64,000 nt of DNA from positions 65,581 through 129,580 of the forward strand of contig JANYES010000011.1 in assembly GCA_025362975.1 (NCBI GenBank), read 5' to 3'. Made by a program: the position numbers and the translations under genes. The notes beneath the pieces were generated by a model. The model searched no databases. It saw nothing but the letters and a program-made list of their open reading frames with translations, and was not told where the DNA came from. The DNA comes from Alphaproteobacteria bacterium (GTDB lineage Bacteria; Pseudomonadota; Alphaproteobacteria; Rickettsiales; SXRF01). The stretch's first letter is position 1. Each line of letters begins with the position of its first letter. Shown in pieces: positions 1-64,000 of the stretch.

Positions 1-72
1 GGAGGCTCAGGTGGGTGGGAAATCGCGGGGAGTTTAGTCAATTGGGGTGGGGATGGCAAGGGTGCATTCTCA

Positions 73-210
73 GCCGTCATTCCCGCGCAGGCGGACGATT
101 CTATATCGCGGCGAAGCCAAATTTAATCCATCTCGCGGGAGCGAGGGTAAGAACTCCTCCCGGCGCAGACGCGCTTCGCATTGGATCCCCGCCTGCGCGG
201 GGATGACGGC
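73..210. repeat. REP/MITE-like palindromic element with ~23-bp terminal inverted repeats
   Basis: Left arm 73-95 is GCCGTCATTCCCGCGCAGGCGGA. The reverse complement of 186-210 is GCCGTCATCCCCGCGCAGGCGGGGA (21/22 over the shared part). The right arm is itself a GC palindrome (TCCCCGC..GCGGGGA). Spurious ORF 70..414(-) reads VIPAQAGIQ...RLRGNDG, the peptide signature this repeat class typically produces. Confidence 0.5.
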
Positions 211-212
211 AT

Positions 213-245
213 AAAAAAGGCCGGGGATGAGCCCGGCCTTTTTCG
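213..245. terminator. Bidirectional rho-independent terminator downstream of the BI-1-like gene
   Basis: A-run 213-218, stem GGCCGGG (219-225) / CCCGGCC (232-238), 6-nt loop, T-run 239-243. It lies 16 nt beyond the stop at 261-263. Confidence 0.6.
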
Positions 246-260
246 ATTTCGCGCTCGCGA

Positions 261-1025
261 TTAGCGGCGGTCGCCCATGAAGCGGAGCAGGTAGACGAAG
301 ATGTTGATGAAATCCATGTAGAGGTTCAGCGCGCCAAGGATCGACATTTTTTTCATCATGTCGCCGGTGCCGGAGAACTGGTAGTACATATTTTTCAGCT
401 TCTGTGTGTCCCATGCGGTCAGGCCGATGAAGATGGCGACGCCTAGGACGGAGGTTACGAACTGCAAGCCCGAGCTATGCAAGAACATGTTGACCACCGA
501 GGCAACCATCAGGCCGATGAGGCCCATGACCATGAACGAGCCGAAACCGGTGAGGTCGCGTTTCGTAGTGTAACCGTAGAGGCTCATGGCGCCGAAGGTG
601 CCGGCGGTGATGAAGAAGGTGCGGGCGATGCTCTCACCGGTGTACATGAGGAAGATGGACGACAGCGACAGGCCGATGAGGACCGAATAGGCCCAGTAGA
701 TGGCCTGCGCGGTGGTGGTGCTCATGCGGTTGATGCCCATGCCGAGCCACATGACGAGAGCGAGGGGGGCGAACATAACGAGGTAGCCGAGACCAGAAAT
801 TCCCATAGCATGGCCGTCCTGCACGTTATACATGGCCGAGAGGAAGGCGGGATTGTGGGCGGCGAACATCGCAACGATGCCAGTGAGAGACAGGGCGCTT
901 GCCATATAGTTGTAAATGCTCAACATATAGCTGCGAAGTCCCTCATCCCGCGAGACTGACCTTGTCTGGCCGTAGACGGGAGCGGCTTTTGCCGATGACT
1001 GAGCGAACGGGTCGCGGAATTCCAT
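261..1025 (-). CDS. Bax inhibitor-1/YccA family inner-membrane protein
   Basis: About 7 hydrophobic segments. The N-terminus ...RSYMLSIYNYMASALSLTGIVA and the C-terminus ...LNLYMDFINIFVYLLRFMG are typical of BI-1/YccA. The start was moved to ATG 1025, which follows GGAGGA; the track start at 1037 is TTG. Confidence 0.8.
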   Translation of the reverse strand: MEFRDPFAQSSAKAAPVYGQTRSVSRDEGLRSYMLSIYNYMASALSLTGIVAMFAAHNPAFLSAMYNVQDGHAMGISGLGYLVMFAPLALVMWLGMGINRMSTTTAQAIYWAYSVLIGLSLSSIFLMYTGESIARTFFITAGTFGAMSLYGYTTKRDLTGFGSFMVMGLIGLMVASVVNMFLHSSGLQFVTSVLGVAIFIGLTAWDTQKLKNMYYQFSGTGDMMKKMSILGALNLYMDFINIFVYLLRFMGDRR

Positions 1026-1267
1026 AGTATCCTCCAAAAGATTTTATGCCTGCAAAATCGAGGCATACTATTATATGGGGTTTTTGCTTCGCATTTCAAC
1101 TACAAAGGGGTTAATTTCATGTAAGTGCCCCAAAACTATTCCAATCCGGGGTTTTTTACTTGCCTGAGTTATTGTTAGGGGCTATACATCCCGTCCTTTC
1201 TGAGCCGCCGGGCGAGGCATTGCCTTGGCTGCTTTATTATAAAACTGCTTAATTAAGGATAGCGAAA

Positions 1268-1471
1268 ATGCCTAAGTTGAAAACCAAAAGCGGTTGCAAG
1301 AAACGTTTTCGTTTCTCTGCCACCGGTAAAGTCATCGCCGGCCAGGCCGGTAAGCGCCACGGTATGCGCAAGCGTACCAACCGCTTCATCCGCAATGCAC
1401 GCGGCACGACCATCATGGATGAGTCGGATCAGCATCGCATCGTGCAATACATGCCCTACGGGAGTAAATAA
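1268..1471 (+). CDS. rpmI: 50S ribosomal protein L35
   Basis: [22 protein letters not shown]... is the canonical L35 N-terminus. 67 aa, sits directly upstream of rplT. Confidence 0.95.
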
Positions 1472-1473
1472 TT

Positions 1474-1842
1474 ATGGCACACGTCAAACGCGGGGTTACC
1501 ACGCACGCCCGTCACAAAAAAGTGCTCAAAATGGCAAAAGGCTATCGTGGCCGCGCGAAAGATTGCTATCGCGTTGCTATTGAGAAAGTCGAAAAAGGCC
1601 TTCGCTACGCTTACCGCGATCGCCGCACGAAAAAACGTACCATCCGCAGCTTGTGGATCCAGCGTATCAACGCTGGTGTTCGCGAGCACGATATGGTGTA
1701 CTCGCAGTTCATCAACGGCTTGATTCTGGCTGGTATCACGATGGACCGTAAAGTCATGTCGGACCTCGCCACGCGCGAACCGGCTGTCTTTAAGGTGCTG
1801 GTCGACCAGTCCAAAGCGGCTCTTGCTAAAAAAGCAGCTTAA
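1474..1842 (+). CDS. rplT: 50S ribosomal protein L20
   Basis: [35 protein letters not shown]... is canonical L20. 122 aa, 2 nt after rpmI. Confidence 0.95.
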
Positions 1843-1850
1843 TTATCGGG

Positions 1851-1877
1851 GAGCGGCGTAATGAACTTACGCCGCTC
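1851..1877 (+). promoter_or_regulatory. Perfect 11-bp stem-loop after rplT that encloses the ATG of the next ORF (terminator/attenuator-like)
   Basis: GAGCGGCGTAA (1851-1861), loop TGAAC, TTACGCCGCTC (1867-1877), followed by TTTGTGCTT. The ATG at 1861-1863 spans the last stem base and the loop. Confidence 0.5.
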
Positions 1878-2310
1878 TTTGTGCTTCCTATTCCTCGCCA
1901 TCTCTTTCGCGTCCAGCGCTTTTTGCGCCCCTTTTGCCATCGCGCAGACGCCCAATACTCCCGCGCCGGTGGCGCCGCCTATTCCTCAGAAAACGTTGAA
2001 AGACATGATGCTCATGCAAGCGGAGCCTTGCTATGTCGAGTATCTCAAAAGCTATAATCCGGTGGCGCGCATGCAGACGCCGGTGATCGGGCTGAATTTG
2101 ACGATGAACGAAGATGGGTCGATCGCTGAGATCATGCTCAACCAGCAGACCCAGAATAATCTCGGCCAGCGCCCGGCGTTCAGGGAAGTGGCAATGGGGA
2201 TCATTCAGGCCGTACGCGCGTGCAGCCCGTTTAAGGGCATGCCGCTAGCGCAGTTTGCGCAGTGGCAGAAAATGGAGTTCTCGTTTATGCTGCCGGCTAT
2301 TGGAAATTAG
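1861..2310 (+). CDS. Secreted TolA/TonB C-terminal-domain-like protein (paralogue of 28702..29151)
   Basis: Signal peptide MNLRRSLCFLFLAISFASSAFCAPFA. The C-terminal AVRACSPFKGMPLAQFAQWQKMEFSF matches AVKDCSPLRFLPPTKYEEWKVMELKF in the other copy. The pattern resembles TolA/TonB C-terminal domains. Confidence 0.5.
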   Translation: MNLRRSLCFLFLAISFASSAFCAPFAIAQTPNTPAPVAPPIPQKTLKDMMLMQAEPCYVEYLKSYNPVARMQTPVIGLNLTMNEDGSIAEIMLNQQTQNNLGQRPAFREVAMGIIQAVRACSPFKGMPLAQFAQWQKMEFSFMLPAIGN

Positions 2311-2364
2311 TGCCCGGTAAATTAGTGACTTTATCAATTAACTATGTATGAATAATCGCCCATT

Positions 2365-3447
2365 ATGACCGACACCAACACCTTACGCAGCCAGGCGCTC
2401 AGCGCCATCGAACATTGCGATTCCTCGGCCACGCTTGAGGAACAGCGCGTCGCCCTGCTCGGCAAAAAAGGCGCCATCACCGAAGCGTTGAAAACACTGG
2501 GCGCGGCCGATGCGGATACCCGCAAAACGCTGGGGGCGACGCTTAACCAGATCAAGCAAGAACTGGCGGAAGCCATTGATAGCAAGAAGGCACAGATCGC
2601 TGCTGTTGAACTTAACGCCCGGCTGGCGTCTGAAAAAATCGACGTCACCCTGCCCTCGCGCCCAGAAATTCGCGGCAGCATCCACCCCGTCACTCAGGTG
2701 ATTGAAGAGATTACGGCGATTTTTGCCGATATGGGATTTGCGGTGGCCGAAGGCCCGGATATCGAAGACGATGCGCATAATTTCGACGCGCTGAACATTC
2801 CCGAATCGCACCCGGCGCGGCAGATGCACGATACGTTTTATTTGCAGGGTAATGGCGACGGCAAGACGCTGCTTCGCACGCACACGTCGCCGGTGCAGAT
2901 TCGCACTATGACGGGAGGCCAGAAAGATAATAGCGGGCCGCCCTTCCGCTTTATCGCGCCGGGTTCTACCTATCGCTGCGATTCGGATTTGACGCATACG
3001 CCGATGTTCCACCAGGTGGAAGGGTTTGTGATCGATAAGGACATCCATATGGGGCATCTCAAGGGTTGCCTGATTGAGTTTTTGAAAGCGTTTTTTGAAC
3101 TCGACGAAGTGCCGGTGCGGTTTCGCCCGAGCTTTTTCCCGTTTACGGAGCCTTCAGCGGAAGTCGATATCGGCTGCAAGCGCAGCAAGGATGAGCTGAA
3201 AATCGGCGCGGGCAATGACTGGCTGGAAGTGCTGGGTTGCGGCATGGTGCATCCGAATGTGCTCAAGAATTGCGGGCTGGACCCGGATGAGTGGCAGGGT
3301 TTTGCGTTTGGCATGGGGGTTGAGCGTTTAGCCATGTTAAAATATGGGATTCCGGATTTGCGCACGTTCTTCGATAGCGATACGCGCTGGCTGTCGCATT
3401 ACGGGTTCGATGCGCTGAACATTCCTTCTTTGCTAGGTGGTTTATGA
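2365..3447 (+). CDS. pheS: Phenylalanine--tRNA ligase alpha subunit
   Basis: 360 aa. Class II aaRS motifs ...[11 protein letters not shown]..., [42 protein letters not shown]. Confidence 0.95.
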
Positions 3448-3935
3448 GCGACACTCGCATTTTGATGCCGATTGGTGCGCGCGTTGCAGCGGTGATGATC
3501 GAGGAAATCGAAATCATGTACGCCAAAACGCAGAGCGACCACATCGCGGATTTGCCGCCTTCCAAACCGCTGCGCCGTAAAATGTCGGCCGTGGATGACG
3601 ACGACGCATTTATTCAGCAGATGGAAAAATCGCTTAAGGGCGACGCGGCATTCGAATGGGTGTTAAAGGGACCTTTCGACAATCTGATCGCGCTGGTTGA
3701 GGCGCGCGGCATGGCATCGCCCAAGCCTGGCGAGCGGGAATTTCGCATCAGCGAATGCCTGAATGAAATGGAAAGTGACCGTAAGGCCATTTCCGCTGCG
3801 GTCTTCAACAAGGAATTGCCGCAGGATTGCCTTGAGCTTTACACCTCGGCTTGCTCGGTGGCGCTCGCTAAAACCGCCCGCACGCAGTGGTCGGATAAGG
3901 CCAGAGAAAAAAAATACGGGAATTTAGGGTTATGA
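3444..3935 (+). CDS. Hypothetical protein inserted between pheS and pheT
   Basis: 163-aa ORF. Its ATG overlaps the pheS stop (ATGA at 3444-3447) and its stop overlaps the pheT ATG (ATGA at 3932-3935). No motif recognised. Acidic, with no signal peptide. Confidence 0.55.
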
Positions 3936-6334
3936 AATTTACGCTGGGCTGGCTCAAAGAACATCTCGATACGAGTGCGTCGCTGGAAGATATTTCTAAA
4001 ACGCTGACTGCTATCGGGCTGGAAGTGGAAGGCATTGCCGACCGCTCGGAAGCGTTGAAGGCGTTTACGGTGGCGAAGATTTTGCAGGCGGAAAAGCATC
4101 CTGAGGCGGATAAGCTGCGCGTGTGCAAGGTTGAAAGCGATGTGGGCGAGTTGCAGATCGTGTGCGGGGCGCCCAATGCCCGCGCGGGGATTTATGTGGT
4201 GCTGGCCAAGGAAGGCGCGCATATTCCTGGCAACGGCATGGTCATCAAGAAAACCAAAATCCGCAACGTCGAAAGCAACGGCATGCTGTGTTCGCTGGAA
4301 GAGCTGGCGTTGCCGGGCGACAGCGCGGGGATTATTGAACTTCCTGAAGGCTCGAAAATCGGTGCGCTGGCAGCGAATGCGCTCGGGCTTTCCGACCCGG
4401 TGATTGAAATTGCGATTACGCCGAATCGCGCGGATTGCCTTGGAGTTTACGGGGTTGCGCGCGATCTTGCGGCGGCGGGGCTTGGCACGTTGAAAGCGTT
4501 GCCGGATGTGGCGGGGATTAAAGGCAGCTTTGCATCGCCAGTTGGGGTGAGCATTGCCGACAATGCGAAATGCCTGCAATTCATTGGCTGCGCGATTACC
4601 GGCGTAAAGAATGGGCCTAGCCCGGAGTGGTTGCGCAAGCGCCTTGAAGCAATTGGCCAGCGCCCGATTTCAGCGCTTGTCGATATTACGAATTACATCA
4701 CGTTCGATCTTGGCCGTCCGCTGCATGTGTATGATATGGCGAAATTGCAGGGCGGTTTGACGGTGCGCGACGCGCGCGACGGCGAAACGCTGAAGGCGCT
4801 TAACGGCAAGGATTACAGCTTGAGCGCGGGCATGACGGTGATTGCAGATAGCGCGCAGGCGCTGGCGATTGGCGGGATTATCGGCGGGGAAGCGAGCGGT
4901 TGCAGCGAGGCGACGACGGATGTGTTTCTGGAAGTGGCGTTGTTTGAGCCTGTTTCGGTGGCCAAAACCGGGCGCGGACTGATGATCGATTCCGATGCGC
5001 GTTATCGTTTTGAACGCGGCGTGGACGTAGGTTTTGTGGAAACGGGCGCGAAGCTTGCCGTTGCCATGATTGAGAAACTGTGCGGCGGGAAGCATAGCGA
5101 ACTGGTGATTGCGGGTGCTGCGCCGGATATTACGCGCAGCATTCATTTGCGCGCGGAACGCGTTAAAACGCTGGGGGGGGTGGATATTTCGCTGGATAGG
5201 ATTCGGCGTATTCTGGAGGATCTTGGGTTTACTTGCACGGCGGTGGCCGATGCGTGGGACGTGACGCCGCCGTCGTGGCGCGGGGATGTGGAAGGCGAAG
5301 CCGACCTCGTGGAAGAAATTTTGCGCATTCATGGCTATGAGAATATTCCGACTACACCGTTGCCGAAATTGGCGAGCATCGCTAAACCGGCGCTTAATGC
5401 GGCGCAGAGGCGTGTGCACCTGACGCGCAGGACGCTTGCGGCGCGCGGAATGATGGAAGCGTGCACGTGGTCGTTTTTGCCGGAGGCACAGGCGATTTTG
5501 TTCGGGCATAGCAATCCGAAATTGAAGCTGCTGAACCCGATCAGCGCCGATCTGGATACGATGCGCCCTTCCCTGCTGCCGAACTTGCTGGAAGCGGCGC
5601 GCAAGAACGCGTTTCGTGGGTTTAAGACAAATAACCTGTTTGAGGTGGGCTTGCAGTTTACCGATATTACGCCGACGGGCCAACGCATGGTGGCCACGGG
5701 GTTGCGCGTGGGGCAGCCGCAGGAAAATAAGTATACGGGGAATTTGTTCCAGCATTCTGAGCGCAGCTATGACGCATTTGACGCGAAGGCTGATGCGCTG
5801 GCGATTTTACAGGCGCTGGGGCTGAATAAATGCGAGATTACCGCGCAGGTGCCTTCGTGGTATCATCCGGGGCGCTCGGGTGTGCTGACGTTGGGTGGGA
5901 AGATTATCCTCGGGTATTTCGGCGAGCTGCATCCGGGCTTGCTGCCGATTTTTGAGATCGACGGTACGGCGGTGGCGTTTGAGTTGTTCCTTGATGCGGT
6001 GCCGGTGCCGCGGGCGAAAAGCAAAGCGCGGGCTGCGCTGAAACCTTCGGATTTCCAGGCGGTGGAGCGCGATTTCGCGTTTATCGTGCCGGAGACGGTC
6101 AATGCGGCGGACATGGTGAAAATCGTGGCGCAGGTGGATAAGCATCTGATTACCGATATCGCGATTTTTGACGTGTATGTCGGCAAGGGCGTGGATGAGG
6201 GCAAAAAATCCGTCGCCATTAAAGTGACGATGCAGGCCAGTGACCGCACGCTTTCCGAGCAGGATATCACCACCGTGAGTGCCGCCATCGTTGCCAGCGC
6301 TGCCAAGAGTTTCGGCGGCCAGCTGCGCCAGTGA
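3932..6334 (+). CDS. pheT: Phenylalanine--tRNA ligase beta subunit
   Basis: 800 aa. N-terminus [14 protein letters not shown], tRNA-binding domain (AEKHPEADKLRVCKV), B3/4 and B5 regions, C-terminal FDVY...K(S)VA... anticodon-binding-like domain. Confidence 0.95.
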   Translation: MKFTLGWLKEHLDTSASLEDISKTLTAIGLEVEGIADRSEALKAFTVAKILQAEKHPEADKLRVCKVESDVGELQIVCGAPNARAGIYVVLAKEGAHIPGNGMVIKKTKIRNVESNGMLCSLEELALPGDSAGIIELPEGSKIGALAANALGLSDPVIEIAITPNRADCLGVYGVARDLAAAGLGTLKALPDVAGIKGSFASPVGVSIADNAKCLQFIGCAITGVKNGPSPEWLRKRLEAIGQRPISALVDITNYITFDLGRPLHVYDMAKLQGGLTVRDARDGETLKALNGKDYSLSAGMTVIADSAQALAIGGIIGGEASGCSEATTDVFLEVALFEPVSVAKTGRGLMIDSDARYRFERGVDVGFVETGAKLAVAMIEKLCGGKHSELVIAGAAPDITRSIHLRAERVKTLGGVDISLDRIRRILEDLGFTCTAVADAWDVTPPSWRGDVEGEADLVEEILRIHGYENIPTTPLPKLASIAKPALNAAQRRVHLTRRTLAARGMMEACTWSFLPEAQAILFGHSNPKLKLLNPISADLDTMRPSLLPNLLEAARKNAFRGFKTNNLFEVGLQFTDITPTGQRMVATGLRVGQPQENKYTGNLFQHSERSYDAFDAKADALAILQALGLNKCEITAQVPSWYHPGRSGVLTLGGKIILGYFGELHPGLLPIFEIDGTAVAFELFLDAVPVPRAKSKARAALKPSDFQAVERDFAFIVPETVNAADMVKIVAQVDKHLITDIAIFDVYVGKGVDEGKKSVAIKVTMQASDRTLSEQDITTVSAAIVASAAKSFGGQLRQ

Positions 6335-6972
6335 TGGCTCGCAAATCCAGCATTATCACGCCGGATTACTGGGATGAAGCCAAGGCTTTCCTTAGCAAAA
6401 AAGATAAGCGCCTGAAGAAAATCATCGACAGTTATGAAGGCGAAGCGATGGTGATGCGCGGCGAGCCGTTCGTCACGCTCGCGCGTTCGATTACGGGGCA
6501 GCAGATTTCGGTGAAGGCGGCCGATAGCGTGTGGAACAAGCTGGCGGCGGGGCTGGCTAAGGTGACGCCGGAGAAAATTGCCAACGCGCCCGCTGAGGAG
6601 CTTCGCAGCTATGGGCTATCGGGCAGCAAGGTGATTTATATGCATGCGCTGGCGATGTATTTTATGGAGAACAAAAAGATCATCAAAACATGGCCTGCCC
6701 TGCCTGATGAGGAAATTATCAGGCAACTGACAGGCATCAAGGGTATCGGCGTATGGACGGCAGAGATGTTTTTGATATTTGGGCTGGGGCGGCCGGATAT
6801 TTTTCCGCTGCTCGACCTTGGTCTGCTTAAAGGGATTTACCGGCATTACAACAATAGCGAGAAGATGGAAAAGACCGCGATTATCGCCATCGGCGAAGCG
6901 TGGCGGCCTTACCGGTCGCTCGGGACATGGTATATGTGGCGGGCGCTGGATCCGGTTCCGGTGTCGTATTAA
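6334..6972 (+). CDS. DNA-3-methyladenine glycosylase II-like (HhH-GPD superfamily)
   Basis: HhH-GPD signature ...LTGIKGIGVWTAEMFLIFGLGRPDIFPLLDLGLLKG. ATG 6334 overlaps the pheT TGA (TGATG); the track start at 6331 is GTG. Confidence 0.75.
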   Translation: MARKSSIITPDYWDEAKAFLSKKDKRLKKIIDSYEGEAMVMRGEPFVTLARSITGQQISVKAADSVWNKLAAGLAKVTPEKIANAPAEELRSYGLSGSKVIYMHALAMYFMENKKIIKTWPALPDEEIIRQLTGIKGIGVWTAEMFLIFGLGRPDIFPLLDLGLLKGIYRHYNNSEKMEKTAIIAIGEAWRPYRSLGTWYMWRALDPVPVSY

Positions 6973-6995
6973 GAAAAATTTAATAACAATCGATT

Positions 6996-7727
6996 ATGAA
7001 CGAGGAAATGACGCACATTTCTTATACAATCCGTATTGTTGCACTGTTGCTCGCAAGCACGGCGTTTTCGCCCGCCTATGCGGGCGGCGAAGAGGGCCAG
7101 CGCTCATGCTGCCGCGACGGGGAACACCCAAGGTGGTACGCGGCGATTCGCGGCAGTGCCGTGTTTTTATCGGATACCGAGTACCAGACCGCGCCGGTCA
7201 TGCCCGTCACAGGCGCTGACCGCCAATCCCACGACCCGGGCTACGGTTTTTCAGCAGCGGTGGGATATCAGATTTTTTCAGGCATTCGCTCGGAAATCGA
7301 GCTGAGCTATCGCAATAGCGCCGTTAAACGCGATTATGCGCTTATCGTCAATACCGTGCCCGCCGGTTCAACAGTCGGGCAGCGCTCGTTCGATGCGATG
7401 TTCAACACCTATCTCGACCTGCATAACAGCAGCAGCTATACGCCGTATATCGGCGCGGGCATTGGCGAAAGCCACGTTTTCGCACCGCGCTTGTACACGG
7501 TGGGCGGGGTCGAATCCGGCAAAGTCGCCGACTGGGCGATGGCGTATGATTTCATGACTGGTATCAGCTATGACTTTAAAGTCGACCATAAACCCGCAAG
7601 CATCGATGTCGGCTATCGTTATATTACGACCTCGGATGTCACCAAAACGTTGCCTAGTGGCGGAGGTAAGGTTACAATCTCGAACGATTCACATAACTTC
7701 GAGGTTGGCGGAAGGGTATATTTTTAA
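6996..7727 (+). CDS. Outer-membrane beta-barrel protein (OmpA-like transmembrane / porin-family type)
   Basis: Signal peptide ...ALLLASTAFSPAYAG. Alternating amphipathic strands (YGFSAAVGYQI, EIELSYR, AMAYDFMTGISYDF, DVGYRYI). C-terminal ...GGRVYF with terminal Phe. Confidence 0.7.
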   Translation: MNEEMTHISYTIRIVALLLASTAFSPAYAGGEEGQRSCCRDGEHPRWYAAIRGSAVFLSDTEYQTAPVMPVTGADRQSHDPGYGFSAAVGYQIFSGIRSEIELSYRNSAVKRDYALIVNTVPAGSTVGQRSFDAMFNTYLDLHNSSSYTPYIGAGIGESHVFAPRLYTVGGVESGKVADWAMAYDFMTGISYDFKVDHKPASIDVGYRYITTSDVTKTLPSGGGKVTISNDSHNFEVGGRVYF

Positions 7728-7730
7728 GCT

Positions 7731-9023
7731 ATGATTCCACGTTATTCACGGCCGGAAATGGCCGCTATATGGTCTGACGACACACGTTTCCAAATCTGGT
7801 TCGAAATTGAAGCGCACGCCTGCGACGCGCTGGCGAAACTTAAGATCATCCCTGTAAAAGCCGCTGAGACCATCTGGAAAAAAGGCAAATTCGACGCTAA
7901 GCGTATCGATGAAATTGAGCGCGTGACCAAGCATGACGTGATCGCGTTCCTTACCAACGTGGCGGAATATGTTGGCCCGGAAGCGCGTTTTTTACATCAG
8001 GGCATGACCAGCTCGGACGTGCTTGATACGTGCCTTGCGGTGCAGCTGGCGCGCGCGTCGGATATTTTGCTGAAGGACATGGACGCGTTGTTAAAGACGC
8101 TGAAGAAACGCGCATTAGAATATAAATTTACGGCAACTGTCGGGCGCAGCCACGGCATTCACGCCGAGCCGGTGACGTTCGGGCTGAAGCTCGCCGGGTA
8201 TTACGCGGAGTTTGAACGCTGCAAGGACCGTTTGAAAGCGGCGCGCAAGGAAATCGCGACCTGCGCCATTTCGGGCGCGGTGGGCACGTTTGCCAATATC
8301 GATCCGTTCGTGGAAGAATATGTGGCGAAGAAAATGGGCCTCGCTATTGAACCAGTTTCGACGCAGGTGATTCCCCGCGACCGCCACGCAATGTTCTTTG
8401 CGACGCTTGGTGTGATCGCCAGCTCGATGGAGCGCCTTGCAACTGAAGTGCGCCATTTGCAGCGTACGGAAGTGCTGGAAGCCGAGGAATATTTCTCGCC
8501 CGGGCAGAAGGGCTCGTCGGCGATGCCGCATAAGCGCAACCCGGTTTTGTCAGAAAACGTGACTGGTTTAGCGCGGCTTGTGCGCGGGTATGTGACGCCA
8601 GCTTTGGAAAACGTTGCGCTGTGGCATGAGCGCGATATTTCGCATTCGTCGGTGGAGCGCATGATCGCGCCGGACGCGACGGTGACGCTGGATTTCGCGC
8701 TGAATCGCTTGACGGGCATGATGGAGAAACTGGTAATTTATCCGGACCGCATGCAGAAAAATCTCGATAAGCTCGGCGGGCTGGTGTTCTCACAGCGCGT
8801 ATTGCTGGCGTTGACACAGGCGGGGTTGAGCCGCGAGGATTCGTACCGGCTTGTGCAGAAACATGCGATGAAGGTGTGGGAACATGGCAAGGATTTTTTG
8901 ACCGAGCTTTCGGCCGATAAGGAAATAACGACGAAAATTTCGGCAGCAAAACTCAAGGCACTGTTCGATTTGAAATACCACACCAAGCATGTGGACACGA
9001 TCTTCAAGCGCGTCTTCGGCTGA
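7731..9023 (+). CDS. purB: Adenylosuccinate lyase
   Basis: 430 aa. MIPRYSRPEMAAIWSD..., fumarate-lyase signature GSSAMPHKRNP. Confidence 0.95.
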   Translation: MIPRYSRPEMAAIWSDDTRFQIWFEIEAHACDALAKLKIIPVKAAETIWKKGKFDAKRIDEIERVTKHDVIAFLTNVAEYVGPEARFLHQGMTSSDVLDTCLAVQLARASDILLKDMDALLKTLKKRALEYKFTATVGRSHGIHAEPVTFGLKLAGYYAEFERCKDRLKAARKEIATCAISGAVGTFANIDPFVEEYVAKKMGLAIEPVSTQVIPRDRHAMFFATLGVIASSMERLATEVRHLQRTEVLEAEEYFSPGQKGSSAMPHKRNPVLSENVTGLARLVRGYVTPALENVALWHERDISHSSVERMIAPDATVTLDFALNRLTGMMEKLVIYPDRMQKNLDKLGGLVFSQRVLLALTQAGLSREDSYRLVQKHAMKVWEHGKDFLTELSADKEITTKISAAKLKALFDLKYHTKHVDTIFKRVFG

Positions 9024-9445
9024 TGTTTTCGCTGCACCCTAAGCTCGCGGAAGACTGCGTGGTGATGGGGGAGTTGAGATTCTGCCGCGTGTTGCTGATG
9101 AACAACCGGCTTTTCCCGTGGCTCATTTTAGTGCCCATGCGCGAGAACTGTACGGAGCTTTTTAATCTCAGCGCCAAGGATTACGCGGGCGTGTCGGAGG
9201 AAATCCGTAACGTGTCGGAAGGCTTGAGCACGATGACGAAAGCGCATAAAATCAACGTGGCGGCGCTGGGCAATATGGTGGCACAACTGCACATCCATAT
9301 CATCGCGCGTTACAAGGAAGATGCGGCGTGGCCGCAGCCCGTGTGGAACTCCGGCGCGGTCGCGGAACCCTATGAAAAAACCGCATTGGTTGCGATGCAA
9401 AATAACCTTAAAAACCAATTCGGTCTGAACATTACAAAAATGTAA
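9023..9445 (+). CDS. HIT-family protein
   Basis: 140 aa. ...NVAALGNMVAQLHIHIIARY is a HIT-like QLHxHxI motif. ATG overlaps the purB TGA. Confidence 0.7.
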   Translation: MFSLHPKLAEDCVVMGELRFCRVLLMNNRLFPWLILVPMRENCTELFNLSAKDYAGVSEEIRNVSEGLSTMTKAHKINVAALGNMVAQLHIHIIARYKEDAAWPQPVWNSGAVAEPYEKTALVAMQNNLKNQFGLNITKM

Positions 9446-9544
9446 TACTGTTTACACTTTCCCTTCACATCAAAAATGGTTATATGGCTCTACGCCCAGC
9501 AATGGGATACCTACTTAAAAACAATCTATACAAGGATTATTCAC

Positions 9545-17364: not shown

Positions 17365-19416
17365 ATGTTTGAACTCGCCCCGGCCCCGCTTTTATTCCGC
17401 CGCTGCGGGCTGTTTTTATTGCTGGCGCAGTTCAGTCTGTATGTGTTCGGGCTGCCGCCATTTCAGATGGGTATTTGGTATCAAACCGAACCGACGCTGG
17501 CGGCGATTTTTATTTTCGCCATTGGGGCAGCTGCTTGGCTGCTGGTCGGCATCATGCGCAACTATTTGGTGCCGCAGGCGCCGCACCCGGTTTGGGTGGT
17601 GCTGATTTTATGGGTGGTGTGGCAGGTGATTGCCAGTGCGCTGGCGCATAGTTTCTGGCGCTCTTGGTTCGGGCCGCCGGAACTTGGCGAGGGTGCTGCG
17701 CGTTCGATTGCGCTGCTGCTGCTTTCTATGGTCGCGTATCCGTTCTGGCAGGTGGAGTCGTATCGCAGGCTTATCCTGATTTTTGCAGGAAATAATATCT
17801 TGCTGCAATGCTGCCTGCATTGGCTTTCGCCGTTCAACCCTGAAAAAGGCTATGAGCTGGGCACGTGGGTGCCGGCGCGGTTTGCGGCGTATCTGGCGTT
17901 TATGACGGGGAATATGTGGATCGCCGCCCTTATGGGCGGGCAGATCAAGCGTATCGTGCATATCTGGCTGATGGTATTTTTTACCCTCGCCGTGTTGTGG
18001 CTGTCGCTTAATAAATCGGCGATGGTGTTGCTGGGGGCCGCTATTGCGGTGACGGGAATTGTGGGGGTGTGCGCGCGTTCGCGCTTGCTGGCACGGCTAT
18101 TACAGGTGGGTAAAACATGGCGCTGCGTGATGATACTGGCGTGTTTCCTGCCAATGGGCTGGATTGGGTTCAGCGTATATTATGGCGGCTCGGTCGGGCT
18201 TACGTCGGATGGGTTTTTCAACTATATCCTAAGTAAAAACGAAGCGCTCGGCTCGCGCGTGGCGCTTAACCAGGTGGCGGTTTCGACCATGCAACACGAG
18301 CCTTCACGCTGGCTGGCGGGCGACGGTTGGGGGCGTTTTACCGACGATATCTTTAAATACGCGCTGGTCGACGGCGTATATGTTTTCAAAAACGGTATCC
18401 ACGCGCCGAACTGGGCGCCGCTGGAAGGTAGCGCTTATCATAGCCACAGCCAGCCGCTGGAAGTACTGTTGTCGCTTGGGTTGCCGGGGTTGGTGCTTTG
18501 GTTTGCATTGCCTGTCGTGGCGCTGATGACGTTGCCGCGCAACTATTTCTGGGCGTGCGGGCCGATGCTGGTGGCGCTGGTGATGCTGACCTATTTCTGG
18601 TTTGAAATGCCGCAATGCCTTGCATATGACGCGCTGCTGATTGCAGCACTCAGCACGCAAGGGAGCAGGATTCGCTGGTGCGTCATCAATAATGTATGGG
18701 CAATGATGCTGGTTAATTTCTGCGGTATCGCCATGCTGTGGAGTGCGCAGTCACATATTCAAGCGATGCGGTATGGCGATGCGCTCAGCGTGGCGACGCT
18801 GAGCGGCCAACCGTTTGAGGGGTTTAGCGCAGAATACCTTGCCAGCGATATCGAGCGTGGCGGCGACCGGTTTTACGGGGCCGCCACGAATTATGCGTTA
18901 CAACTTGGCTACCGCACGACGATCGACGATAATGACCGGGGCTGGTATGGGCGGTATATTGAAGCGGCGCATATCGTGTCGCTCGACCCCAATATCGGGG
19001 CGCGCGCCGCTTCGACGGAGCTGTGGCTTCAATATAAGTTGCTGATCGATTTCGGCGGATTCCATTCCTTTGCCGAGCTTGGGCATCAGGCCATCCTGAC
19101 GCTGCCGGAGTCGGTCATGCTGGTGACGCAGAAGGCGCCGTTGCGAGACGATTACGCGAGCTTCTTCCTCGTCAACCTGAACTCGATAACCAATGACAAC
19201 AAGAACCGGCAGGTGGAGATTTTACAGAGTATCCTCGATATCGCACCCGACCACCGCCCTGCGACATGGGTGATGGGAAAGATTCTTTCAACACAGAAAG
19301 ACCATGTCGATGAAGGAAAATCGCTGATGGAACGCGCGGCATGGTTCGGGGTTAACACGGTGTATCCGGTGACGGACGATGCGATGGAAGTCGTAACGGG
19401 CCAGCAGAAATTTTAG
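17365..19416 (+). CDS. O-antigen ligase (Wzy_C) family polytopic membrane protein, PglL/TfpO-like (paralogue B)
   Basis: Also exactly 683 aa. LEGSAYHSHSQPLEVLLSLGLPGLVLW motif. Alignable with 12155..14206 over its full length. Confidence 0.65.
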   Translation: MFELAPAPLLFRRCGLFLLLAQFSLYVFGLPPFQMGIWYQTEPTLAAIFIFAIGAAAWLLVGIMRNYLVPQAPHPVWVVLILWVVWQVIASALAHSFWRSWFGPPELGEGAARSIALLLLSMVAYPFWQVESYRRLILIFAGNNILLQCCLHWLSPFNPEKGYELGTWVPARFAAYLAFMTGNMWIAALMGGQIKRIVHIWLMVFFTLAVLWLSLNKSAMVLLGAAIAVTGIVGVCARSRLLARLLQVGKTWRCVMILACFLPMGWIGFSVYYGGSVGLTSDGFFNYILSKNEALGSRVALNQVAVSTMQHEPSRWLAGDGWGRFTDDIFKYALVDGVYVFKNGIHAPNWAPLEGSAYHSHSQPLEVLLSLGLPGLVLWFALPVVALMTLPRNYFWACGPMLVALVMLTYFWFEMPQCLAYDALLIAALSTQGSRIRWCVINNVWAMMLVNFCGIAMLWSAQSHIQAMRYGDALSVATLSGQPFEGFSAEYLASDIERGGDRFYGAATNYALQLGYRTTIDDNDRGWYGRYIEAAHIVSLDPNIGARAASTELWLQYKLLIDFGGFHSFAELGHQAILTLPESVMLVTQKAPLRDDYASFFLVNLNSITNDNKNRQVEILQSILDIAPDHRPATWVMGKILSTQKDHVDEGKSLMERAAWFGVNTVYPVTDDAMEVVTGQQKF

Positions 19417-20735
19417 CTGCGGCCGCCGTCTTGACACTGACCTGCGGGTTTGCCGCCGCCGACATGGCCGGGGCCGGGAACGGCAACGCCGTTTTCATAA
19501 TGCCTACCGTCGGTGGTGGCCGCCGTTGAGAATCCACGACCGCCTTTTTCTTTGCTGGCTTGCAGCGAAGCGCCCATGTTGACCACTTTCGTAACACCGG
19601 CGATATTGCCGCTACCCGTCATGGCGCCTGCGGTTTTGGATTGCTGCTGACTCAGAGCTTCAAAATTTTTGGCGGCAAGTTCGTTGGCCTGACGCGTCTG
19701 CGCACTGAGCGCGCCGTTATTGTTGAATTCGCGAAGTGCCGCTGCGGCGGCTTTGCCGTCACCGGCTTTGAGCGCGTCGGATACCGCTTTGGCAGCGTCG
19801 TCAGCGGTGGCTTTACTATCTTTCTGTGCATCTTTGACGATCTGGCCGGAAACTTTAGCGACCGCTGCCTGCCCCGTTTCACTGCCACCCATTTTCCTGG
19901 CTTCATCTGGCGAAGTCTGCGCCAGCTTTTCTACATATTTCAAATTATTTGCTACAGCCGCAGGGGGTATTTGGGTCTTGAACTTCTCAGTGAATTGTTC
20001 GAGTTCTTCGGCTGCGGCTTGCGCGTTACCCTCGTTCAAATCCGCTAAAATCTTTTCAGCGACACGCTTCATTTCTGTTTGCAGTTCAGCGGACAATTGC
20101 GGGGCGGCTTGCGTTCCGCGTGCTTCACCGCGTGATGTTAGCGGCGGCGGGGTGCGCGTGCCAACGACGGGCTGCTGGCCGGGCTGCTGAGGTGATTTTG
20201 GTTTTAAGGATGCGGTGCGGTTTTCGACTTCACGGGTTCGTCTGGAAAATTCTTCAAGCGGCATGGCGCGGGCCTGATCGTCGGGAACGGGCACGAAGGC
20301 GCTGGCACCCTTTCCGGGTGTGGCAACCATTTCAGCCTGCATGGCGGCATCGAGCTTATTGAGGGCCACGGTGCGTTTTGCCTGAACTTCCTGGAAGGAG
20401 AACATTTTGCCAGGTTCGGTTTTCTGCAACCAAGCATTATCTTTCTGGAAAGTCAGGGCGAGCTTTATATTTTCGATTTCTTCTAACGCTGGTGTGTGAT
20501 CAGAACCGATTCTGGCTTTTTCCAGCGTTTTGATTTCAGATTTAAGCAGTTCTTCAAGAAAAATAGTATTTTTACCAGCGAGGGCAGTGATTTTCTGAAT
20601 ACGTTCGGCGAGTTTTTTTTGCGCCAAATCCGCTTTCAAAACATCCTCGATGCTCGGAACGCCAGCAGCCGACGGGGGCTTCAACGTAGACGGTTTCGGA
20701 ATCCTCGGGGCTTCGGGATTAGTGTTTTGGCTCAT
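19413..20735 (-). CDS. Low-complexity, helix/coiled-coil-rich hypothetical protein (Ala/Gln/Lys/Glu-rich, Gly-rich C-terminus)
   Basis: Start set at ATG 20735, preceded by AGGAG with a 6-nt spacer. 440 aa, no signal peptide or TM segment. Its stop overlaps the stop of 17365..19416 by 4 nt (convergent). Confidence 0.55.
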   Translation of the reverse strand: MSQNTNPEAPRIPKPSTLKPPSAAGVPSIEDVLKADLAQKKLAERIQKITALAGKNTIFLEELLKSEIKTLEKARIGSDHTPALEEIENIKLALTFQKDNAWLQKTEPGKMFSFQEVQAKRTVALNKLDAAMQAEMVATPGKGASAFVPVPDDQARAMPLEEFSRRTREVENRTASLKPKSPQQPGQQPVVGTRTPPPLTSRGEARGTQAAPQLSAELQTEMKRVAEKILADLNEGNAQAAAEELEQFTEKFKTQIPPAAVANNLKYVEKLAQTSPDEARKMGGSETGQAAVAKVSGQIVKDAQKDSKATADDAAKAVSDALKAGDGKAAAAALREFNNNGALSAQTRQANELAAKNFEALSQQQSKTAGAMTGSGNIAGVTKVVNMGASLQASKEKGGRGFSTAATTDGRHYENGVAVPGPGHVGGGKPAGQCQDGGRS

Positions 20736-21101
20736 GATATGCTCCTGATGTGACTTTAACCAGTATACCAACAATTTGTTACATAATCATGACAGTCTGA
20801 TTACTTAATCTTATGAAGGAAAAAATTCAACCATTTGATTTTATTGGTTTTTTAAATTGCTGATATGTGGCACCCACGAAGGAATTCACTCGCTTCGCCT
20901 CTTAGGCGGCAGCACTGACGCCCCAATGCATCTACCTATCGCATCAAGGCCATATAGAGCATAACCGCTATATCTCTTGCGTGCGCGTTGTCAACCTAAG
21001 AACCTGCGGCAACAGAAATATTAATTGCTAAAACAGTTGAGTTTTAAACGCATTCGGTTTTAAATCAAACGGCTGCTGAATTTATATGGGTTTTTTATAT
21101 T

Positions 21102-22064
21102 ATGGAACAACGCGTTGTTACGATTATTGGCGGGACTGGATTTATTGGCCGCTATGTGGTGAAGGTTCTGGCGTCGGCGGGGTATACGCTACGCATCATT
21201 TCGCGTCATCCCAATGCGGCGTTGCACCTGAAAACGGCGGGCAATGTCGGCCAGATCGTGCTCATGGAAGGTGATTTGACCAACCCGGCCAGCCTCATCG
21301 GCAAGATCGAGGATTCGTACGCCATCGTAAACCTCGCGGGGATTTTGTTCGAAGGCGGTTCGCAGAAATTCGCCAAACTCCACACGCACGGCACGGAAAA
21401 ACTCGCCCAGATGGCCAAGGCCGCGGGCGTTACACGATTTATTCAGATTTCGGCGCTGGGCATTGAAAAATCCGGAAGTTCGAAATACGCGCGCTCCAAA
21501 TTGATGGGCGAAAAACTGTTGTTTCAGGCGTTTCCAGGGGCGACCGTGCTGCGCCCGAGCATCGTGTTCGGCCCGGAGGATAATTTCTTCAATATGTTCG
21601 CCCGCATGGCGCGTGTCATGCCTGCCCTGCCCCTGATCGGCGGCGGGGAAACGCGTTTTCAGCCGGTGTATGTCGGCGATATTGCCAAGGCGGTGGAAGT
21701 ATGTTTGAAGCGCCCCGATACCGTCGGGCAGATTTATGAACTCGGCGGGCCGGAAGTGCTAACGTTTAAGAGCATCATTTCGTATATCCAGAAAGTTCTC
21801 GGCAGCCAGAAAATGCAGGTGCGGATCCCGTTCGCGGTGGCGCCGTTGATTGCGATTGCCGAGGAGTTGAAACACACGCTATCGTTCGGCTGGATGAAGC
21901 CAATGATCACGCGCGATCAGATCAAGCTGATGAAATCCGACAACGTTGTCGGAACCGGCTATATGCAGTTCGCCAATCTGGGCATCAGCCCGACGGCGCT
22001 GGAAGTCGTGGTTCCCGAATATCTTTCGCGTTACAATAAAAAACTCTACGTGAATGCAAAATGA
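21102..22064 (+). CDS. NDUFA9-like NAD(P)-binding SDR-family protein (complex I 39-kDa subunit homologue type)
   Basis: Rossmann N-terminus VVTIIGGTGFIGRYVV. ...SKYARSKLMGE... (YxxxK). ...LRPSIVFGPEDNFFN... is typical of the NDUFA9-like family. Confidence 0.75.
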   Translation: MEQRVVTIIGGTGFIGRYVVKVLASAGYTLRIISRHPNAALHLKTAGNVGQIVLMEGDLTNPASLIGKIEDSYAIVNLAGILFEGGSQKFAKLHTHGTEKLAQMAKAAGVTRFIQISALGIEKSGSSKYARSKLMGEKLLFQAFPGATVLRPSIVFGPEDNFFNMFARMARVMPALPLIGGGETRFQPVYVGDIAKAVEVCLKRPDTVGQIYELGGPEVLTFKSIISYIQKVLGSQKMQVRIPFAVAPLIAIAEELKHTLSFGWMKPMITRDQIKLMKSDNVVGTGYMQFANLGISPTALEVVVPEYLSRYNKKLYVNAK

Positions 22065-23478
22065 CATGCTGACATTCACCAAAAACGGCCAGCATTATCC
22101 CGAAGTAAAGCCCGCCGAAGCGCGCAAGCACGATTTTAACGAGATCTATGCCAATTTTGACCCGGTGCAGGCAGCCGTTCAAGCGTCGCGCTGCTCGCAG
22201 TGCGGCATTCCGTTCTGCCAGATTCACTGCCCTCTGCAAAACAACATTCCCGACTGGCTGAAACTCACCGCCGAAGGGCGGCTCGAAGAGGCGTACGCGG
22301 TGTCGAGCGCAACCAATACGTTTCCGGAAATCTGCGGCCGCATCTGCCCGCAGGACCGATTATGCGAAGGCAATTGTGTGATTGAAAAGGGCTTCCAGTC
22401 GGTCACGATTGGCTCGGTGGAAAAATACATTACGGAAACGGCGTTCGCCAATGGCTGGGTGAAGCCCATCACCGTGGCACGCGAAACGGGAATTTCCATT
22501 GGGATTATCGGCGCGGGCCCCGGCGGCCTTGCAGCGGCCGACGCGCTGCGCCGCCGCGGGCACGAGGTGCATGTGTATGATCGCTATGACCGCATCGGCG
22601 GGTTGATGATTTATGGCATTCCTAATTTCAAGCTGGAAAAAGAAGTGGTGGCGCGCCGCCATCAGTTACTGACGGAAGGTGGCATTCATTTCCACCTGAA
22701 TTACGATGTGAAAGACATCAATGAGCTGCGCGAACGCCACAGTGCGGTGCTGATCGCCACGGGAGTATACCAATCGCGCGAGATACAGCTTCCTGATTAC
22801 AGCCTCGCGGGGATTATCCCGGCGCTGTCGTACCTCACCGCCAGCAACCGTATAGGGCTTGGCGACCGTGTGCGGGATTATGAAAACGGCGTGCTGAACG
22901 CGGAAGGCAAGGACGTGATTGTCATCGGCGGCGGCGATACGGCGATGGATTGCGTGCGCACGGCTGTGCGTCAGAATGCGTCCAGCGTTATTTGCCTTTA
23001 TCGCCGCGATCAGGCTAATATGCCTGGCAGCGCGCGCGAAGTGAAAAACGCAATGGAAGAAGGCGTGAAATTCCTGTGGCTGTCCGCGCCGAAAGCCTTT
23101 GTCGGCAACGGTTACGTGAACCAGATTCTGGTGCAGCAGATGCGCCTGACGACGCATGATAATAGCGGGCGCCAGTCGGTTGTGCCGGTTGAAGGCGAAA
23201 CGTTTGCGCTTAAATGCGATATGGCCATCAAGGCGCTGGGGTTCGATGCGGAAGATCTGCCAACGCTTCTGAATGCGCCGTCGCTGGGTTTAAGCAAATA
23301 CGGCACTGTGGCGATCGATCAACAAAGCTTTGCAACCAACGTCGAAGGCATATTCGCGGCGGGCGATATCGTGCGCGGCGCAAGCCTTGTAGTCTGGGCG
23401 ATCAAAGACGGGCGCGACGCTGCGAACGCCATGCATAAATACGTTACCGCATTACAACACCAAGCGATGGTCGCATGA
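22054..23478 (+). CDS. gltD: Glutamate synthase (NADPH) small subunit
   Basis: 474 aa. Fe-S Cys clusters (RCSQCGIPFCQIHCPLQNNIP..., CGRICPQDRLCEGNC). FAD/NAD folds IGIIGAGPGGLAAA and VIVIGGGDTAMDC. An alternative start at ATG 22066 is possible. Confidence 0.9.
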   Translation: MQNDMLTFTKNGQHYPEVKPAEARKHDFNEIYANFDPVQAAVQASRCSQCGIPFCQIHCPLQNNIPDWLKLTAEGRLEEAYAVSSATNTFPEICGRICPQDRLCEGNCVIEKGFQSVTIGSVEKYITETAFANGWVKPITVARETGISIGIIGAGPGGLAAADALRRRGHEVHVYDRYDRIGGLMIYGIPNFKLEKEVVARRHQLLTEGGIHFHLNYDVKDINELRERHSAVLIATGVYQSREIQLPDYSLAGIIPALSYLTASNRIGLGDRVRDYENGVLNAEGKDVIVIGGGDTAMDCVRTAVRQNASSVICLYRRDQANMPGSAREVKNAMEEGVKFLWLSAPKAFVGNGYVNQILVQQMRLTTHDNSGRQSVVPVEGETFALKCDMAIKALGFDAEDLPTLLNAPSLGLSKYGTVAIDQQSFATNVEGIFAAGDIVRGASLVVWAIKDGRDAANAMHKYVTALQHQAMVA

Positions 23479-23504
23479 CCGGATTACACGGAGGGATCTA
23501 GCCC

Positions 23505-24176
23505 ATGAAATATTCACTCATCGCCGCTATCGCATTGTTCAGTTTCGCATCCAGTGCGCATGCGCAGCAGATTCGCGATATGTCGCTCTCACCTTCGGAA
23601 ACCGCCGTACAGCCCAACACCGCGAAAACGGCCACACAGGGCTTTTCCAACCAGCCCGGATATGCGGGCAGCGGCCAGAATTTCCAGAACGACGTCTCGC
23701 GCCGCATTTCCGATATGAATCGCAACGGGGCGCATGGCTCGCCGATGCCGCCGCCGCGCGTGGGCGACATCAACCAGGGGCAGCAACCGGCCAAAAGTTT
23801 CATGGAGGGCTATTGCGATCCTAACTTCACGCCGATGCTCGCCAATAACCGCCGCTACTACGGGCAGGAACAATGCCTGCAACAGATCCGCGACGATTCC
23901 TGCTATCGTTTCAAGCTGCTGGCGGCTGAAGTTAAAGTGGTGCTTGATAGCGCTATCTCTTGCTTATTCGATAACAGCAACGGCTATGTCGCGCCTACCA
24001 ATGAAAATGCCAGCACGGAAGTCATGGCGTGCGCGGAAAGTTATGTGCACCGAATCGAGCTGCTGAAAAAATACATGGGTGATGCCGGTACAGCTTATGC
24101 GTTGGTGTACCTTCCCGATAACGTGCTGGACACGTCCGGCGCGTGCGTCAATCGCCAACAGCAAGGGCAGCAATAA
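23505..24176 (+). CDS. Secreted hypothetical protein inserted between gltD and gltB
   Basis: Signal peptide MKYSLIAAIALFSFASSAHA. Gln/Asn/Pro-rich middle and a Cys-containing C-terminal half. Its TAA overlaps the gltB ATG (TAATG at 24174-24178). Confidence 0.55.
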   Translation: MKYSLIAAIALFSFASSAHAQQIRDMSLSPSETAVQPNTAKTATQGFSNQPGYAGSGQNFQNDVSRRISDMNRNGAHGSPMPPPRVGDINQGQQPAKSFMEGYCDPNFTPMLANNRRYYGQEQCLQQIRDDSCYRFKLLAAEVKVVLDSAISCLFDNSNGYVAPTNENASTEVMACAESYVHRIELLKKYMGDAGTAYALVYLPDNVLDTSGACVNRQQQGQQ

Positions 24177-27100
24177 TGGCTTGGTCATGGGATGAAGACT
24201 GGAATAAACGCGCCGACGCGTTGGCCAAAGACGGCATGTACGACCATGACAGCGAACATGACGCGTGCGGCGTCGGTTTTGTCGCGGCCATTGACGGCAA
24301 ACCGCGCCGCAGCATCGTTGAATCGGGCATTGAAGCGCTGAAAGCGGTTTATCACCGCGGCGCGGTAGACGCGGACGGGAAGACAGGCGACGGCGCGGGT
24401 ATCAACATTCAAATTCCGTTTGAGTTCTTTAAAGACCATCTGGAGCGCAGCGGCCAGAATTTAACCAGCGACAGACTTGCCGTGGGCATGATGTTCCTGC
24501 CGAAGAAAAATTTTGCCGCGCAGGAAACCTGCCGTGCGATTGTCGAAAGCGAAATCCTGAAGCTTGGGTATAAGCTGTATGGGTGGCGGCAGGTGCCGGT
24601 GAAAGCCGATGTGATCGGCGAAATCGCCAACGATTCGCGTCCGGAAATCGAGCAGATTCTTATCGCCGGGAAAGACGGCATGGACGAAAAACGCTTCGAG
24701 CTGGAGCTGTATTTTATTCGTAAGCGCATTGAAAACGCCGTGCGCGCCAAGGCGATCAATGATTTTTACATCAGTTCACTGTCGGGGCGAAGCCTTATTT
24801 ACAAGGGCTTGTTTAAAGCCGAGCAGTTGACGGCGTTTTATCCGGATTTGCTTGATGAGCGATTTATTTCGTCCTACGCGGTATTCCACCAGCGTTTCTC
24901 GACAAATACTGCGCCTGCATGGCACCTCGCCCAACCGTTCCGCATGATCGCGCATAACGGTGAAATTAATACAGTTAAAGGCAACATCAACTTCATGCGT
25001 AGCCATGAAGCGACGTTCTATTGCGACGATTTCGAGGGTTTTGAGCAGGATTTGCTGCCGGTTATTCCTGATAATACGTCCGACACGGGGGCGCTGGATT
25101 CCGTGGTGGAAATTCTGACGCGCGCGGGACGTCCGCTGCCGCTGACCAAGCTTATTCTTATTCCACCAGCATGGGTGCGCGCGTCGGACATGCCGCAGGC
25201 GCATAAAGATATGTTCAGCTGTTTGAACTCCGTGTCTGAGCAATGGGACGGACCTGCCGCCATCGCCGCCACCGACGGGGACTGGATTATCGCAGGCATG
25301 GACCGCAACGGGTTGCGCCCGATGCGCTATACTATCACGAAAGACGGCATAATCAGCGTGTGTTCGGAATCGGGGATGGTGAATGTATCCGACGCCAATA
25401 TCATCGAGCGCGGACGGCTTGGGCCGGGCGATATTCTGGGCATCGATTTGCGTGAAGGCAAGCTGTACCGCGACCGGGAGCTTAAAGATTTGCTGGCGAA
25501 CCAGTATCCGTATAAGCAGTGGTCCGGCAATATCATTACGCTGAACGACATCGCCAAAGAGGCGGAAAAAATCAAACCGGCAGGGCTTTCGCCCGAGCGC
25601 CTGCGCTTGCTGCAACTGGCGACTGGCATGACGCATGAAGACGTGGAAAGCATCCTGCATCCGATGGCTGAAGAAGCTAAGGAAGCCATCGGTTCGATGG
25701 GGGATGATACGCCGATGGCGGTGTTGTCTGAAAAGCATCGCGGTTTCCATCATTTTTTCCGGCAGAATTTTTCGCAGGTTACGAATCCGCCGATCGATAG
25801 TTTGCGCGAACGCCGCGTGATGAGCCTGTTTACGCGCTTTGGTAATGACGGGAATTACCTTGCGCTGGATAACTCGCATAGCAGCATTTTGCTGGTGGAA
25901 ACGCCCGTGTTGCTTACGCATGAGCTGGACACGATTAAAACGCATTTCGCTGAGCGTGTGAGCGAAATCGACACGTTGTTTGATCTGAATAAAGGACCTA
26001 ATTCGCTGCGCATGGGGCTGGACCGTGTGCTTGCAAAAGCGGAAAAAGCGATGCGTGACGGTAAGACTTACATTGTGCTGACCGATGAGCGCATGGATGA
26101 GACACATGCGGCCATCCCGATGATTCTGGCGGTTTCGGCATTACAGACGCATCTGGTGAAGCATAAGCTACGCAAAAAGGCGTCGATTCTTGTTCGCACG
26201 TCGGAATGTATCGAAGTGCATTGCTGCGCGGTGCTGATCGGCGTGGGTGCGACGGTGGTCAATCCCTATCTGGCTGAGGAAACGCTGGTCAACCGGCATA
26301 AGCGCGGGTTGTTCGGGCAGAAGAAACTTGGCGATGTGCTGGGAAATTACCGCGAGGCGATGGGCGCGGGGTTGCTTAAAGTCATGTCGAAAATGGGCAT
26401 TTCGATTATCAGCGCGTATCGTGGTGGGTTGAATTTTGAAGCGATTGGGCTTAGCCGCGCATTGGTGGCGGAATTCTTCCCGGGCCTACCCTCGCGGATT
26501 TCGGGCATCGGGCTGGCGGGGATTGAAAATCAGGTCAAAGATATTCATCTGGAGGCGTTTTCGACGCCGTATAGCGAGTTGCCTATCGGCGGGTTTTACC
26601 GTTTCCGCGCCAATAGCGAGAAACACGCGTGGGAAGGCACGGCCATCCACACGTTGCAAACCTCCGTCGGCACCGGCAGTTACCAGACATTCAAGCATTA
26701 CACCGATATGGTGCGCCGCGCTGGCCCTGTGCATATCCGCGATTTGCTGGATTTCCGGCCAATCAACCCGCCGATTGCGATTGAGCAAGTGGAATCCATT
26801 ACTGAAATCCGCAAGCGTTTTGTAGCACCAGCCATGAGCCTCGGCGCGTTGTCGCACGAGGCCCACCAGACGCTGGCGATTGCCATGAACCGCATGGGCG
26901 CGGCGTCCAATTCTGGCGAAGGCGGCGAAGGTCCGGAGCGCTACAAGCCGTTCGCCAATGGCGACAATGCGAACTCCACCATCAAGCAGATCGCCTCGGG
27001 GCGATTTGGCGTGACGGCGGAATATTTGAACTCGGCGACCGAATTGCAGATTAAAGTGGCGCAAGGCGCTAAACCCGGCGAAGGCGGCCAGCTTCCGGGC

Positions 27101-28705
27101 TTTAAAGTGACGGCTGAAATCGCGCGTTTGCGCCATGCAACGCCGGGGGTAATGCTGATTTCGCCGCCGCCGCACCATGATATTTATTCCATCGAAGATC
27201 TGGCGCAGCTGATTTACGATTTAAAGCAGATCAACCCGGATGCGTTTGTGTCGGTGAAACTCGTGTCGCAATCGGGCATCGGTACGATTGCTAGCGGCGT
27301 TGCCAAGGCGATGGCCGATAAGATCGTGATTTCCGGGCATTCCGGCGGCACGGGCGCCTCATCGTGGTCGAGCATCAAGCATGCGGGCATTCCGTGGGAA
27401 ATGGGGCTTGCTGAGGCCAATCAGGTGCTGACGCTGAACCGCATGCGCCACCGTGTGCGTTTGCAAACGGATGGGGGGTTGAAAACCGGACGCGATATCG
27501 TGATTGCGGCCATGCTGGGAGCGGAAGAATATGCGCTCGGCACGGCAGCGCTTGTGGCGATGGGGTGTCTGATGGTGCGCCAGTGCCACATGAATACGTG
27601 CCCTGTGGGCATTACCACGCAGGACCCGGCGCTTCGCGCCAAGTTTGAAGGCACGGTGGAAAAAGTGGTGAATCTGTTCAGCTTCGTGGCTGAGGAAACC
27701 CGCGAAATTCTTGCGTCGCTCGGCTTTACCAGCCTGAATGAAATCATCGGCAGGTCGGATTTGCTGACGCAGGTTAGCCGTGGTAGCGAGGACCTTGTGG
27801 ACCTAGATCTCAACAACCTGCTGGCGCAGGCCGATACCGGCGCTAATGCGCGTTATTTCACGCTCAACGGCCGCAACGAAGTGCCCGATACGCTCGACGC
27901 GCAGATGCTTAAGGACGCGCACAGCGCTCTCAAGCGCGGCGAAAAAATCCAATTGGCTTACACGGTGCGCAATACCATGCGCGCTGTGGGCACACGATTG
28001 TCGTCGATGATGTCGCGCCGCTTCAACACGTCGCAGTTGCAGCCTGACCATATTACGCTGCGCCTTCGCGGTTCGGCGGGGCAGTCGCTCGGCGCGTTTG
28101 CCGTGCGCGGGCTTAAGATTGAGCTGTACGGGGATGCGAATGATTATGTGGGCAAAGGGTTGTCGGGCGCTACCATCGTGATCCGCCCTCGCCCTTCCAG
28201 CTCGCTGATTCCGCATGAAAATACCATTATCGGCAACACCGTGCTGTATGGCGCGACCTCCGGCAAGCTGTTTGCGTCCGGGCAAGCGGGCGAACGCTTC
28301 GCGGTGCGCAATTCCGGGGCGCTGACGGTGGTGGAAGGCTGCGGCTCGAACGGGTGCGAATACATGACCGGCGGCACGGCAGTGATTCTTGGCGGTGTCG
28401 GGCATAATTTCGGCGCGGGCATGACCGGCGGGATGGCGTATATTTACGATATCGACCAGAGCTTCGAAGGACGCGTCAACAAGGACACCGTGGTGTATCA
28501 GCGCGTCGAATCGCCACATTGGGAAAATGCGCTGAGGGAAATGCTGGTTGAGCATCTGACGGAAACCGGCAGTATCCGCGCGGAAAACATCGTCTCCGGC
28601 TGGGAATGGGAATTGCCGAAATTCTGGCAGGTCTGCCCGAAGGAGATGGTGTCGCGCCTTGAGCATCCGCTATCGGCGCTAGCCGCGCAAGAGAAACAGG
28701 CGTGA
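24176..28705 (+). CDS. gltB: Glutamate synthase large subunit
   Basis: About 1509 aa from ATG 24176. N-terminal amidotransferase ...HDACGVGFVA. FMN and 3Fe-4S region ...CHMNTCPVGITTQDP.... C-terminal GXGXG repeats. Confidence 0.95.
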   Translation: MAWSWDEDWNKRADALAKDGMYDHDSEHDACGVGFVAAIDGKPRRSIVESGIEALKAVYHRGAVDADGKTGDGAGINIQIPFEFFKDHLERSGQNLTSDRLAVGMMFLPKKNFAAQETCRAIVESEILKLGYKLYGWRQVPVKADVIGEIANDSRPEIEQILIAGKDGMDEKRFELELYFIRKRIENAVRAKAINDFYISSLSGRSLIYKGLFKAEQLTAFYPDLLDERFISSYAVFHQRFSTNTAPAWHLAQPFRMIAHNGEINTVKGNINFMRSHEATFYCDDFEGFEQDLLPVIPDNTSDTGALDSVVEILTRAGRPLPLTKLILIPPAWVRASDMPQAHKDMFSCLNSVSEQWDGPAAIAATDGDWIIAGMDRNGLRPMRYTITKDGIISVCSESGMVNVSDANIIERGRLGPGDILGIDLREGKLYRDRELKDLLANQYPYKQWSGNIITLNDIAKEAEKIKPAGLSPERLRLLQLATGMTHEDVESILHPMAEEAKEAIGSMGDDTPMAVLSEKHRGFHHFFRQNFSQVTNPPIDSLRERRVMSLFTRFGNDGNYLALDNSHSSILLVETPVLLTHELDTIKTHFAERVSEIDTLFDLNKGPNSLRMGLDRVLAKAEKAMRDGKTYIVLTDERMDETHAAIPMILAVSALQTHLVKHKLRKKASILVRTSECIEVHCCAVLIGVGATVVNPYLAEETLVNRHKRGLFGQKKLGDVLGNYREAMGAGLLKVMSKMGISIISAYRGGLNFEAIGLSRALVAEFFPGLPSRISGIGLAGIENQVKDIHLEAFSTPYSELPIGGFYRFRANSEKHAWEGTAIHTLQTSVGTGSYQTFKHYTDMVRRAGPVHIRDLLDFRPINPPIAIEQVESITEIRKRFVAPAMSLGALSHEAHQTLAIAMNRMGAASNSGEGGEGPERYKPFANGDNANSTIKQIASGRFGVTAEYLNSATELQIKVAQGAKPGEGGQLPGFKVTAEIARLRHATPGVMLISPPPHHDIYSIEDLAQLIYDLKQINPDAFVSVKLVSQSGIGTIASGVAKAMADKIVISGHSGGTGASSWSSIKHAGIPWEMGLAEANQVLTLNRMRHRVRLQTDGGLKTGRDIVIAAMLGAEEYALGTAALVAMGCLMVRQCHMNTCPVGITTQDPALRAKFEGTVEKVVNLFSFVAEETREILASLGFTSLNEIIGRSDLLTQVSRGSEDLVDLDLNNLLAQADTGANARYFTLNGRNEVPDTLDAQMLKDAHSALKRGEKIQLAYTVRNTMRAVGTRLSSMMSRRFNTSQLQPDHITLRLRGSAGQSLGAFAVRGLKIELYGDANDYVGKGLSGATIVIRPRPSSSLIPHENTIIGNTVLYGATSGKLFASGQAGERFAVRNSGALTVVEGCGSNGCEYMTGGTAVILGGVGHNFGAGMTGGMAYIYDIDQSFEGRVNKDTVVYQRVESPHWENALREMLVEHLTETGSIRAENIVSGWEWELPKFWQVCPKEMVSRLEHPLSALAAQEKQA

Positions 28706-29151
28706 CGAAAAAACAGCGTGTTTATTTGTTTGCTGGCATTTCGGGCGTGTTCATGTGGGCATTTGCGGGTGGGCTGATCTGGGTTGTTTTCCATCCCGAA
28801 GAATACCCTGTGCTGTCAAGCTATTTGACGAAAACACGCAGCCTGCCATATCCGCAGAATATCATGCCAGCGATTGCCAAATGCTGGTATGTGCCGGAGG
28901 CGCAGTTGAAAGCGGGGATGGAGGCCATCGTGATTGCAACCTATAAGCAGGACACGACGCTGGAAAACGTTGCTATTCGCGATGAGGATGCCGAGCGTTA
29001 TAAATCCGACGCATTGTTCCACGAAGCAAGCGATCAGGCTATGAAGGCAGTGAAGGATTGCAGCCCGCTGCGCTTCCTACCGCCAACGAAATACGAAGAA
29101 TGGAAAGTCATGGAATTGAAATTCGATCCGGCGCCGGGGCCAAAGCCATGA
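28702..29151 (+). CDS. Membrane-anchored TolA/TonB C-terminal-domain-like protein (paralogue of 1861..2310)
   Basis: GTG start overlaps the gltB TGA (GTGA). N-terminal TM segment LFAGISGVFMWAFAGGLIWVVF. The C-terminal IAKCWYVP...AMKAVKDCSPLRFLPPTKYEEWKVMELKFDP matches the TolA/TonB-C pattern. Confidence 0.5.
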   Translation: MTKKQRVYLFAGISGVFMWAFAGGLIWVVFHPEEYPVLSSYLTKTRSLPYPQNIMPAIAKCWYVPEAQLKAGMEAIVIATYKQDTTLENVAIRDEDAERYKSDALFHEASDQAMKAVKDCSPLRFLPPTKYEEWKVMELKFDPAPGPKP

Positions 29152-29194
29152 TGCGTCACACGCTTTTGTCATTGTTGACGATGGAGAAATACCG

Positions 29195-29866
29195 ATGACG
29201 CGCCAGCTTTACCACACCCAGCTTTCCCCGTTCTGTCGCAAAATCCGAATGCTGCTGAAAGAAAAGGGTCTCGAATTCGAGCTGGTCTGCGAGAATCCGT
29301 GGGACAAGAAACTGGCGTTGTTTGCACTGAACCCGGCGGGCGAAGTGCCGGTGCTGGTGGAGCCGAACGGCACGATTGTTTCCAGCAATTACGCGATCGC
29401 CGAATATCTTGAGGAAAAATATCCTGAGATAACCTTGCTCGGCGTGACGCCGCAGGAGCGCGCGGAAGTGCGCCGCCTCATCGACTGGTTCGACCATAAA
29501 TTTGATTATGAGGTGACGCAGCCGGTTTTGTTTGAAAAAATCTTCAAAAACTACATGGGCGGCGGGGCGCCGGATTCGTCGGCGATTCGCACCGGGAAAA
29601 CGCAGATGCTGTATCACCTCGACTATATCGGGTATCTGGCCAGTGAGCGTTATTTCCTTGCGGGGGATAATCTGACGCAGGCGGATCTGGCTGCGGCGGC
29701 GCATTTATCGGCTCTGGATTATCTGGGCGATGTGCCGTGGGATTACAATCCGGCAGCGCATAACTGGTATGCGCTGATGAAATCGCGCCCTAGCATGCGC
29801 AATATCCTGATTGAGCGCGTGCGCGGTGTGCGTCCGCCGGTTTACTACGAAAATCCTGATTTTTAG
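29195..29866 (+). CDS. Glutathione S-transferase family protein
   Basis: 223 aa. N-terminal thioredoxin-like ...LSPFCRKIRMLLKEKGLEFEL...NPAGEVPVL...SNYAIAEYLEE. C-terminal helical domain. Confidence 0.8.
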   Translation: MTRQLYHTQLSPFCRKIRMLLKEKGLEFELVCENPWDKKLALFALNPAGEVPVLVEPNGTIVSSNYAIAEYLEEKYPEITLLGVTPQERAEVRRLIDWFDHKFDYEVTQPVLFEKIFKNYMGGGAPDSSAIRTGKTQMLYHLDYIGYLASERYFLAGDNLTQADLAAAAHLSALDYLGDVPWDYNPAAHNWYALMKSRPSMRNILIERVRGVRPPVYYENPDF

Positions 29867-29906
29867 GCCTGATTTTTAGGCCTGATTTTTAAGCCTGATT
29901 TTTAAG
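29855..29906. repeat. 13-bp tandem repeat x4 (CCTGATTTTTARG)
   Basis: Copies at 29855-67, 29868-80, 29881-93 and 29894-906. Copy 1 contains the GST stop (TAG 29864-66). Copy 4 contains the stop of the convergent gene (TTA 29902-04). Confidence 0.9.
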
Positions 29907-30744
29907 CAGCCCTTGAGCGGTCCGGTTTAGCGCGCGCGGCGAGTGTGCGGAAGGCTTTTGTGTAGGCGTCGCGGTCCTGTTCCAGGGCGGCTTTACAGGC
30001 GGCGTCCCATTCAGCACGATTGGCGGGTTCGGTTGCTTTGTGCGTGGTATGGGCAAAGGCACCGATAAATTTTTGCCCGTCGCTGGCAATTGCATCCCAC
30101 AGCGCGTCGCGGATGGTTGGTACGTCGTATTTCAGCGTGTGTGCGGCGACACTTTTGTCGTGCGCGCGGATGAATTTTGCAAGCTCCGCTTCATGGCGTT
30201 CAAGCTCTTTGAGGGCACTGGTGCTGGGTTTGAAAATCGGAATCGCCTGCAAGCGGACTGGCACGTCGGCGACCCACAGCAGCTCGAAATCTTTCTTGGG
30301 GTCTTTAACAAGTTCAGCGGCACGTTGAAGCATTTCCAGCGCGTTGGGATCGGTCAGCGGGGTTTCGCCGTCGGCAACGACGACGAAGAACGGTTTGCCG
30401 TTGGCGGCGGGCTCGTAGGCCTTGTAAATATGGTGCTGGATATAGACGCCGTTTTCAAAATCCATCGCGCGGACGAGGTCTTTCAGGGCTTTGGGAACTT
30501 CGCTGGGGATATCGTCTTCGGCGATCTGGTCGGGGTCGGCGAGGCAGTCGAATTTCCGCCCCTGTTGCAGGCCTTCATTGAGCAATTGCGCCACGGAGAA
30601 TTTACCTGTCGCGGGCGGTCCGATGACAAGCTGAAGCTTGCTTTTCTTAAAATCGATTGCTTTTTCAAGCGTTTCGGCGACGCGCGTCTGCTGGTCGTCA
30701 TTGCCGAAATACATGGGTTCTGCGTCTGTTTCGTTACTTTGCAT
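29902..30744 (-). CDS. Hypothetical protein with degenerate P-loop-like motif
   Basis: 280 aa. LQLVIGPPATGKFS is Walker-A-like but reads GK-F rather than GK[ST]. FFVVVADGE is Walker-B-like. The C-terminal half is helical. No family recognised. Confidence 0.5.
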   Translation of the reverse strand: MQSNETDAEPMYFGNDDQQTRVAETLEKAIDFKKSKLQLVIGPPATGKFSVAQLLNEGLQQGRKFDCLADPDQIAEDDIPSEVPKALKDLVRAMDFENGVYIQHHIYKAYEPAANGKPFFVVVADGETPLTDPNALEMLQRAAELVKDPKKDFELLWVADVPVRLQAIPIFKPSTSALKELERHEAELAKFIRAHDKSVAAHTLKYDVPTIRDALWDAIASDGQKFIGAFAHTTHKATEPANRAEWDAACKAALEQDRDAYTKAFRTLAARAKPDRSRAA

Positions 30745-30812
30745 GTGAAATCCGCTGCTTTATTTTCTATATTCATAATATACTGCATTGAATTTAACAA
30801 ATCGAAAACCCA

Positions 30813-31832
30813 ATGAAAGACGCAATAAGGTCAAAAGCTTATGATTTAGGCTTCTCGGCGGTAGGCTATACCGAACCGAGCATTGCCGCGCATGTGCAGA
30901 TGGGGTTGCAGGCGTTCGTCGAAGGCGGGTATCACGGCGATATGGCATGGATGGCGACGAATCTTGAAAAGCGCGGCGATCCGAAGACGCTGTGGCCGGA
31001 GGCGCAATCGGTGATCATGATCGGGCATAATTACGGGCCGGATTTCAATCCGATGGATAAGTTGGAAAACCATAGCAACGGCACCATCTCCGCCTATGCG
31101 CTGAATGCGGATTATCATGACGTGATGAAAAAACGCCTGCGGGAGCTGGCAAGCTGGATTGCGCAGCAGCATGGCTGCGACGTTAAACTGTTCGTCGACA
31201 CCGCACCGGTGATGGAAAAAGCGCTCGCTGCCCAGGCGGGCATTGGCTGGCAGGGTAAGCATACGTGCTTAGTCAGCCGTGAGTTCGGCTCGTGGCTGTT
31301 CCTTGGCGCGATCTTTACCACGCTCAAATTTGATGCCGACCTGGCCGAGACCAACCACTGTGGCAACTGCACGCGCTGCCTTGATATCTGCCCCACGCAG
31401 GCGTTTACGGCCAGCGGCAAGCTGGATGCGCGCAGATGCATCGCGTATCTGACCATCGAACATAAAGGACAGGTGCCGCTGGAATTTCGCAAGGCCATCG
31501 GCAATCGCATTTACGGTTGCGACGACTGCCTTGCGGTATGCCCGTGGAACAAATTTGCGCAGGCCTCTTCAGAGGCCGCCTATCATCCGCGCAAAGCGCT
31601 GGAAGCGCCGCTGCTGGGGGATTTAATGAAACTGGACGACGCGGCGTTTCGCGTGCTGTTCTCTAAATCGCCGGTCAAGCGCATTGGGCGGGACCGGTTC
31701 GTGCGCAACGTGCTGATTGCAGCGGGAAATAGTGGTGACGCGTCCCTTATCCCCGACATACGCGAGCGGTTGGCGGATGACTCGCCGTTGGTGGCGGAAA
31801 TGGCGGCATGGGCGTTGCAATGTCTTACATAA
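30813..31832 (+). CDS. queG: Epoxyqueuosine reductase
   Basis: 339 aa. 4Fe-4S motifs CGNCTRCLDICPTQAF and CDDCLAVCPWNKF. Conserved ...GWQGKHTCLVS.... Confidence 0.85.
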   Translation: MKDAIRSKAYDLGFSAVGYTEPSIAAHVQMGLQAFVEGGYHGDMAWMATNLEKRGDPKTLWPEAQSVIMIGHNYGPDFNPMDKLENHSNGTISAYALNADYHDVMKKRLRELASWIAQQHGCDVKLFVDTAPVMEKALAAQAGIGWQGKHTCLVSREFGSWLFLGAIFTTLKFDADLAETNHCGNCTRCLDICPTQAFTASGKLDARRCIAYLTIEHKGQVPLEFRKAIGNRIYGCDDCLAVCPWNKFAQASSEAAYHPRKALEAPLLGDLMKLDDAAFRVLFSKSPVKRIGRDRFVRNVLIAAGNSGDASLIPDIRERLADDSPLVAEMAAWALQCLT

Positions 31833-31848
31833 GTGATAAAATAGGATA

Positions 31849-32205
31849 ATGGCTGAAAAATACGAAATAAGCGTCCGCGACCCGGACGGCCAGGTTGTCG
31901 GAAAACTGGATGTTGAAAAAGCGGGCACGCATGTGCCAGCAGGACCGCACCAGTTCCAGTACAAAATCACCGGCTATAACAATAACGACGTCCCGCTTGG
32001 CACTATAAGTAGTAATCGGGTGAACACCTTTATTTTATGGGACGGCCAGAAATTCATGTATCCTGACCCCGAACGTTCGGCGCTTAATTTCAACGATGCG
32101 CTCACCCTCGCCACACAGCTCGTGCGCACCGGCGACGGACGCGCGCTCGAAGCCACCAACCAGTTTTACCTGCGACGTTGTTCGGCAGGTGTCACCCGCC
32201 TCTAA
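31849..32205 (+). CDS. Hypothetical protein
   Basis: 118-aa ORF, AGGA upstream. Compact same-strand spacing between queG and grxC. No motif recognised. Confidence 0.45.
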   Translation: MAEKYEISVRDPDGQVVGKLDVEKAGTHVPAGPHQFQYKITGYNNNDVPLGTISSNRVNTFILWDGQKFMYPDPERSALNFNDALTLATQLVRTGDGRALEATNQFYLRRCSAGVTRL

Positions 32206-32215
32206 CGGAGAATGT

Positions 32216-32470
32216 ATGTCCACTGTCACCATGTACACCAAAGACTACTGCCCTTACTGCACGAAGGCGAAAAACTTTCTGAAACGCAAGGGAATCGAGC
32301 AGATTCAGGAAATCGACATCACGCATGACGAAGCGTTGCAGCAGGAAATGATCGACAAATCCGGCGGGCGCAAAACAGTGCCGCAGATTTTCATCAACGG
32401 CGCGCATGTCGGTGGTTGCGATGATTTGATGGCGCTCGACACAGACAAACTCGCAGCCATGCTCGGCTGA
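32216..32470 (+). CDS. grxC: Glutaredoxin 3
   Basis: From ATG 32216 (GGAG upstream): MSTVTMYTKDYCPYCTKAKNFLKRKGI...RKTVPQIFINGAHVGGCDDL. CPYC active site, 84 aa. Confidence 0.9.
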   Translation: MSTVTMYTKDYCPYCTKAKNFLKRKGIEQIQEIDITHDEALQQEMIDKSGGRKTVPQIFINGAHVGGCDDLMALDTDKLAAMLG

Positions 32471-32752
32471 GCGCGACACCGTTTTACTTCAATAAAAAAT
32501 TCCGGGTCCGCTATAATCGCGCAGGAGATGTTGCGATTATGCAACAGCACTAAGCTTTCTAATTTTCATACCTCTTACCACTACATATAGTTAGTGCAGC
32601 AATGGTGAATTTTGTGTAAAGATTGTCCAAGTTAATTAGATAATTATTTAAGATTGCGAAGACGTATACAGAATTCAATACACATTAGAGGCACATACAG
32701 GGTGTACACGATTCAGTTTTGGAATTCTTTCTGGAGGCAACGGTCGAAAACA

Positions 32753-33976
32753 ATGACCAAGTCACAATTAACCCAAAATTCCGGCCTCAACACGCTCGCA
32801 AACGACGGCCTCAGCCTTCAGGAAAAATACGAATACCTCGCTGAATACGGCACGCATATCCTGTGCCTGCTCAACACCGGCACCGGCTGCACGTATCTGT
32901 CGCGCAATTTCGAAACCATCACCGGGTTCGATTGCAGAAGCTTCCACGGAGATTCGATTTTCGGGCTGGTTCACCACGATTACCAGGAAGCGTTTGAACG
33001 CATTCTCAGCGAAACCATCCCGGAAAACCAGCCGCTGCACTGGCGCTGCAAACTTCTGCACGCCGATAAGAAATGGTACTGGTACACCATGTTGATTCAC
33101 TCTAAACACGGCGGCAAGCAGGGCGAATATGTTTGCATCATGGAAAATATTCATGACTCCATCCAGACGCAGGGCATTTTGCAGAAAGCGAAGCTCGAAG
33201 CCGAGCTGGCGCTACGCTCGCGCTCGGAGTTCCTGTCCAATATGAGTCATGAGCTGCGCACGCCGCTGAACGCCATCATCGGGTTTTCGCAGATTATCGA
33301 AAGCGAAATTTTCGGACGAATCGAGCACCCGCAATACCGCGAATACATCCGCCATATCCACGAAAGCGGGTATGATTTACTGGCCAAGATTGAAGATTTG
33401 CTGGAAATCGCCAATATCGATGCCGGGCGCGTCACGCTGTCGCGCGAGGAAATCAGCGCCGAGGATATTTTCCGCCATGTGATCGACACGCAGACCCATC
33501 ACGCCATGTCGGCGCAGGTTGCGCTCAATGCAGCATGCGCGCCGGAACATATTTTGCTGCATGTGGACCGGCTGAAACTTCAGCACATCCTTGGCCATCT
33601 TGTGTCGAACGCCATCAAATTCTCGCCGCAGGGCACCGATATTTTCCTTAATGCTGATATCACCGAGCAGGGACTGCGCATCTGCGTACAGGATAACGGC
33701 ACGGGCATGACCGGGGCGAAGCTTAACGCCATCGTGCGCGCGTTGCAGGAAGATAATTGCTGGAGCGTCAGCCATGACAACCAGAGCATCGGGCTTGGAC
33801 TGGCGCTTACCCGCGAATTCGTGGTGCTGCATGGCGGAGAAGTCGGCGTCGACAGCAAACCCGCGCAGGGCACGACGATTACGATCATGCTCCCGCCCAA
33901 TTGCATCATCCGCCACGCCGGATTCGACGACCGCGTTTACGACAACGCCGACAGCTATATTCAGGCCGTCAGCTAA
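32753..33976 (+). CDS. Soluble PAS-domain sensor histidine kinase (orphan)
   Basis: H-box EFLSNMSHELRTPLNAIIGFSQ. HATPase N/G boxes (HLVSNAIKFSP, QDNGTGM, GLGLALTREFVVLHGGEV). No TM segment and no adjacent response regulator. The start is uncertain (ATG 32753 or 32654). Confidence 0.8.
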   Translation: MTKSQLTQNSGLNTLANDGLSLQEKYEYLAEYGTHILCLLNTGTGCTYLSRNFETITGFDCRSFHGDSIFGLVHHDYQEAFERILSETIPENQPLHWRCKLLHADKKWYWYTMLIHSKHGGKQGEYVCIMENIHDSIQTQGILQKAKLEAELALRSRSEFLSNMSHELRTPLNAIIGFSQIIESEIFGRIEHPQYREYIRHIHESGYDLLAKIEDLLEIANIDAGRVTLSREEISAEDIFRHVIDTQTHHAMSAQVALNAACAPEHILLHVDRLKLQHILGHLVSNAIKFSPQGTDIFLNADITEQGLRICVQDNGTGMTGAKLNAIVRALQEDNCWSVSHDNQSIGLGLALTREFVVLHGGEVGVDSKPAQGTTITIMLPPNCIIRHAGFDDRVYDNADSYIQAVS

Positions 33977-33996
33977 CAACCCAATTCAGTATCATC

Positions 33997-34587
33997 ATGG
34001 ATAAGCCAAAGGCAGCCGCCGATATTATCGCCAACGCACTGCCCGATATTCCGTTCGACGGCTGGAACCAGCATGTGCTGAAGAAAGCCGCCCTTGTCGC
34101 GGGTTATAAGAAGACGGACGTCATCCGTATTTTCCCGGGTGGTGCCATCGAGGCGGCTGAAATGTTTATGCGCTATTACGACAGCGCGCTGTCCGAAGCG
34201 TTGCAGGGATATTACCTCGACCAGTTGAAAATCCGTGAACGCATCACTACTGCCGTGCGCGTAAAACTCGAGCTGATGGAGCCGCAACGCGAAGCGATTC
34301 GCAAGACGTTGGCATTGCTGGGCTTGCCGTTTTATATGCACCGGTCGCTGAAGCTGCTGTATGAAACGGTGGACAATATCTGGTATCTGGTCGGTGATAA
34401 TTCGACCGATTTCAACTTCTATACTAAACGACTGACGCTTGCGGGCGTTTGGTCTACCACGCTTGTGTTCTGGCTGGATGATAAAAGCTCCGGCTGCGCC
34501 AACACGTGGGAGTTTCTTGATCGCCGCATCAATGATGTGATGGTGATTGAAAAGGTGAAGCAGCAATTTAAGAAAAAATTCTTCTGA
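33997..34587 (+). CDS. COQ9-family (ubiquinone biosynthesis COQ9-like) protein
   Basis: From ATG 33997. ...DIPFDGWN...IFPGGAIEAAEMF... and the hallmark GDNSTDFNFYTKRLTLAGVW..T..FW..D.S. Confidence 0.75.
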   Translation: MDKPKAAADIIANALPDIPFDGWNQHVLKKAALVAGYKKTDVIRIFPGGAIEAAEMFMRYYDSALSEALQGYYLDQLKIRERITTAVRVKLELMEPQREAIRKTLALLGLPFYMHRSLKLLYETVDNIWYLVGDNSTDFNFYTKRLTLAGVWSTTLVFWLDDKSSGCANTWEFLDRRINDVMVIEKVKQQFKKKFF

Positions 34588-35556
34588 TTACATCGCGCAC
34601 AGGCAGCGTTTGATACCGGCATTGATCGTGCAGGTCGGGTTGCCGCCGCTGCAATAACCACCGCCGCTAAGGCCCGGGGCGCCGCCGACATTGCCGCCTA
34701 CCGTGCCTGCGCCCGCGCCGGCGGCGTTGAGATTAAACGGCTGCGCCATGATGCTTGAGGGCAGCAGGTAGTTCCCGCGCGCGGAGAAGGTGAGCAAATC
34801 GTCGAACGAATCTGTGGCGTCGCTGGCGTTGAGGGTGATGTCTTTTTGTACGAAAGTGCCTTCGAAACCGGTGGAAACGCCGGTGCTATCGCAGTCGCAG
34901 TTATTCAGCTCGGAGATGTTGGTGGAGCTGACGTTCAGGCGCGTGGTGCCGCCGTTGCGTGGATACGCCCCCTGCCCGTTTAAACCTAAGCTTACGAGTA
35001 CCTGACAGGCAATCGTGGATTTAACCACACCTTCGGCGTTTAGAATCGTCATGCGGGTGGATACGTCATAGGTGGAACTCACCGCGAACGCGCCCGGCAG
35101 TGTCATGTCTCGGCTGACGGCGTAAATAAAGCGCCTGCCCCAACCGTCGAAGGCGTAATCGTCCGGCAGCCCGATGGTTTTGACCGGCAGCATACCTTCG
35201 CGCGCATCCTGCGGGCCGAGGGACGGAGTCTGGCTGAAATTGGAAGTTGGCGCGCCGCCGGTGCAACTGCCGGGATTAGCGGCTTCATAGCCGAAATTGA
35301 CCTGATTGATGGCAAGCGTGGCGTCGGCGGGGCATGGCAAGCGATTAAACGCGAGGCGGTATTCGTAAAGCGCTTTCTGGATAGCTTCCATTTTGGCGAC
35401 CGACTGGCGGAACTGGATTTTCTGCAGCGTTGCCGAAAACAGCGCTACCAGCGAAATCGCGACCACGCCCATGATGACCAGAACGATGGTCATTTCAAGC
35501 AGGGTAAACCCTTGGGAATGTGAGCAGCCGCGAGGCTTTGCCATTGAGTGGTCCAT
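34588..35556 (-). CDS. Prepilin-type N-terminal cleavage/methylation-domain protein (long type IV pilin / pseudopilin-like)
   Basis: ...SQG/FTLLEMTIVLVIMGVVAISLVALF is the classic prepilin leader plus hydrophobic helix. About 320 aa, with a Gly-rich then Cys-rich C-terminus (GGGYCSGGNPTCTINAGIKRCLCAM). The start may be ATG 35544. Confidence 0.75.
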   Translation of the reverse strand: MDHSMAKPRGCSHSQGFTLLEMTIVLVIMGVVAISLVALFSATLQKIQFRQSVAKMEAIQKALYEYRLAFNRLPCPADATLAINQVNFGYEAANPGSCTGGAPTSNFSQTPSLGPQDAREGMLPVKTIGLPDDYAFDGWGRRFIYAVSRDMTLPGAFAVSSTYDVSTRMTILNAEGVVKSTIACQVLVSLGLNGQGAYPRNGGTTRLNVSSTNISELNNCDCDSTGVSTGFEGTFVQKDITLNASDATDSFDDLLTFSARGNYLLPSSIMAQPFNLNAAGAGAGTVGGNVGGAPGLSGGGYCSGGNPTCTINAGIKRCLCAM

Positions 35557-35602
35557 AGCAGTTACCGCATCAGGGTAACATGCTATGGATTAAATTTTTG
35601 CT

Positions 35603-35623
35603 AACGCAAAAGGGTTTTGCGTT
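35603..35623 (-). terminator. Stem-loop downstream of lpdA (possible terminator)
   Basis: AACGCAAAA-GGG-TTTTGCGTT, a 9-bp stem 10 nt beyond the lpdA stop. The T-tract is imperfect on the minus strand. Confidence 0.4.
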
Positions 35624-35632
35624 ATTTTACTG

Positions 35633-37033
35633 CTACATGTGGATGACTTTACCGAAGGCGTCCAGCGTCGATTCATGCATCATTTCCGATAAGGTCGGAT
35701 GCGGGAAGACGGTGTGCATCAGGTCGAGTTCGGTGCCTTCCATCTGGCGGGCAATGGCGTAGCCCTGAATCATTTCGGTCACTTCCGCGCCGATCATATG
35801 AGCGCCGAGCAACTCACCGGTCTTGGCGTCGAAGATGGTTTTGACCAAACCTTCGGGTTCGCCGAGCGCAATAGCCTTGCCGTTTCCGATGAACTGGAAG
35901 CGGCCGACTTTGATGTCCTTCTTAGCTTCGCGCGCGGCTTTTTCGGTCATGCCAACGCTTGCCACCTGCGGCCAGCAATAGGTGCAGCCCGGGATGTTTT
36001 TGACGTTGAGCGGATGGACGTCTTTCTGGCCGGCGATTTTTTCGATGCAGATGACGCCTTCGTGGCTTGCTTTGTGCGCAAGCCACGGCGGGCCGGTCAG
36101 ATCGCCGATGGCGTAAACGCCGGGCTCGCCCGTGGCGGACCATTTGTCGACAACGACGTGGGTTTTATCGACTTTTATTTTAGTGCCTTCGAGGCCTAAG
36201 TTTTCAACGTTGCCGACGATGCCGATGGCCATGATGACGCGGTCGACGGTGATGTCGGTGGATGCGCCATCTTTTTCAATCGTCACGGTGACGTTGTTGC
36301 TGCCCTTCTTGAGGCCTTTGACGTTGGTCGAAGTCAGGATTTTCATGCCCTGTTTTTCGAAGGATTTCTGCGCGAGCTTCGAGATTTCTTCGTCTTCCAC
36401 GGGCAGGATGCGGTCAAGCATTTCGACGACGGTCACTTCCGCGCCCATCGTGCGGTAGAAGCTGGCGAACTCAATGCCGATGGCGCCGGAGCCGACGACC
36501 AGCAGGGATTTCGGCATTTCGGTGGGCACCATTGCTTCTTTGTAGGTCCAAACCAGCTTGCCGTCCGGTTCCATGGCCGGGATGGTGCGTGCACGGGCGC
36601 CGGTGGCGAGGATGATGTGCTTGCCGGTCAGTTCGCTGACGGTTTTACCGTCTTTATCAACGATGACTTTGCCTTTGCCGGCGAGCTTGCCGTGGCCGTC
36701 GAAGACGGTGACTTTGTTTTTCTTCATCAGGCCCGACACGCCTTTGGAAAGCTGGCTGGCCACGCCGCGCGAGCGGGCGACGACTTTGGCGAGATCGAAC
36801 TTGATATCCTTGACCGACAGGCCGAAGGATTCGAGGTTGTGCAGCAGGTGGTAGATTTCCGAGGAACGCAGGAGCGCCTTGGTCGGGATGCAGCCCCAGT
36901 TTAGGCAGATGCCCCCCATGTGCTCGCGTTCCACCACGGCGGTTTTCATGCCCAACTGCGCGGCGCGGATAGCAGTTACATAACCGCCCGGGCCACCGCC
37001 GATTACTACTACGTCAAAATTGGTCTCGGTCAT
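35633..37033 (-). CDS. lpdA: Dihydrolipoyl dehydrogenase (E3)
   Basis: 466 aa. FDVVVIGGGPGGYVTA, redox-active GGICLNWGCIPTK, C-terminal HPTLSE. Confidence 0.95.
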   Translation of the reverse strand: MTETNFDVVVIGGGPGGYVTAIRAAQLGMKTAVVEREHMGGICLNWGCIPTKALLRSSEIYHLLHNLESFGLSVKDIKFDLAKVVARSRGVASQLSKGVSGLMKKNKVTVFDGHGKLAGKGKVIVDKDGKTVSELTGKHIILATGARARTIPAMEPDGKLVWTYKEAMVPTEMPKSLLVVGSGAIGIEFASFYRTMGAEVTVVEMLDRILPVEDEEISKLAQKSFEKQGMKILTSTNVKGLKKGSNNVTVTIEKDGASTDITVDRVIMAIGIVGNVENLGLEGTKIKVDKTHVVVDKWSATGEPGVYAIGDLTGPPWLAHKASHEGVICIEKIAGQKDVHPLNVKNIPGCTYCWPQVASVGMTEKAAREAKKDIKVGRFQFIGNGKAIALGEPEGLVKTIFDAKTGELLGAHMIGAEVTEMIQGYAIARQMEGTELDLMHTVFPHPTLSEMMHESTLDAFGKVIHM

Positions 37034-37075
37034 ATGTCTTCCTTAAATTACTATTCATGCGACTTAGCGCGTGGA

Positions 37076-37531
37076 TTATTTCTCTTCATCAGGCAGCGGC
37101 ACTCGGCTGGAGTGCTGGTCGACGATCAGCCATTTGCCGCCTTCGAGGTTATAGACGAAGGTGTAGCGGGCGGGGATGTTGATGGGTTCGCCGTCTTGCG
37201 TATAGCTTAAATCGTAGCGGCCGTTGACGACGGCGACGTTGCCGAAGAGGCGCACCTGACTGCTTTTGATATCGACTTTGATGTCCGGGTTCGGGACGAC
37301 TTTTTTGAAGTAACCCTTGATCTGGTCACGCTTGGTCATCGGTTCCTGCGCGAAGGTAGAAATCATGACGGCGTTTTTGTCGTAGAGCTTCATGATGACG
37401 TCGACATTGGCGCTTTCGATGGCGGCTTTCCAGTCGGTGAGCGCTTTATCGACGCTGGGCTGATCGGCGGCGAATGCGGGGGACGTGAGGAGCAGGAACG
37501 TGAGAGCTAGGATTTTAGTGATGGACTTCAT
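37076..37531 (-). CDS. Secreted NTF2-like (SnoaL/DUF4440, SgcJ/EcaC-type) protein
   Basis: From ATG 37531 (AGGAG upstream). Signal peptide MKSITKILALTFLLLTSPAFA. ...WKAAIESANVDVIMKLYDKNAVM...GNVAVVNGRY...ARYTFVY..EGGKWLIVDQHSSRVP fits the NTF2-like pattern. Confidence 0.6.
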   Translation of the reverse strand: MKSITKILALTFLLLTSPAFAADQPSVDKALTDWKAAIESANVDVIMKLYDKNAVMISTFAQEPMTKRDQIKGYFKKVVPNPDIKVDIKSSQVRLFGNVAVVNGRYDLSYTQDGEPINIPARYTFVYNLEGGKWLIVDQHSSRVPLPDEEK

Positions 37532-37547
37532 GGGGTACTCCTGAGGA

Positions 37548-38861
37548 TTACAGCAGTAGCAATGCTGGGCTTTCGAGATAGTGCTTGAGGGCGGCGAGGA
37601 ATTCGGCACCGACGGCACCATCCACCACGCGGTGATCGACTGAGAGGGTCAAATCGACCATATTGCGCACGACCATCTGGCCGTGGCGGACGACGACGCG
37701 GTCTTCACCGGCGCCGACGGCAAGGATGCAGCCCTGCGGCGGGTTCACGATGGCGGAGAAGGATTTTACGCCGAACATGCCGAGGTTAGAAATGGAGAAG
37801 CCGCCGCCTTGGAATTCTTCGGGGGCGAGCTTGCCAGTTCGGGCGCGGCCCGCGAGGTCTTTCATCTCATTGGAGATGGTGGTGACGCCTTTCTGGTCGG
37901 CGTTTTTGACGATGGGGGTGATGAGACCGCCTTCGATGGCGACAGCTACCGAAATGTCGACGTTGCTGTATTGCACGATGGCGTCGTCATACCACGAGCC
38001 GTTGGCGGCGGGAACTTTTTTGAGCGCGAGGGCCACGGCTTTGATGATGAAGTCGTTCACCGAGACTTTGTAGGCGGGTTTCTTTTCTTTGCCAGCGATA
38101 GATTCGGCTTCGAAATTGATGTCCTTGCGGATGTCGAGCAGCTTGTTGAGTTCGCAGTCTACGGTGAGGTAGAAATGCGGCACCTGCTGTTTGGACTCGG
38201 TCAGGCGGCGGGCGATGACCTTGCGCATGTTGGAATTCGGGATTTTGGTGAATTCTACGGGATTGCGCATGACGCGGCCCGAGCGGCCGAGATTGCCCGA
38301 CGATTTGGCTTTCAACACGTCTTCGCGCACGACGCGGCCATGCGGGCCGGTGCCTTGAACGCCGCCGATATCGACGCCTTCTTGTGCGGCAATGCGTTTG
38401 GCCAGAGGGGAAGCGAACACGCGCTCACCGGCACTGCGCATCGGCGCGCTCATGGCGGCGGGAGTTGCGGTTGGCGACAGGCTTGAGACGGAGGTTGGAG
38501 CGGCGCTTGGTGCCGGTGCGGCGGCGGAGGAAGCGGATGAGGCTGGTGCGGCGGCGGCTCCCGTTTTGGGGCCTGCGACGGCTTTGGGTTTATAGGTGTC
38601 GATGGCTTTTTTGTCTTCGCCGTCTTCCAGCAGGAGTGCGATGAGCTGGTTGACTTTGACGCCTTCGGTGCCGCCTTGAACGACGATTTTTCCCATGACA
38701 CCTTCGTCGACGGCTTCGACTTCCATCGTCGCTTTGTCGGTTTCGATTTCGGCTATGACTTGGCCGGATTTGATTTTGTCGCCTTCCTTGACGGTCCATT
38801 TGGCGAGGTTGCCCTCGGTCATGGTGGGCGAAAGTGCAGGCATCAGGATTTCGATTGGCAT
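37548..38861 (-). CDS. pdhC: Pyruvate dehydrogenase E2 (dihydrolipoyllysine-residue acetyltransferase)
   Basis: 437 aa. Lipoyl domain [22 protein letters not shown]...[12 protein letters not shown]. Ala/Pro linker, E3-binding domain, catalytic ...[13 protein letters not shown]. Confidence 0.9.
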
Positions 38862-38900
38862 GGTTCGTACTTTTCTAGCTGAGGTGGTAAGGGCGCGGCA

Positions 38901-39347
38901 TTATTTACCGCCATTGAAAGAGGCCGTGCAATGCGGGTTTTTAAACGCATTGACGTTGACTGAGGTTTGAATTTTATGGCTGGTGAGCAGTTCGGCGAGT
39001 TTCATGGCGTTTTCGGTGTTTTCGACCTGATAGTTGCCACCGCCGTTTAACATGAAGCCCGCCTCCGGCGCATCGTTGTCGTAGTTCACCAGCTGCGGGT
39101 TGATGGAATAGTTCCAGCTTTGTGCAATGATTCTGATGCCCGCTTCGGAGGCGATGGCACCCAGCTGTTTTACCTTGTCGTCGAATTTCTTTTTGCTTTC
39201 GACATAGGTTTTGCCGATCACGTTGATGTTGGGGCTGATCGTGACGTTTTCCTGAAGGAAACATTCGGTCGACGGGTCTTTCTTATCCGCCGCGAAAGCG
39301 GGGGTGACCGCCAGCGACATCAAGCATACCAAAATCGTTTTCTTCAT
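38901..39347 (-). CDS. Secreted hypothetical protein between pdhB and pdhC
   Basis: 148 aa. Signal peptide MKKTILVCLMSLAVTPAFA. No family recognised. Confidence 0.55.
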   Translation of the reverse strand: MKKTILVCLMSLAVTPAFAADKKDPSTECFLQENVTISPNINVIGKTYVESKKKFDDKVKQLGAIASEAGIRIIAQSWNYSINPQLVNYDNDAPEAGFMLNGGGNYQVENTENAMKLAELLTSHKIQTSVNVNAFKNPHCTASFNGGK

Positions 39348-39411
39348 CTCTAATCCTGCCTAACGAAAATTCAGACCATACATAGTGATACCAGCCAGCA
39401 AGCGCAAGCGT

Positions 39412-40401
39412 TTAGGCCGCCTGCTCACGGTAACAGACCTGCTTGACCGCGTCGATGATGTGCTGGGGCTGCGGAAGCGCTAGTTTCTCGAGGTTCGCGG
39501 CATAGGGCAGCGGCACGTCGGCACCGGCGACACGCACAACGGGCGCATCGAGGTAGTCGAACGCCTGCTCCATGATGATCGCCGCGATTTCCGAGCCCAT
39601 GCCCGCAGCCGGCCAGCCTTCTTCGACCGAGACGCAACGGCTGGTTTTTTTGACGGATTCAACGATGGTTGCAGTGTCGAGCGGACGCAGGGTGCGCAAG
39701 TCGATCACCTCGGCGCTGATGCCTTGCTGAGCAAGGATTCCTGCGGCTTGCAAAGCTTTGCCGACCATGATGGAAAACGCCGTGATGGTGACGTCGGTGC
39801 CTTCGCGCACGATGGCGGCTTTGCCGATTTCCATTGGCTCGAGGTTATCAGGCACATCGAAGCTCTGGCCGTAGAGCATTTCGTTTTCAAGGAAGATGAC
39901 CGGATTGGGGTCGCGGATAGCGGCTTTAAGCAGGCCTTTGGCGCTTGCCGCGTCGTAGGGCGCTATGACTTTCAATCCCGGGACGTGGGCGTACCAGCTG
40001 GCGTAGCACTGGGAATGCTGGGCGCCGACGCGGGATGCCGCGCCGTTGGGCCCGCGGAAGACGATGGGGCAGCGAATCTGGCCGCCGGACATGTAGTTGG
40101 TTTTAGCGGCGGAGTTGATGAGATGGTCCATCGCCTGCATGGCGAAGTTGAAGGTCATGAACTCGACGATGGGTTTCAAGCCCATCATGGCCGCGCCCAC
40201 GCCGAGGCCGGCGAAACCGTGCTCGGTGATCGGCGTATCGACGATGCGCTCGGGGCCGAATTCGGCGAGCAGGCCTTCGGTCACCTTGTAGGCGCCCTGG
40301 TATTCCGCGACTTCTTCGCCCATGACGAAGACTTCTTTGTCACGGCGCATTTCTTCGGCCATAGCGTCACGTAGTGCGACTCGAACAGTTTGATTAGCCA
40401 T
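39412..40401 (-). CDS. pdhB: Pyruvate dehydrogenase E1 beta subunit
   Basis: 329 aa. ...[20 protein letters not shown]...[16 protein letters not shown].... Strong AGGAG 6 nt upstream. No N-terminal lipoyl domain. Confidence 0.9.
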
Positions 40402-40412
40402 ATGTATCTCCT

Positions 40413-40916
40413 TTATTTAACTCTTTCGATTTTCTTTGGGCATGAGCGGGGCTTGAAGGTGAAGCACTGCTCGCCGTTTTTGTAATCTTTCAGTTCCTCG
40501 GGCAGGTTTTCCGCATTGTTGTAGACGCCATCGTTGGCCCGGAAAGCCAGCGTCGCGCACATCGTGTAGGATTCGCTGCCTTGGGCTTCGTAGCGATAGT
40601 TATCAAATTTTTCCTGCGGGGCGAGCTGCCAGCTGCTGCAATTCAAACCGCTGGCATTGCAGTATTTGCCGGTATGGTTGTTGTTATTGAGGTAATCGAC
40701 CAGCACCTGCTGGTTTTCAGGGAAACTGCCTTCATGCTCGCAGGCATATTGCTGCGCAAAGCAGGCCATGCAGCTCATAGCGATGTTTTTTTGCTTATCC
40801 TCAAGCATTGCCCGCCCTTTTCCCGGCGTGCCGACCAGCGCAAAACCCGAGATCACGAGCGCTGCCAACAGCGCCGATGAGGTGTAAAGCACCGTTTTTT
40901 TTGAGTCAAAGCTCAC
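40413..40916 (-). CDS. Membrane-anchored Cys-rich hypothetical protein (cassette gene 6)
   Basis: GTG 40916 overlaps the upstream TGA (GTGA). N-terminal TM segment [22 protein letters not shown], followed by about 130 aa with 8 Cys. 167 aa. The start is inferred. Confidence 0.45.
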
Positions 40917-41572
40917 GCTTTTTTCTCCATGCTGCCGGTTTCGCAGCGGAAGTAATAATATAAGCCCGCCCACGTGACGCCGCAGACCAGCATTTTCAGG
41001 ATAAAGCGCAAGGAAAGCTCAACGCTGAGGAAATAATACACGAACAGGATGACGTCGAGCAGCATCACGGCGGCGGCGCAAAGGAAAATAAGGTAAATCA
41101 GTTTCAGGCGAATCACCGGCACGCTCTGGTTGCCGAGGCTATAGGTGCGGCGTATCATTCGGCTGGACACGATCGTCAGCGGCGCGCAGGTCATGATCAT
41201 GGCAAGATGCGTGCGGATTGCTTCGGCAATATTGCGCCCGATGATATTGTTGCTTCCATAAAGCCCCTGGCCTGAATGGCCCATTGCATCCGGCAGGTAG
41301 TAGTCGAGGAAGGTGAAGATCATAGAATCCGACGCCCAGATTGTGAGCAGCAGGACAAGGAAGAAGAACAGATTAAGCGCGGTATAGCGCGGCGAAACGT
41401 AGATGCGCGGTTTGGGCACGGGTACGGGAAACGCTACGTCGGCGTACTGGGTCCAGAAGCTGTTGAGCTGTTCTTCCGGCCAGCCTGCTTCGCGCAGGGC
41501 CATGTGCGTTTCGGCGCGGGTTTTGCCAGCGCGGAAGGCTTCTTTAGCGAAATCTACGAGGAACTGGGACAT
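40913..41572 (-). CDS. Polytopic membrane hypothetical protein (cassette gene 5)
   Basis: 219 aa. Soluble N-terminal helix pair (...RAETHMALREAGWPEEQLNSFW) followed by about 4 TM segments. Confidence 0.55.
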   Translation of the reverse strand: MSQFLVDFAKEAFRAGKTRAETHMALREAGWPEEQLNSFWTQYADVAFPVPVPKPRIYVSPRYTALNLFFFLVLLLTIWASDSMIFTFLDYYLPDAMGHSGQGLYGSNNIIGRNIAEAIRTHLAMIMTCAPLTIVSSRMIRRTYSLGNQSVPVIRLKLIYLIFLCAAAVMLLDVILFVYYFLSVELSLRFILKMLVCGVTWAGLYYYFRCETGSMEKKA

Positions 41573-41576
41573 AGAA

Positions 41577-41702
41577 CTACCTGCTCATCACGTTATAACA
41601 ATCGCGGACATAACCGCTGACGCCGTCGGGATGGTCATTCGGGCCGATATAGCAACAGCCGGTGACCATCAGCAATCCAAATACGATCAGGAATTTGTTC
41701 AT
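41577..41702 (-). CDS. 41-aa putative lipoprotein (cassette gene 4)
   Basis: Read by hand: MNKFLIVFGLLMVTGCCYIGPNDHPDGVSGYVRDCYNVMSR*. Lipobox V-T-G-C. Its ATG overlaps the upstream TGA (ATGA at 41699-41702). The stop lies 4 nt before the next ATG. Confidence 0.45.
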   Translation of the reverse strand: MNKFLIVFGLLMVTGCCYIGPNDHPDGVSGYVRDCYNVMSR

Positions 41703-42358
41703 GCCGCCCTGCCCTTGCCTGCTTCATGCTGGCTTGCGAAGGCGAGGACGCCTGCGGGAATGGTGATTTTGACTTTTTCCGTGCCGTTTTCACCGCGTCC
41801 GTGTTTGATGTGGATATCGCGGGCGATTAGCTCGGCATCTACGGGATCAGCTTCGCCGTTACAGGCAATTGCGTAAATCTGCAGCAGCATCGAAAGCGTT
41901 TCCTGACCCTGCCCTTCGCGAAATACTTTGGATACGACGTTGTCGCCAGAGGGTTTCCAGCCATCGAATAACCGGCGGTGCAGCGCGTCGAGTTCCAGCT
42001 CGACCAAGTGTTTGGGGTCGGGAATGTTATCGTCGCTGAACTGCATGTCATTCATTTTTTTATCCATACGGCGCGTCGCTTTTTCAAGCAGGGCTTCGGC
42101 GGCATGGTAGCGCATGCCGTCGCGGGCGGTGTCGGTGAGGTCGGCTTCGGTCAGGTCCTCTGGAATGGTTTCGCGGAATAAATGCGTGGACGCATTTTGG
42201 CCTGCGGTGATGGTGCGGTGGGCGTCTCTGGCGATTTCGCGGTAGGCTTTTTTCGTGAGTCCCGGCTGGTGGAGGCGATCGAGGATTTCGCGCGCGAGCG
42301 AGAACACGCCGGTGGACGGCGGATTATCTCGAAGCTGATCAATCGCCGCCAGTGCCAT
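41699..42358 (-). CDS. Soluble hypothetical protein (cassette gene 3)
   Basis: 219 aa, no signal peptide or TM segment, no motif recognised. Starts 2 nt after the upstream stop. Confidence 0.55.
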   Translation of the reverse strand: MALAAIDQLRDNPPSTGVFSLAREILDRLHQPGLTKKAYREIARDAHRTITAGQNASTHLFRETIPEDLTEADLTDTARDGMRYHAAEALLEKATRRMDKKMNDMQFSDDNIPDPKHLVELELDALHRRLFDGWKPSGDNVVSKVFREGQGQETLSMLLQIYAIACNGEADPVDAELIARDIHIKHGRGENGTEKVKITIPAGVLAFASQHEAGKGRAA

Positions 42359-42360
42359 CG

Positions 42361-43068
42361 TCAGCCCCTTGCACTGCTCTTGAGATTAGATTCCATCGTC
42401 TGCTCGAAATCGACCATCTGGCTCAGGAATTCGCGCTTCATGACAATCGTGTGATCGTTAGGCTGCGGCAGGAAGGACCGCTTGATCTTTTCATCGCTCA
42501 GGTTGGCGGCCATTGCCATGCAGCAGAACAGGTGGCGTATGCGGTCGCACTCATCTTCGCTGGCGAAGGTTTTTAAGACGGCATCCTTGCTGCCGCGTTT
42601 GTCTTTCCAGTTGGCGAACATCTGGATTTCCATCGCGTCGAGCGCGATCATGGGTGCCCGGCTGCTGAACGTGTCGACATCGAATGTGCCGAAGCGAACG
42701 GCGATGTTGCTGATATCGTCCTGCGAACCGAGCAGCAATGCATTCGGATTTTCGGATTCCACGCCGCGCTCCAGCGGGTTGTACGCGTAAAAAAGCGCCG
42801 AGCACATAAAACCACGCACACCATCAATCACGCGCTCGCGGTCGATATCTACTTCCGGATGCGACACCTGTACGATGAGGTCGAGGCCAGGGAAGTTCTG
42901 TTTGGGGTCGAGAGGAGTATCCTGATCATCGTCAATCTTGATCGGGTTTAGCGGAATCGTAACGTCGGGAAGAACGGTTTTGCCTTTCGCTTTAGCCTGC
43001 ACTTTGACGCGCTCGGCAACTTCGGCGACTTCCTTCATTTCTTCTTTGGCGAGTTCAAAAAGCTGCAT
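42361..43068 (-). CDS. Soluble acidic hypothetical protein (cassette gene 2)
   Basis: 235 aa, no signal peptide or TM segment, no motif recognised. Starts 6 nt after the upstream stop. Confidence 0.55.
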   Translation of the reverse strand: MQLFELAKEEMKEVAEVAERVKVQAKAKGKTVLPDVTIPLNPIKIDDDQDTPLDPKQNFPGLDLIVQVSHPEVDIDRERVIDGVRGFMCSALFYAYNPLERGVESENPNALLLGSQDDISNIAVRFGTFDVDTFSSRAPMIALDAMEIQMFANWKDKRGSKDAVLKTFASEDECDRIRHLFCCMAMAANLSDEKIKRSFLPQPNDHTIVMKREFLSQMVDFEQTMESNLKSSARG

Positions 43069-43074
43069 AACGAC

Positions 43075-43449
43075 TCAGGGTTTGACGCGGGTTAAATTGT
43101 GGGCGCCCATGCCGGGGAAATCCATAAGCATTGAATCCCTGTCCTTGAGGAACAGCATCAGACCGCCTTTTTTCTTGCCTTTATCGGCATCGAAATCCAC
43201 TTCGTAACTATCCCCTTTGTCGCTATGGCCGAGGGGTTTGTAGCTGACTGCGAAGACGTTCGGCTGCACCAGCAGCGCGCCTTTATCGTCGGTGGGCGTG
43301 GAGGACAGCGTGGTGGGCGTGAATTCGGTGACCATGTGTTTGCCGTTTGGCAAGGTTTCGGTCCACCTGCCGAGAACTGGGCTATCGTCCGCAAATGCGA
43401 CGACGGGCAGCAACACTAAAAACGCGGCGAGCAGCGGTTTGATGCGCAT
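43075..43449 (-). CDS. Small secreted hypothetical protein (cassette gene 1)
   Basis: 124 aa. Signal peptide MRIKPLLAAFLVLLPVVAFA. Starts 3 nt after the pdhA stop. Confidence 0.55.
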   Translation of the reverse strand: MRIKPLLAAFLVLLPVVAFADDSPVLGRWTETLPNGKHMVTEFTPTTLSSTPTDDKGALLVQPNVFAVSYKPLGHSDKGDSYEVDFDADKGKKKGGLMLFLKDRDSMLMDFPGMGAHNLTRVKP

Positions 43450-43452
43450 CGC

Positions 43453-44469
43453 TTATACCAGCACGTCGGTCCAGAGTTCCGATTCCGGCGGTTCGGGCGA
43501 TTCCTGCGCGAATTCGGCGGCGGCATTGACAACTTCCTTGATTTCTTTTTCGAGGACTTTGATGGTGTCTTCGGTGAAAATACCGTCTTTAATCATGCGG
43601 GCTTTGAGGCCGTCGATCGGGTCATGGTGTTCTTTGTAGCCCTCGACTTCTTCTTTCGAGCGGTATTTTGCCGGGTCGGACATTGAGTGGCCGCGATAGC
43701 GGTAGGTTTTCATTTCCAGCAGGAAGGGGCCGTTGCCTTCGCGCACGTGTTTCACGGCTTCGATGCCGGCTTCGCGCACGGCGAGGACGTCCATGCCGTC
43801 AACCTGTTTCCCGGGTATGCCGAAGCCTTCGCCGCGGCGGAAGAGTTCGGTGGTGGAGCTGCTGCGCTTTACCGATGTTCCCATTGCATATTCGTTGTTT
43901 TCGATGATGTAGATCACCGGGAGTTTCCACAGGCTCGCCATGTTGAAGGCTTCGTAAACCTGCCCTTGGTTGACCGAGCCGTCACCGAAATAGACGAGGC
44001 TGAGGGCGCCGTTCTTGCGGTATTTATGCGCGAACGCAATGCCGGTGCCCAGCGGCACCTGCGCGCCGACGATGCCGTGGCCGCCGTAGAAATGCTTGTC
44101 GGTCGAGAACATGTGCATCGAGCCGCCCTTGCCTTTGGAGAAACCGCCGATGCGGCCGGTGAGTTCGGCCATGATGCCTTTGGGGTCCATGCCGCAGGCG
44201 AGCATGTGCGCGTGATCGCGGTAGGAGGTGATGACGGCGTCATTGGGGGTCACGCAGTCCTGCATTCCGACGACGACGGCTTCCTGGCCAATGTACAGAT
44301 GGCAGAAACCGCCGATGAGGCCCATGCCGTATAACTGGCCCGCTTTTTCTTCGAAACGGCGAATCATGAGCATGTCTTTGTACAGCTTGATCTGCAATTC
44401 TTTGCTCACGCCCTGTGGGGCGGATTTGGCCGTTTCTTCGGGCATTTTTTTGGTCGTGACTTTAGACAT
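43453..44469 (-). CDS. pdhA: Pyruvate dehydrogenase E1 alpha subunit
   Basis: 338 aa. ...MLMIRRFEEKAGQLYGMGLIGGFCHLYIGQEA.... ThDP motif ...GDGSVNQGQVYEAFNMASLWKLPVIYIIENN..., YRYRGHSMSDP. Confidence 0.95.
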   Translation of the reverse strand: MSKVTTKKMPEETAKSAPQGVSKELQIKLYKDMLMIRRFEEKAGQLYGMGLIGGFCHLYIGQEAVVVGMQDCVTPNDAVITSYRDHAHMLACGMDPKGIMAELTGRIGGFSKGKGGSMHMFSTDKHFYGGHGIVGAQVPLGTGIAFAHKYRKNGALSLVYFGDGSVNQGQVYEAFNMASLWKLPVIYIIENNEYAMGTSVKRSSSTTELFRRGEGFGIPGKQVDGMDVLAVREAGIEAVKHVREGNGPFLLEMKTYRYRGHSMSDPAKYRSKEEVEGYKEHHDPIDGLKARMIKDGIFTEDTIKVLEKEIKEVVNAAAEFAQESPEPPESELWTDVLV

Positions 44470-44576
44470 AGGGTCTCCAGAAAATTTTCATGCGTGAAAC
44501 CCGCCTATAAACACCTAATCCTGCGGGTTTGGCAAGTATTTAATACGCCTGAAAATGCTGCATTGCAGCGAGGTTT

Positions 44577-45032
44577 TTAGCCTCTTCCGTGGTAGCCGGG
44601 AACTTCCTGTGGTGGAATCCAAACGTCGGCTGGCTCTTCACCCGTTTGATAGAACACGTCAATCGGGATGCCGCCGCGCGGATACCAGTAGCCGCCAATA
44701 CGCAGCCACTGGGGTTTTACAGCCTTGATGAGGCGCAGCGCGATGGCGATGGTGCAGTCTTCATGGAACGAGCCGACATTGCGGAAGGAGCCTAAAAACA
44801 GCTTCAGCGACTTGCTTTCGACGAGAAAATCACCGGGGACGTAGTCGATCACGAGATGGGCAAAATCTGGCTGGCCTGTGATGGGGCAGAGCGAGGTGAA
44901 TTCTGGGCAGGAAAAACGCACGCAATAGTTCGTACCGGCATGCGGGTTTTTAACTTTTTCGATCAGCGCCTTATCGGGCGATGCGGGGAGCTTTGCTTGT
45001 TTTCCGAGCTGGGTAAGCGTTTGTTTTTTCAT
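44577..45032 (-). CDS. queF: NADPH-dependent 7-cyano-7-deazaguanine reductase (type I)
   Basis: From ATG 45032. ...[27 protein letters not shown]....[14 protein letters not shown]...FHE. 151 aa. Confidence 0.85.
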
Positions 45033-45041
45033 ATTGGTTCC

Positions 45042-45075
45042 TTTGCCCACGCAATAGCAGGATTGCGGGGGCAAA
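45042..45075 (-). promoter_or_regulatory. Long imperfect hairpin between the LysE-family gene and queF
   Basis: Minus strand: TTTGCCCCCGCAAT-CCTGCT-ATTGCGTGGGCAAA, 13 of 14 positions paired. It lies 12 nt after the upstream stop, and its 3' base abuts the AAGGA SD of queF. Confidence 0.4.
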
Positions 45076-45087
45076 GGCAAATGATTT

Positions 45088-45681
45088 TTAGATGAGGAAG
45101 TAGATGGAACCGAACAACATGGCTGAATACATGCCGTTTTGCATTCGCGGGTTGAAGCCGGTGGTGGAGCGCGAGAGCAGGACGGAGCCGAAAAGAATCC
45201 ACACGACGTGGCCGGTGATGTTGAGCGCGGATAGCAATAACGTCAGATTTGCGACACTGTTCAGCCACCCTGCCCCGTTATCCATGAACTGCGAAAACAT
45301 CATCAGCTGCATGACCCATGCCTTGGGATTGATGGCGGTTACGATCATGCCGTTCCAGAAATTCAGGCATTCGGGCTGTTCATGTTTTTCCTTGAGGGCG
45401 GCTTTTAAGAAGGTGAAACCGAGATAGGCGATGTAGGCGATGCCTGCGTAGCGCAGCAGCATGAATGCCTGCGGGAAGCGCGCGAGCAAGCCGCCGATGC
45501 CCAGCCCGACCACCACGGATTGAATGACAAATGCGATGTCGAGGCCCACCATGAACGGGATAGATTTGCGGAAACCGTATTGCCCGCCGTTTGAGGCGAA
45601 AAGTGTATTGGCCGGGCCGGGAGAATAGACCAGCGGGAACATGACCATGAACCACGCTGTTAAAAATTGACTTGTTAGCAT
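45088..45681 (-). CDS. LysE/RhtB-family amino-acid exporter
   Basis: From ATG 45681 (AGGAGG upstream). ...[23 protein letters not shown].... About 6 TM segments, 197 aa. A divergent Lrp/AsnC regulator sits next to it. Confidence 0.75.
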
Positions 45682-45798
45682 TAAAACCTCCTTAATTGGT
45701 GGGGTAAGGATAGATGTGCGGCGTGGGGTTTGGTTGCAAAATGGCGTCGTTTTAACATTTGTTTTGCAATCTGGGCGGCAGGTGTGCAAGATTCTTGC

Positions 45799-46272
45799 AT
45801 GAGTGTGAAATTAGACAAAACCGACATTAAAATCCTGAATGCCTTGCAGCATGACGGGAGTCTTTCGGGCAAAAAGCTGGCCGATTTGACCTGCGTTTCC
45901 GAAGCCACGTGCAGCCGTCGCATCGCGGGGCTTACCAAGCGCGGCTATATCCAGAGATACGGCGCGGTGTTGAATCGAAAAAAGCTTGGGTTTGACGTGT
46001 CGGTCTATGTGCTGGTGACGCTGGTGGATGAGTTGACGAGCTACCAGAAGCGCTTTGTCGAGCGGATGAAAACGGTGCCGTATGTGCTCAATATCACCAA
46101 TATCAGTGGGGAATACGATTATTTTCTACATCTCGTGACGCGCAATATGCAACAATACCATGAGTTCGCGGAAAGCCACCTCGTGGAGGAAAACCACGTT
46201 CGCAAATACATGAGTATGTTTGAAATGAAACTGTTGAAGGACAGCAGTGTGCTGGCGATTACAGAATCGTAA
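45799..46272 (+). CDS. Lrp/AsnC-family transcriptional regulator
   Basis: From ATG 45799: MSVKLDKTDIKILNALQHDGSLSGKKLADLTCVSEATCSRRIAGLTKRGYI.... 157 aa. Confidence 0.85.
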   Translation: MSVKLDKTDIKILNALQHDGSLSGKKLADLTCVSEATCSRRIAGLTKRGYIQRYGAVLNRKKLGFDVSVYVLVTLVDELTSYQKRFVERMKTVPYVLNITNISGEYDYFLHLVTRNMQQYHEFAESHLVEENHVRKYMSMFEMKLLKDSSVLAITES

Positions 46273-46939
46273 CGAGGCCCGGCTGTGGCGCGGCGCGCTT
46301 GTTGTCGAGGGCTTGCGCGTGGGTCGGCGCTTCGTCTTTGCCCACGAGGAGTTTCCAGCCGATATAGGCCCCGGCGACGCCGACTCCCACCAGCGCGCCC
46401 ATTGCTACTGCGTTGGTCCTGAACTTGCCGCTGGCGACTTCCGCCGAATTGATGATCGGCAGGTCTTTGACCTGCTGCCAGATTTTATCGAGCGTGGATT
46501 CAGATGCTGTCCAATGCATCGGGGCATTGATTTTCAGGCGCTGCATGATGCGCGTGCTGATTTCTTCGCGGGCGCGTTCGCCAGCAACGCCCAACTGCTT
46601 GAGCGGCAAGTCGCCGTGGGCGCGTTTGATGTAGAAGTTGATGTCTTCGTGGTTGAAGCCGGAGACGATGCCGTGCACCACGTCGCGCAGTTCTTCGGTG
46701 GCGCCCGGTTTGATTTCGATAGCCCGAAGCTGGTCTGGGTTGAGGCGGAGCAATTCCTTGTAGATCCGGTCCAGCTCCTCATGCGGCAATTGCTGCGCGC
46801 CGAACTCTTTCCAGATACGGTTTTGCAGGGACAGCCGGTCGGTTCCCGTCGTATCGGGAAAGTGGTAGTGCCCTGCGATTCCGCTCAGGTTGTGCACCTG
46901 TTCGAAATGGACGGCTGGCTGTTCAAAGGCTAAGGCCAT
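46259..46939 (-). CDS. Hypothetical protein with single C-terminal TM anchor
   Basis: 226 aa. Soluble N-terminal ~170 aa, then AVAMGALVGVGVAGAYIGWKLLV near the C-terminus. Overlaps the convergent Lrp gene by 14 nt. No family recognised. Confidence 0.5.
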   Translation of the reverse strand: MALAFEQPAVHFEQVHNLSGIAGHYHFPDTTGTDRLSLQNRIWKEFGAQQLPHEELDRIYKELLRLNPDQLRAIEIKPGATEELRDVVHGIVSGFNHEDINFYIKRAHGDLPLKQLGVAGERAREEISTRIMQRLKINAPMHWTASESTLDKIWQQVKDLPIINSAEVASGKFRTNAVAMGALVGVGVAGAYIGWKLLVGKDEAPTHAQALDNKRAAPQPGLVTIL

Positions 46940-47033
46940 CGTTTTTCACTTGAGTAAGGTTGGTGTATATTACGCTACAATGCGGCCTTAAGGCAAAAAC
47001 TAAATTCGGCTTATTTTTCAATGCTAAAGGGAG

Positions 47034-47111
47034 TGGGGCGAGTGACGGGGGTCGAACCCGCGACCTCCAGAATCACAATCTGGCGCTCTAACCAACTGAG
47101 CTACACCCGCC
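47034..47111 (-). tRNA. tRNA-His (GTG)
   Basis: Folded by hand. G-1 plus acceptor GCGGGTG/CACTCGC, D arm GCTC-AGTTGGTTA-GAGC, anticodon arm CCAGA-TTGTGAT-TCTGG (GTG), T arm GCGGG-TTCGACC-CCCGT, discriminator C, encoded CCA. Confidence 0.9.
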
Positions 47112-47124
47112 ACAACGAAAAGTA

Positions 47125-47147
47125 GGGGTTAGGGATTAGGGATTGGG
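47125..47147 (+). other. G-quadruplex-type motif with telomere-like repeats
   Basis: GGGGTTAGGGATTAGGGATTGGG: four G3+ runs (47125-28, 47132-34, 47139-41, 47145-47) with 3-4-nt loops. It lies 14-36 nt upstream of the tRNA-His 5' end, on its template strand. Confidence 0.5.
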
Positions 47148-47207
47148 AAGGACAAAGTCAATACAAAAAGCGTCTAAGCCCCCAGAGGTCCATCGGGAAT
47201 CAGGCGT

Positions 47208-47705
47208 TTATTTCTTAGCGAAGTGCTTTTTCAGGTGCTTAGCCACGTTGGGCGACACGAACGACGATATATCACCCCCTAAGCGTGCGATTTGTTTCAC
47301 GAAACGCGAGGAAATGAAATGCGTGTCTTCGGATGCGGTCAGGAATACGGTTTCGATGCTGCGGTTCAGGCGCGAGTTCATGCAGGCCATCTGGAATTCG
47401 TATTCGAAATCCGACACGGCGCGCAGGCCGCGAATCACGAGGCAGGCTTTCGACTCCTCGGCAAAGTTCATCAAAAGCCCGGAGAACGACTTTACCTCGA
47501 TGCGCGCGGCGTCCTTACCCAGACGGGCGATATCCTGCTCCACGAGTTTCGCACGCATCTCTAAATCGAACACCGGGGCCTTGCCAGTATCGAGCGCAAC
47601 TCCGACGATGAGTTTATCGACCACATTCAGGCCACGCTTGATGATGTCCATATGGCCGACGGTGATGGGGTCGAACGTGCCCGGATAGATGCCGATGCGT
47701 TTCAT
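47208..47705 (-). CDS. coaD: Phosphopantetheine adenylyltransferase
   Basis: 165 aa. MKRIGIYPGTFDPITVGHMDII... (T/HxGH). ...ISSRFVKQIARLGGDIS.... Confidence 0.95.
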   Translation of the reverse strand: MKRIGIYPGTFDPITVGHMDIIKRGLNVVDKLIVGVALDTGKAPVFDLEMRAKLVEQDIARLGKDAARIEVKSFSGLLMNFAEESKACLVIRGLRAVSDFEYEFQMACMNSRLNRSIETVFLTASEDTHFISSRFVKQIARLGGDISSFVSPNVAKHLKKHFAKK

Positions 47706-47927
47706 GACTGAAGCTAAGCTCCTGTGTTCAATATTTTATTTTCAGTGGCATTATGGCATCGCGCCGAATGATTATAAAGGGGAAAGTTCAGGACTACATA
47801 GGTAAACAAGTGCATGAATGTTAATGTTTAACCCGCTCGTCACGCTAAATTAATAAAAAAATGGTATCTTAATCATTTGGATTTACCTATACTCCAAATC
47901 ATACTCATGAGTCTTATGGAGAGAAAA

Positions 47928-49544
47928 ATGGATGAATTGAAAGCGGTCTACGAACGTGTACATAAGATAGCGCCGAAGCTGTATGAAGACGAAGCCAGCT
48001 TCCGCCAATCGGTTGAATATACATATGGCCAGAAAAATCGCTTTTTCCACGGCATCAACCATTTACTTGAAATGGTGGGGCAGGATGACGCTTTCACCAA
48101 GCAGGCTTATAAAGATTTAGAAGCTTCTTTCAATCAGGCTTACGCCGACAAACCGCTCTCCAGAGATGAAGTGCAATGGCTTAAGGATGTGAACTTCATC
48201 GCCGCGCTCGGCCATGATTTTGAATACCATGTCGACGGCCACGTCAGCAAATCCGGTGAGAAAACCCTGTCGGCTTATGTCGAGCCAACCAACGTGCTGC
48301 CGACGCGCATCAAAGACCAGCTCATCGACGAGAATCACGACCCCATCGCGTGGGCGACGCTGGAAATCTTCGGTTTGAAACCCGGCGAGAATTTGAGCAT
48401 CTTTAATGGGCAGAATGAATTTCTAAGTGCCCTCTTCCTCGCTAAAAAGCTCGAAGAAGCAGGTGTTGAAAAAGCTGTGATCGTCGGAGTGATTGAATCG
48501 GTGGCGGCGACGGTGCCATTCAAGACGCACGATAAATTCCAGGAACTTAAATCCCGCACCGCCAAAGTCGCCAAAGTGCTGAACCTCGGCGAGGACCAGC
48601 AGCGCCTTGTCGATATGCTTTCGGCCAATGCTACATTGCTTGCGAATAAAGACGTCATCAGCTTCGGCGGCGAATTGTTCCAGCGCAACGCAGATCTGAA
48701 GTCACTGATCGCTGAAAATGGCGATAAAGCCGTTGAAAAATTGACGCAGGACATCAGCGCCAAAGATTTAAAGCTCTCTTTCGCTTCCGGCGATCATTTG
48801 ACCACGGAAGAAGGCTCGCCGGAACTACAGCGCGCCACGGTTCCGGGTATAGGCTTCTCGCCGAATGCCATTCTTGAGCCAAGCTTCAAGCGCGTGCGCC
48901 TTGGCAATATGCTTATCGGGCAGGAAAAGGTTTTCCACGGCATGGAAATCGGCAGCGGCGAGACCTCAGCTTACTATCCGCCTGCACCTGTCGTCAGCCT
49001 GATGAATAAAGCTGTCACCAACGCAGATAAAACTGGCTCGATGGACATTTTGGCCCCCGCCTATAAAGCCCGTGTTGCGTCGTTATCACTGGTCAATACC
49101 GTGGGTGCAATCGCGGGTATACAGAAGGCAGATTTGCAGATTTTTGTGCTCGGCATGCAGAACGATCCGTTTATGATGCAGGATGTGCCGATGCCGGAAT
49201 CCAAAGATTTGCACAGGGTTGTTGATGTGCTCAGCGATCGTATTTCGGGCAATAAGAACGACGCCACCAATTCACCGATTGCCGTGAGGTTGATCAAGGG
49301 CGGAGTCCATCAGGAAAAGCTCACTAAGATATTCGACCTTGCAGAAGAGAATTACGGCAAGGGCAATAAGCAGGACCCGAAGGCGTTCCTTGAAGGCATG
49401 AAAAACATCGCCGGTGACGAGCTGATCGACGGGCTTGTGGACGCTGTCGCCCGCACGACGATGAAAAACATGGGCGATAACTTGAAGCAGTCAGGCATCC
49501 AGCCGGAAAGCTTCGCCTCGCGCGCTGCGGCCAGCCGCCGCTAG
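47928..49544 (+). CDS. Large hypothetical protein, possible HD-type metal-dependent phosphohydrolase N-terminal domain
   Basis: Start set at ATG 47928 (GGAGAG upstream). ...KNRFFHGINHLLEMV...(~55 aa)...IAALGHDFEYHVDGH resembles an H...HD motif pair. 538 aa. By eye it is more AT-rich than the neighbouring core genes. Confidence 0.5.
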   Translation: MDELKAVYERVHKIAPKLYEDEASFRQSVEYTYGQKNRFFHGINHLLEMVGQDDAFTKQAYKDLEASFNQAYADKPLSRDEVQWLKDVNFIAALGHDFEYHVDGHVSKSGEKTLSAYVEPTNVLPTRIKDQLIDENHDPIAWATLEIFGLKPGENLSIFNGQNEFLSALFLAKKLEEAGVEKAVIVGVIESVAATVPFKTHDKFQELKSRTAKVAKVLNLGEDQQRLVDMLSANATLLANKDVISFGGELFQRNADLKSLIAENGDKAVEKLTQDISAKDLKLSFASGDHLTTEEGSPELQRATVPGIGFSPNAILEPSFKRVRLGNMLIGQEKVFHGMEIGSGETSAYYPPAPVVSLMNKAVTNADKTGSMDILAPAYKARVASLSLVNTVGAIAGIQKADLQIFVLGMQNDPFMMQDVPMPESKDLHRVVDVLSDRISGNKNDATNSPIAVRLIKGGVHQEKLTKIFDLAEENYGKGNKQDPKAFLEGMKNIAGDELIDGLVDAVARTTMKNMGDNLKQSGIQPESFASRAAASRR

Positions 49545-50316
49545 CTGGTGCGCGAAGATGTTCTCGCAGGGCCGCTTTCATCATTGGCGGCGACTTTTTG
49601 CTGCCATGAGCCTTCGGGCGCGTGCTGGAATTCTAGTTTCACCGCATTGGTAAAAGCGTCAATTTGTGCTTTCATCTCGCCCTTCTGGCCAGCTGGATAG
49701 GTGCACTTCTCATAGGTAAGCGTCAATTTTTCGATGGCCTGACGGAAGCTGCGCGCGTAGGCGGCTGCCACGCGCTGCGGACTGTGGCCAGTTTTAAGCA
49801 AATAGTGCACGCGTTGGACGGTGGACGGCACGTCGGCTTCGAATTTCTTCTCAAGCCCCCATGCTCTCGGATGTGATGGTCGGTGGTGGCGATCAGGGCG
49901 GGAACGATGAGTTTATCCCAACTTATTTTCGCGTGCACCTGATGCTGAATTTCGCCAGCATCGTTATAGCTGTAACGGCAGAAATCTTCGGGTTTCAACT
50001 CGAGAAGGCCGAGGAAAGCTAAGCGGTCGTTGTAGGTGCGCGCAGCTTCTTCGCGTAAGTCTTTGAGGATATCGGCGTAGGGTTGATTGGAATAGTCGTG
50101 CACTGCATCGTTGGCAGCCCCCTCTTCCAGCGAACCATAGGGCGGGACGGCGCGTCCGTAATACGATTCGTGGGTAAATTCCAACCCATCTCGCGTGGCG
50201 GTGAAACCGCTCAGGTAGAAGCCTCTGGCGTTTTTTTCGAGCGTGTAGAAGTCATGCGAGCTGGCGATGATCGGCTTGGTATAGTGCGTTTCCCAGGATT
50301 CCATGCGTAGAGCCAC
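49541..50316 (-). pseudogene. Hypothetical gene split by a frameshift at a G5 run (C5 on + strand at 49856-49860)
   Basis: ORF 49723..50316 reads sensibly to ...TTDHHIREHGG, then becomes Arg/Pro/Ser-rich junk. Adding one G continues as ...LEKKFEADVPSTVQRVHYLLKTGHSPQR... into ORF 49541..49831. The combined product is about 258 aa. Confidence 0.5.
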
Positions 50317-50390
50317 ATAGTTTAGCTTCTCGCTGTTGGTCGGTCAGGTCATTCATGTGATGATGTCGTTTTTCACGAGAATCCCAGGTA

Positions 50391-53114
50391 TTATTCGTTG
50401 GCAGCCGACTCTTCACCCTCTGGCATTTCCACGTCGCCGTCCGGCACGCCCACGACGCTTACCACCTTCTCGCCCGGCTGGGTGCGAAGGATGGTCACGC
50501 CCTGCGTGTTGCGGCCAGCGATGCGGATGTCGTCCAGCTTGGTGCGGATGACGGTGGCGCGGTCGGTCATCAGCATGACCTGGCCGGTATTGGCCACAGG
50601 CTGGCTGGAGATGACTTTGCCATTGCGGGGGCTGGTGATGATGCCCACGATGCCTGAACCGCCGCGACCGATGGTGCGGTATTCATAGGCCGAAGAACGT
50701 TTGCCATAGCCGTTCTCAGTAACGGTGAGGATGAACTGTTCGGCGGTTTCCATTTCGGCGAAACGTTCCGGCGATAAGGTGATTTCCGCGACGCCTTCTT
50801 CTTTTTCGATCGGTGCGGCTTCTTCGGTGTCGCCGGCGGCGCGGCGCTTGGCGGCGGCCATTTTAACGTAAGCATAGCGTTCTTCTACGGTGGTTGCGAT
50901 GCCGCCGAGGACGCTTAGGCTAACCACTTCGTCGCCGTCGCCGAGGCGCATGCCGCGCACGCCGTCGGAGGTGCGGGATTTGAAGACGCGCACGTCGTTG
51001 ATCGGGAAGCGGATACATTTGCCCGAACGCGCGGCCAGCAAGGCGTGGTCGTTTTCGTTGCAGGTCTGCACGCCGATAAGCTTGTCGTCTTCATCCATGC
51101 GGATGGCGATTTTGCCGTTGGTGCGGATGTCGTGGAAGTCCGACAGATCGTTGCGGCGCACGTTGCCTTTGGCGGTTGCGAAGAAGATGTTCATCGAATC
51201 CCACTGGGTTTCATCTTCCGGCAACGGCATGAAGGTGGTGATTTTTTCGTCCGGTGCGAGCGGGAAGATGTTCACCAGCGCCTTGCCGCGCGTATTGGCG
51301 GCACCCAACGGCAGGCGGTATACTTTCATCTTGTATACCTGACCTTTGTTGGAGAAGAACAGGACGGGGGTATGGGTGTTGACCACCAGCAATTCGGTGG
51401 TGATGTCTTCATCGCGCACATCCATTGCGGATTTGCCTTTGCCGCCGCGGCGCTGGGCTCGGTAAGCGGAAAGCGCGGTGCGTTTGATATACCCCCCTGC
51501 GGTAACCGTGAGAACCATGTCTTCACGCTGGATCAAGTCTTCGATGTCAGCTTCGAATTCGGAAAGCTCGATCACGGTTCGGCGCGGCGTGGCGAATTGT
51601 TCGCGCGCGGCGAGCAGTTCGGTGCGCAGGATGCCGTAGAGTTTCTCGCGGTTGCCGAGGATGGCGAGGTATTCGGCGATTTCTTTTGCCAATTCCTGCA
51701 TTTCTTCGTCGATCTTTTCGCGCTCGAGACCGGTCAGGCGGGCAAGGCGGAGTTCGAGAATGGCGCGGGCCTGCGCTTCGGTGAATTTAATGCGCCCACC
51801 GGCGACGACGTTGCCGGAGTCTTCGACCAGTTGCAGCAGCGGCAATACGTCGCCAGCCGTCCAGTCGCGGTTCATGAGTTCTACGCGGGCGATGTTCGGA
51901 TCGGCGGAGGCTTTGATCACGGCGATGACTTCATCGATATTGGCTACCGCGATGGCAAGACCGATCAAGACGTGGGCGCGATCGCGGGCTTTGCCCAACA
52001 GGAAGGACGTGCGGCGGGTGATGACTTCTTCGCGGAAGGCGATGAAGGATACGATGACCATTTTCAGGTTCATCAGTTCCGGGCGGCCATTGTCGAGGGC
52101 GAGCATGTTGACGCCGAAGCTGGTTTGCAGCGGGGTGTAGCTGAAGAGCTGGCTGAGGACTACGTCCGGGACAGCATCTTTTTTACATTCGACTACGACG
52201 CGAACGCCGGATTTGTCGGATTCATCGCGAAGGTCGGAGATGCCTTCGATTTTCTTTTCACGCACGAGTTCGGCGATGCGCTCGACCATGCGGGCTTTGT
52301 TCACCTGGAATGGCACTTCGGTAATGATGACGGCGTAGCGGCCTGGGCGGATTTCTTCGATTTCGGTTTTACCGCGCATGATGACCGAGCCACGGCCCGT
52401 GGTCAGCGCGGAGCGGCAGCCGGAGCGGCCGAGAATGATGCCGCCGGTTGGGAAATCGGGGCCGGGGCAGACCTCCATCAGCTCTTCGAGGGTGACTTCC
52501 GGGTTATCGAGATAAAGGCAGCAAGCGTCAACCACTTCGCCTAAGTTATGCGGCGGAATGTTGGTCGCCATGCCGACGGCGATACCACCGGCGCCGTTGA
52601 CGAGAATGTTCGGATAAGCGGCGGGCAGCACCATCGGTTCTTTTTCGGAACCGTCATAGTTGTCCTGATAATCGACGGTGTCATTGTCGATATCGTTGAG
52701 CAAGGCGTGCGCGGCTTTCGACAAGCGCGATTCGGTGTAACGCATGGCGGCGGGGGAGTCGCCGTCCATCGAACCGAAGTTGCCCTGCCCGTCTACGAGC
52801 ATCAGGCGCATGGAGAATGGCTGGGCCATACGGACCAACGCATCGTAAATTGCGGAGTCGCCGTGTGGATGGAACTTACCCATGACGTCACCGACGATAC
52901 GCGCCGATTTTTTGAACGGTTTATTGTATTCGCAGCCCAGCTCCAGCATGCCGAACAGAATGCGGCGATGCACCGGCTTCAGACCGTCGCGCACGTCGGG
53001 AATGGCGCGGGACACGATGACGCTCATCGCGTAATCAAGGTAGGATTTCTTCATTTCCGATTCGATGGTGATCGGAAGAAGTTCCTGGCTGGTCTTCTGG
53101 TTGCTGTCGCTCAT
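50391..53114 (-). CDS. gyrA: DNA gyrase subunit A
   Basis: 907 aa. ...[26 protein letters not shown]..., QRDR-region [17 protein letters not shown], active-site AAMRYTE, C-terminal beta-pinwheel repeats. Confidence 0.97.
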
Positions 53115-53349
53115 ACGAGTCCCCTTAGTGAATAGCGTGATCTGGAAGGGTAATTTCTAGCAGATAGCTAACGGGAATCAATGGAATAAGCGCAAGGCCG
53201 GGTGCGCGGCGGATGAGCAAAATCCGCACAGTTTAAGACTTGCGCCAGATAAAGTTAATTCAAAAACAGTTAATTAGCCTATTTCCAGCTCGATTGAATG
53301 TAACATAAAGTTAATAAATCGCTATAGGTTTCAACGCTATAATGGTGGC

Positions 53350-53481
53350 ATGACAGACACCCTGCCTACATCGCAATCGCATGAGACGAAACCGGAAGCG
53401 CCGGCGTTCGAATCCACGGATGCGTTTTTTGTTTCGACGTCCCTGCGCCGCTCGCAGTACGATTACGAAGGGATCAGCTGA
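53350..53481 (+). CDS. Possible 43-aa ORF coupled to the downstream gene
   Basis: Read by hand: MTDTLPTSQSHETKPEAPAFESTDAFFVSTSLRRSQYDYEGIS*. Its TGA overlaps the next ATG (TGATG at 53479-53483). TATAAT at 53338-53343 ends 6 nt before the ATG, which would make it leaderless. Weak support. Confidence 0.25.
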   Translation: MTDTLPTSQSHETKPEAPAFESTDAFFVSTSLRRSQYDYEGIS

Positions 53482-54131
53482 TGGCGGAATTCAACGCGGC
53501 ACTACGCGACAAGCTCCTCACCCTCGGCGATAACGATATCAACGCCATCGAGTTCGCCAACAGCTATTCCAAAACCAACGCGAATTTCAATTCCAAAGAA
53601 TTCGTCGAGCATGTGGAAGACACCAACACCGCGCAGTTTAAAGCGGTCCTCGAAGAAATCAGGGAATGGCCGGGCGAATCGACTGTTGGCAAGGAAGGCG
53701 CCATCGCCGCTTTCATCATCGCCCAGCATTCCGACCGCGATCTCAAATTCCAGAAACACGCACTCACCCTGCTGGAACAGGCTGTGCAGAAAAAAGACAT
53801 GCATCCCGGGGCGGTGGCATTCCTGACCGATCGCGTGCTCGTCAACGAAGGCAAGAAACAACGTTTTGGCACCCAGTTCCAGCGCGGCCTTGACGGCAAG
53901 CTTGAGTCCAAACCGCTGGAAGACGCCTCACTCGTCAATGCGCGGCGCGCCACGATGGGGCTGAACGAACCGGTGGAAACCTACATCGCCCGAATGGACG
54001 AAGGCGATAAAGTGCCGTTCCGAGAATTGTTGGAAACCGGCGCAGCCATGACTGCCGAAACCAAGCACAGCAGCTGGGCGAAATTCGTCAAAACCCAGGC
54101 CAAGGATGCAATGCGCGGCCTACTTTCGTAA
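53481..54131 (+). CDS. Hypothetical protein (uncharacterised conserved-looking family)
   Basis: 216 aa. ...GKEGAIAAFIIAQHSDRDLKFQKHALTLLEQAV....VAFLTDRVLVNEGKKQRFGTQF resembles a widespread uncharacterised domain. No function is inferable. Confidence 0.55.
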   Translation: MAEFNAALRDKLLTLGDNDINAIEFANSYSKTNANFNSKEFVEHVEDTNTAQFKAVLEEIREWPGESTVGKEGAIAAFIIAQHSDRDLKFQKHALTLLEQAVQKKDMHPGAVAFLTDRVLVNEGKKQRFGTQFQRGLDGKLESKPLEDASLVNARRATMGLNEPVETYIARMDEGDKVPFRELLETGAAMTAETKHSSWAKFVKTQAKDAMRGLLS

Positions 54132-54365
54132 AACGTTCAAGTGTTGCGCCAGCTCATCGTCGTAACTGCCGAGCTGGAAAACGAAAATTGTTTTTAGTCG
54201 CTCTGGGTCAAACACGTCGCCGTTGACGACGAGGCGTAGCTTTTCGTAATAGTGCGCACCATGTAAACCCAACCGTGTCGTAAAAGAAAAAATCTCGCAG
54301 GTAAAACAATCCCTGCCGCAGATACGCCGGGCGCTTTTAGCTTTAAGCGTGCGTCAAGGGCCCCC

Positions 54366-56390
54366 TCAGCCTTCAAGCTCGTCGATGAAATCGGAAATGA
54401 TGTTCAGCCCCTGCTGCCAGAAATCCGGCTTGGTGGCATCTAAGCCGAAGGGTTTGAGCAGCTCTTGGTGGCGCAGCGTTCCGCCAGCTTCGAGCATGGC
54501 GATGTATTTTTTTTCGAAATCCGACACCGCGCCTTTTTCGTACACCGCATAGAGCGAGTTGACGAGGCAATCGCCGAACGCATAGGCGTACACGTAGAAC
54601 GGGGAATGGATGAAGTGCGGAATGTAGGCCCAGAAATATTTGTAATCACCGTGCAGGTTGATGGCGGGTCCGAGGCTTTCACCCTGTACTTCCATCCATA
54701 TCTGGCCGATGCGCTCGGCGGTCAGTTCGCCCGTGCGTCGTTCGCCGTGAACGCGTTTTTCGAATTCGCAGAATGCGATCTGGCGCACTACGGTATTGAG
54801 CATGTCTTCCACTTTAGAAGCGATCAGGCGCTTGCGGCGCTTGGGATCTTTTTCGCGGCGGATTATTTCGCGGAAGGTCAACTGCTCACCGAATACTGAC
54901 GCGGTTTCCGCGAGTGTCAGCGGCGTATCGCACAGCAGTGCGCCCTGCTTGGCCGATAACACCTGATGCACGCCGTGGCCCAGCTCATGGGCGAGCGTCA
55001 TCACGTCGCGGGATTTGCCTTGGAAATTCAGCAGCAGGTACGGGTGCACCGACGGCACCGTCGGGTGCGCGAACGCGCCCGGCGACTTGCCCGGCGTTAC
55101 CGGCACGTCGATCCAGTCGTTCATGAAAAAGCGGCTGCCCACCGACGCCAGCGTCGGCGAGAAATTGCCGTAAGCCGTCAGCACCAGTTCTTTGGAATCC
55201 TCCCACGTATACTCCCGGTCGGTATCTCCGGGAAGCGGGGCGTTGCGGTCCCAATAGTCTAGTTGTTTTTTGCCGAACCATTTGGCTTTCAGTGCGTAAT
55301 AACGGTGCGCGAGCTTGGGGTAGCTTTTGTTGACAGCCGAAAGCAGCGCATCCACTACTTCGTCTTCGATGTAGTTGCTGACGTTGCGTGAGGAAATCGG
55401 CTGCGCGAAACCGCGCCAGTTGTCTTCAATTTCTTTGTCTTTGGCGAGCGTATTAGTCACAAGCGTGAACAGGCCCGCATTTTCCTTCAGCACTTTGCCG
55501 ATGGAAAGGGCGGCGTATTTTCGCTCCGCGGGGATTTTGGACGACAGCATGTTGAACGCTTCGGCGGAAGTCACGGTTATCTTGCCGATGGGAAAGCGCA
55601 GATTGGCGATGGTTTCGTCGAATAAACGCATCCAGGCCGAGTGGCCAACGACGGATTTCTCGTGGAGCAGTTTTTCCACCTCGTCCGATAGCTGGTAGGG
55701 CTTGAAGCTGCGCACGTCGCGCAGCCACGCGACGTAATATCCCAGCGCAGGGTTGGCTAGCATGGATTGCAATTGTTTTTCGTCGATTTTATTGAGCGCC
55801 AGCGTGAAGAACAGGATGGCGGAGGACAGCACGGTGATTTTTTCCTGTGCATTCTGGTAAAACTGCGCGATGGCGGGGTCGAGCATATTTTTGGCGAAGC
55901 GAAGGCCTGCGTAGCTGCCGATTTTGCCGAACAGCTCCTGCATGGATTCATACTCGCGGATAGCTTTTGCCAACGCATCGGCGTCGAGCTTTTCCACCTT
56001 GCCTTCATAGGCCTCACGGAACTCGTTGCAGCATTTTTCCAGCTCTGTGTAATCGTGTTCGATCTGCGGAGAGTCGGGCGCGGGATAGAAATCGGTCAAA
56101 TCCCATTCGGGCAGGTTGGCTAGCAGATTGACTGGTTTTTTGATCGCTTTGACTGCGGGTTTTTTGACCAGTTTTTTTACGGGTTTCACAGCGGCCTTTT
56201 TAGCTGGCTTCGATGCAGTTTTTTTTACCAGTTTCGGCGCTGCTTTTTTCACCTTTTTGAGTACGGCTTTCTTCACCGGCTTTGTCGCCTTTTTCTTTGG
56301 AGCGGCCTTTTTGACTAGTTTTTTCGCCACCGCTTTTTTAGTGGCGGGTTTCTTGGCGGGACGGGATTTCAAGGCGGCTTTGGATTTCAT
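54366..56390 (-). CDS. pepF: Oligoendopeptidase F (M3B) with ~87-aa histone-H1-like Lys/Ala/Pro N-terminal tail
   Basis: Zinc motif TLAHELGHGVH. ...LPEWDLTDFYP... is a typical PepF N-terminus. It is preceded in frame by KKPATKKAVAKKLVKKAAPKKKATKPVKKAVLKKVKKAAPKLVKK.... There is no ATG between the tail and the PepF core. Confidence 0.85.
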   Translation of the reverse strand: MKSKAALKSRPAKKPATKKAVAKKLVKKAAPKKKATKPVKKAVLKKVKKAAPKLVKKTASKPAKKAAVKPVKKLVKKPAVKAIKKPVNLLANLPEWDLTDFYPAPDSPQIEHDYTELEKCCNEFREAYEGKVEKLDADALAKAIREYESMQELFGKIGSYAGLRFAKNMLDPAIAQFYQNAQEKITVLSSAILFFTLALNKIDEKQLQSMLANPALGYYVAWLRDVRSFKPYQLSDEVEKLLHEKSVVGHSAWMRLFDETIANLRFPIGKITVTSAEAFNMLSSKIPAERKYAALSIGKVLKENAGLFTLVTNTLAKDKEIEDNWRGFAQPISSRNVSNYIEDEVVDALLSAVNKSYPKLAHRYYALKAKWFGKKQLDYWDRNAPLPGDTDREYTWEDSKELVLTAYGNFSPTLASVGSRFFMNDWIDVPVTPGKSPGAFAHPTVPSVHPYLLLNFQGKSRDVMTLAHELGHGVHQVLSAKQGALLCDTPLTLAETASVFGEQLTFREIIRREKDPKRRKRLIASKVEDMLNTVVRQIAFCEFEKRVHGERRTGELTAERIGQIWMEVQGESLGPAINLHGDYKYFWAYIPHFIHSPFYVYAYAFGDCLVNSLYAVYEKGAVSDFEKKYIAMLEAGGTLRHQELLKPFGLDATKPDFWQQGLNIISDFIDELEG

Positions 56391-56416
56391 GGCTTACACT
56401 TTCCTGGGGGAATGAA

Positions 56417-57616
56417 TTAGGGCGCGATGGCGTTAGTGATGGCGGCAATGCCCGCGTCATGGGCGCTCACTGCGCCCAGCATCAGTTCGCCGCCCTTATC
56501 GCGCTTGACGTCGAAGCTGGTTTTTTCAAGGCCGTCCAGCGGGCGGCCGATGATTTTCGGCAGCGCGGCGGTGAGTTGATCGCGGGTCTGGTCGGAGATC
56601 AGGTCGCTGGCGAGGAAAGGTTTGAGATTGTCGATGGCGACATTAAGCTTAGCCGTCGGTGTGCTGTCAGCGGCGGTCACGGCGAGTTCGCCGGTAATCT
56701 TGATCGAGAAATCATCGCAGGCGATCAGCATACGATTGATCTTGCCATCGATATCGGTTTTTGGCAAGCCCAGCGGATTAATCAGCGATTGCGCACTGGT
56801 GTAGACGATATTGGACGTGAGACTACAGGTTTTAGCAGGGGCACCGCTGGCCTGATGGGTGTAATCCGACACGGTCAGCACGAAGGTGCCGGAAATCTTG
56901 CCCTGCCCATCTTCTTTCTCGGTGATGTTGTGATTGACCGCGCCGATGGTGGCTTTCTGCTCGGTGCCGGACTGCACGGTGATGTTGCGGATTTCGATGT
57001 TTTCTTCCTGCTCGTGTGCGGCATAATGACGTTTTATTTCGGCTTCCGGGCCTTGGTCGTAAGCCAACGCCAGCGCAGGTTTGGCTGGGTCTTCATTGGC
57101 CAACGTCACTTTGGGCGGGAAGCGGAACGTCGCCTGTTCGTTGATCTGCTGCTTGGGGTCGATGTTGCGGAAATAGCCAAAACGCATAGGAGTCGGGAAG
57201 CTTACGGTTGTTTTCTGACCGTTGAGCGTAAAGGTGAAGGGTTCGGCGAATTTGAAAATCATGCGGTTGGCGTTCAGCGGATCATGCGCCACGGTGATTT
57301 TGCTGGTATCGAGACTCCAGCCAGCATTGTCCGAGCCTTTCGGCGACATCACCAGATGCACGCCCTGCAGTACCACAAAACGCTCATAGCCGATGCCTTC
57401 GAGCTTCGCGGACGCATAGCTCACTTTGGCGTCAAGGCCGACGAGCGCGGCGTTTTTCGTGAGGTAATCACTGAATTCCACGAGTGCTGCGTCCACCTGA
57501 TCGGGTTTGACCGATGGCGTGCGCACAAACAGGATGCACGCCGCAACCCCCATCATCGCAAGAAAACCAAGGGAAGCGGGCCAGCTCGGTTTCTTTTTGG
57601 TGGAAAATCTAAGCAT
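56417..57616 (-). CDS. Membrane-anchored periplasmic hypothetical protein (possibly DUF2125-like)
   Basis: 399 aa. N-terminal anchor SLGFLAMMGVAACILFV, beta-rich remainder. The family assignment is a guess from size, architecture and lineage. Confidence 0.5.
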   Translation of the reverse strand: MLRFSTKKKPSWPASLGFLAMMGVAACILFVRTPSVKPDQVDAALVEFSDYLTKNAALVGLDAKVSYASAKLEGIGYERFVVLQGVHLVMSPKGSDNAGWSLDTSKITVAHDPLNANRMIFKFAEPFTFTLNGQKTTVSFPTPMRFGYFRNIDPKQQINEQATFRFPPKVTLANEDPAKPALALAYDQGPEAEIKRHYAAHEQEENIEIRNITVQSGTEQKATIGAVNHNITEKEDGQGKISGTFVLTVSDYTHQASGAPAKTCSLTSNIVYTSAQSLINPLGLPKTDIDGKINRMLIACDDFSIKITGELAVTAADSTPTAKLNVAIDNLKPFLASDLISDQTRDQLTAALPKIIGRPLDGLEKTSFDVKRDKGGELMLGAVSAHDAGIAAITNAIAP

Positions 57617-57712
57617 GGGTGTTACCTGTGTAAGAGCCTGTCAGGAAGCAAAAATCTGAAGGGCAATTATAGGCTATTCTGGCTGCGGTGCAACCAGTAT
57701 CAGGCGCGCGGA

Positions 57713-58051
57713 TTATTTCTTGTCGACCATCATATTGCGCGTTGCTGACGGCAGGGAAACCCTGAGTCCGTCAAGCGCGTCGGACATCATTATCTGGCAG
57801 CCTAGGCGCGAAGTGTGGGTCAGGCCGAAGGCGAGGTCGAGCATATCTTCTTCATCTTCGGTGGCGCCTTTGAGCTTATCGTACCATTCCTTATCGACGA
57901 TCACATGGCAAGTCGAGCATGCGAGCGAACCTTCACAGGCGCCTTCGAGCGCCACGGCGTTTTTATGCGCAGCTTCCAGCACGGAAATCCCGTTAGGCAC
58001 TTCCACCGTCAGCTCTTTATTGTCGGCTAACACGAACGTCATCTTAGGCAT
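57713..58051 (-). CDS. fdx: 2Fe-2S ferredoxin, adrenodoxin/ISC type
   Basis: 112 aa. ...[14 protein letters not shown]...(x)...SRLGCQI gives the Cys pattern C-x5-C-x2-C...C. Last gene of the isc operon. Confidence 0.9.
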
Positions 58052-58065
58052 GGTAACTCCTCACT

Positions 58066-59931
58066 TTAACTGGCTTGGCCAGAGGTCGCTTTGTCAATAT
58101 GCGTCCCTTTTAGCGCAAGCGTTATGGCGCTGTCCATCCTTCTTTCGGCGAAGGCCTGGCTGATGCGGCCAAGCTCCTGCGTTTCCACGTCGATATAGTC
58201 GCGGTCTTCGCCGGAAATGGCATTGCGGACCACGTTCATCTGGCGTTCGAAGCGGGGTTTTTCTCCTTCGAGCAACAGGGTTTCGTCTTGTTTCATGACA
58301 GATTCAAGTTCTTCAATCAGCCTGCCCGCTTCGACTCGCGCTTCGACCAGCAGGCGCAGTGTGATGTCGGCGCGGGCGTTTTCCATGCTGGAGAGCAGCA
58401 TTTTTTCGATTTCTTCGGGGGCGAGGCCATAGGTCGGCTGGATGTCGACGACCTGTTTGACACCGGTGTGTTTTTCCTCGGCGGTGACGGTGAGCAACCC
58501 ATCGGCATCAACGGTGAACGTCACTTTGACGCGGGCGATACCAGCCGGCAGGGCCGGAATGCCGGTCAGTTCAAAGCGGCTTAGTGAACGATTATCGTCG
58601 ACCATTTCGCGCTCGCCTTGCACCACGTGGATTTTAAGGCCGGTCTGGCCGTCCTGATAGGTGGTGAATTCCTGGGATTCGGAAACGGGAATCGGCGTGT
58701 TGCGGTAAATTACCTTTTCGGCGATGCCGCCCATAATTTCAAGGCCGAGCGATAGCGGCAGCACGTCAAGCAATAGGTTATCCGAGCCTTCTGTCAGGCC
58801 TTGCGCCTGCAACGCTGCGCCGATGGCGACCACCTCGTCGGGGTTTACGTCGGTAAGCGGTTTTTTGCCGAAGAATTCCTGCACCAGATCGCGCACCAGC
58901 GGCACGCGCGTCGAGCCGCCTACCATTACCACGCCGTGGACATCCGTAATGCTCAGCTTCGCATCCACGAGCGCTTGCTCGCAGACGCTGATGGCACGGC
59001 CGACATAGGGCAGGATAAGCTCGTTAAACACGGTGCGTTCGAGCGTAATCGACGTACCCTTATAATTGATCGCGGCGGATTCCTGCGTGCTCAACTCATG
59101 TTTAGCTTTGGTTGCGTGCGCTACCAGTTCGGCGACTTCGCCCGGCGACATCGGGGCTTTAGCGAGACCGGCTTCGGTAAAAACCCATGCGGCGATGACC
59201 TGATCGAAATCGTCGCCGCCGAGCATGGTGTCGCCAGCGGTAGACAGAACTTGGAATAGGCCTTTTTCCAGCTTAAGCAGGGAAATATCGAACGTGCCGC
59301 CGCCCAGATCGAAGATGGCATAGATACCCTCCACCCCCTTGTCCAGGCCGTAAGCAAGAGCGGCAGCGGTGGGTTCATTGATAAGGCGCAGTACTTCGAG
59401 GCCGGCAAGGCGTGCGGCATCTTTGGTGGCGGTGCGGGCGGCGTCGTCGAAATAGGCGGGTACGGTGATAACGGCCTGATTAACTTCTTTGCCGAGGGCT
59501 TTTTCAGCCGAGAGTTTTAAATATTTCAGGATTTCGGCGGAGACTTCCACCGGGCTTATTTGCCGGTCGCCGAGTTTCAGGCGCACCATACCCCCGGTAC
59601 CCTGCACCACATCGTAGGGAAGATTGCCTAATACCGTTGCGATATCGTCGATGCCGCGGCCCATCAGGCGTTTGACGGAGGCTACGGTGCCTTTTTCGCC
59701 GGCATCGTGGCGCTTTTTGGCGGGATATCCTATCTCGGGTTCGCCTTGCGGCGGATAATAGACGACCGACGGCACCAACGCATGGCCGTGGATATTGTGT
59801 ACTACTTCAGCGTTCGCGCCGGAGGCGATGGCGACAACTGAATTGGTGGTGCCTAAGTCAATGCCCACGGCGGCTGAATTTTCATGCGGCAGCGGCGTTT
59901 CGCCGGGTTCGTAGATTTGCAGCAGGTTCAT
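58066..59931 (-). CDS. hscA: Fe-S cluster assembly chaperone HscA (Hsp70 type)
   Basis: From ATG 59931, overlapping the hscB TGA (ATGA). ...[14 protein letters not shown]..., [24 protein letters not shown]. 621 aa. Confidence 0.93.
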
Positions 59932-60434
59932 GATTTGACTTTCGGGCGGCGGATGGTAATCGCTTCGCGGGTTTTGAGGATGTAGCTCAGGCGCAGCGCG
60001 TCCTGAGCCATCAGTGACCAATCGTGGCTTTCGTAATACGTGGCGATGGCGTCGATAGTATGCATGGTGGCGGCGTTCAATGATTCTTCCAACTGCGTGA
60101 GTGCGTCTGCGGTGGCGGCCTCGTCGATTGCCTCGCGCCATTGCAGGGTTTGCATGAGCAGCGTCCGCGAGGGCTTCACCGTATCGCTTTCTGTGCCTAC
60201 CTCAATCCCCTGCAAATGCAACAGGTATTGTGCGCGCGACTGCGGTTTTTTCAGGGTTTCGTAGGCGGCGTTGATGTCTACGGAGCGTAAAAGCGCTTGC
60301 TGGCGTTCGGCGGGGGTTTTCTTGACGTAGCGGTCGGGATGGTAAAGGCGTTGCTGGATAAAATAGTCGTTTTCAAGGGCTTTGGCGTCAATTGTGAATG
60401 CCGGGTCAATGCCCAGCAGCTCGAAATAGTTCAT
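59928..60434 (-). CDS. hscB: Fe-S cluster co-chaperone HscB (J-type)
   Basis: From ATG 60434: [13 protein letters not shown]...LYHPDRY (HPD motif). 168 aa. Overlaps the iscA stop by 1 nt. Confidence 0.85.
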
Positions 60435-60769
60435 CACACATGGAAGCTTTCGCCGCAGCCGCAACGGCCTTTTTCGTTCGGGTTGCGGAAGACGAAGCCA
60501 CTTTTGAGCTTCTCTTCGACATAGTCCATTTCAGTGCCGATCAGGAACATCACGGCTTTGGGGTCGATCAGTACGCGGATACCGTTTTTTTCCACCACCT
60601 CGTCAAACTTGCTCACCTCGTCGGCATATTCCACCGCGTAGGACAGGCCCGAACAGCCGCGCGTGCGGACGCTGATCTTAATGCCTGCCGAAGGCTTGCC
60701 GCGCTTGCCCAGCAGTTGCTGGATACGCGCCAGAGCATTGTCAGAAATGGAAAGCAGCGGAGCGGGCAT
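60434..60769 (-). CDS. iscA: Iron-sulfur cluster insertion protein IscA/HesB family
   Basis: 111 aa. ...RTRGCSGLSY... and C-terminal ...CGCGESFHV. Confidence 0.9.
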   Translation of the reverse strand: MPAPLLSISDNALARIQQLLGKRGKPSAGIKISVRTRGCSGLSYAVEYADEVSKFDEVVEKNGIRVLIDPKAVMFLIGTEMDYVEEKLKSGFVFRNPNEKGRCGCGESFHV

Positions 60770-60774
60770 GAGGG

Positions 60775-61176
60775 TTACGCAGCATCTTTTGTTGCGCCGT
60801 GCTTGGCTTTGTAGTCTTCAATCGCCGCTTTGATGGCGTCTTCTGCGAGCACGGAACAGTGGATTTTAACGGGCGGCAGCGAGAGATGCTGGGCGATTTC
60901 GGTGTTTTTGATAGCTTTCGCTTCGTCGAGCGTTTTGCCTTTGACCCATTCGGTGACCAGCGACGACGACGCAATTGCCGAACCGCAGCCGAAGGTTTTG
61001 AATTTCGCGTCTTCAATCAGGCCGGTCTGTGCGTTCACTTTGATCTGGAGCTTCATCACGTCGCCGCAAGCCGGAGCGCCGACAAGGCCGGTGCCCACAT
61101 CGTCGTCTTCCTTGCCAAACGAGCCCACGTTGCGCGGGTTTTCGTAATGGTCGAGTAATTTTTCGCTGTATGCCAT
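60775..61176 (-). CDS. iscU: Fe-S cluster assembly scaffold IscU
   Basis: MAYSEKLLDHYENPRNVGS...GAPACGDVMKL...FKTFGCGSAIASSS...LPPVKIHCSVLAEDA. Confidence 0.95.
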   Translation of the reverse strand: MAYSEKLLDHYENPRNVGSFGKEDDDVGTGLVGAPACGDVMKLQIKVNAQTGLIEDAKFKTFGCGSAIASSSLVTEWVKGKTLDEAKAIKNTEIAQHLSLPPVKIHCSVLAEDAIKAAIEDYKAKHGATKDAA

Positions 61177-61211
61177 AAAACTATCCTTATTTTACTGTGC
61201 TTGCGCGTGGC

Positions 61212-62423
61212 TCAATGCTCCGCCCATTCGATCTTGGAAATATCGACGCCTTCCTGCACCATTTCCCATAACGGGCTCATCTGGCGGAGTTTATCGATGG
61301 AGTTTTTAATTAGGTTGATGGCGGTGTCCACCTCTTCTTCGGTGGTGAAACGCCCTACGCCGAAGCGGATGGAGGTATGTGCCATGTCTTCGGAAACGCC
61401 CAGTGAGCGAAGCACATAGGATGGCTCAAGCGAGGCGCTCGTGCAGGCGGAGCCGGATGACACGGCAAGGTCCTTGATCGCCATTATCATCGATTCGCCT
61501 TCGACATAGGCGAAGCTCAAATTGATGTTGCCCGGCCAGCGCTGGTCGCGGTCGCCGTTTAAGTATACATCTTTGACACCGTCGAGAAGTTGCGTGAGGA
61601 ATTTGTTGTACAACAGACGCGCATGTTCGGCGTCCTTGCCCATTTCGGCCTTGGCGATGGCAGCGGCTTCGCCGAGGCCTACGACCAGTGGGGTTGGCAG
61701 CGTGCCGGAACGGAAGCCTCTCTCCTGCCCGCCGCCTGAGAACAAGGCTTCAAGGCGGATGCGCGGACGGCGGCGAACATAGAGAGCGCCGATGCCTTTG
61801 GGGCCATAGATTTTATGGCCGGAGATGCTCATCAGGTCGATGTTCATCGCTTCGACGTCAAGCGGGATTTTGCCGAAGGCCTGTGCTGCGTCAGTGTGGA
61901 AAAATACGCCTTTTTCGCGGCAGATTTTGCCTATTTCAGCGAGAGGCTGGATGACGCCGATTTCATTGTTGACCGCCATGACGGACACGAGCAGGGTATT
62001 TTCCTTGATCGCGGCGCGTAGCACTTCCAGATCGATCAGGCCGTTTGACAGCACCGGCAAGTAGGTGACTTCGAAGCCTTCCTGTTCGAGGTGGCGCGCG
62101 GAATCGAGCACACATTTATGCTCTGTAACCGGTGTGATGATGTGGTTTTTCTTATCCTTGTAGAAATGCGCGACGCCTTTGAGCGCGATGTTGTTCGACT
62201 CGGTAGCGCCCGAGGTGAAAACGATTTCTTTTTCTGTGGCGCCAATCAGCGAGGCCACCTGTTCGCGGGCTAAATCCACCGCGGCTTCGGCTTCCCAGCC
62301 ATAGGCATGGCTGCGCGAATGCGGATTGCCGAATTTTCCGGTGAAATATGGCAGCATTTTTTCGAGGACGCGTGGGTCCATCGGAGTAGTTGCCTGATAG
62401 TCCAGGTAAATGGGTTGCTTCAT
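61212..62423 (-). CDS. iscS: Cysteine desulfurase IscS
   Basis: 403 aa. [14 protein letters not shown].... PLP lysine [12 protein letters not shown]. Active-site loop [17 protein letters not shown]. Confidence 0.95.
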
Positions 62424-62602
62424 AGCGCCACCTTGCAGGTCTTTTTATATTTTACAGGCGCTTATCCGTGCGCTTCTTACGGGGAATAGTACTTTAATAT
62501 AACCTAGCAAATTAATCAACTATTTCAAAGTGTGGGTTTAATATCCTATTTCCTTATCTTTATCAATCTTTATAAAACCTTAATACTAGATTTGCGTTTG
62601 AC

Positions 62603-62611
62603 TGGTATAAT
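62603..62611 (+). promoter_or_regulatory. Possible extended -10 promoter element (TGGTATAAT)
   Basis: TGnTATAAT match in an AT-rich divergent intergenic region, 41 nt upstream of ATG 62653 (AAGGTG SD at 62643-48). No properly spaced -35. Confidence 0.3.
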
Positions 62612-62652
62612 CCTAGAAATAGGCCCTGATTCAAACGTTTACAAGGTGTCGT

Positions 62653-63408
62653 ATGTCCGCTGATTTATCAAAGTATTACCGTGACGACCCTCATAATACG
62701 CCTGTCGGCGCGGACGGGGAACCTGTCGACGGCGGCCCTTGGGTGCGCGCAGGGTTTGCCGATGACAGCATGGACGGGCGTTACTGCGCGAATAATGGTA
62801 AGCTGGCGGTCGCCTCGGCGGCTGGGGATTGCCCTGAAGGTAAAGTGGCCGTGTACCTGACCCGGCCAACTGAATTGAACTATGAAATGCTTCAGAACGC
62901 GGGCTTTCGCAGCGATACGCTGTTCGTGCCGTTTTCCAATGGTGAAAACGATGAGAAGACCGTGCATCAAAACCAATTTTTTAACGAGCACTACAGCGCA
63001 CGCGATTTCCAGTCCAGCCACAACCTCGAAACCATCCTGCGTTTAACCAAAGTAACCGGCGCGCCATTTGTTGAAAAAGGCAGCACGCAGGAAGTCACCA
63101 TTCCGCAATTTACCGATCATACCATGTTCGACACGTTCAACCGCAGCCGCGGCATCTTGACCGTTATCGACGAGCAAGGTATCCAATATATCGGCAAAGA
63201 CGAACAGCACACGCGGGAGTTCCTCAAGGAAAAAGGCTTCCGCCATAATCCGAAAATTGACGTGCCGTTCGCCAAGGATGAAAAACCTTCTAAAAAACAG
63301 GAATTCATTGAGTTGCGGCCGTCGTTGACAACTGTTGTTGTGGATTTGCAAAGCACTATGGCCTACAGGCGAGGCGTAAAACCTTCCGGCGTGGGTATGG
63401 GCATTTAG
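62653..63408 (+). CDS. Hypothetical protein on the opposite strand between the two cysteine desulfurase genes
   Basis: 251 aa, no signal peptide or TM segment, no motif recognised. Its stop overlaps the stop of the convergent desulfurase gene by 4 nt. Confidence 0.5.
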   Translation: MSADLSKYYRDDPHNTPVGADGEPVDGGPWVRAGFADDSMDGRYCANNGKLAVASAAGDCPEGKVAVYLTRPTELNYEMLQNAGFRSDTLFVPFSNGENDEKTVHQNQFFNEHYSARDFQSSHNLETILRLTKVTGAPFVEKGSTQEVTIPQFTDHTMFDTFNRSRGILTVIDEQGIQYIGKDEQHTREFLKEKGFRHNPKIDVPFAKDEKPSKKQEFIELRPSLTTVVVDLQSTMAYRRGVKPSGVGMGI

Positions 63409-64000
63409 TTTTTCTTTAGCCGCTGGCTGGTCGCGCGCCAGATTTCCGTGAATGTCGTAATATCGCGCTGTGTGGTGGCCCAGCCAGCGCTGATGCGAAT
63501 CGCACTAGCGACAAGGCTTTTTTCTACGCCCATTGCATTCAACACATGCGAACCTTCGATACGACCTGAAGAGCAGGCGGAACCGGCGCTCACCGCATAT
63601 CCCTTCAAATCGAAATCCATCAGTTGCACTTCGTTCGATACGCCGGGCATGGCCACGCATGTGGTGTTGGGCAAGCGCGGCGCGGATTTACCGAATACGA
63701 CGCCGCCGATGGCCTCCGCTTCGCTTTCTATGAAGGCGAGCCAATGGCGGATTTGCAGGATATGCGCGCGATCTGCCGACAGCTCCACCCCTGCGGCAAA
63801 GCCGACAATCGCTGCCAGGTTTTCTGTGCCCGCGCGACGCCCTAGCTCCTGCCCGCCACCGGTCAGTAAAGGTGCAACAGCGAGATCGCGGCGCGCAATA
63901 AGCGCGGCAGCACCCAGTGGCCCGCCGCATTTATGGGCGGATAACGTCATCATATCCACGCCCAGCACGCCGAAATCCACCGGCATTTTGCCAAGCCCCT
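63405..64000 (-). CDS. Second cysteine desulfurase (NifS/IscS-like), C-terminal part; N-terminus lies beyond the window
   Basis: ...MTLSAHKCGGPLGAAALIAR (PLP Lys)...GTENLAAIVGF...AVSAGSACSSGRIEGSHVL (active-site Cys loop). The frame is open to the window edge. Confidence 0.85.
   Translation of the reverse strand, partial: GLGKMPVDFGVLGVDMMTLSAHKCGGPLGAAALIARRDLAVAPLLTGGGQELGRRAGTENLAAIVGFAAGVELSADRAHILQIRHWLAFIESEAEAIGGVVFGKSAPRLPNTTCVAMPGVSNEVQLMDFDLKGYAVSAGSACSSGRIEGSHVLNAMGVEKSLVASAIRISAGWATTQRDITTFTEIWRATSQRLKKN

Follow-up and report, generated by a model that had tools for sequence, protein, structure and literature searches.

A question raised by this locus is whether six genes lying between pdhA and pdhB, which encode the E1-alpha and E1-beta subunits of pyruvate dehydrogenase (PDH), form one system or are unrelated genes sharing a junction. 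The locus lies in a window of 64,000 nucleotides (the whole stretch of DNA analysed here), and the original prediction, made from the sequence alone, had read the six genes as a self-contained, envelope-associated module forced into co-expression with a central-metabolism operon. Our analysis gives a different answer: the six genes are probably the contents, at this locus, of a hypervariable accessory-gene slot, and they make up a mosaic of four or more independent units, not one system. The features of the locus are as follows.

43453-44469, minus strand: pdhA (E1 alpha of PDH), bounding the slot upstream; TIGR03182, E = 4e-153, and PF00676
43075-43449, minus strand: g1, 124 aa, with a Sec signal peptide (...VVAFA|DD)
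42361-43068, minus strand: g2, 235 aa, cytosolic
41699-42358, minus strand: g3, 219 aa, cytosolic
41577-41702, minus strand: g4, 41 aa, a predicted lipoprotein with lipobox VTGC
40913-41572, minus strand: g5, 219 aa, a DUF5671 membrane protein
40413-40916, minus strand: g6, 167 aa, with a GTG start, 8 Cys and an N-terminal anchor
39412-40401, minus strand: pdhB (short-form E1 beta of PDH), bounding the slot downstream; NF006667, E = 3e-178
38901-39347, minus strand: x7, 148 aa, with a signal peptide, between pdhB and pdhC
37076-37531, minus strand: x8, 151 aa, secreted, SnoaL/DUF4440-like, between pdhC and lpdA

The six open reading frames (ORFs), g1 to g6, fill the pdhA-pdhB interval at window positions 40413-43449, all on the minus strand. 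The ORF list, the raw sequence and independent gene calls (GCA_043761865.1, JAYUNH010000008.1; Logan assembly of SRR23617210) are concordant and agree exactly with the operon-type junctions that had been described: 3 nt between pdhA and g1, 6 nt between g1 and g2, 2 nt between g2 and g3, an ATGA overlap of g3 and g4, 4 nt between g4 and g5, a GTGA overlap of g5 and g6, and 11 nt with an AGGAG inside between g6 and pdhB. The compartments predicted for the six products were also correct. The downstream border is identified as pdhB by NF006667 and NF008854 (both E <= 1e-178); its product matches the long-form model NF008854 at positions 139-464 only and is without the lipoyl domain. The GC3 of g1-g6 (0.66-0.73) follows the host pattern (0.68 +/- 0.06 over 27 long window ORFs), and their GC2 is just 0.35-0.42. 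A search of the coding strand of the block for internal promoters and terminators found none that was convincing. Since the spacing leaves no room for promoters of their own, transcription reading through from the pdh promoter, together with translational coupling, would express the six genes, and the proposed co-expression with pdh stands as the simplest reading of this anatomy, inferred from the spacing. Further downstream, x7 has relatives at the same pdhB-pdhC junction in two genomes (L093, 24% identity; L139, 31%) and matched no family in the family-library searches, and x8 (PF13474, E = 2e-15) is kept at the same pdhC-lpdA junction in L003, L093, L127 and L142 (49-68% identity).

E1-alpha and E1-beta genes had been described as normally adjacent, and this is true in about 87% of 75 other alphaproteobacterial loci, where an apparent gap of 380-560 nt is the PdhB lipoyl domain. 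At about 10 of these 75 loci (Hyphomonas, Maricaulis and a Xanthobacteraceae MAG among them) the junction has an extra ORF or two, some of which, read from their translations, we take to resemble a MAPEG-type membrane protein or a SnoaL-type protein; insertions at the pdhA-pdhB junction are therefore tolerated in general. These loci are like the window in having unrelated genes between pdhA and pdhB, but they hold only one or two each, none related to g1-g6, whereas turnover in the clade studied here is far higher.

To follow this junction among relatives, we compared about 27 related loci of the clade and 12 further contexts of g5. The clade consists of uncultured alphaproteobacteria whose PdhA identity is 73-75% or more and whose short PdhB has no lipoyl domain, and it is marked by the PdhA C-terminal motif PEPPExxLWTD, which is absent only from the basal L145. 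Across the about 27 clade loci the contents of the slot vary locus by locus, and its length takes values of 22, 36, 125, 149-164, 443-784, 1293, 1709, 2373 and 3064 nt, with upper extremes of >4116 nt and, where the operon is broken, >12 kb; the six genes of the window are the largest complete insert seen. The existence of relatives in which pdhA abuts pdhB directly, a point raised with the original prediction, was confirmed in two clade members, L116 (36 nt) and L126 (22 nt), and the slot of L120 holds a palindromic element alone. Other cargo in the relatives' slots comprises GIY-YIG genes, a PFIN/ParB-like gene, MITE-like palindromic repeats, a HicAB pair (in L004 only) and duplicated pdhA 3' ends, which are exact copies of 21 nt in L127 and 23 nt in L123.

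If the six genes were one self-contained envelope-associated system with parts acting together, they should travel together. The tight coupling of all six on one strand, the spread of their products over all compartments and the slot of L151, where g2-like, g4, g5 and g6 genes follow in the same order, would fit such a system, but the whole block never recurs: all six families occur together in 0 of about 27 clade loci and 0 of the 12 further g5 contexts, L151 with its four families being the best case. In addition, g4 is the lone resident in at least six loci (among them L005, L093, L115, L134 and L139) and sits beside unrelated genes in L004, L007, L125 and L127; the g5-g6 pair is found with none of g1, g2, g3 and g4 in 11 of its 13 contexts; g2 relatives keep different partners and stand without g4-g6 in L003 and L128; and g1 and g3 were found nowhere else. 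We therefore regard a single system as very unlikely. A lack of co-occurrence in other genomes had been named as something that would refute the proposal; across the loci compared it applies to the block as a whole, and with it falls the notion that the module is self-contained. What survives of the proposal includes an envelope location for g4, g5 and g6; g5 and g6 are a real conserved pair, and the g4-g5-g6 order is repeated in L151. It also proved right that the genes fit no described system; the sole family match among the six products is DUF5671 for g5, and a PADLOC search with defence and toxin-antitoxin models matched none of them.

The best-defined unit is the g5-g6 pair. The g5 protein passed the Pfam gathering threshold for PF18920 (DUF5671; 32.3 bits against a cut-off of 28.4, residues 68-194), and its 37 homologs, of about 214 aa, are all annotated PF18920. 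Its AlphaFold2 model (pLDDT 85) has three short N-terminal helices followed by four long transmembrane helices and gave no meaningful match in a fold search; viral relatives of g5 were not found. In 13 of 13 contexts the DUF5671 gene is followed by a gene of the g6 family (E = 1e-12 to 1e-56), and the g6-family profile matched no other ORF. The contexts are the pdhA-pdhB slot in four genomes (the window, L142/143, L145/146 and L151), the rpiB-glyA junction in L144 and L147, the position after the lipoyl synthase gene lipA in L156, the IS-rich L148, four others (L149, L152, L154 and L155) and the Methylosinus trichosporium OB3b plasmid pOB3b2, where the pair lies beside MobA/MobL and the g5 homolog is named 'DUF5671 domain-containing protein' by NCBI; a setting next to arg genes was also seen. 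The GTG-start g6, whose status as a coding gene had been in doubt, can be aligned from its first residues with 12 partners elsewhere. The g6 family is small, with only 20 representatives among 1.84 billion in an exhaustive search. These data show that g5-g6 is a conserved, portable two-gene cassette that has repeatedly lodged in housekeeping operons, and its two products, one polytopic and the other bitopic, most likely form a small inner-membrane complex. The literature searched does not mention DUF5671; to this family, of which g5 and all 37 relatives are members, our results add an obligate, overlap-coupled partner with a putative pilin fold and the lodging within housekeeping operons.

The pilin-fold assignment of this partner draws on three weak lines that agree. 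The AlphaFold2 model of g6 (pLDDT 85; helices at 5-60, strands at 108-154) had as its best Foldseek match the type IV pilin PilA4 (6xxd_A, E = 0.063, probability 0.89, TM 0.32/0.41), the remaining matches having probabilities <= 0.16; a comparison with PDB profiles gave GspG alone (E = 1.6), aligned at the alpha1-C segment; and T2SSG was the commonest weak Pfam match, in 3 of 22 family members (best E = 0.031, under the cut-off), with no Pfam pilin model above the cut-off in the family. The predicted periplasmic domain would thus be disulfide-rich with a type IV pilin or pseudopilin fold. Like type IV pilins and T2SS pseudopilins (Thermus PilA4, PDB 6xxd; GspG, PDB 5wda), g6 is predicted to have a long N-terminal hydrophobic helix running into an amphipathic helix and a small beta-sheet domain closed by a conserved Cys pair, C120-C151, both invariant in the family (g6 numbering). 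Unlike pilins, it has neither a prepilin leader nor the G-1/F+1/E+5 methylation motif: N_methyl matched neither g6 nor any of 22 family members, and G-F-x-x-x-E does not occur in the family alignments A1-A3. In its place the family has G-[ST]-P-x-x-N-R-x(4)-D, with the invariant residues G29, P31, R35 and D40 all after the hydrophobic helix. Its constant partner is the DUF5671 protein, whereas pilins are accompanied by an assembly ATPase, a platform protein or a prepilin peptidase. No gene for an assembly ATPase, platform protein, secretin or prepilin peptidase was found within +/-10 kb in the window, and pilus-type genes are absent from 11 of the 12 other g5-g6 contexts, the exception being L144, where genes for a secretin and an A24 peptidase lie upstream, on the opposite strand. 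The g6 protein is probably a membrane-retained pilin-fold protein and not a fibre subunit.

The second unit, g4, is the commonest slot resident, with 13 relatives in a family of at least 14 loci including the window. Relatives are found in the slots of L004, L005, L007, L093, L110, L115, L125, L127, L134, L138, L139 and L151, that of L138 being 62% identical. The lipobox LMVTG|C fits [LVI][ASTVI][GAS]C, with the Cys invariant in 12 aligned relatives; there is a weak LPAM_1 match (E = 0.13). The pattern C..C...Y..C (lipobox Cys, second Cys, Tyr, third Cys) is invariant in the family (alignment A4), and pN/pS is 0.23 for L005 versus L139, the least saturated pair. Non-conservation had been considered for the 41-aa ORF and the GTG start; it does not apply, because g4 and the GTG start of g6 are both conserved. 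From its sequence, g4 is predicted to be a micro-lipoprotein particular to the clade, about 25 residues long when mature and with two conserved Cys besides that of the lipobox.

The remaining genes are harder to place. Of the searches proposed for all products, the family search gave DUF5671 for g5 and the Foldseek search a pilin-like match for g6; g1 and g3 had no match in the family libraries or the PDB. For g2, a word-indexed search of 5.8 billion proteins retrieved g2 alone and no plasmid match was found, while clear relatives (30-33% identity) are present immediately after pdhA in L003, which has two copies in tandem, in L128 and in L114, and more distant members in L151 (L151_194, leave-one-out E = 3.7e-5) and L138 (L138_180, E = 1.4e-3). 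When the g2 profile was run against 7,878 six-frame ORFs, the top ten matches were all slot proteins. As judged from these comparisons, g2 represents a fast-evolving, clade-specific family seen only in the pdhA-pdhB slot, in a sampling centred on pdh loci. The g3 protein had no family, PDB or plasmid match, and no confirmed homolog among about 150 fetched loci. It aligns with the g2 family in hhalign (P = 0.002, region MFxxWK...F..E), is the best or second-best non-member in every g2 profile run over the 7,878 ORFs (E = 0.1-1.5, below significance), and has the N-terminal motif [ILMV]F.x[AM]x[EQ], which, although defined post hoc, occurs in 10 of 7,878 ORFs, 9 of them slot proteins; g3 is thus probably a very divergent g2 paralog. 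The g1 protein had no match in Pfam, NCBIfam, PHROG, PADLOC or PDB sequences and no relative among the about 150 fetched loci, a signal-peptide protein at the same position in L003 being unrelated; over these libraries and loci, it is a predicted orphan periplasmic protein. This lack of significant homologs could indicate that g1, g3 or both are chance ORFs or decaying remnants. However, their 124 and 219 codons occupy the available intervals completely, with 2-6 nt junctions, their GC3 (0.71 and 0.66) and GC2 (0.40 and 0.42) carry the host coding signature, g1 has a canonical signal peptide, and g3 has an AAGGGG Shine-Dalgarno and both g2-family motifs, which makes it highly improbable that they are not real genes.

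Another question is whether the slot residents are functionally tied to their position. The g5-g6 cassette, g4 and the g2 family could be clade-specific PDH or lipoate accessory factors, e.g. a membrane tether or a regulator: g5-g6 occupies the slot in four genomes, the most distant with 73% PdhA identity, and directly follows lipA in L156; neither g4 nor the g2 family was found outside the slot; and PdhB of the clade has lost its lipoyl domain. As PDH or lipoate genes adjoin the pair in 5 of its 13 contexts, there could be a functional tie instead of hitch-hiking. However, PDH does not need the slot genes, as seen from the abutting pair in L116 and L126 and the lone palindromic element in L120; moreover, g5-g6 was also found in rpiB-glyA, beside arg genes, in IS-rich surroundings and on plasmid pOB3b2, and the restriction of g4 and g2 to the slot is biased by the sampling. 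We consider this explanation unlikely. A more specific form, in which the residents link the PDH complex or the metabolism of lipoate with the inner membrane or the envelope, would account for the position of g5-g6 in the slot of four genomes and directly behind lipA in a fifth, and for the confinement of g4 and the g2 family to the slot; it seems to us quite unlikely.

The mobile traits of the slot could also mean that the block is a recently acquired island, i.e. an integrative element or a cassette array. The insertion scars in L123 and L127, the selfish genes in relatives' slots (GIY-YIG, HicAB, MITE-like palindromes) and the presence of g5-g6 on a mobilizable plasmid and between transposases are in keeping with this, but the block itself shows little of it: there is no integrase or transposase within +/-10 kb, the window has neither a direct repeat nor a second copy of the pdhA end, and the spacers of 2-11 nt are too short for attC-type sites. 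Furthermore, GC3 is host-like, the divergence of g5 and g6 tracks that of PdhA (PdhA identity 87/84/73% versus g5 60/57/46%), and no viral relatives of g5 and no plasmid matches for g2 or g3 were found. A recent island is thus hardly to be expected.

Overall, we favour a slot filled by at least four independent units, which would be the g5-g6 cassette, g4, g2 with probably g3, and g1. Read-through from the pdh promoter and translational coupling would make the slot permissive and constitutively transcribed, a site where genes can land and be retained. The gene order of L151, which is not sister to the window in the PdhA tree (180 residues, no support values), together with the host-like codon composition, points to an old resident set (g2-like, g4, g5 and g6) that may later have been trimmed differently among relatives, although repeated gain may also account for the pattern. 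Selfish elements, namely HicAB, GIY-YIG, the PFIN/ParB-like gene and MITE-like palindromes, would then have invaded the slot.

Although no long-standing open question is touched, these findings suggest that a core enzyme operon junction can be used in the long term as an expression platform for unrelated accessory genes with very high turnover among close relatives, which bears on how compact genomes gain and keep promoterless genes and calls for caution in inferring function from operon membership. They also provide three uncharacterised, testable units: the cassette of DUF5671 protein and putative pilin-fold partner, the conserved lipoprotein of about 40 aa and the fast-evolving, slot-specific family. 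The first is experimentally accessible, because it is carried by a plasmid of the cultivable M. trichosporium OB3b.

Known kinds of variable junction include integration hotspots, or 'islets', flanked by core genes and, in T4-like phages, free-standing genes for homing endonucleases located between conserved genes. The clade slot resembles them in that one conserved-gene junction varies in presence, absence and content among close relatives, and, like hotspots, it holds GIY-YIG genes, toxin-antitoxin pairs and target-duplication scars. Unlike hotspots, it interrupts an essential operon where the genes for the two subunits of an enzyme meet, and its cargo appears promoterless and translationally coupled, with g4, g5-g6 and the g2 family looking old.

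The pdhA-pdhB junction of the window, referred to here as the slot, is filled by six ORFs (g1-g6) located between two genes of unambiguous identity:

43453-44469, minus strand: pdhA
43075-43449, minus strand: g1, 124 aa
42361-43068, minus strand: g2, 235 aa
41699-42358, minus strand: g3, 219 aa
41577-41702, minus strand: g4, 41 aa
40913-41572, minus strand: g5, 219 aa
40413-40916, minus strand: g6, 167 aa, GTG start
39412-40401, minus strand: pdhB

Going from pdhA to pdhB, spacers of 3, 6 and 2 nt lead up to g3; g3 and g4 overlap by ATGA, 4 nt separate g4 from g5, g5 and g6 overlap by GTGA, and AGGAG lies in the 11 nt before pdhB. The ORF list, the sequence and independent gene calls all agree with this previously reported arrangement of six same-strand ORFs, and g1-g6 were also called independently on NCBI GCA_043761865.1 (JAYUNH010000008.1). 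Because the Logan assembly of SRR23617210 holds a stretch identical to the block, the latter is no assembly artefact. The GC3 of the six genes (0.66-0.73; host, 0.68 +/- 0.06) and their GC2 (0.35-0.42) correspond to the host coding signature. Pattern scans of the coding strand yielded no convincing internal promoter or terminator, and no RNA element was found by Rfam within or near the block.

A PdhA genome scan returned 80 loci, namely, 75 from ordinary Alphaproteobacteria and five with a short PdhB of the window type. The apparent pdhA-pdhB distance in the 75 ordinary loci is ~380-560 nt, because the lipoyl domain of their long PdhB occupies that stretch: most alphaproteobacterial PdhB proteins have 455-480 aa with an N-terminal lipoyl domain, whereas the short form (329 aa) is devoid of this domain and matches only positions 139-464 of NF008854. 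About 10 of the 75 loci carry one or two extra unrelated ORFs between pdhA and pdhB, indicating that insertions at this junction are tolerated beyond the clade of the window, i.e., uncultured alphaproteobacteria with the short PdhB and, except for the basal locus L145, the PdhA C-terminal motif PEPPExxLWTD. These ordinary loci (L008, L009, L028, L034, L043, L053, L056, L063, L072, and L073) have pdhA-pdhB gaps of 803-1377 nt, and some of the extra ORFs look MAPEG-, SnoaL-, DUF3291-, glyoxalase- or Uma2-like by reading their translations alone.

The five short-PdhB loci, with PdhA proteins 80-86% identical, each carry a different insert. As a degenerate DNA pattern, PEPPExxLWTD matched all seven clade loci and none of the 75 others; a metagenome scan with this pattern gave 59 loci, ~19 of which belong to the clade. 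The slot lengths in the clade are 22, 36, 125, 149-164, 443-784, 1293, 1709, 2373, 3064 (window), and >4116 nt, and a broken pdh operon has a slot of >12 kb. The original prediction had pointed to relatives with directly abutting pdhA and pdhB as informative, and such relatives do exist, as the slot is empty in two loci.

Slot content in loci of the clade
L116, L126: nothing
L120: palindromic repeat element only, MITE-like
L005, L093, L115, L134, L139: g4-like lipoprotein alone
L004: g4 and HicA/HicB
L125: g4 and GIY-YIG
L110: g4 and a GIY-YIG remnant
L127: g4 and a PFIN/ParB-like gene
L007: g4 and two 600-aa membrane paralogs
L003, L128: g2 relatives and a 'MEIF...' family protein
L006, L088, L123, L138: other proteins without assigned family

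The 3' end of pdhA is duplicated exactly inside the slot of L123 (23 nt, 3184-3206) and L127 (21 nt, 1533-1553). The duplicated part encodes ...ELWTDV plus the stop codon and closely follows an inserted GIY-YIG gene in L123 and the PFIN/ParB-like gene in L127; these duplicates look like scars left by insertions, by which the end of pdhA is restored. Such a repeat of the pdhA 3' end is absent within the window. MITE-like palindromes of the type GTCATCCCGGCG..GCCGGGATC occur in the slot of L120 (~2690-2795), L095, L110, L125, and L141, and small GIY-YIG genes often adjoin them. Directly after the g4-like lipoprotein, L007 (1105-4729) encodes a polytopic membrane protein of 600 aa, without a Pfam match, in two or more tandem paralogous copies; a third copy begins near 4730.

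The original prediction took g1-g6 as one self-contained envelope-associated module. This view does not hold, because the units are independent and the slot content varies among clade loci. Concerning co-occurrence, four families do recur together in L151, in the window's order (g2-like, g4, g5, g6) with a tiny transmembrane ORF between g4 and g5, but all six do so in none of ~27 clade loci and 12 further g5 contexts. Thus, g4, g5-g6 and g2 are conserved, each as an independent unit, in a variable slot.

Among the six products, the sole Pfam family match was DUF5671 for g5 (32.3 bits versus a cut-off of 28.4), and NCBIfam, PHROG, and PADLOC gave nothing for any of them. A word-indexed search of 5.8 billion proteins with g2 returned the self-match only. 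No match was obtained in PDB sequence searches with g1 and g3 or in plasmid tblastn searches with g2 and g3, and g5 relatives were absent from a viral contig scan. The literature searched contained no mention of DUF5671 or of genes between pdhA and pdhB.

In an alignment of 12 g4 sequences (including g4 itself), the lipobox Cys, a second Cys 1-3 residues on, a Tyr, and a third Cys are all invariant; L115 and L151 hold two further relatives outside this alignment. The pN/pS of the least saturated pair is 0.23. The 41-aa ORF, which had been doubted as a gene, is therefore conserved as coding, and no other slot resident is conserved as well as g4.

For g5, 37 homologs (~214 aa) were found, and the neighbours were checked for ten on their own contigs and one on a plasmid. 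Every checked DUF5671 gene is followed by a gene for 116-169 aa, usually with a 4-nt overlap. All 12 partner genes match the g6-family profile (E = 1e-12 to 1e-56), and the GTG-start g6 aligns with them from its first residues; apart from these partners, none of 7,878 six-frame ORFs matched at E < 1. In an exhaustive HMMER search of 1.84 billion proteins, the g6 family numbered just 20 representatives. Four genomes have the pair at the pdhA-pdhB junction, namely, the window, L142/143 (PdhA 87%), L151 (84%), and L145/146 (73%), and L144 and L147 have it between rpiB and glyA. It directly follows lipA in L156 and is flanked by transposases in L148, whereas its neighbours are arg, restriction-modification or other genes in L149, L152, L154, and L155. 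In Methylosinus trichosporium OB3b, it lies near MobA/MobL on a mobilizable plasmid, pOB3b2 (genes WP_099831986 and WP_157926112). These varied contexts indicate that g5-g6 is a portable cassette, which tends to settle inside housekeeping operons. In the metagenomic contig L156 (168-2219), the pair overlaps the end of the lipoyl synthase gene lipA, a second link to lipoate/PDH metabolism outside the pdh operon.

The AlphaFold2 model of g5 (pLDDT 85) contains three short N-terminal helices and four long transmembrane helices, and Foldseek returned only non-specific helical-bundle matches for it. The g6 model (pLDDT 85, 18-sequence alignment) consists of one helix over residues 5-60, a second, short one, and a small sheet; its only credible Foldseek match is PilA4, a type IV pilin in full length (6xxd_A, E = 0.063, probability 0.89; the rest at most 0.16). 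Against PDB, the g6-family profile matched GspG alone (E = 1.6), with the alignment falling on the alpha1-C segment, and T2SSG is the commonest weak Pfam match of the family. Unlike pilins, g6 has neither a prepilin leader nor E+5, and G-[ST]-P-x-x-N-R-x4-D is conserved after its helix. The likeness would be one of fold, as g6 failed the pilin and pseudopilin tests of leader, sequence family and gene neighbourhood; it is probably a pilin-fold protein kept anchored in the membrane. Just downstream of lpdA (~34588-35556, minus strand), the window also encodes a protein of 322 aa whose Pfam match to N_methyl (prepilin-type) is weak, a point worth noting beside the pilin-like fold of g6.

L128, L114, and L003, the last with two copies in tandem, encode clear relatives of g2. 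When an iterated g2 profile was run against the 7,878 ORFs of all fetched loci, the top ten were exclusively pdhA-pdhB-encoded proteins: g2 orthologs, followed by the ORFs L151_194, L123_181, L138_180, and L123_222, and then g3. The leave-one-out E values against the g2 family were 3.7e-5 for L151_194, 1.4e-3 for L138_180, and 0.045 for L123_181; at E = 2.2, membership of L123_222 was unsupported. The g3 protein gave E = 0.1-1.5 against g2-family profiles, being the best or second-best non-member match, and hhalign aligned it to the family with P = 0.002 (segment MFxxWK...F..E). A motif defined post hoc for the N-terminal 40 residues, [ILMV]F.x[AM]x[EQ], occurs in 10 of the 7,878 ORFs, nine of them slot proteins, including g2 and g3. 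Rank, hhalign P and motif together make it somewhat probable that g3 is a very divergent tandem paralog of g2. The 'MEIF' family (L003, L088, and L128) was rejected as g2 kin, having no hhalign support and a short N-terminal motif alone in common. No g1 relatives were found in Pfam, NCBIfam, PHROG, PADLOC, PDB sequences or the fetched loci, and the signal-peptide protein that L003 encodes at the position of g1 is not similar to it.

In a neighbour-joining PdhA tree (last 180 residues, without support values), the window clusters with L142, which carries g5-g6 only, and with L088, whose slot has a single 'MEIF' gene; L151 falls in another part of the tree, and the basal positions are taken by L145 (g5-g6) and L115 (g4). 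Because this tree, against which loss is read, is short and unsupported, repeated gain of the slot residents is a possible alternative to an ancestral set followed by loss. On the other side, the identities of g5 and g6 drop in parallel with that of PdhA. Both this and the host-like GC3 favour long-standing residents (g2 family, g4, and g5-g6) that would have been differentially lost, with g1 and a g2 duplication gained in this genome.

Two other junctions of the window operon also carry extra genes:

38901-39347, minus strand: x7, a 148-aa signal-peptide protein between pdhB and pdhC
37076-37531, minus strand: x8, a secreted SnoaL/DUF4440-like protein between pdhC and lpdA

Relatives occupy the same junctions in L093 and L139 for x7 (24-31% identity) and in L003, L093, L127, and L142 for x8 (49-68% identity), supporting the view of the whole pdh operon as a platform for accessory genes. 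Further cargo lies at other pdh junctions of L004 (12674-16049) and L142 (8153-12045). Downstream of pdhB, it is either a small membrane protein or a protein of the RDD family; the genes ahead of lpdA include an M24 peptidase and a toxin-antitoxin pair of the nucleotidyltransferase/HEPN (HepT-like) type. Elsewhere in the window, a 555-aa ORF (47877-49544, plus strand), to which the source's gene call gives 545 aa and for which no Pfam match is on record, begins in a low-GC patch (47500-48250; 0.43-0.46 versus 0.55) and adjoins a tRNA gene (47037-47110).

Overall, g1-g6 would owe their expression to read-through from the pdh promoter and to translational coupling. The g5-g6 pair may form an inner-membrane complex with a disulfide-bonded pilin-fold domain facing the periplasm, while g4 would be an independent periplasm-facing lipopeptide, g2 and g3 are predicted to be cytosolic, and g1 periplasmic. 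Tested against known systems, the block is neither an integron nor an island, and it is not a pilus, type II secretion, defence or toxin-antitoxin system. The locus is a clear case of a hypervariable slot embedded in an operon, yielding three definable uncharacterised units, of which g5-g6 is open to experiment in Methylosinus. The nearest concept is that of integration hotspots between core genes, from which the block would differ in being intra-operonic and translationally coupled; free-standing homing-endonuclease insertion between conserved genes is also near, and the block may represent an unusual intra-operonic form of it.
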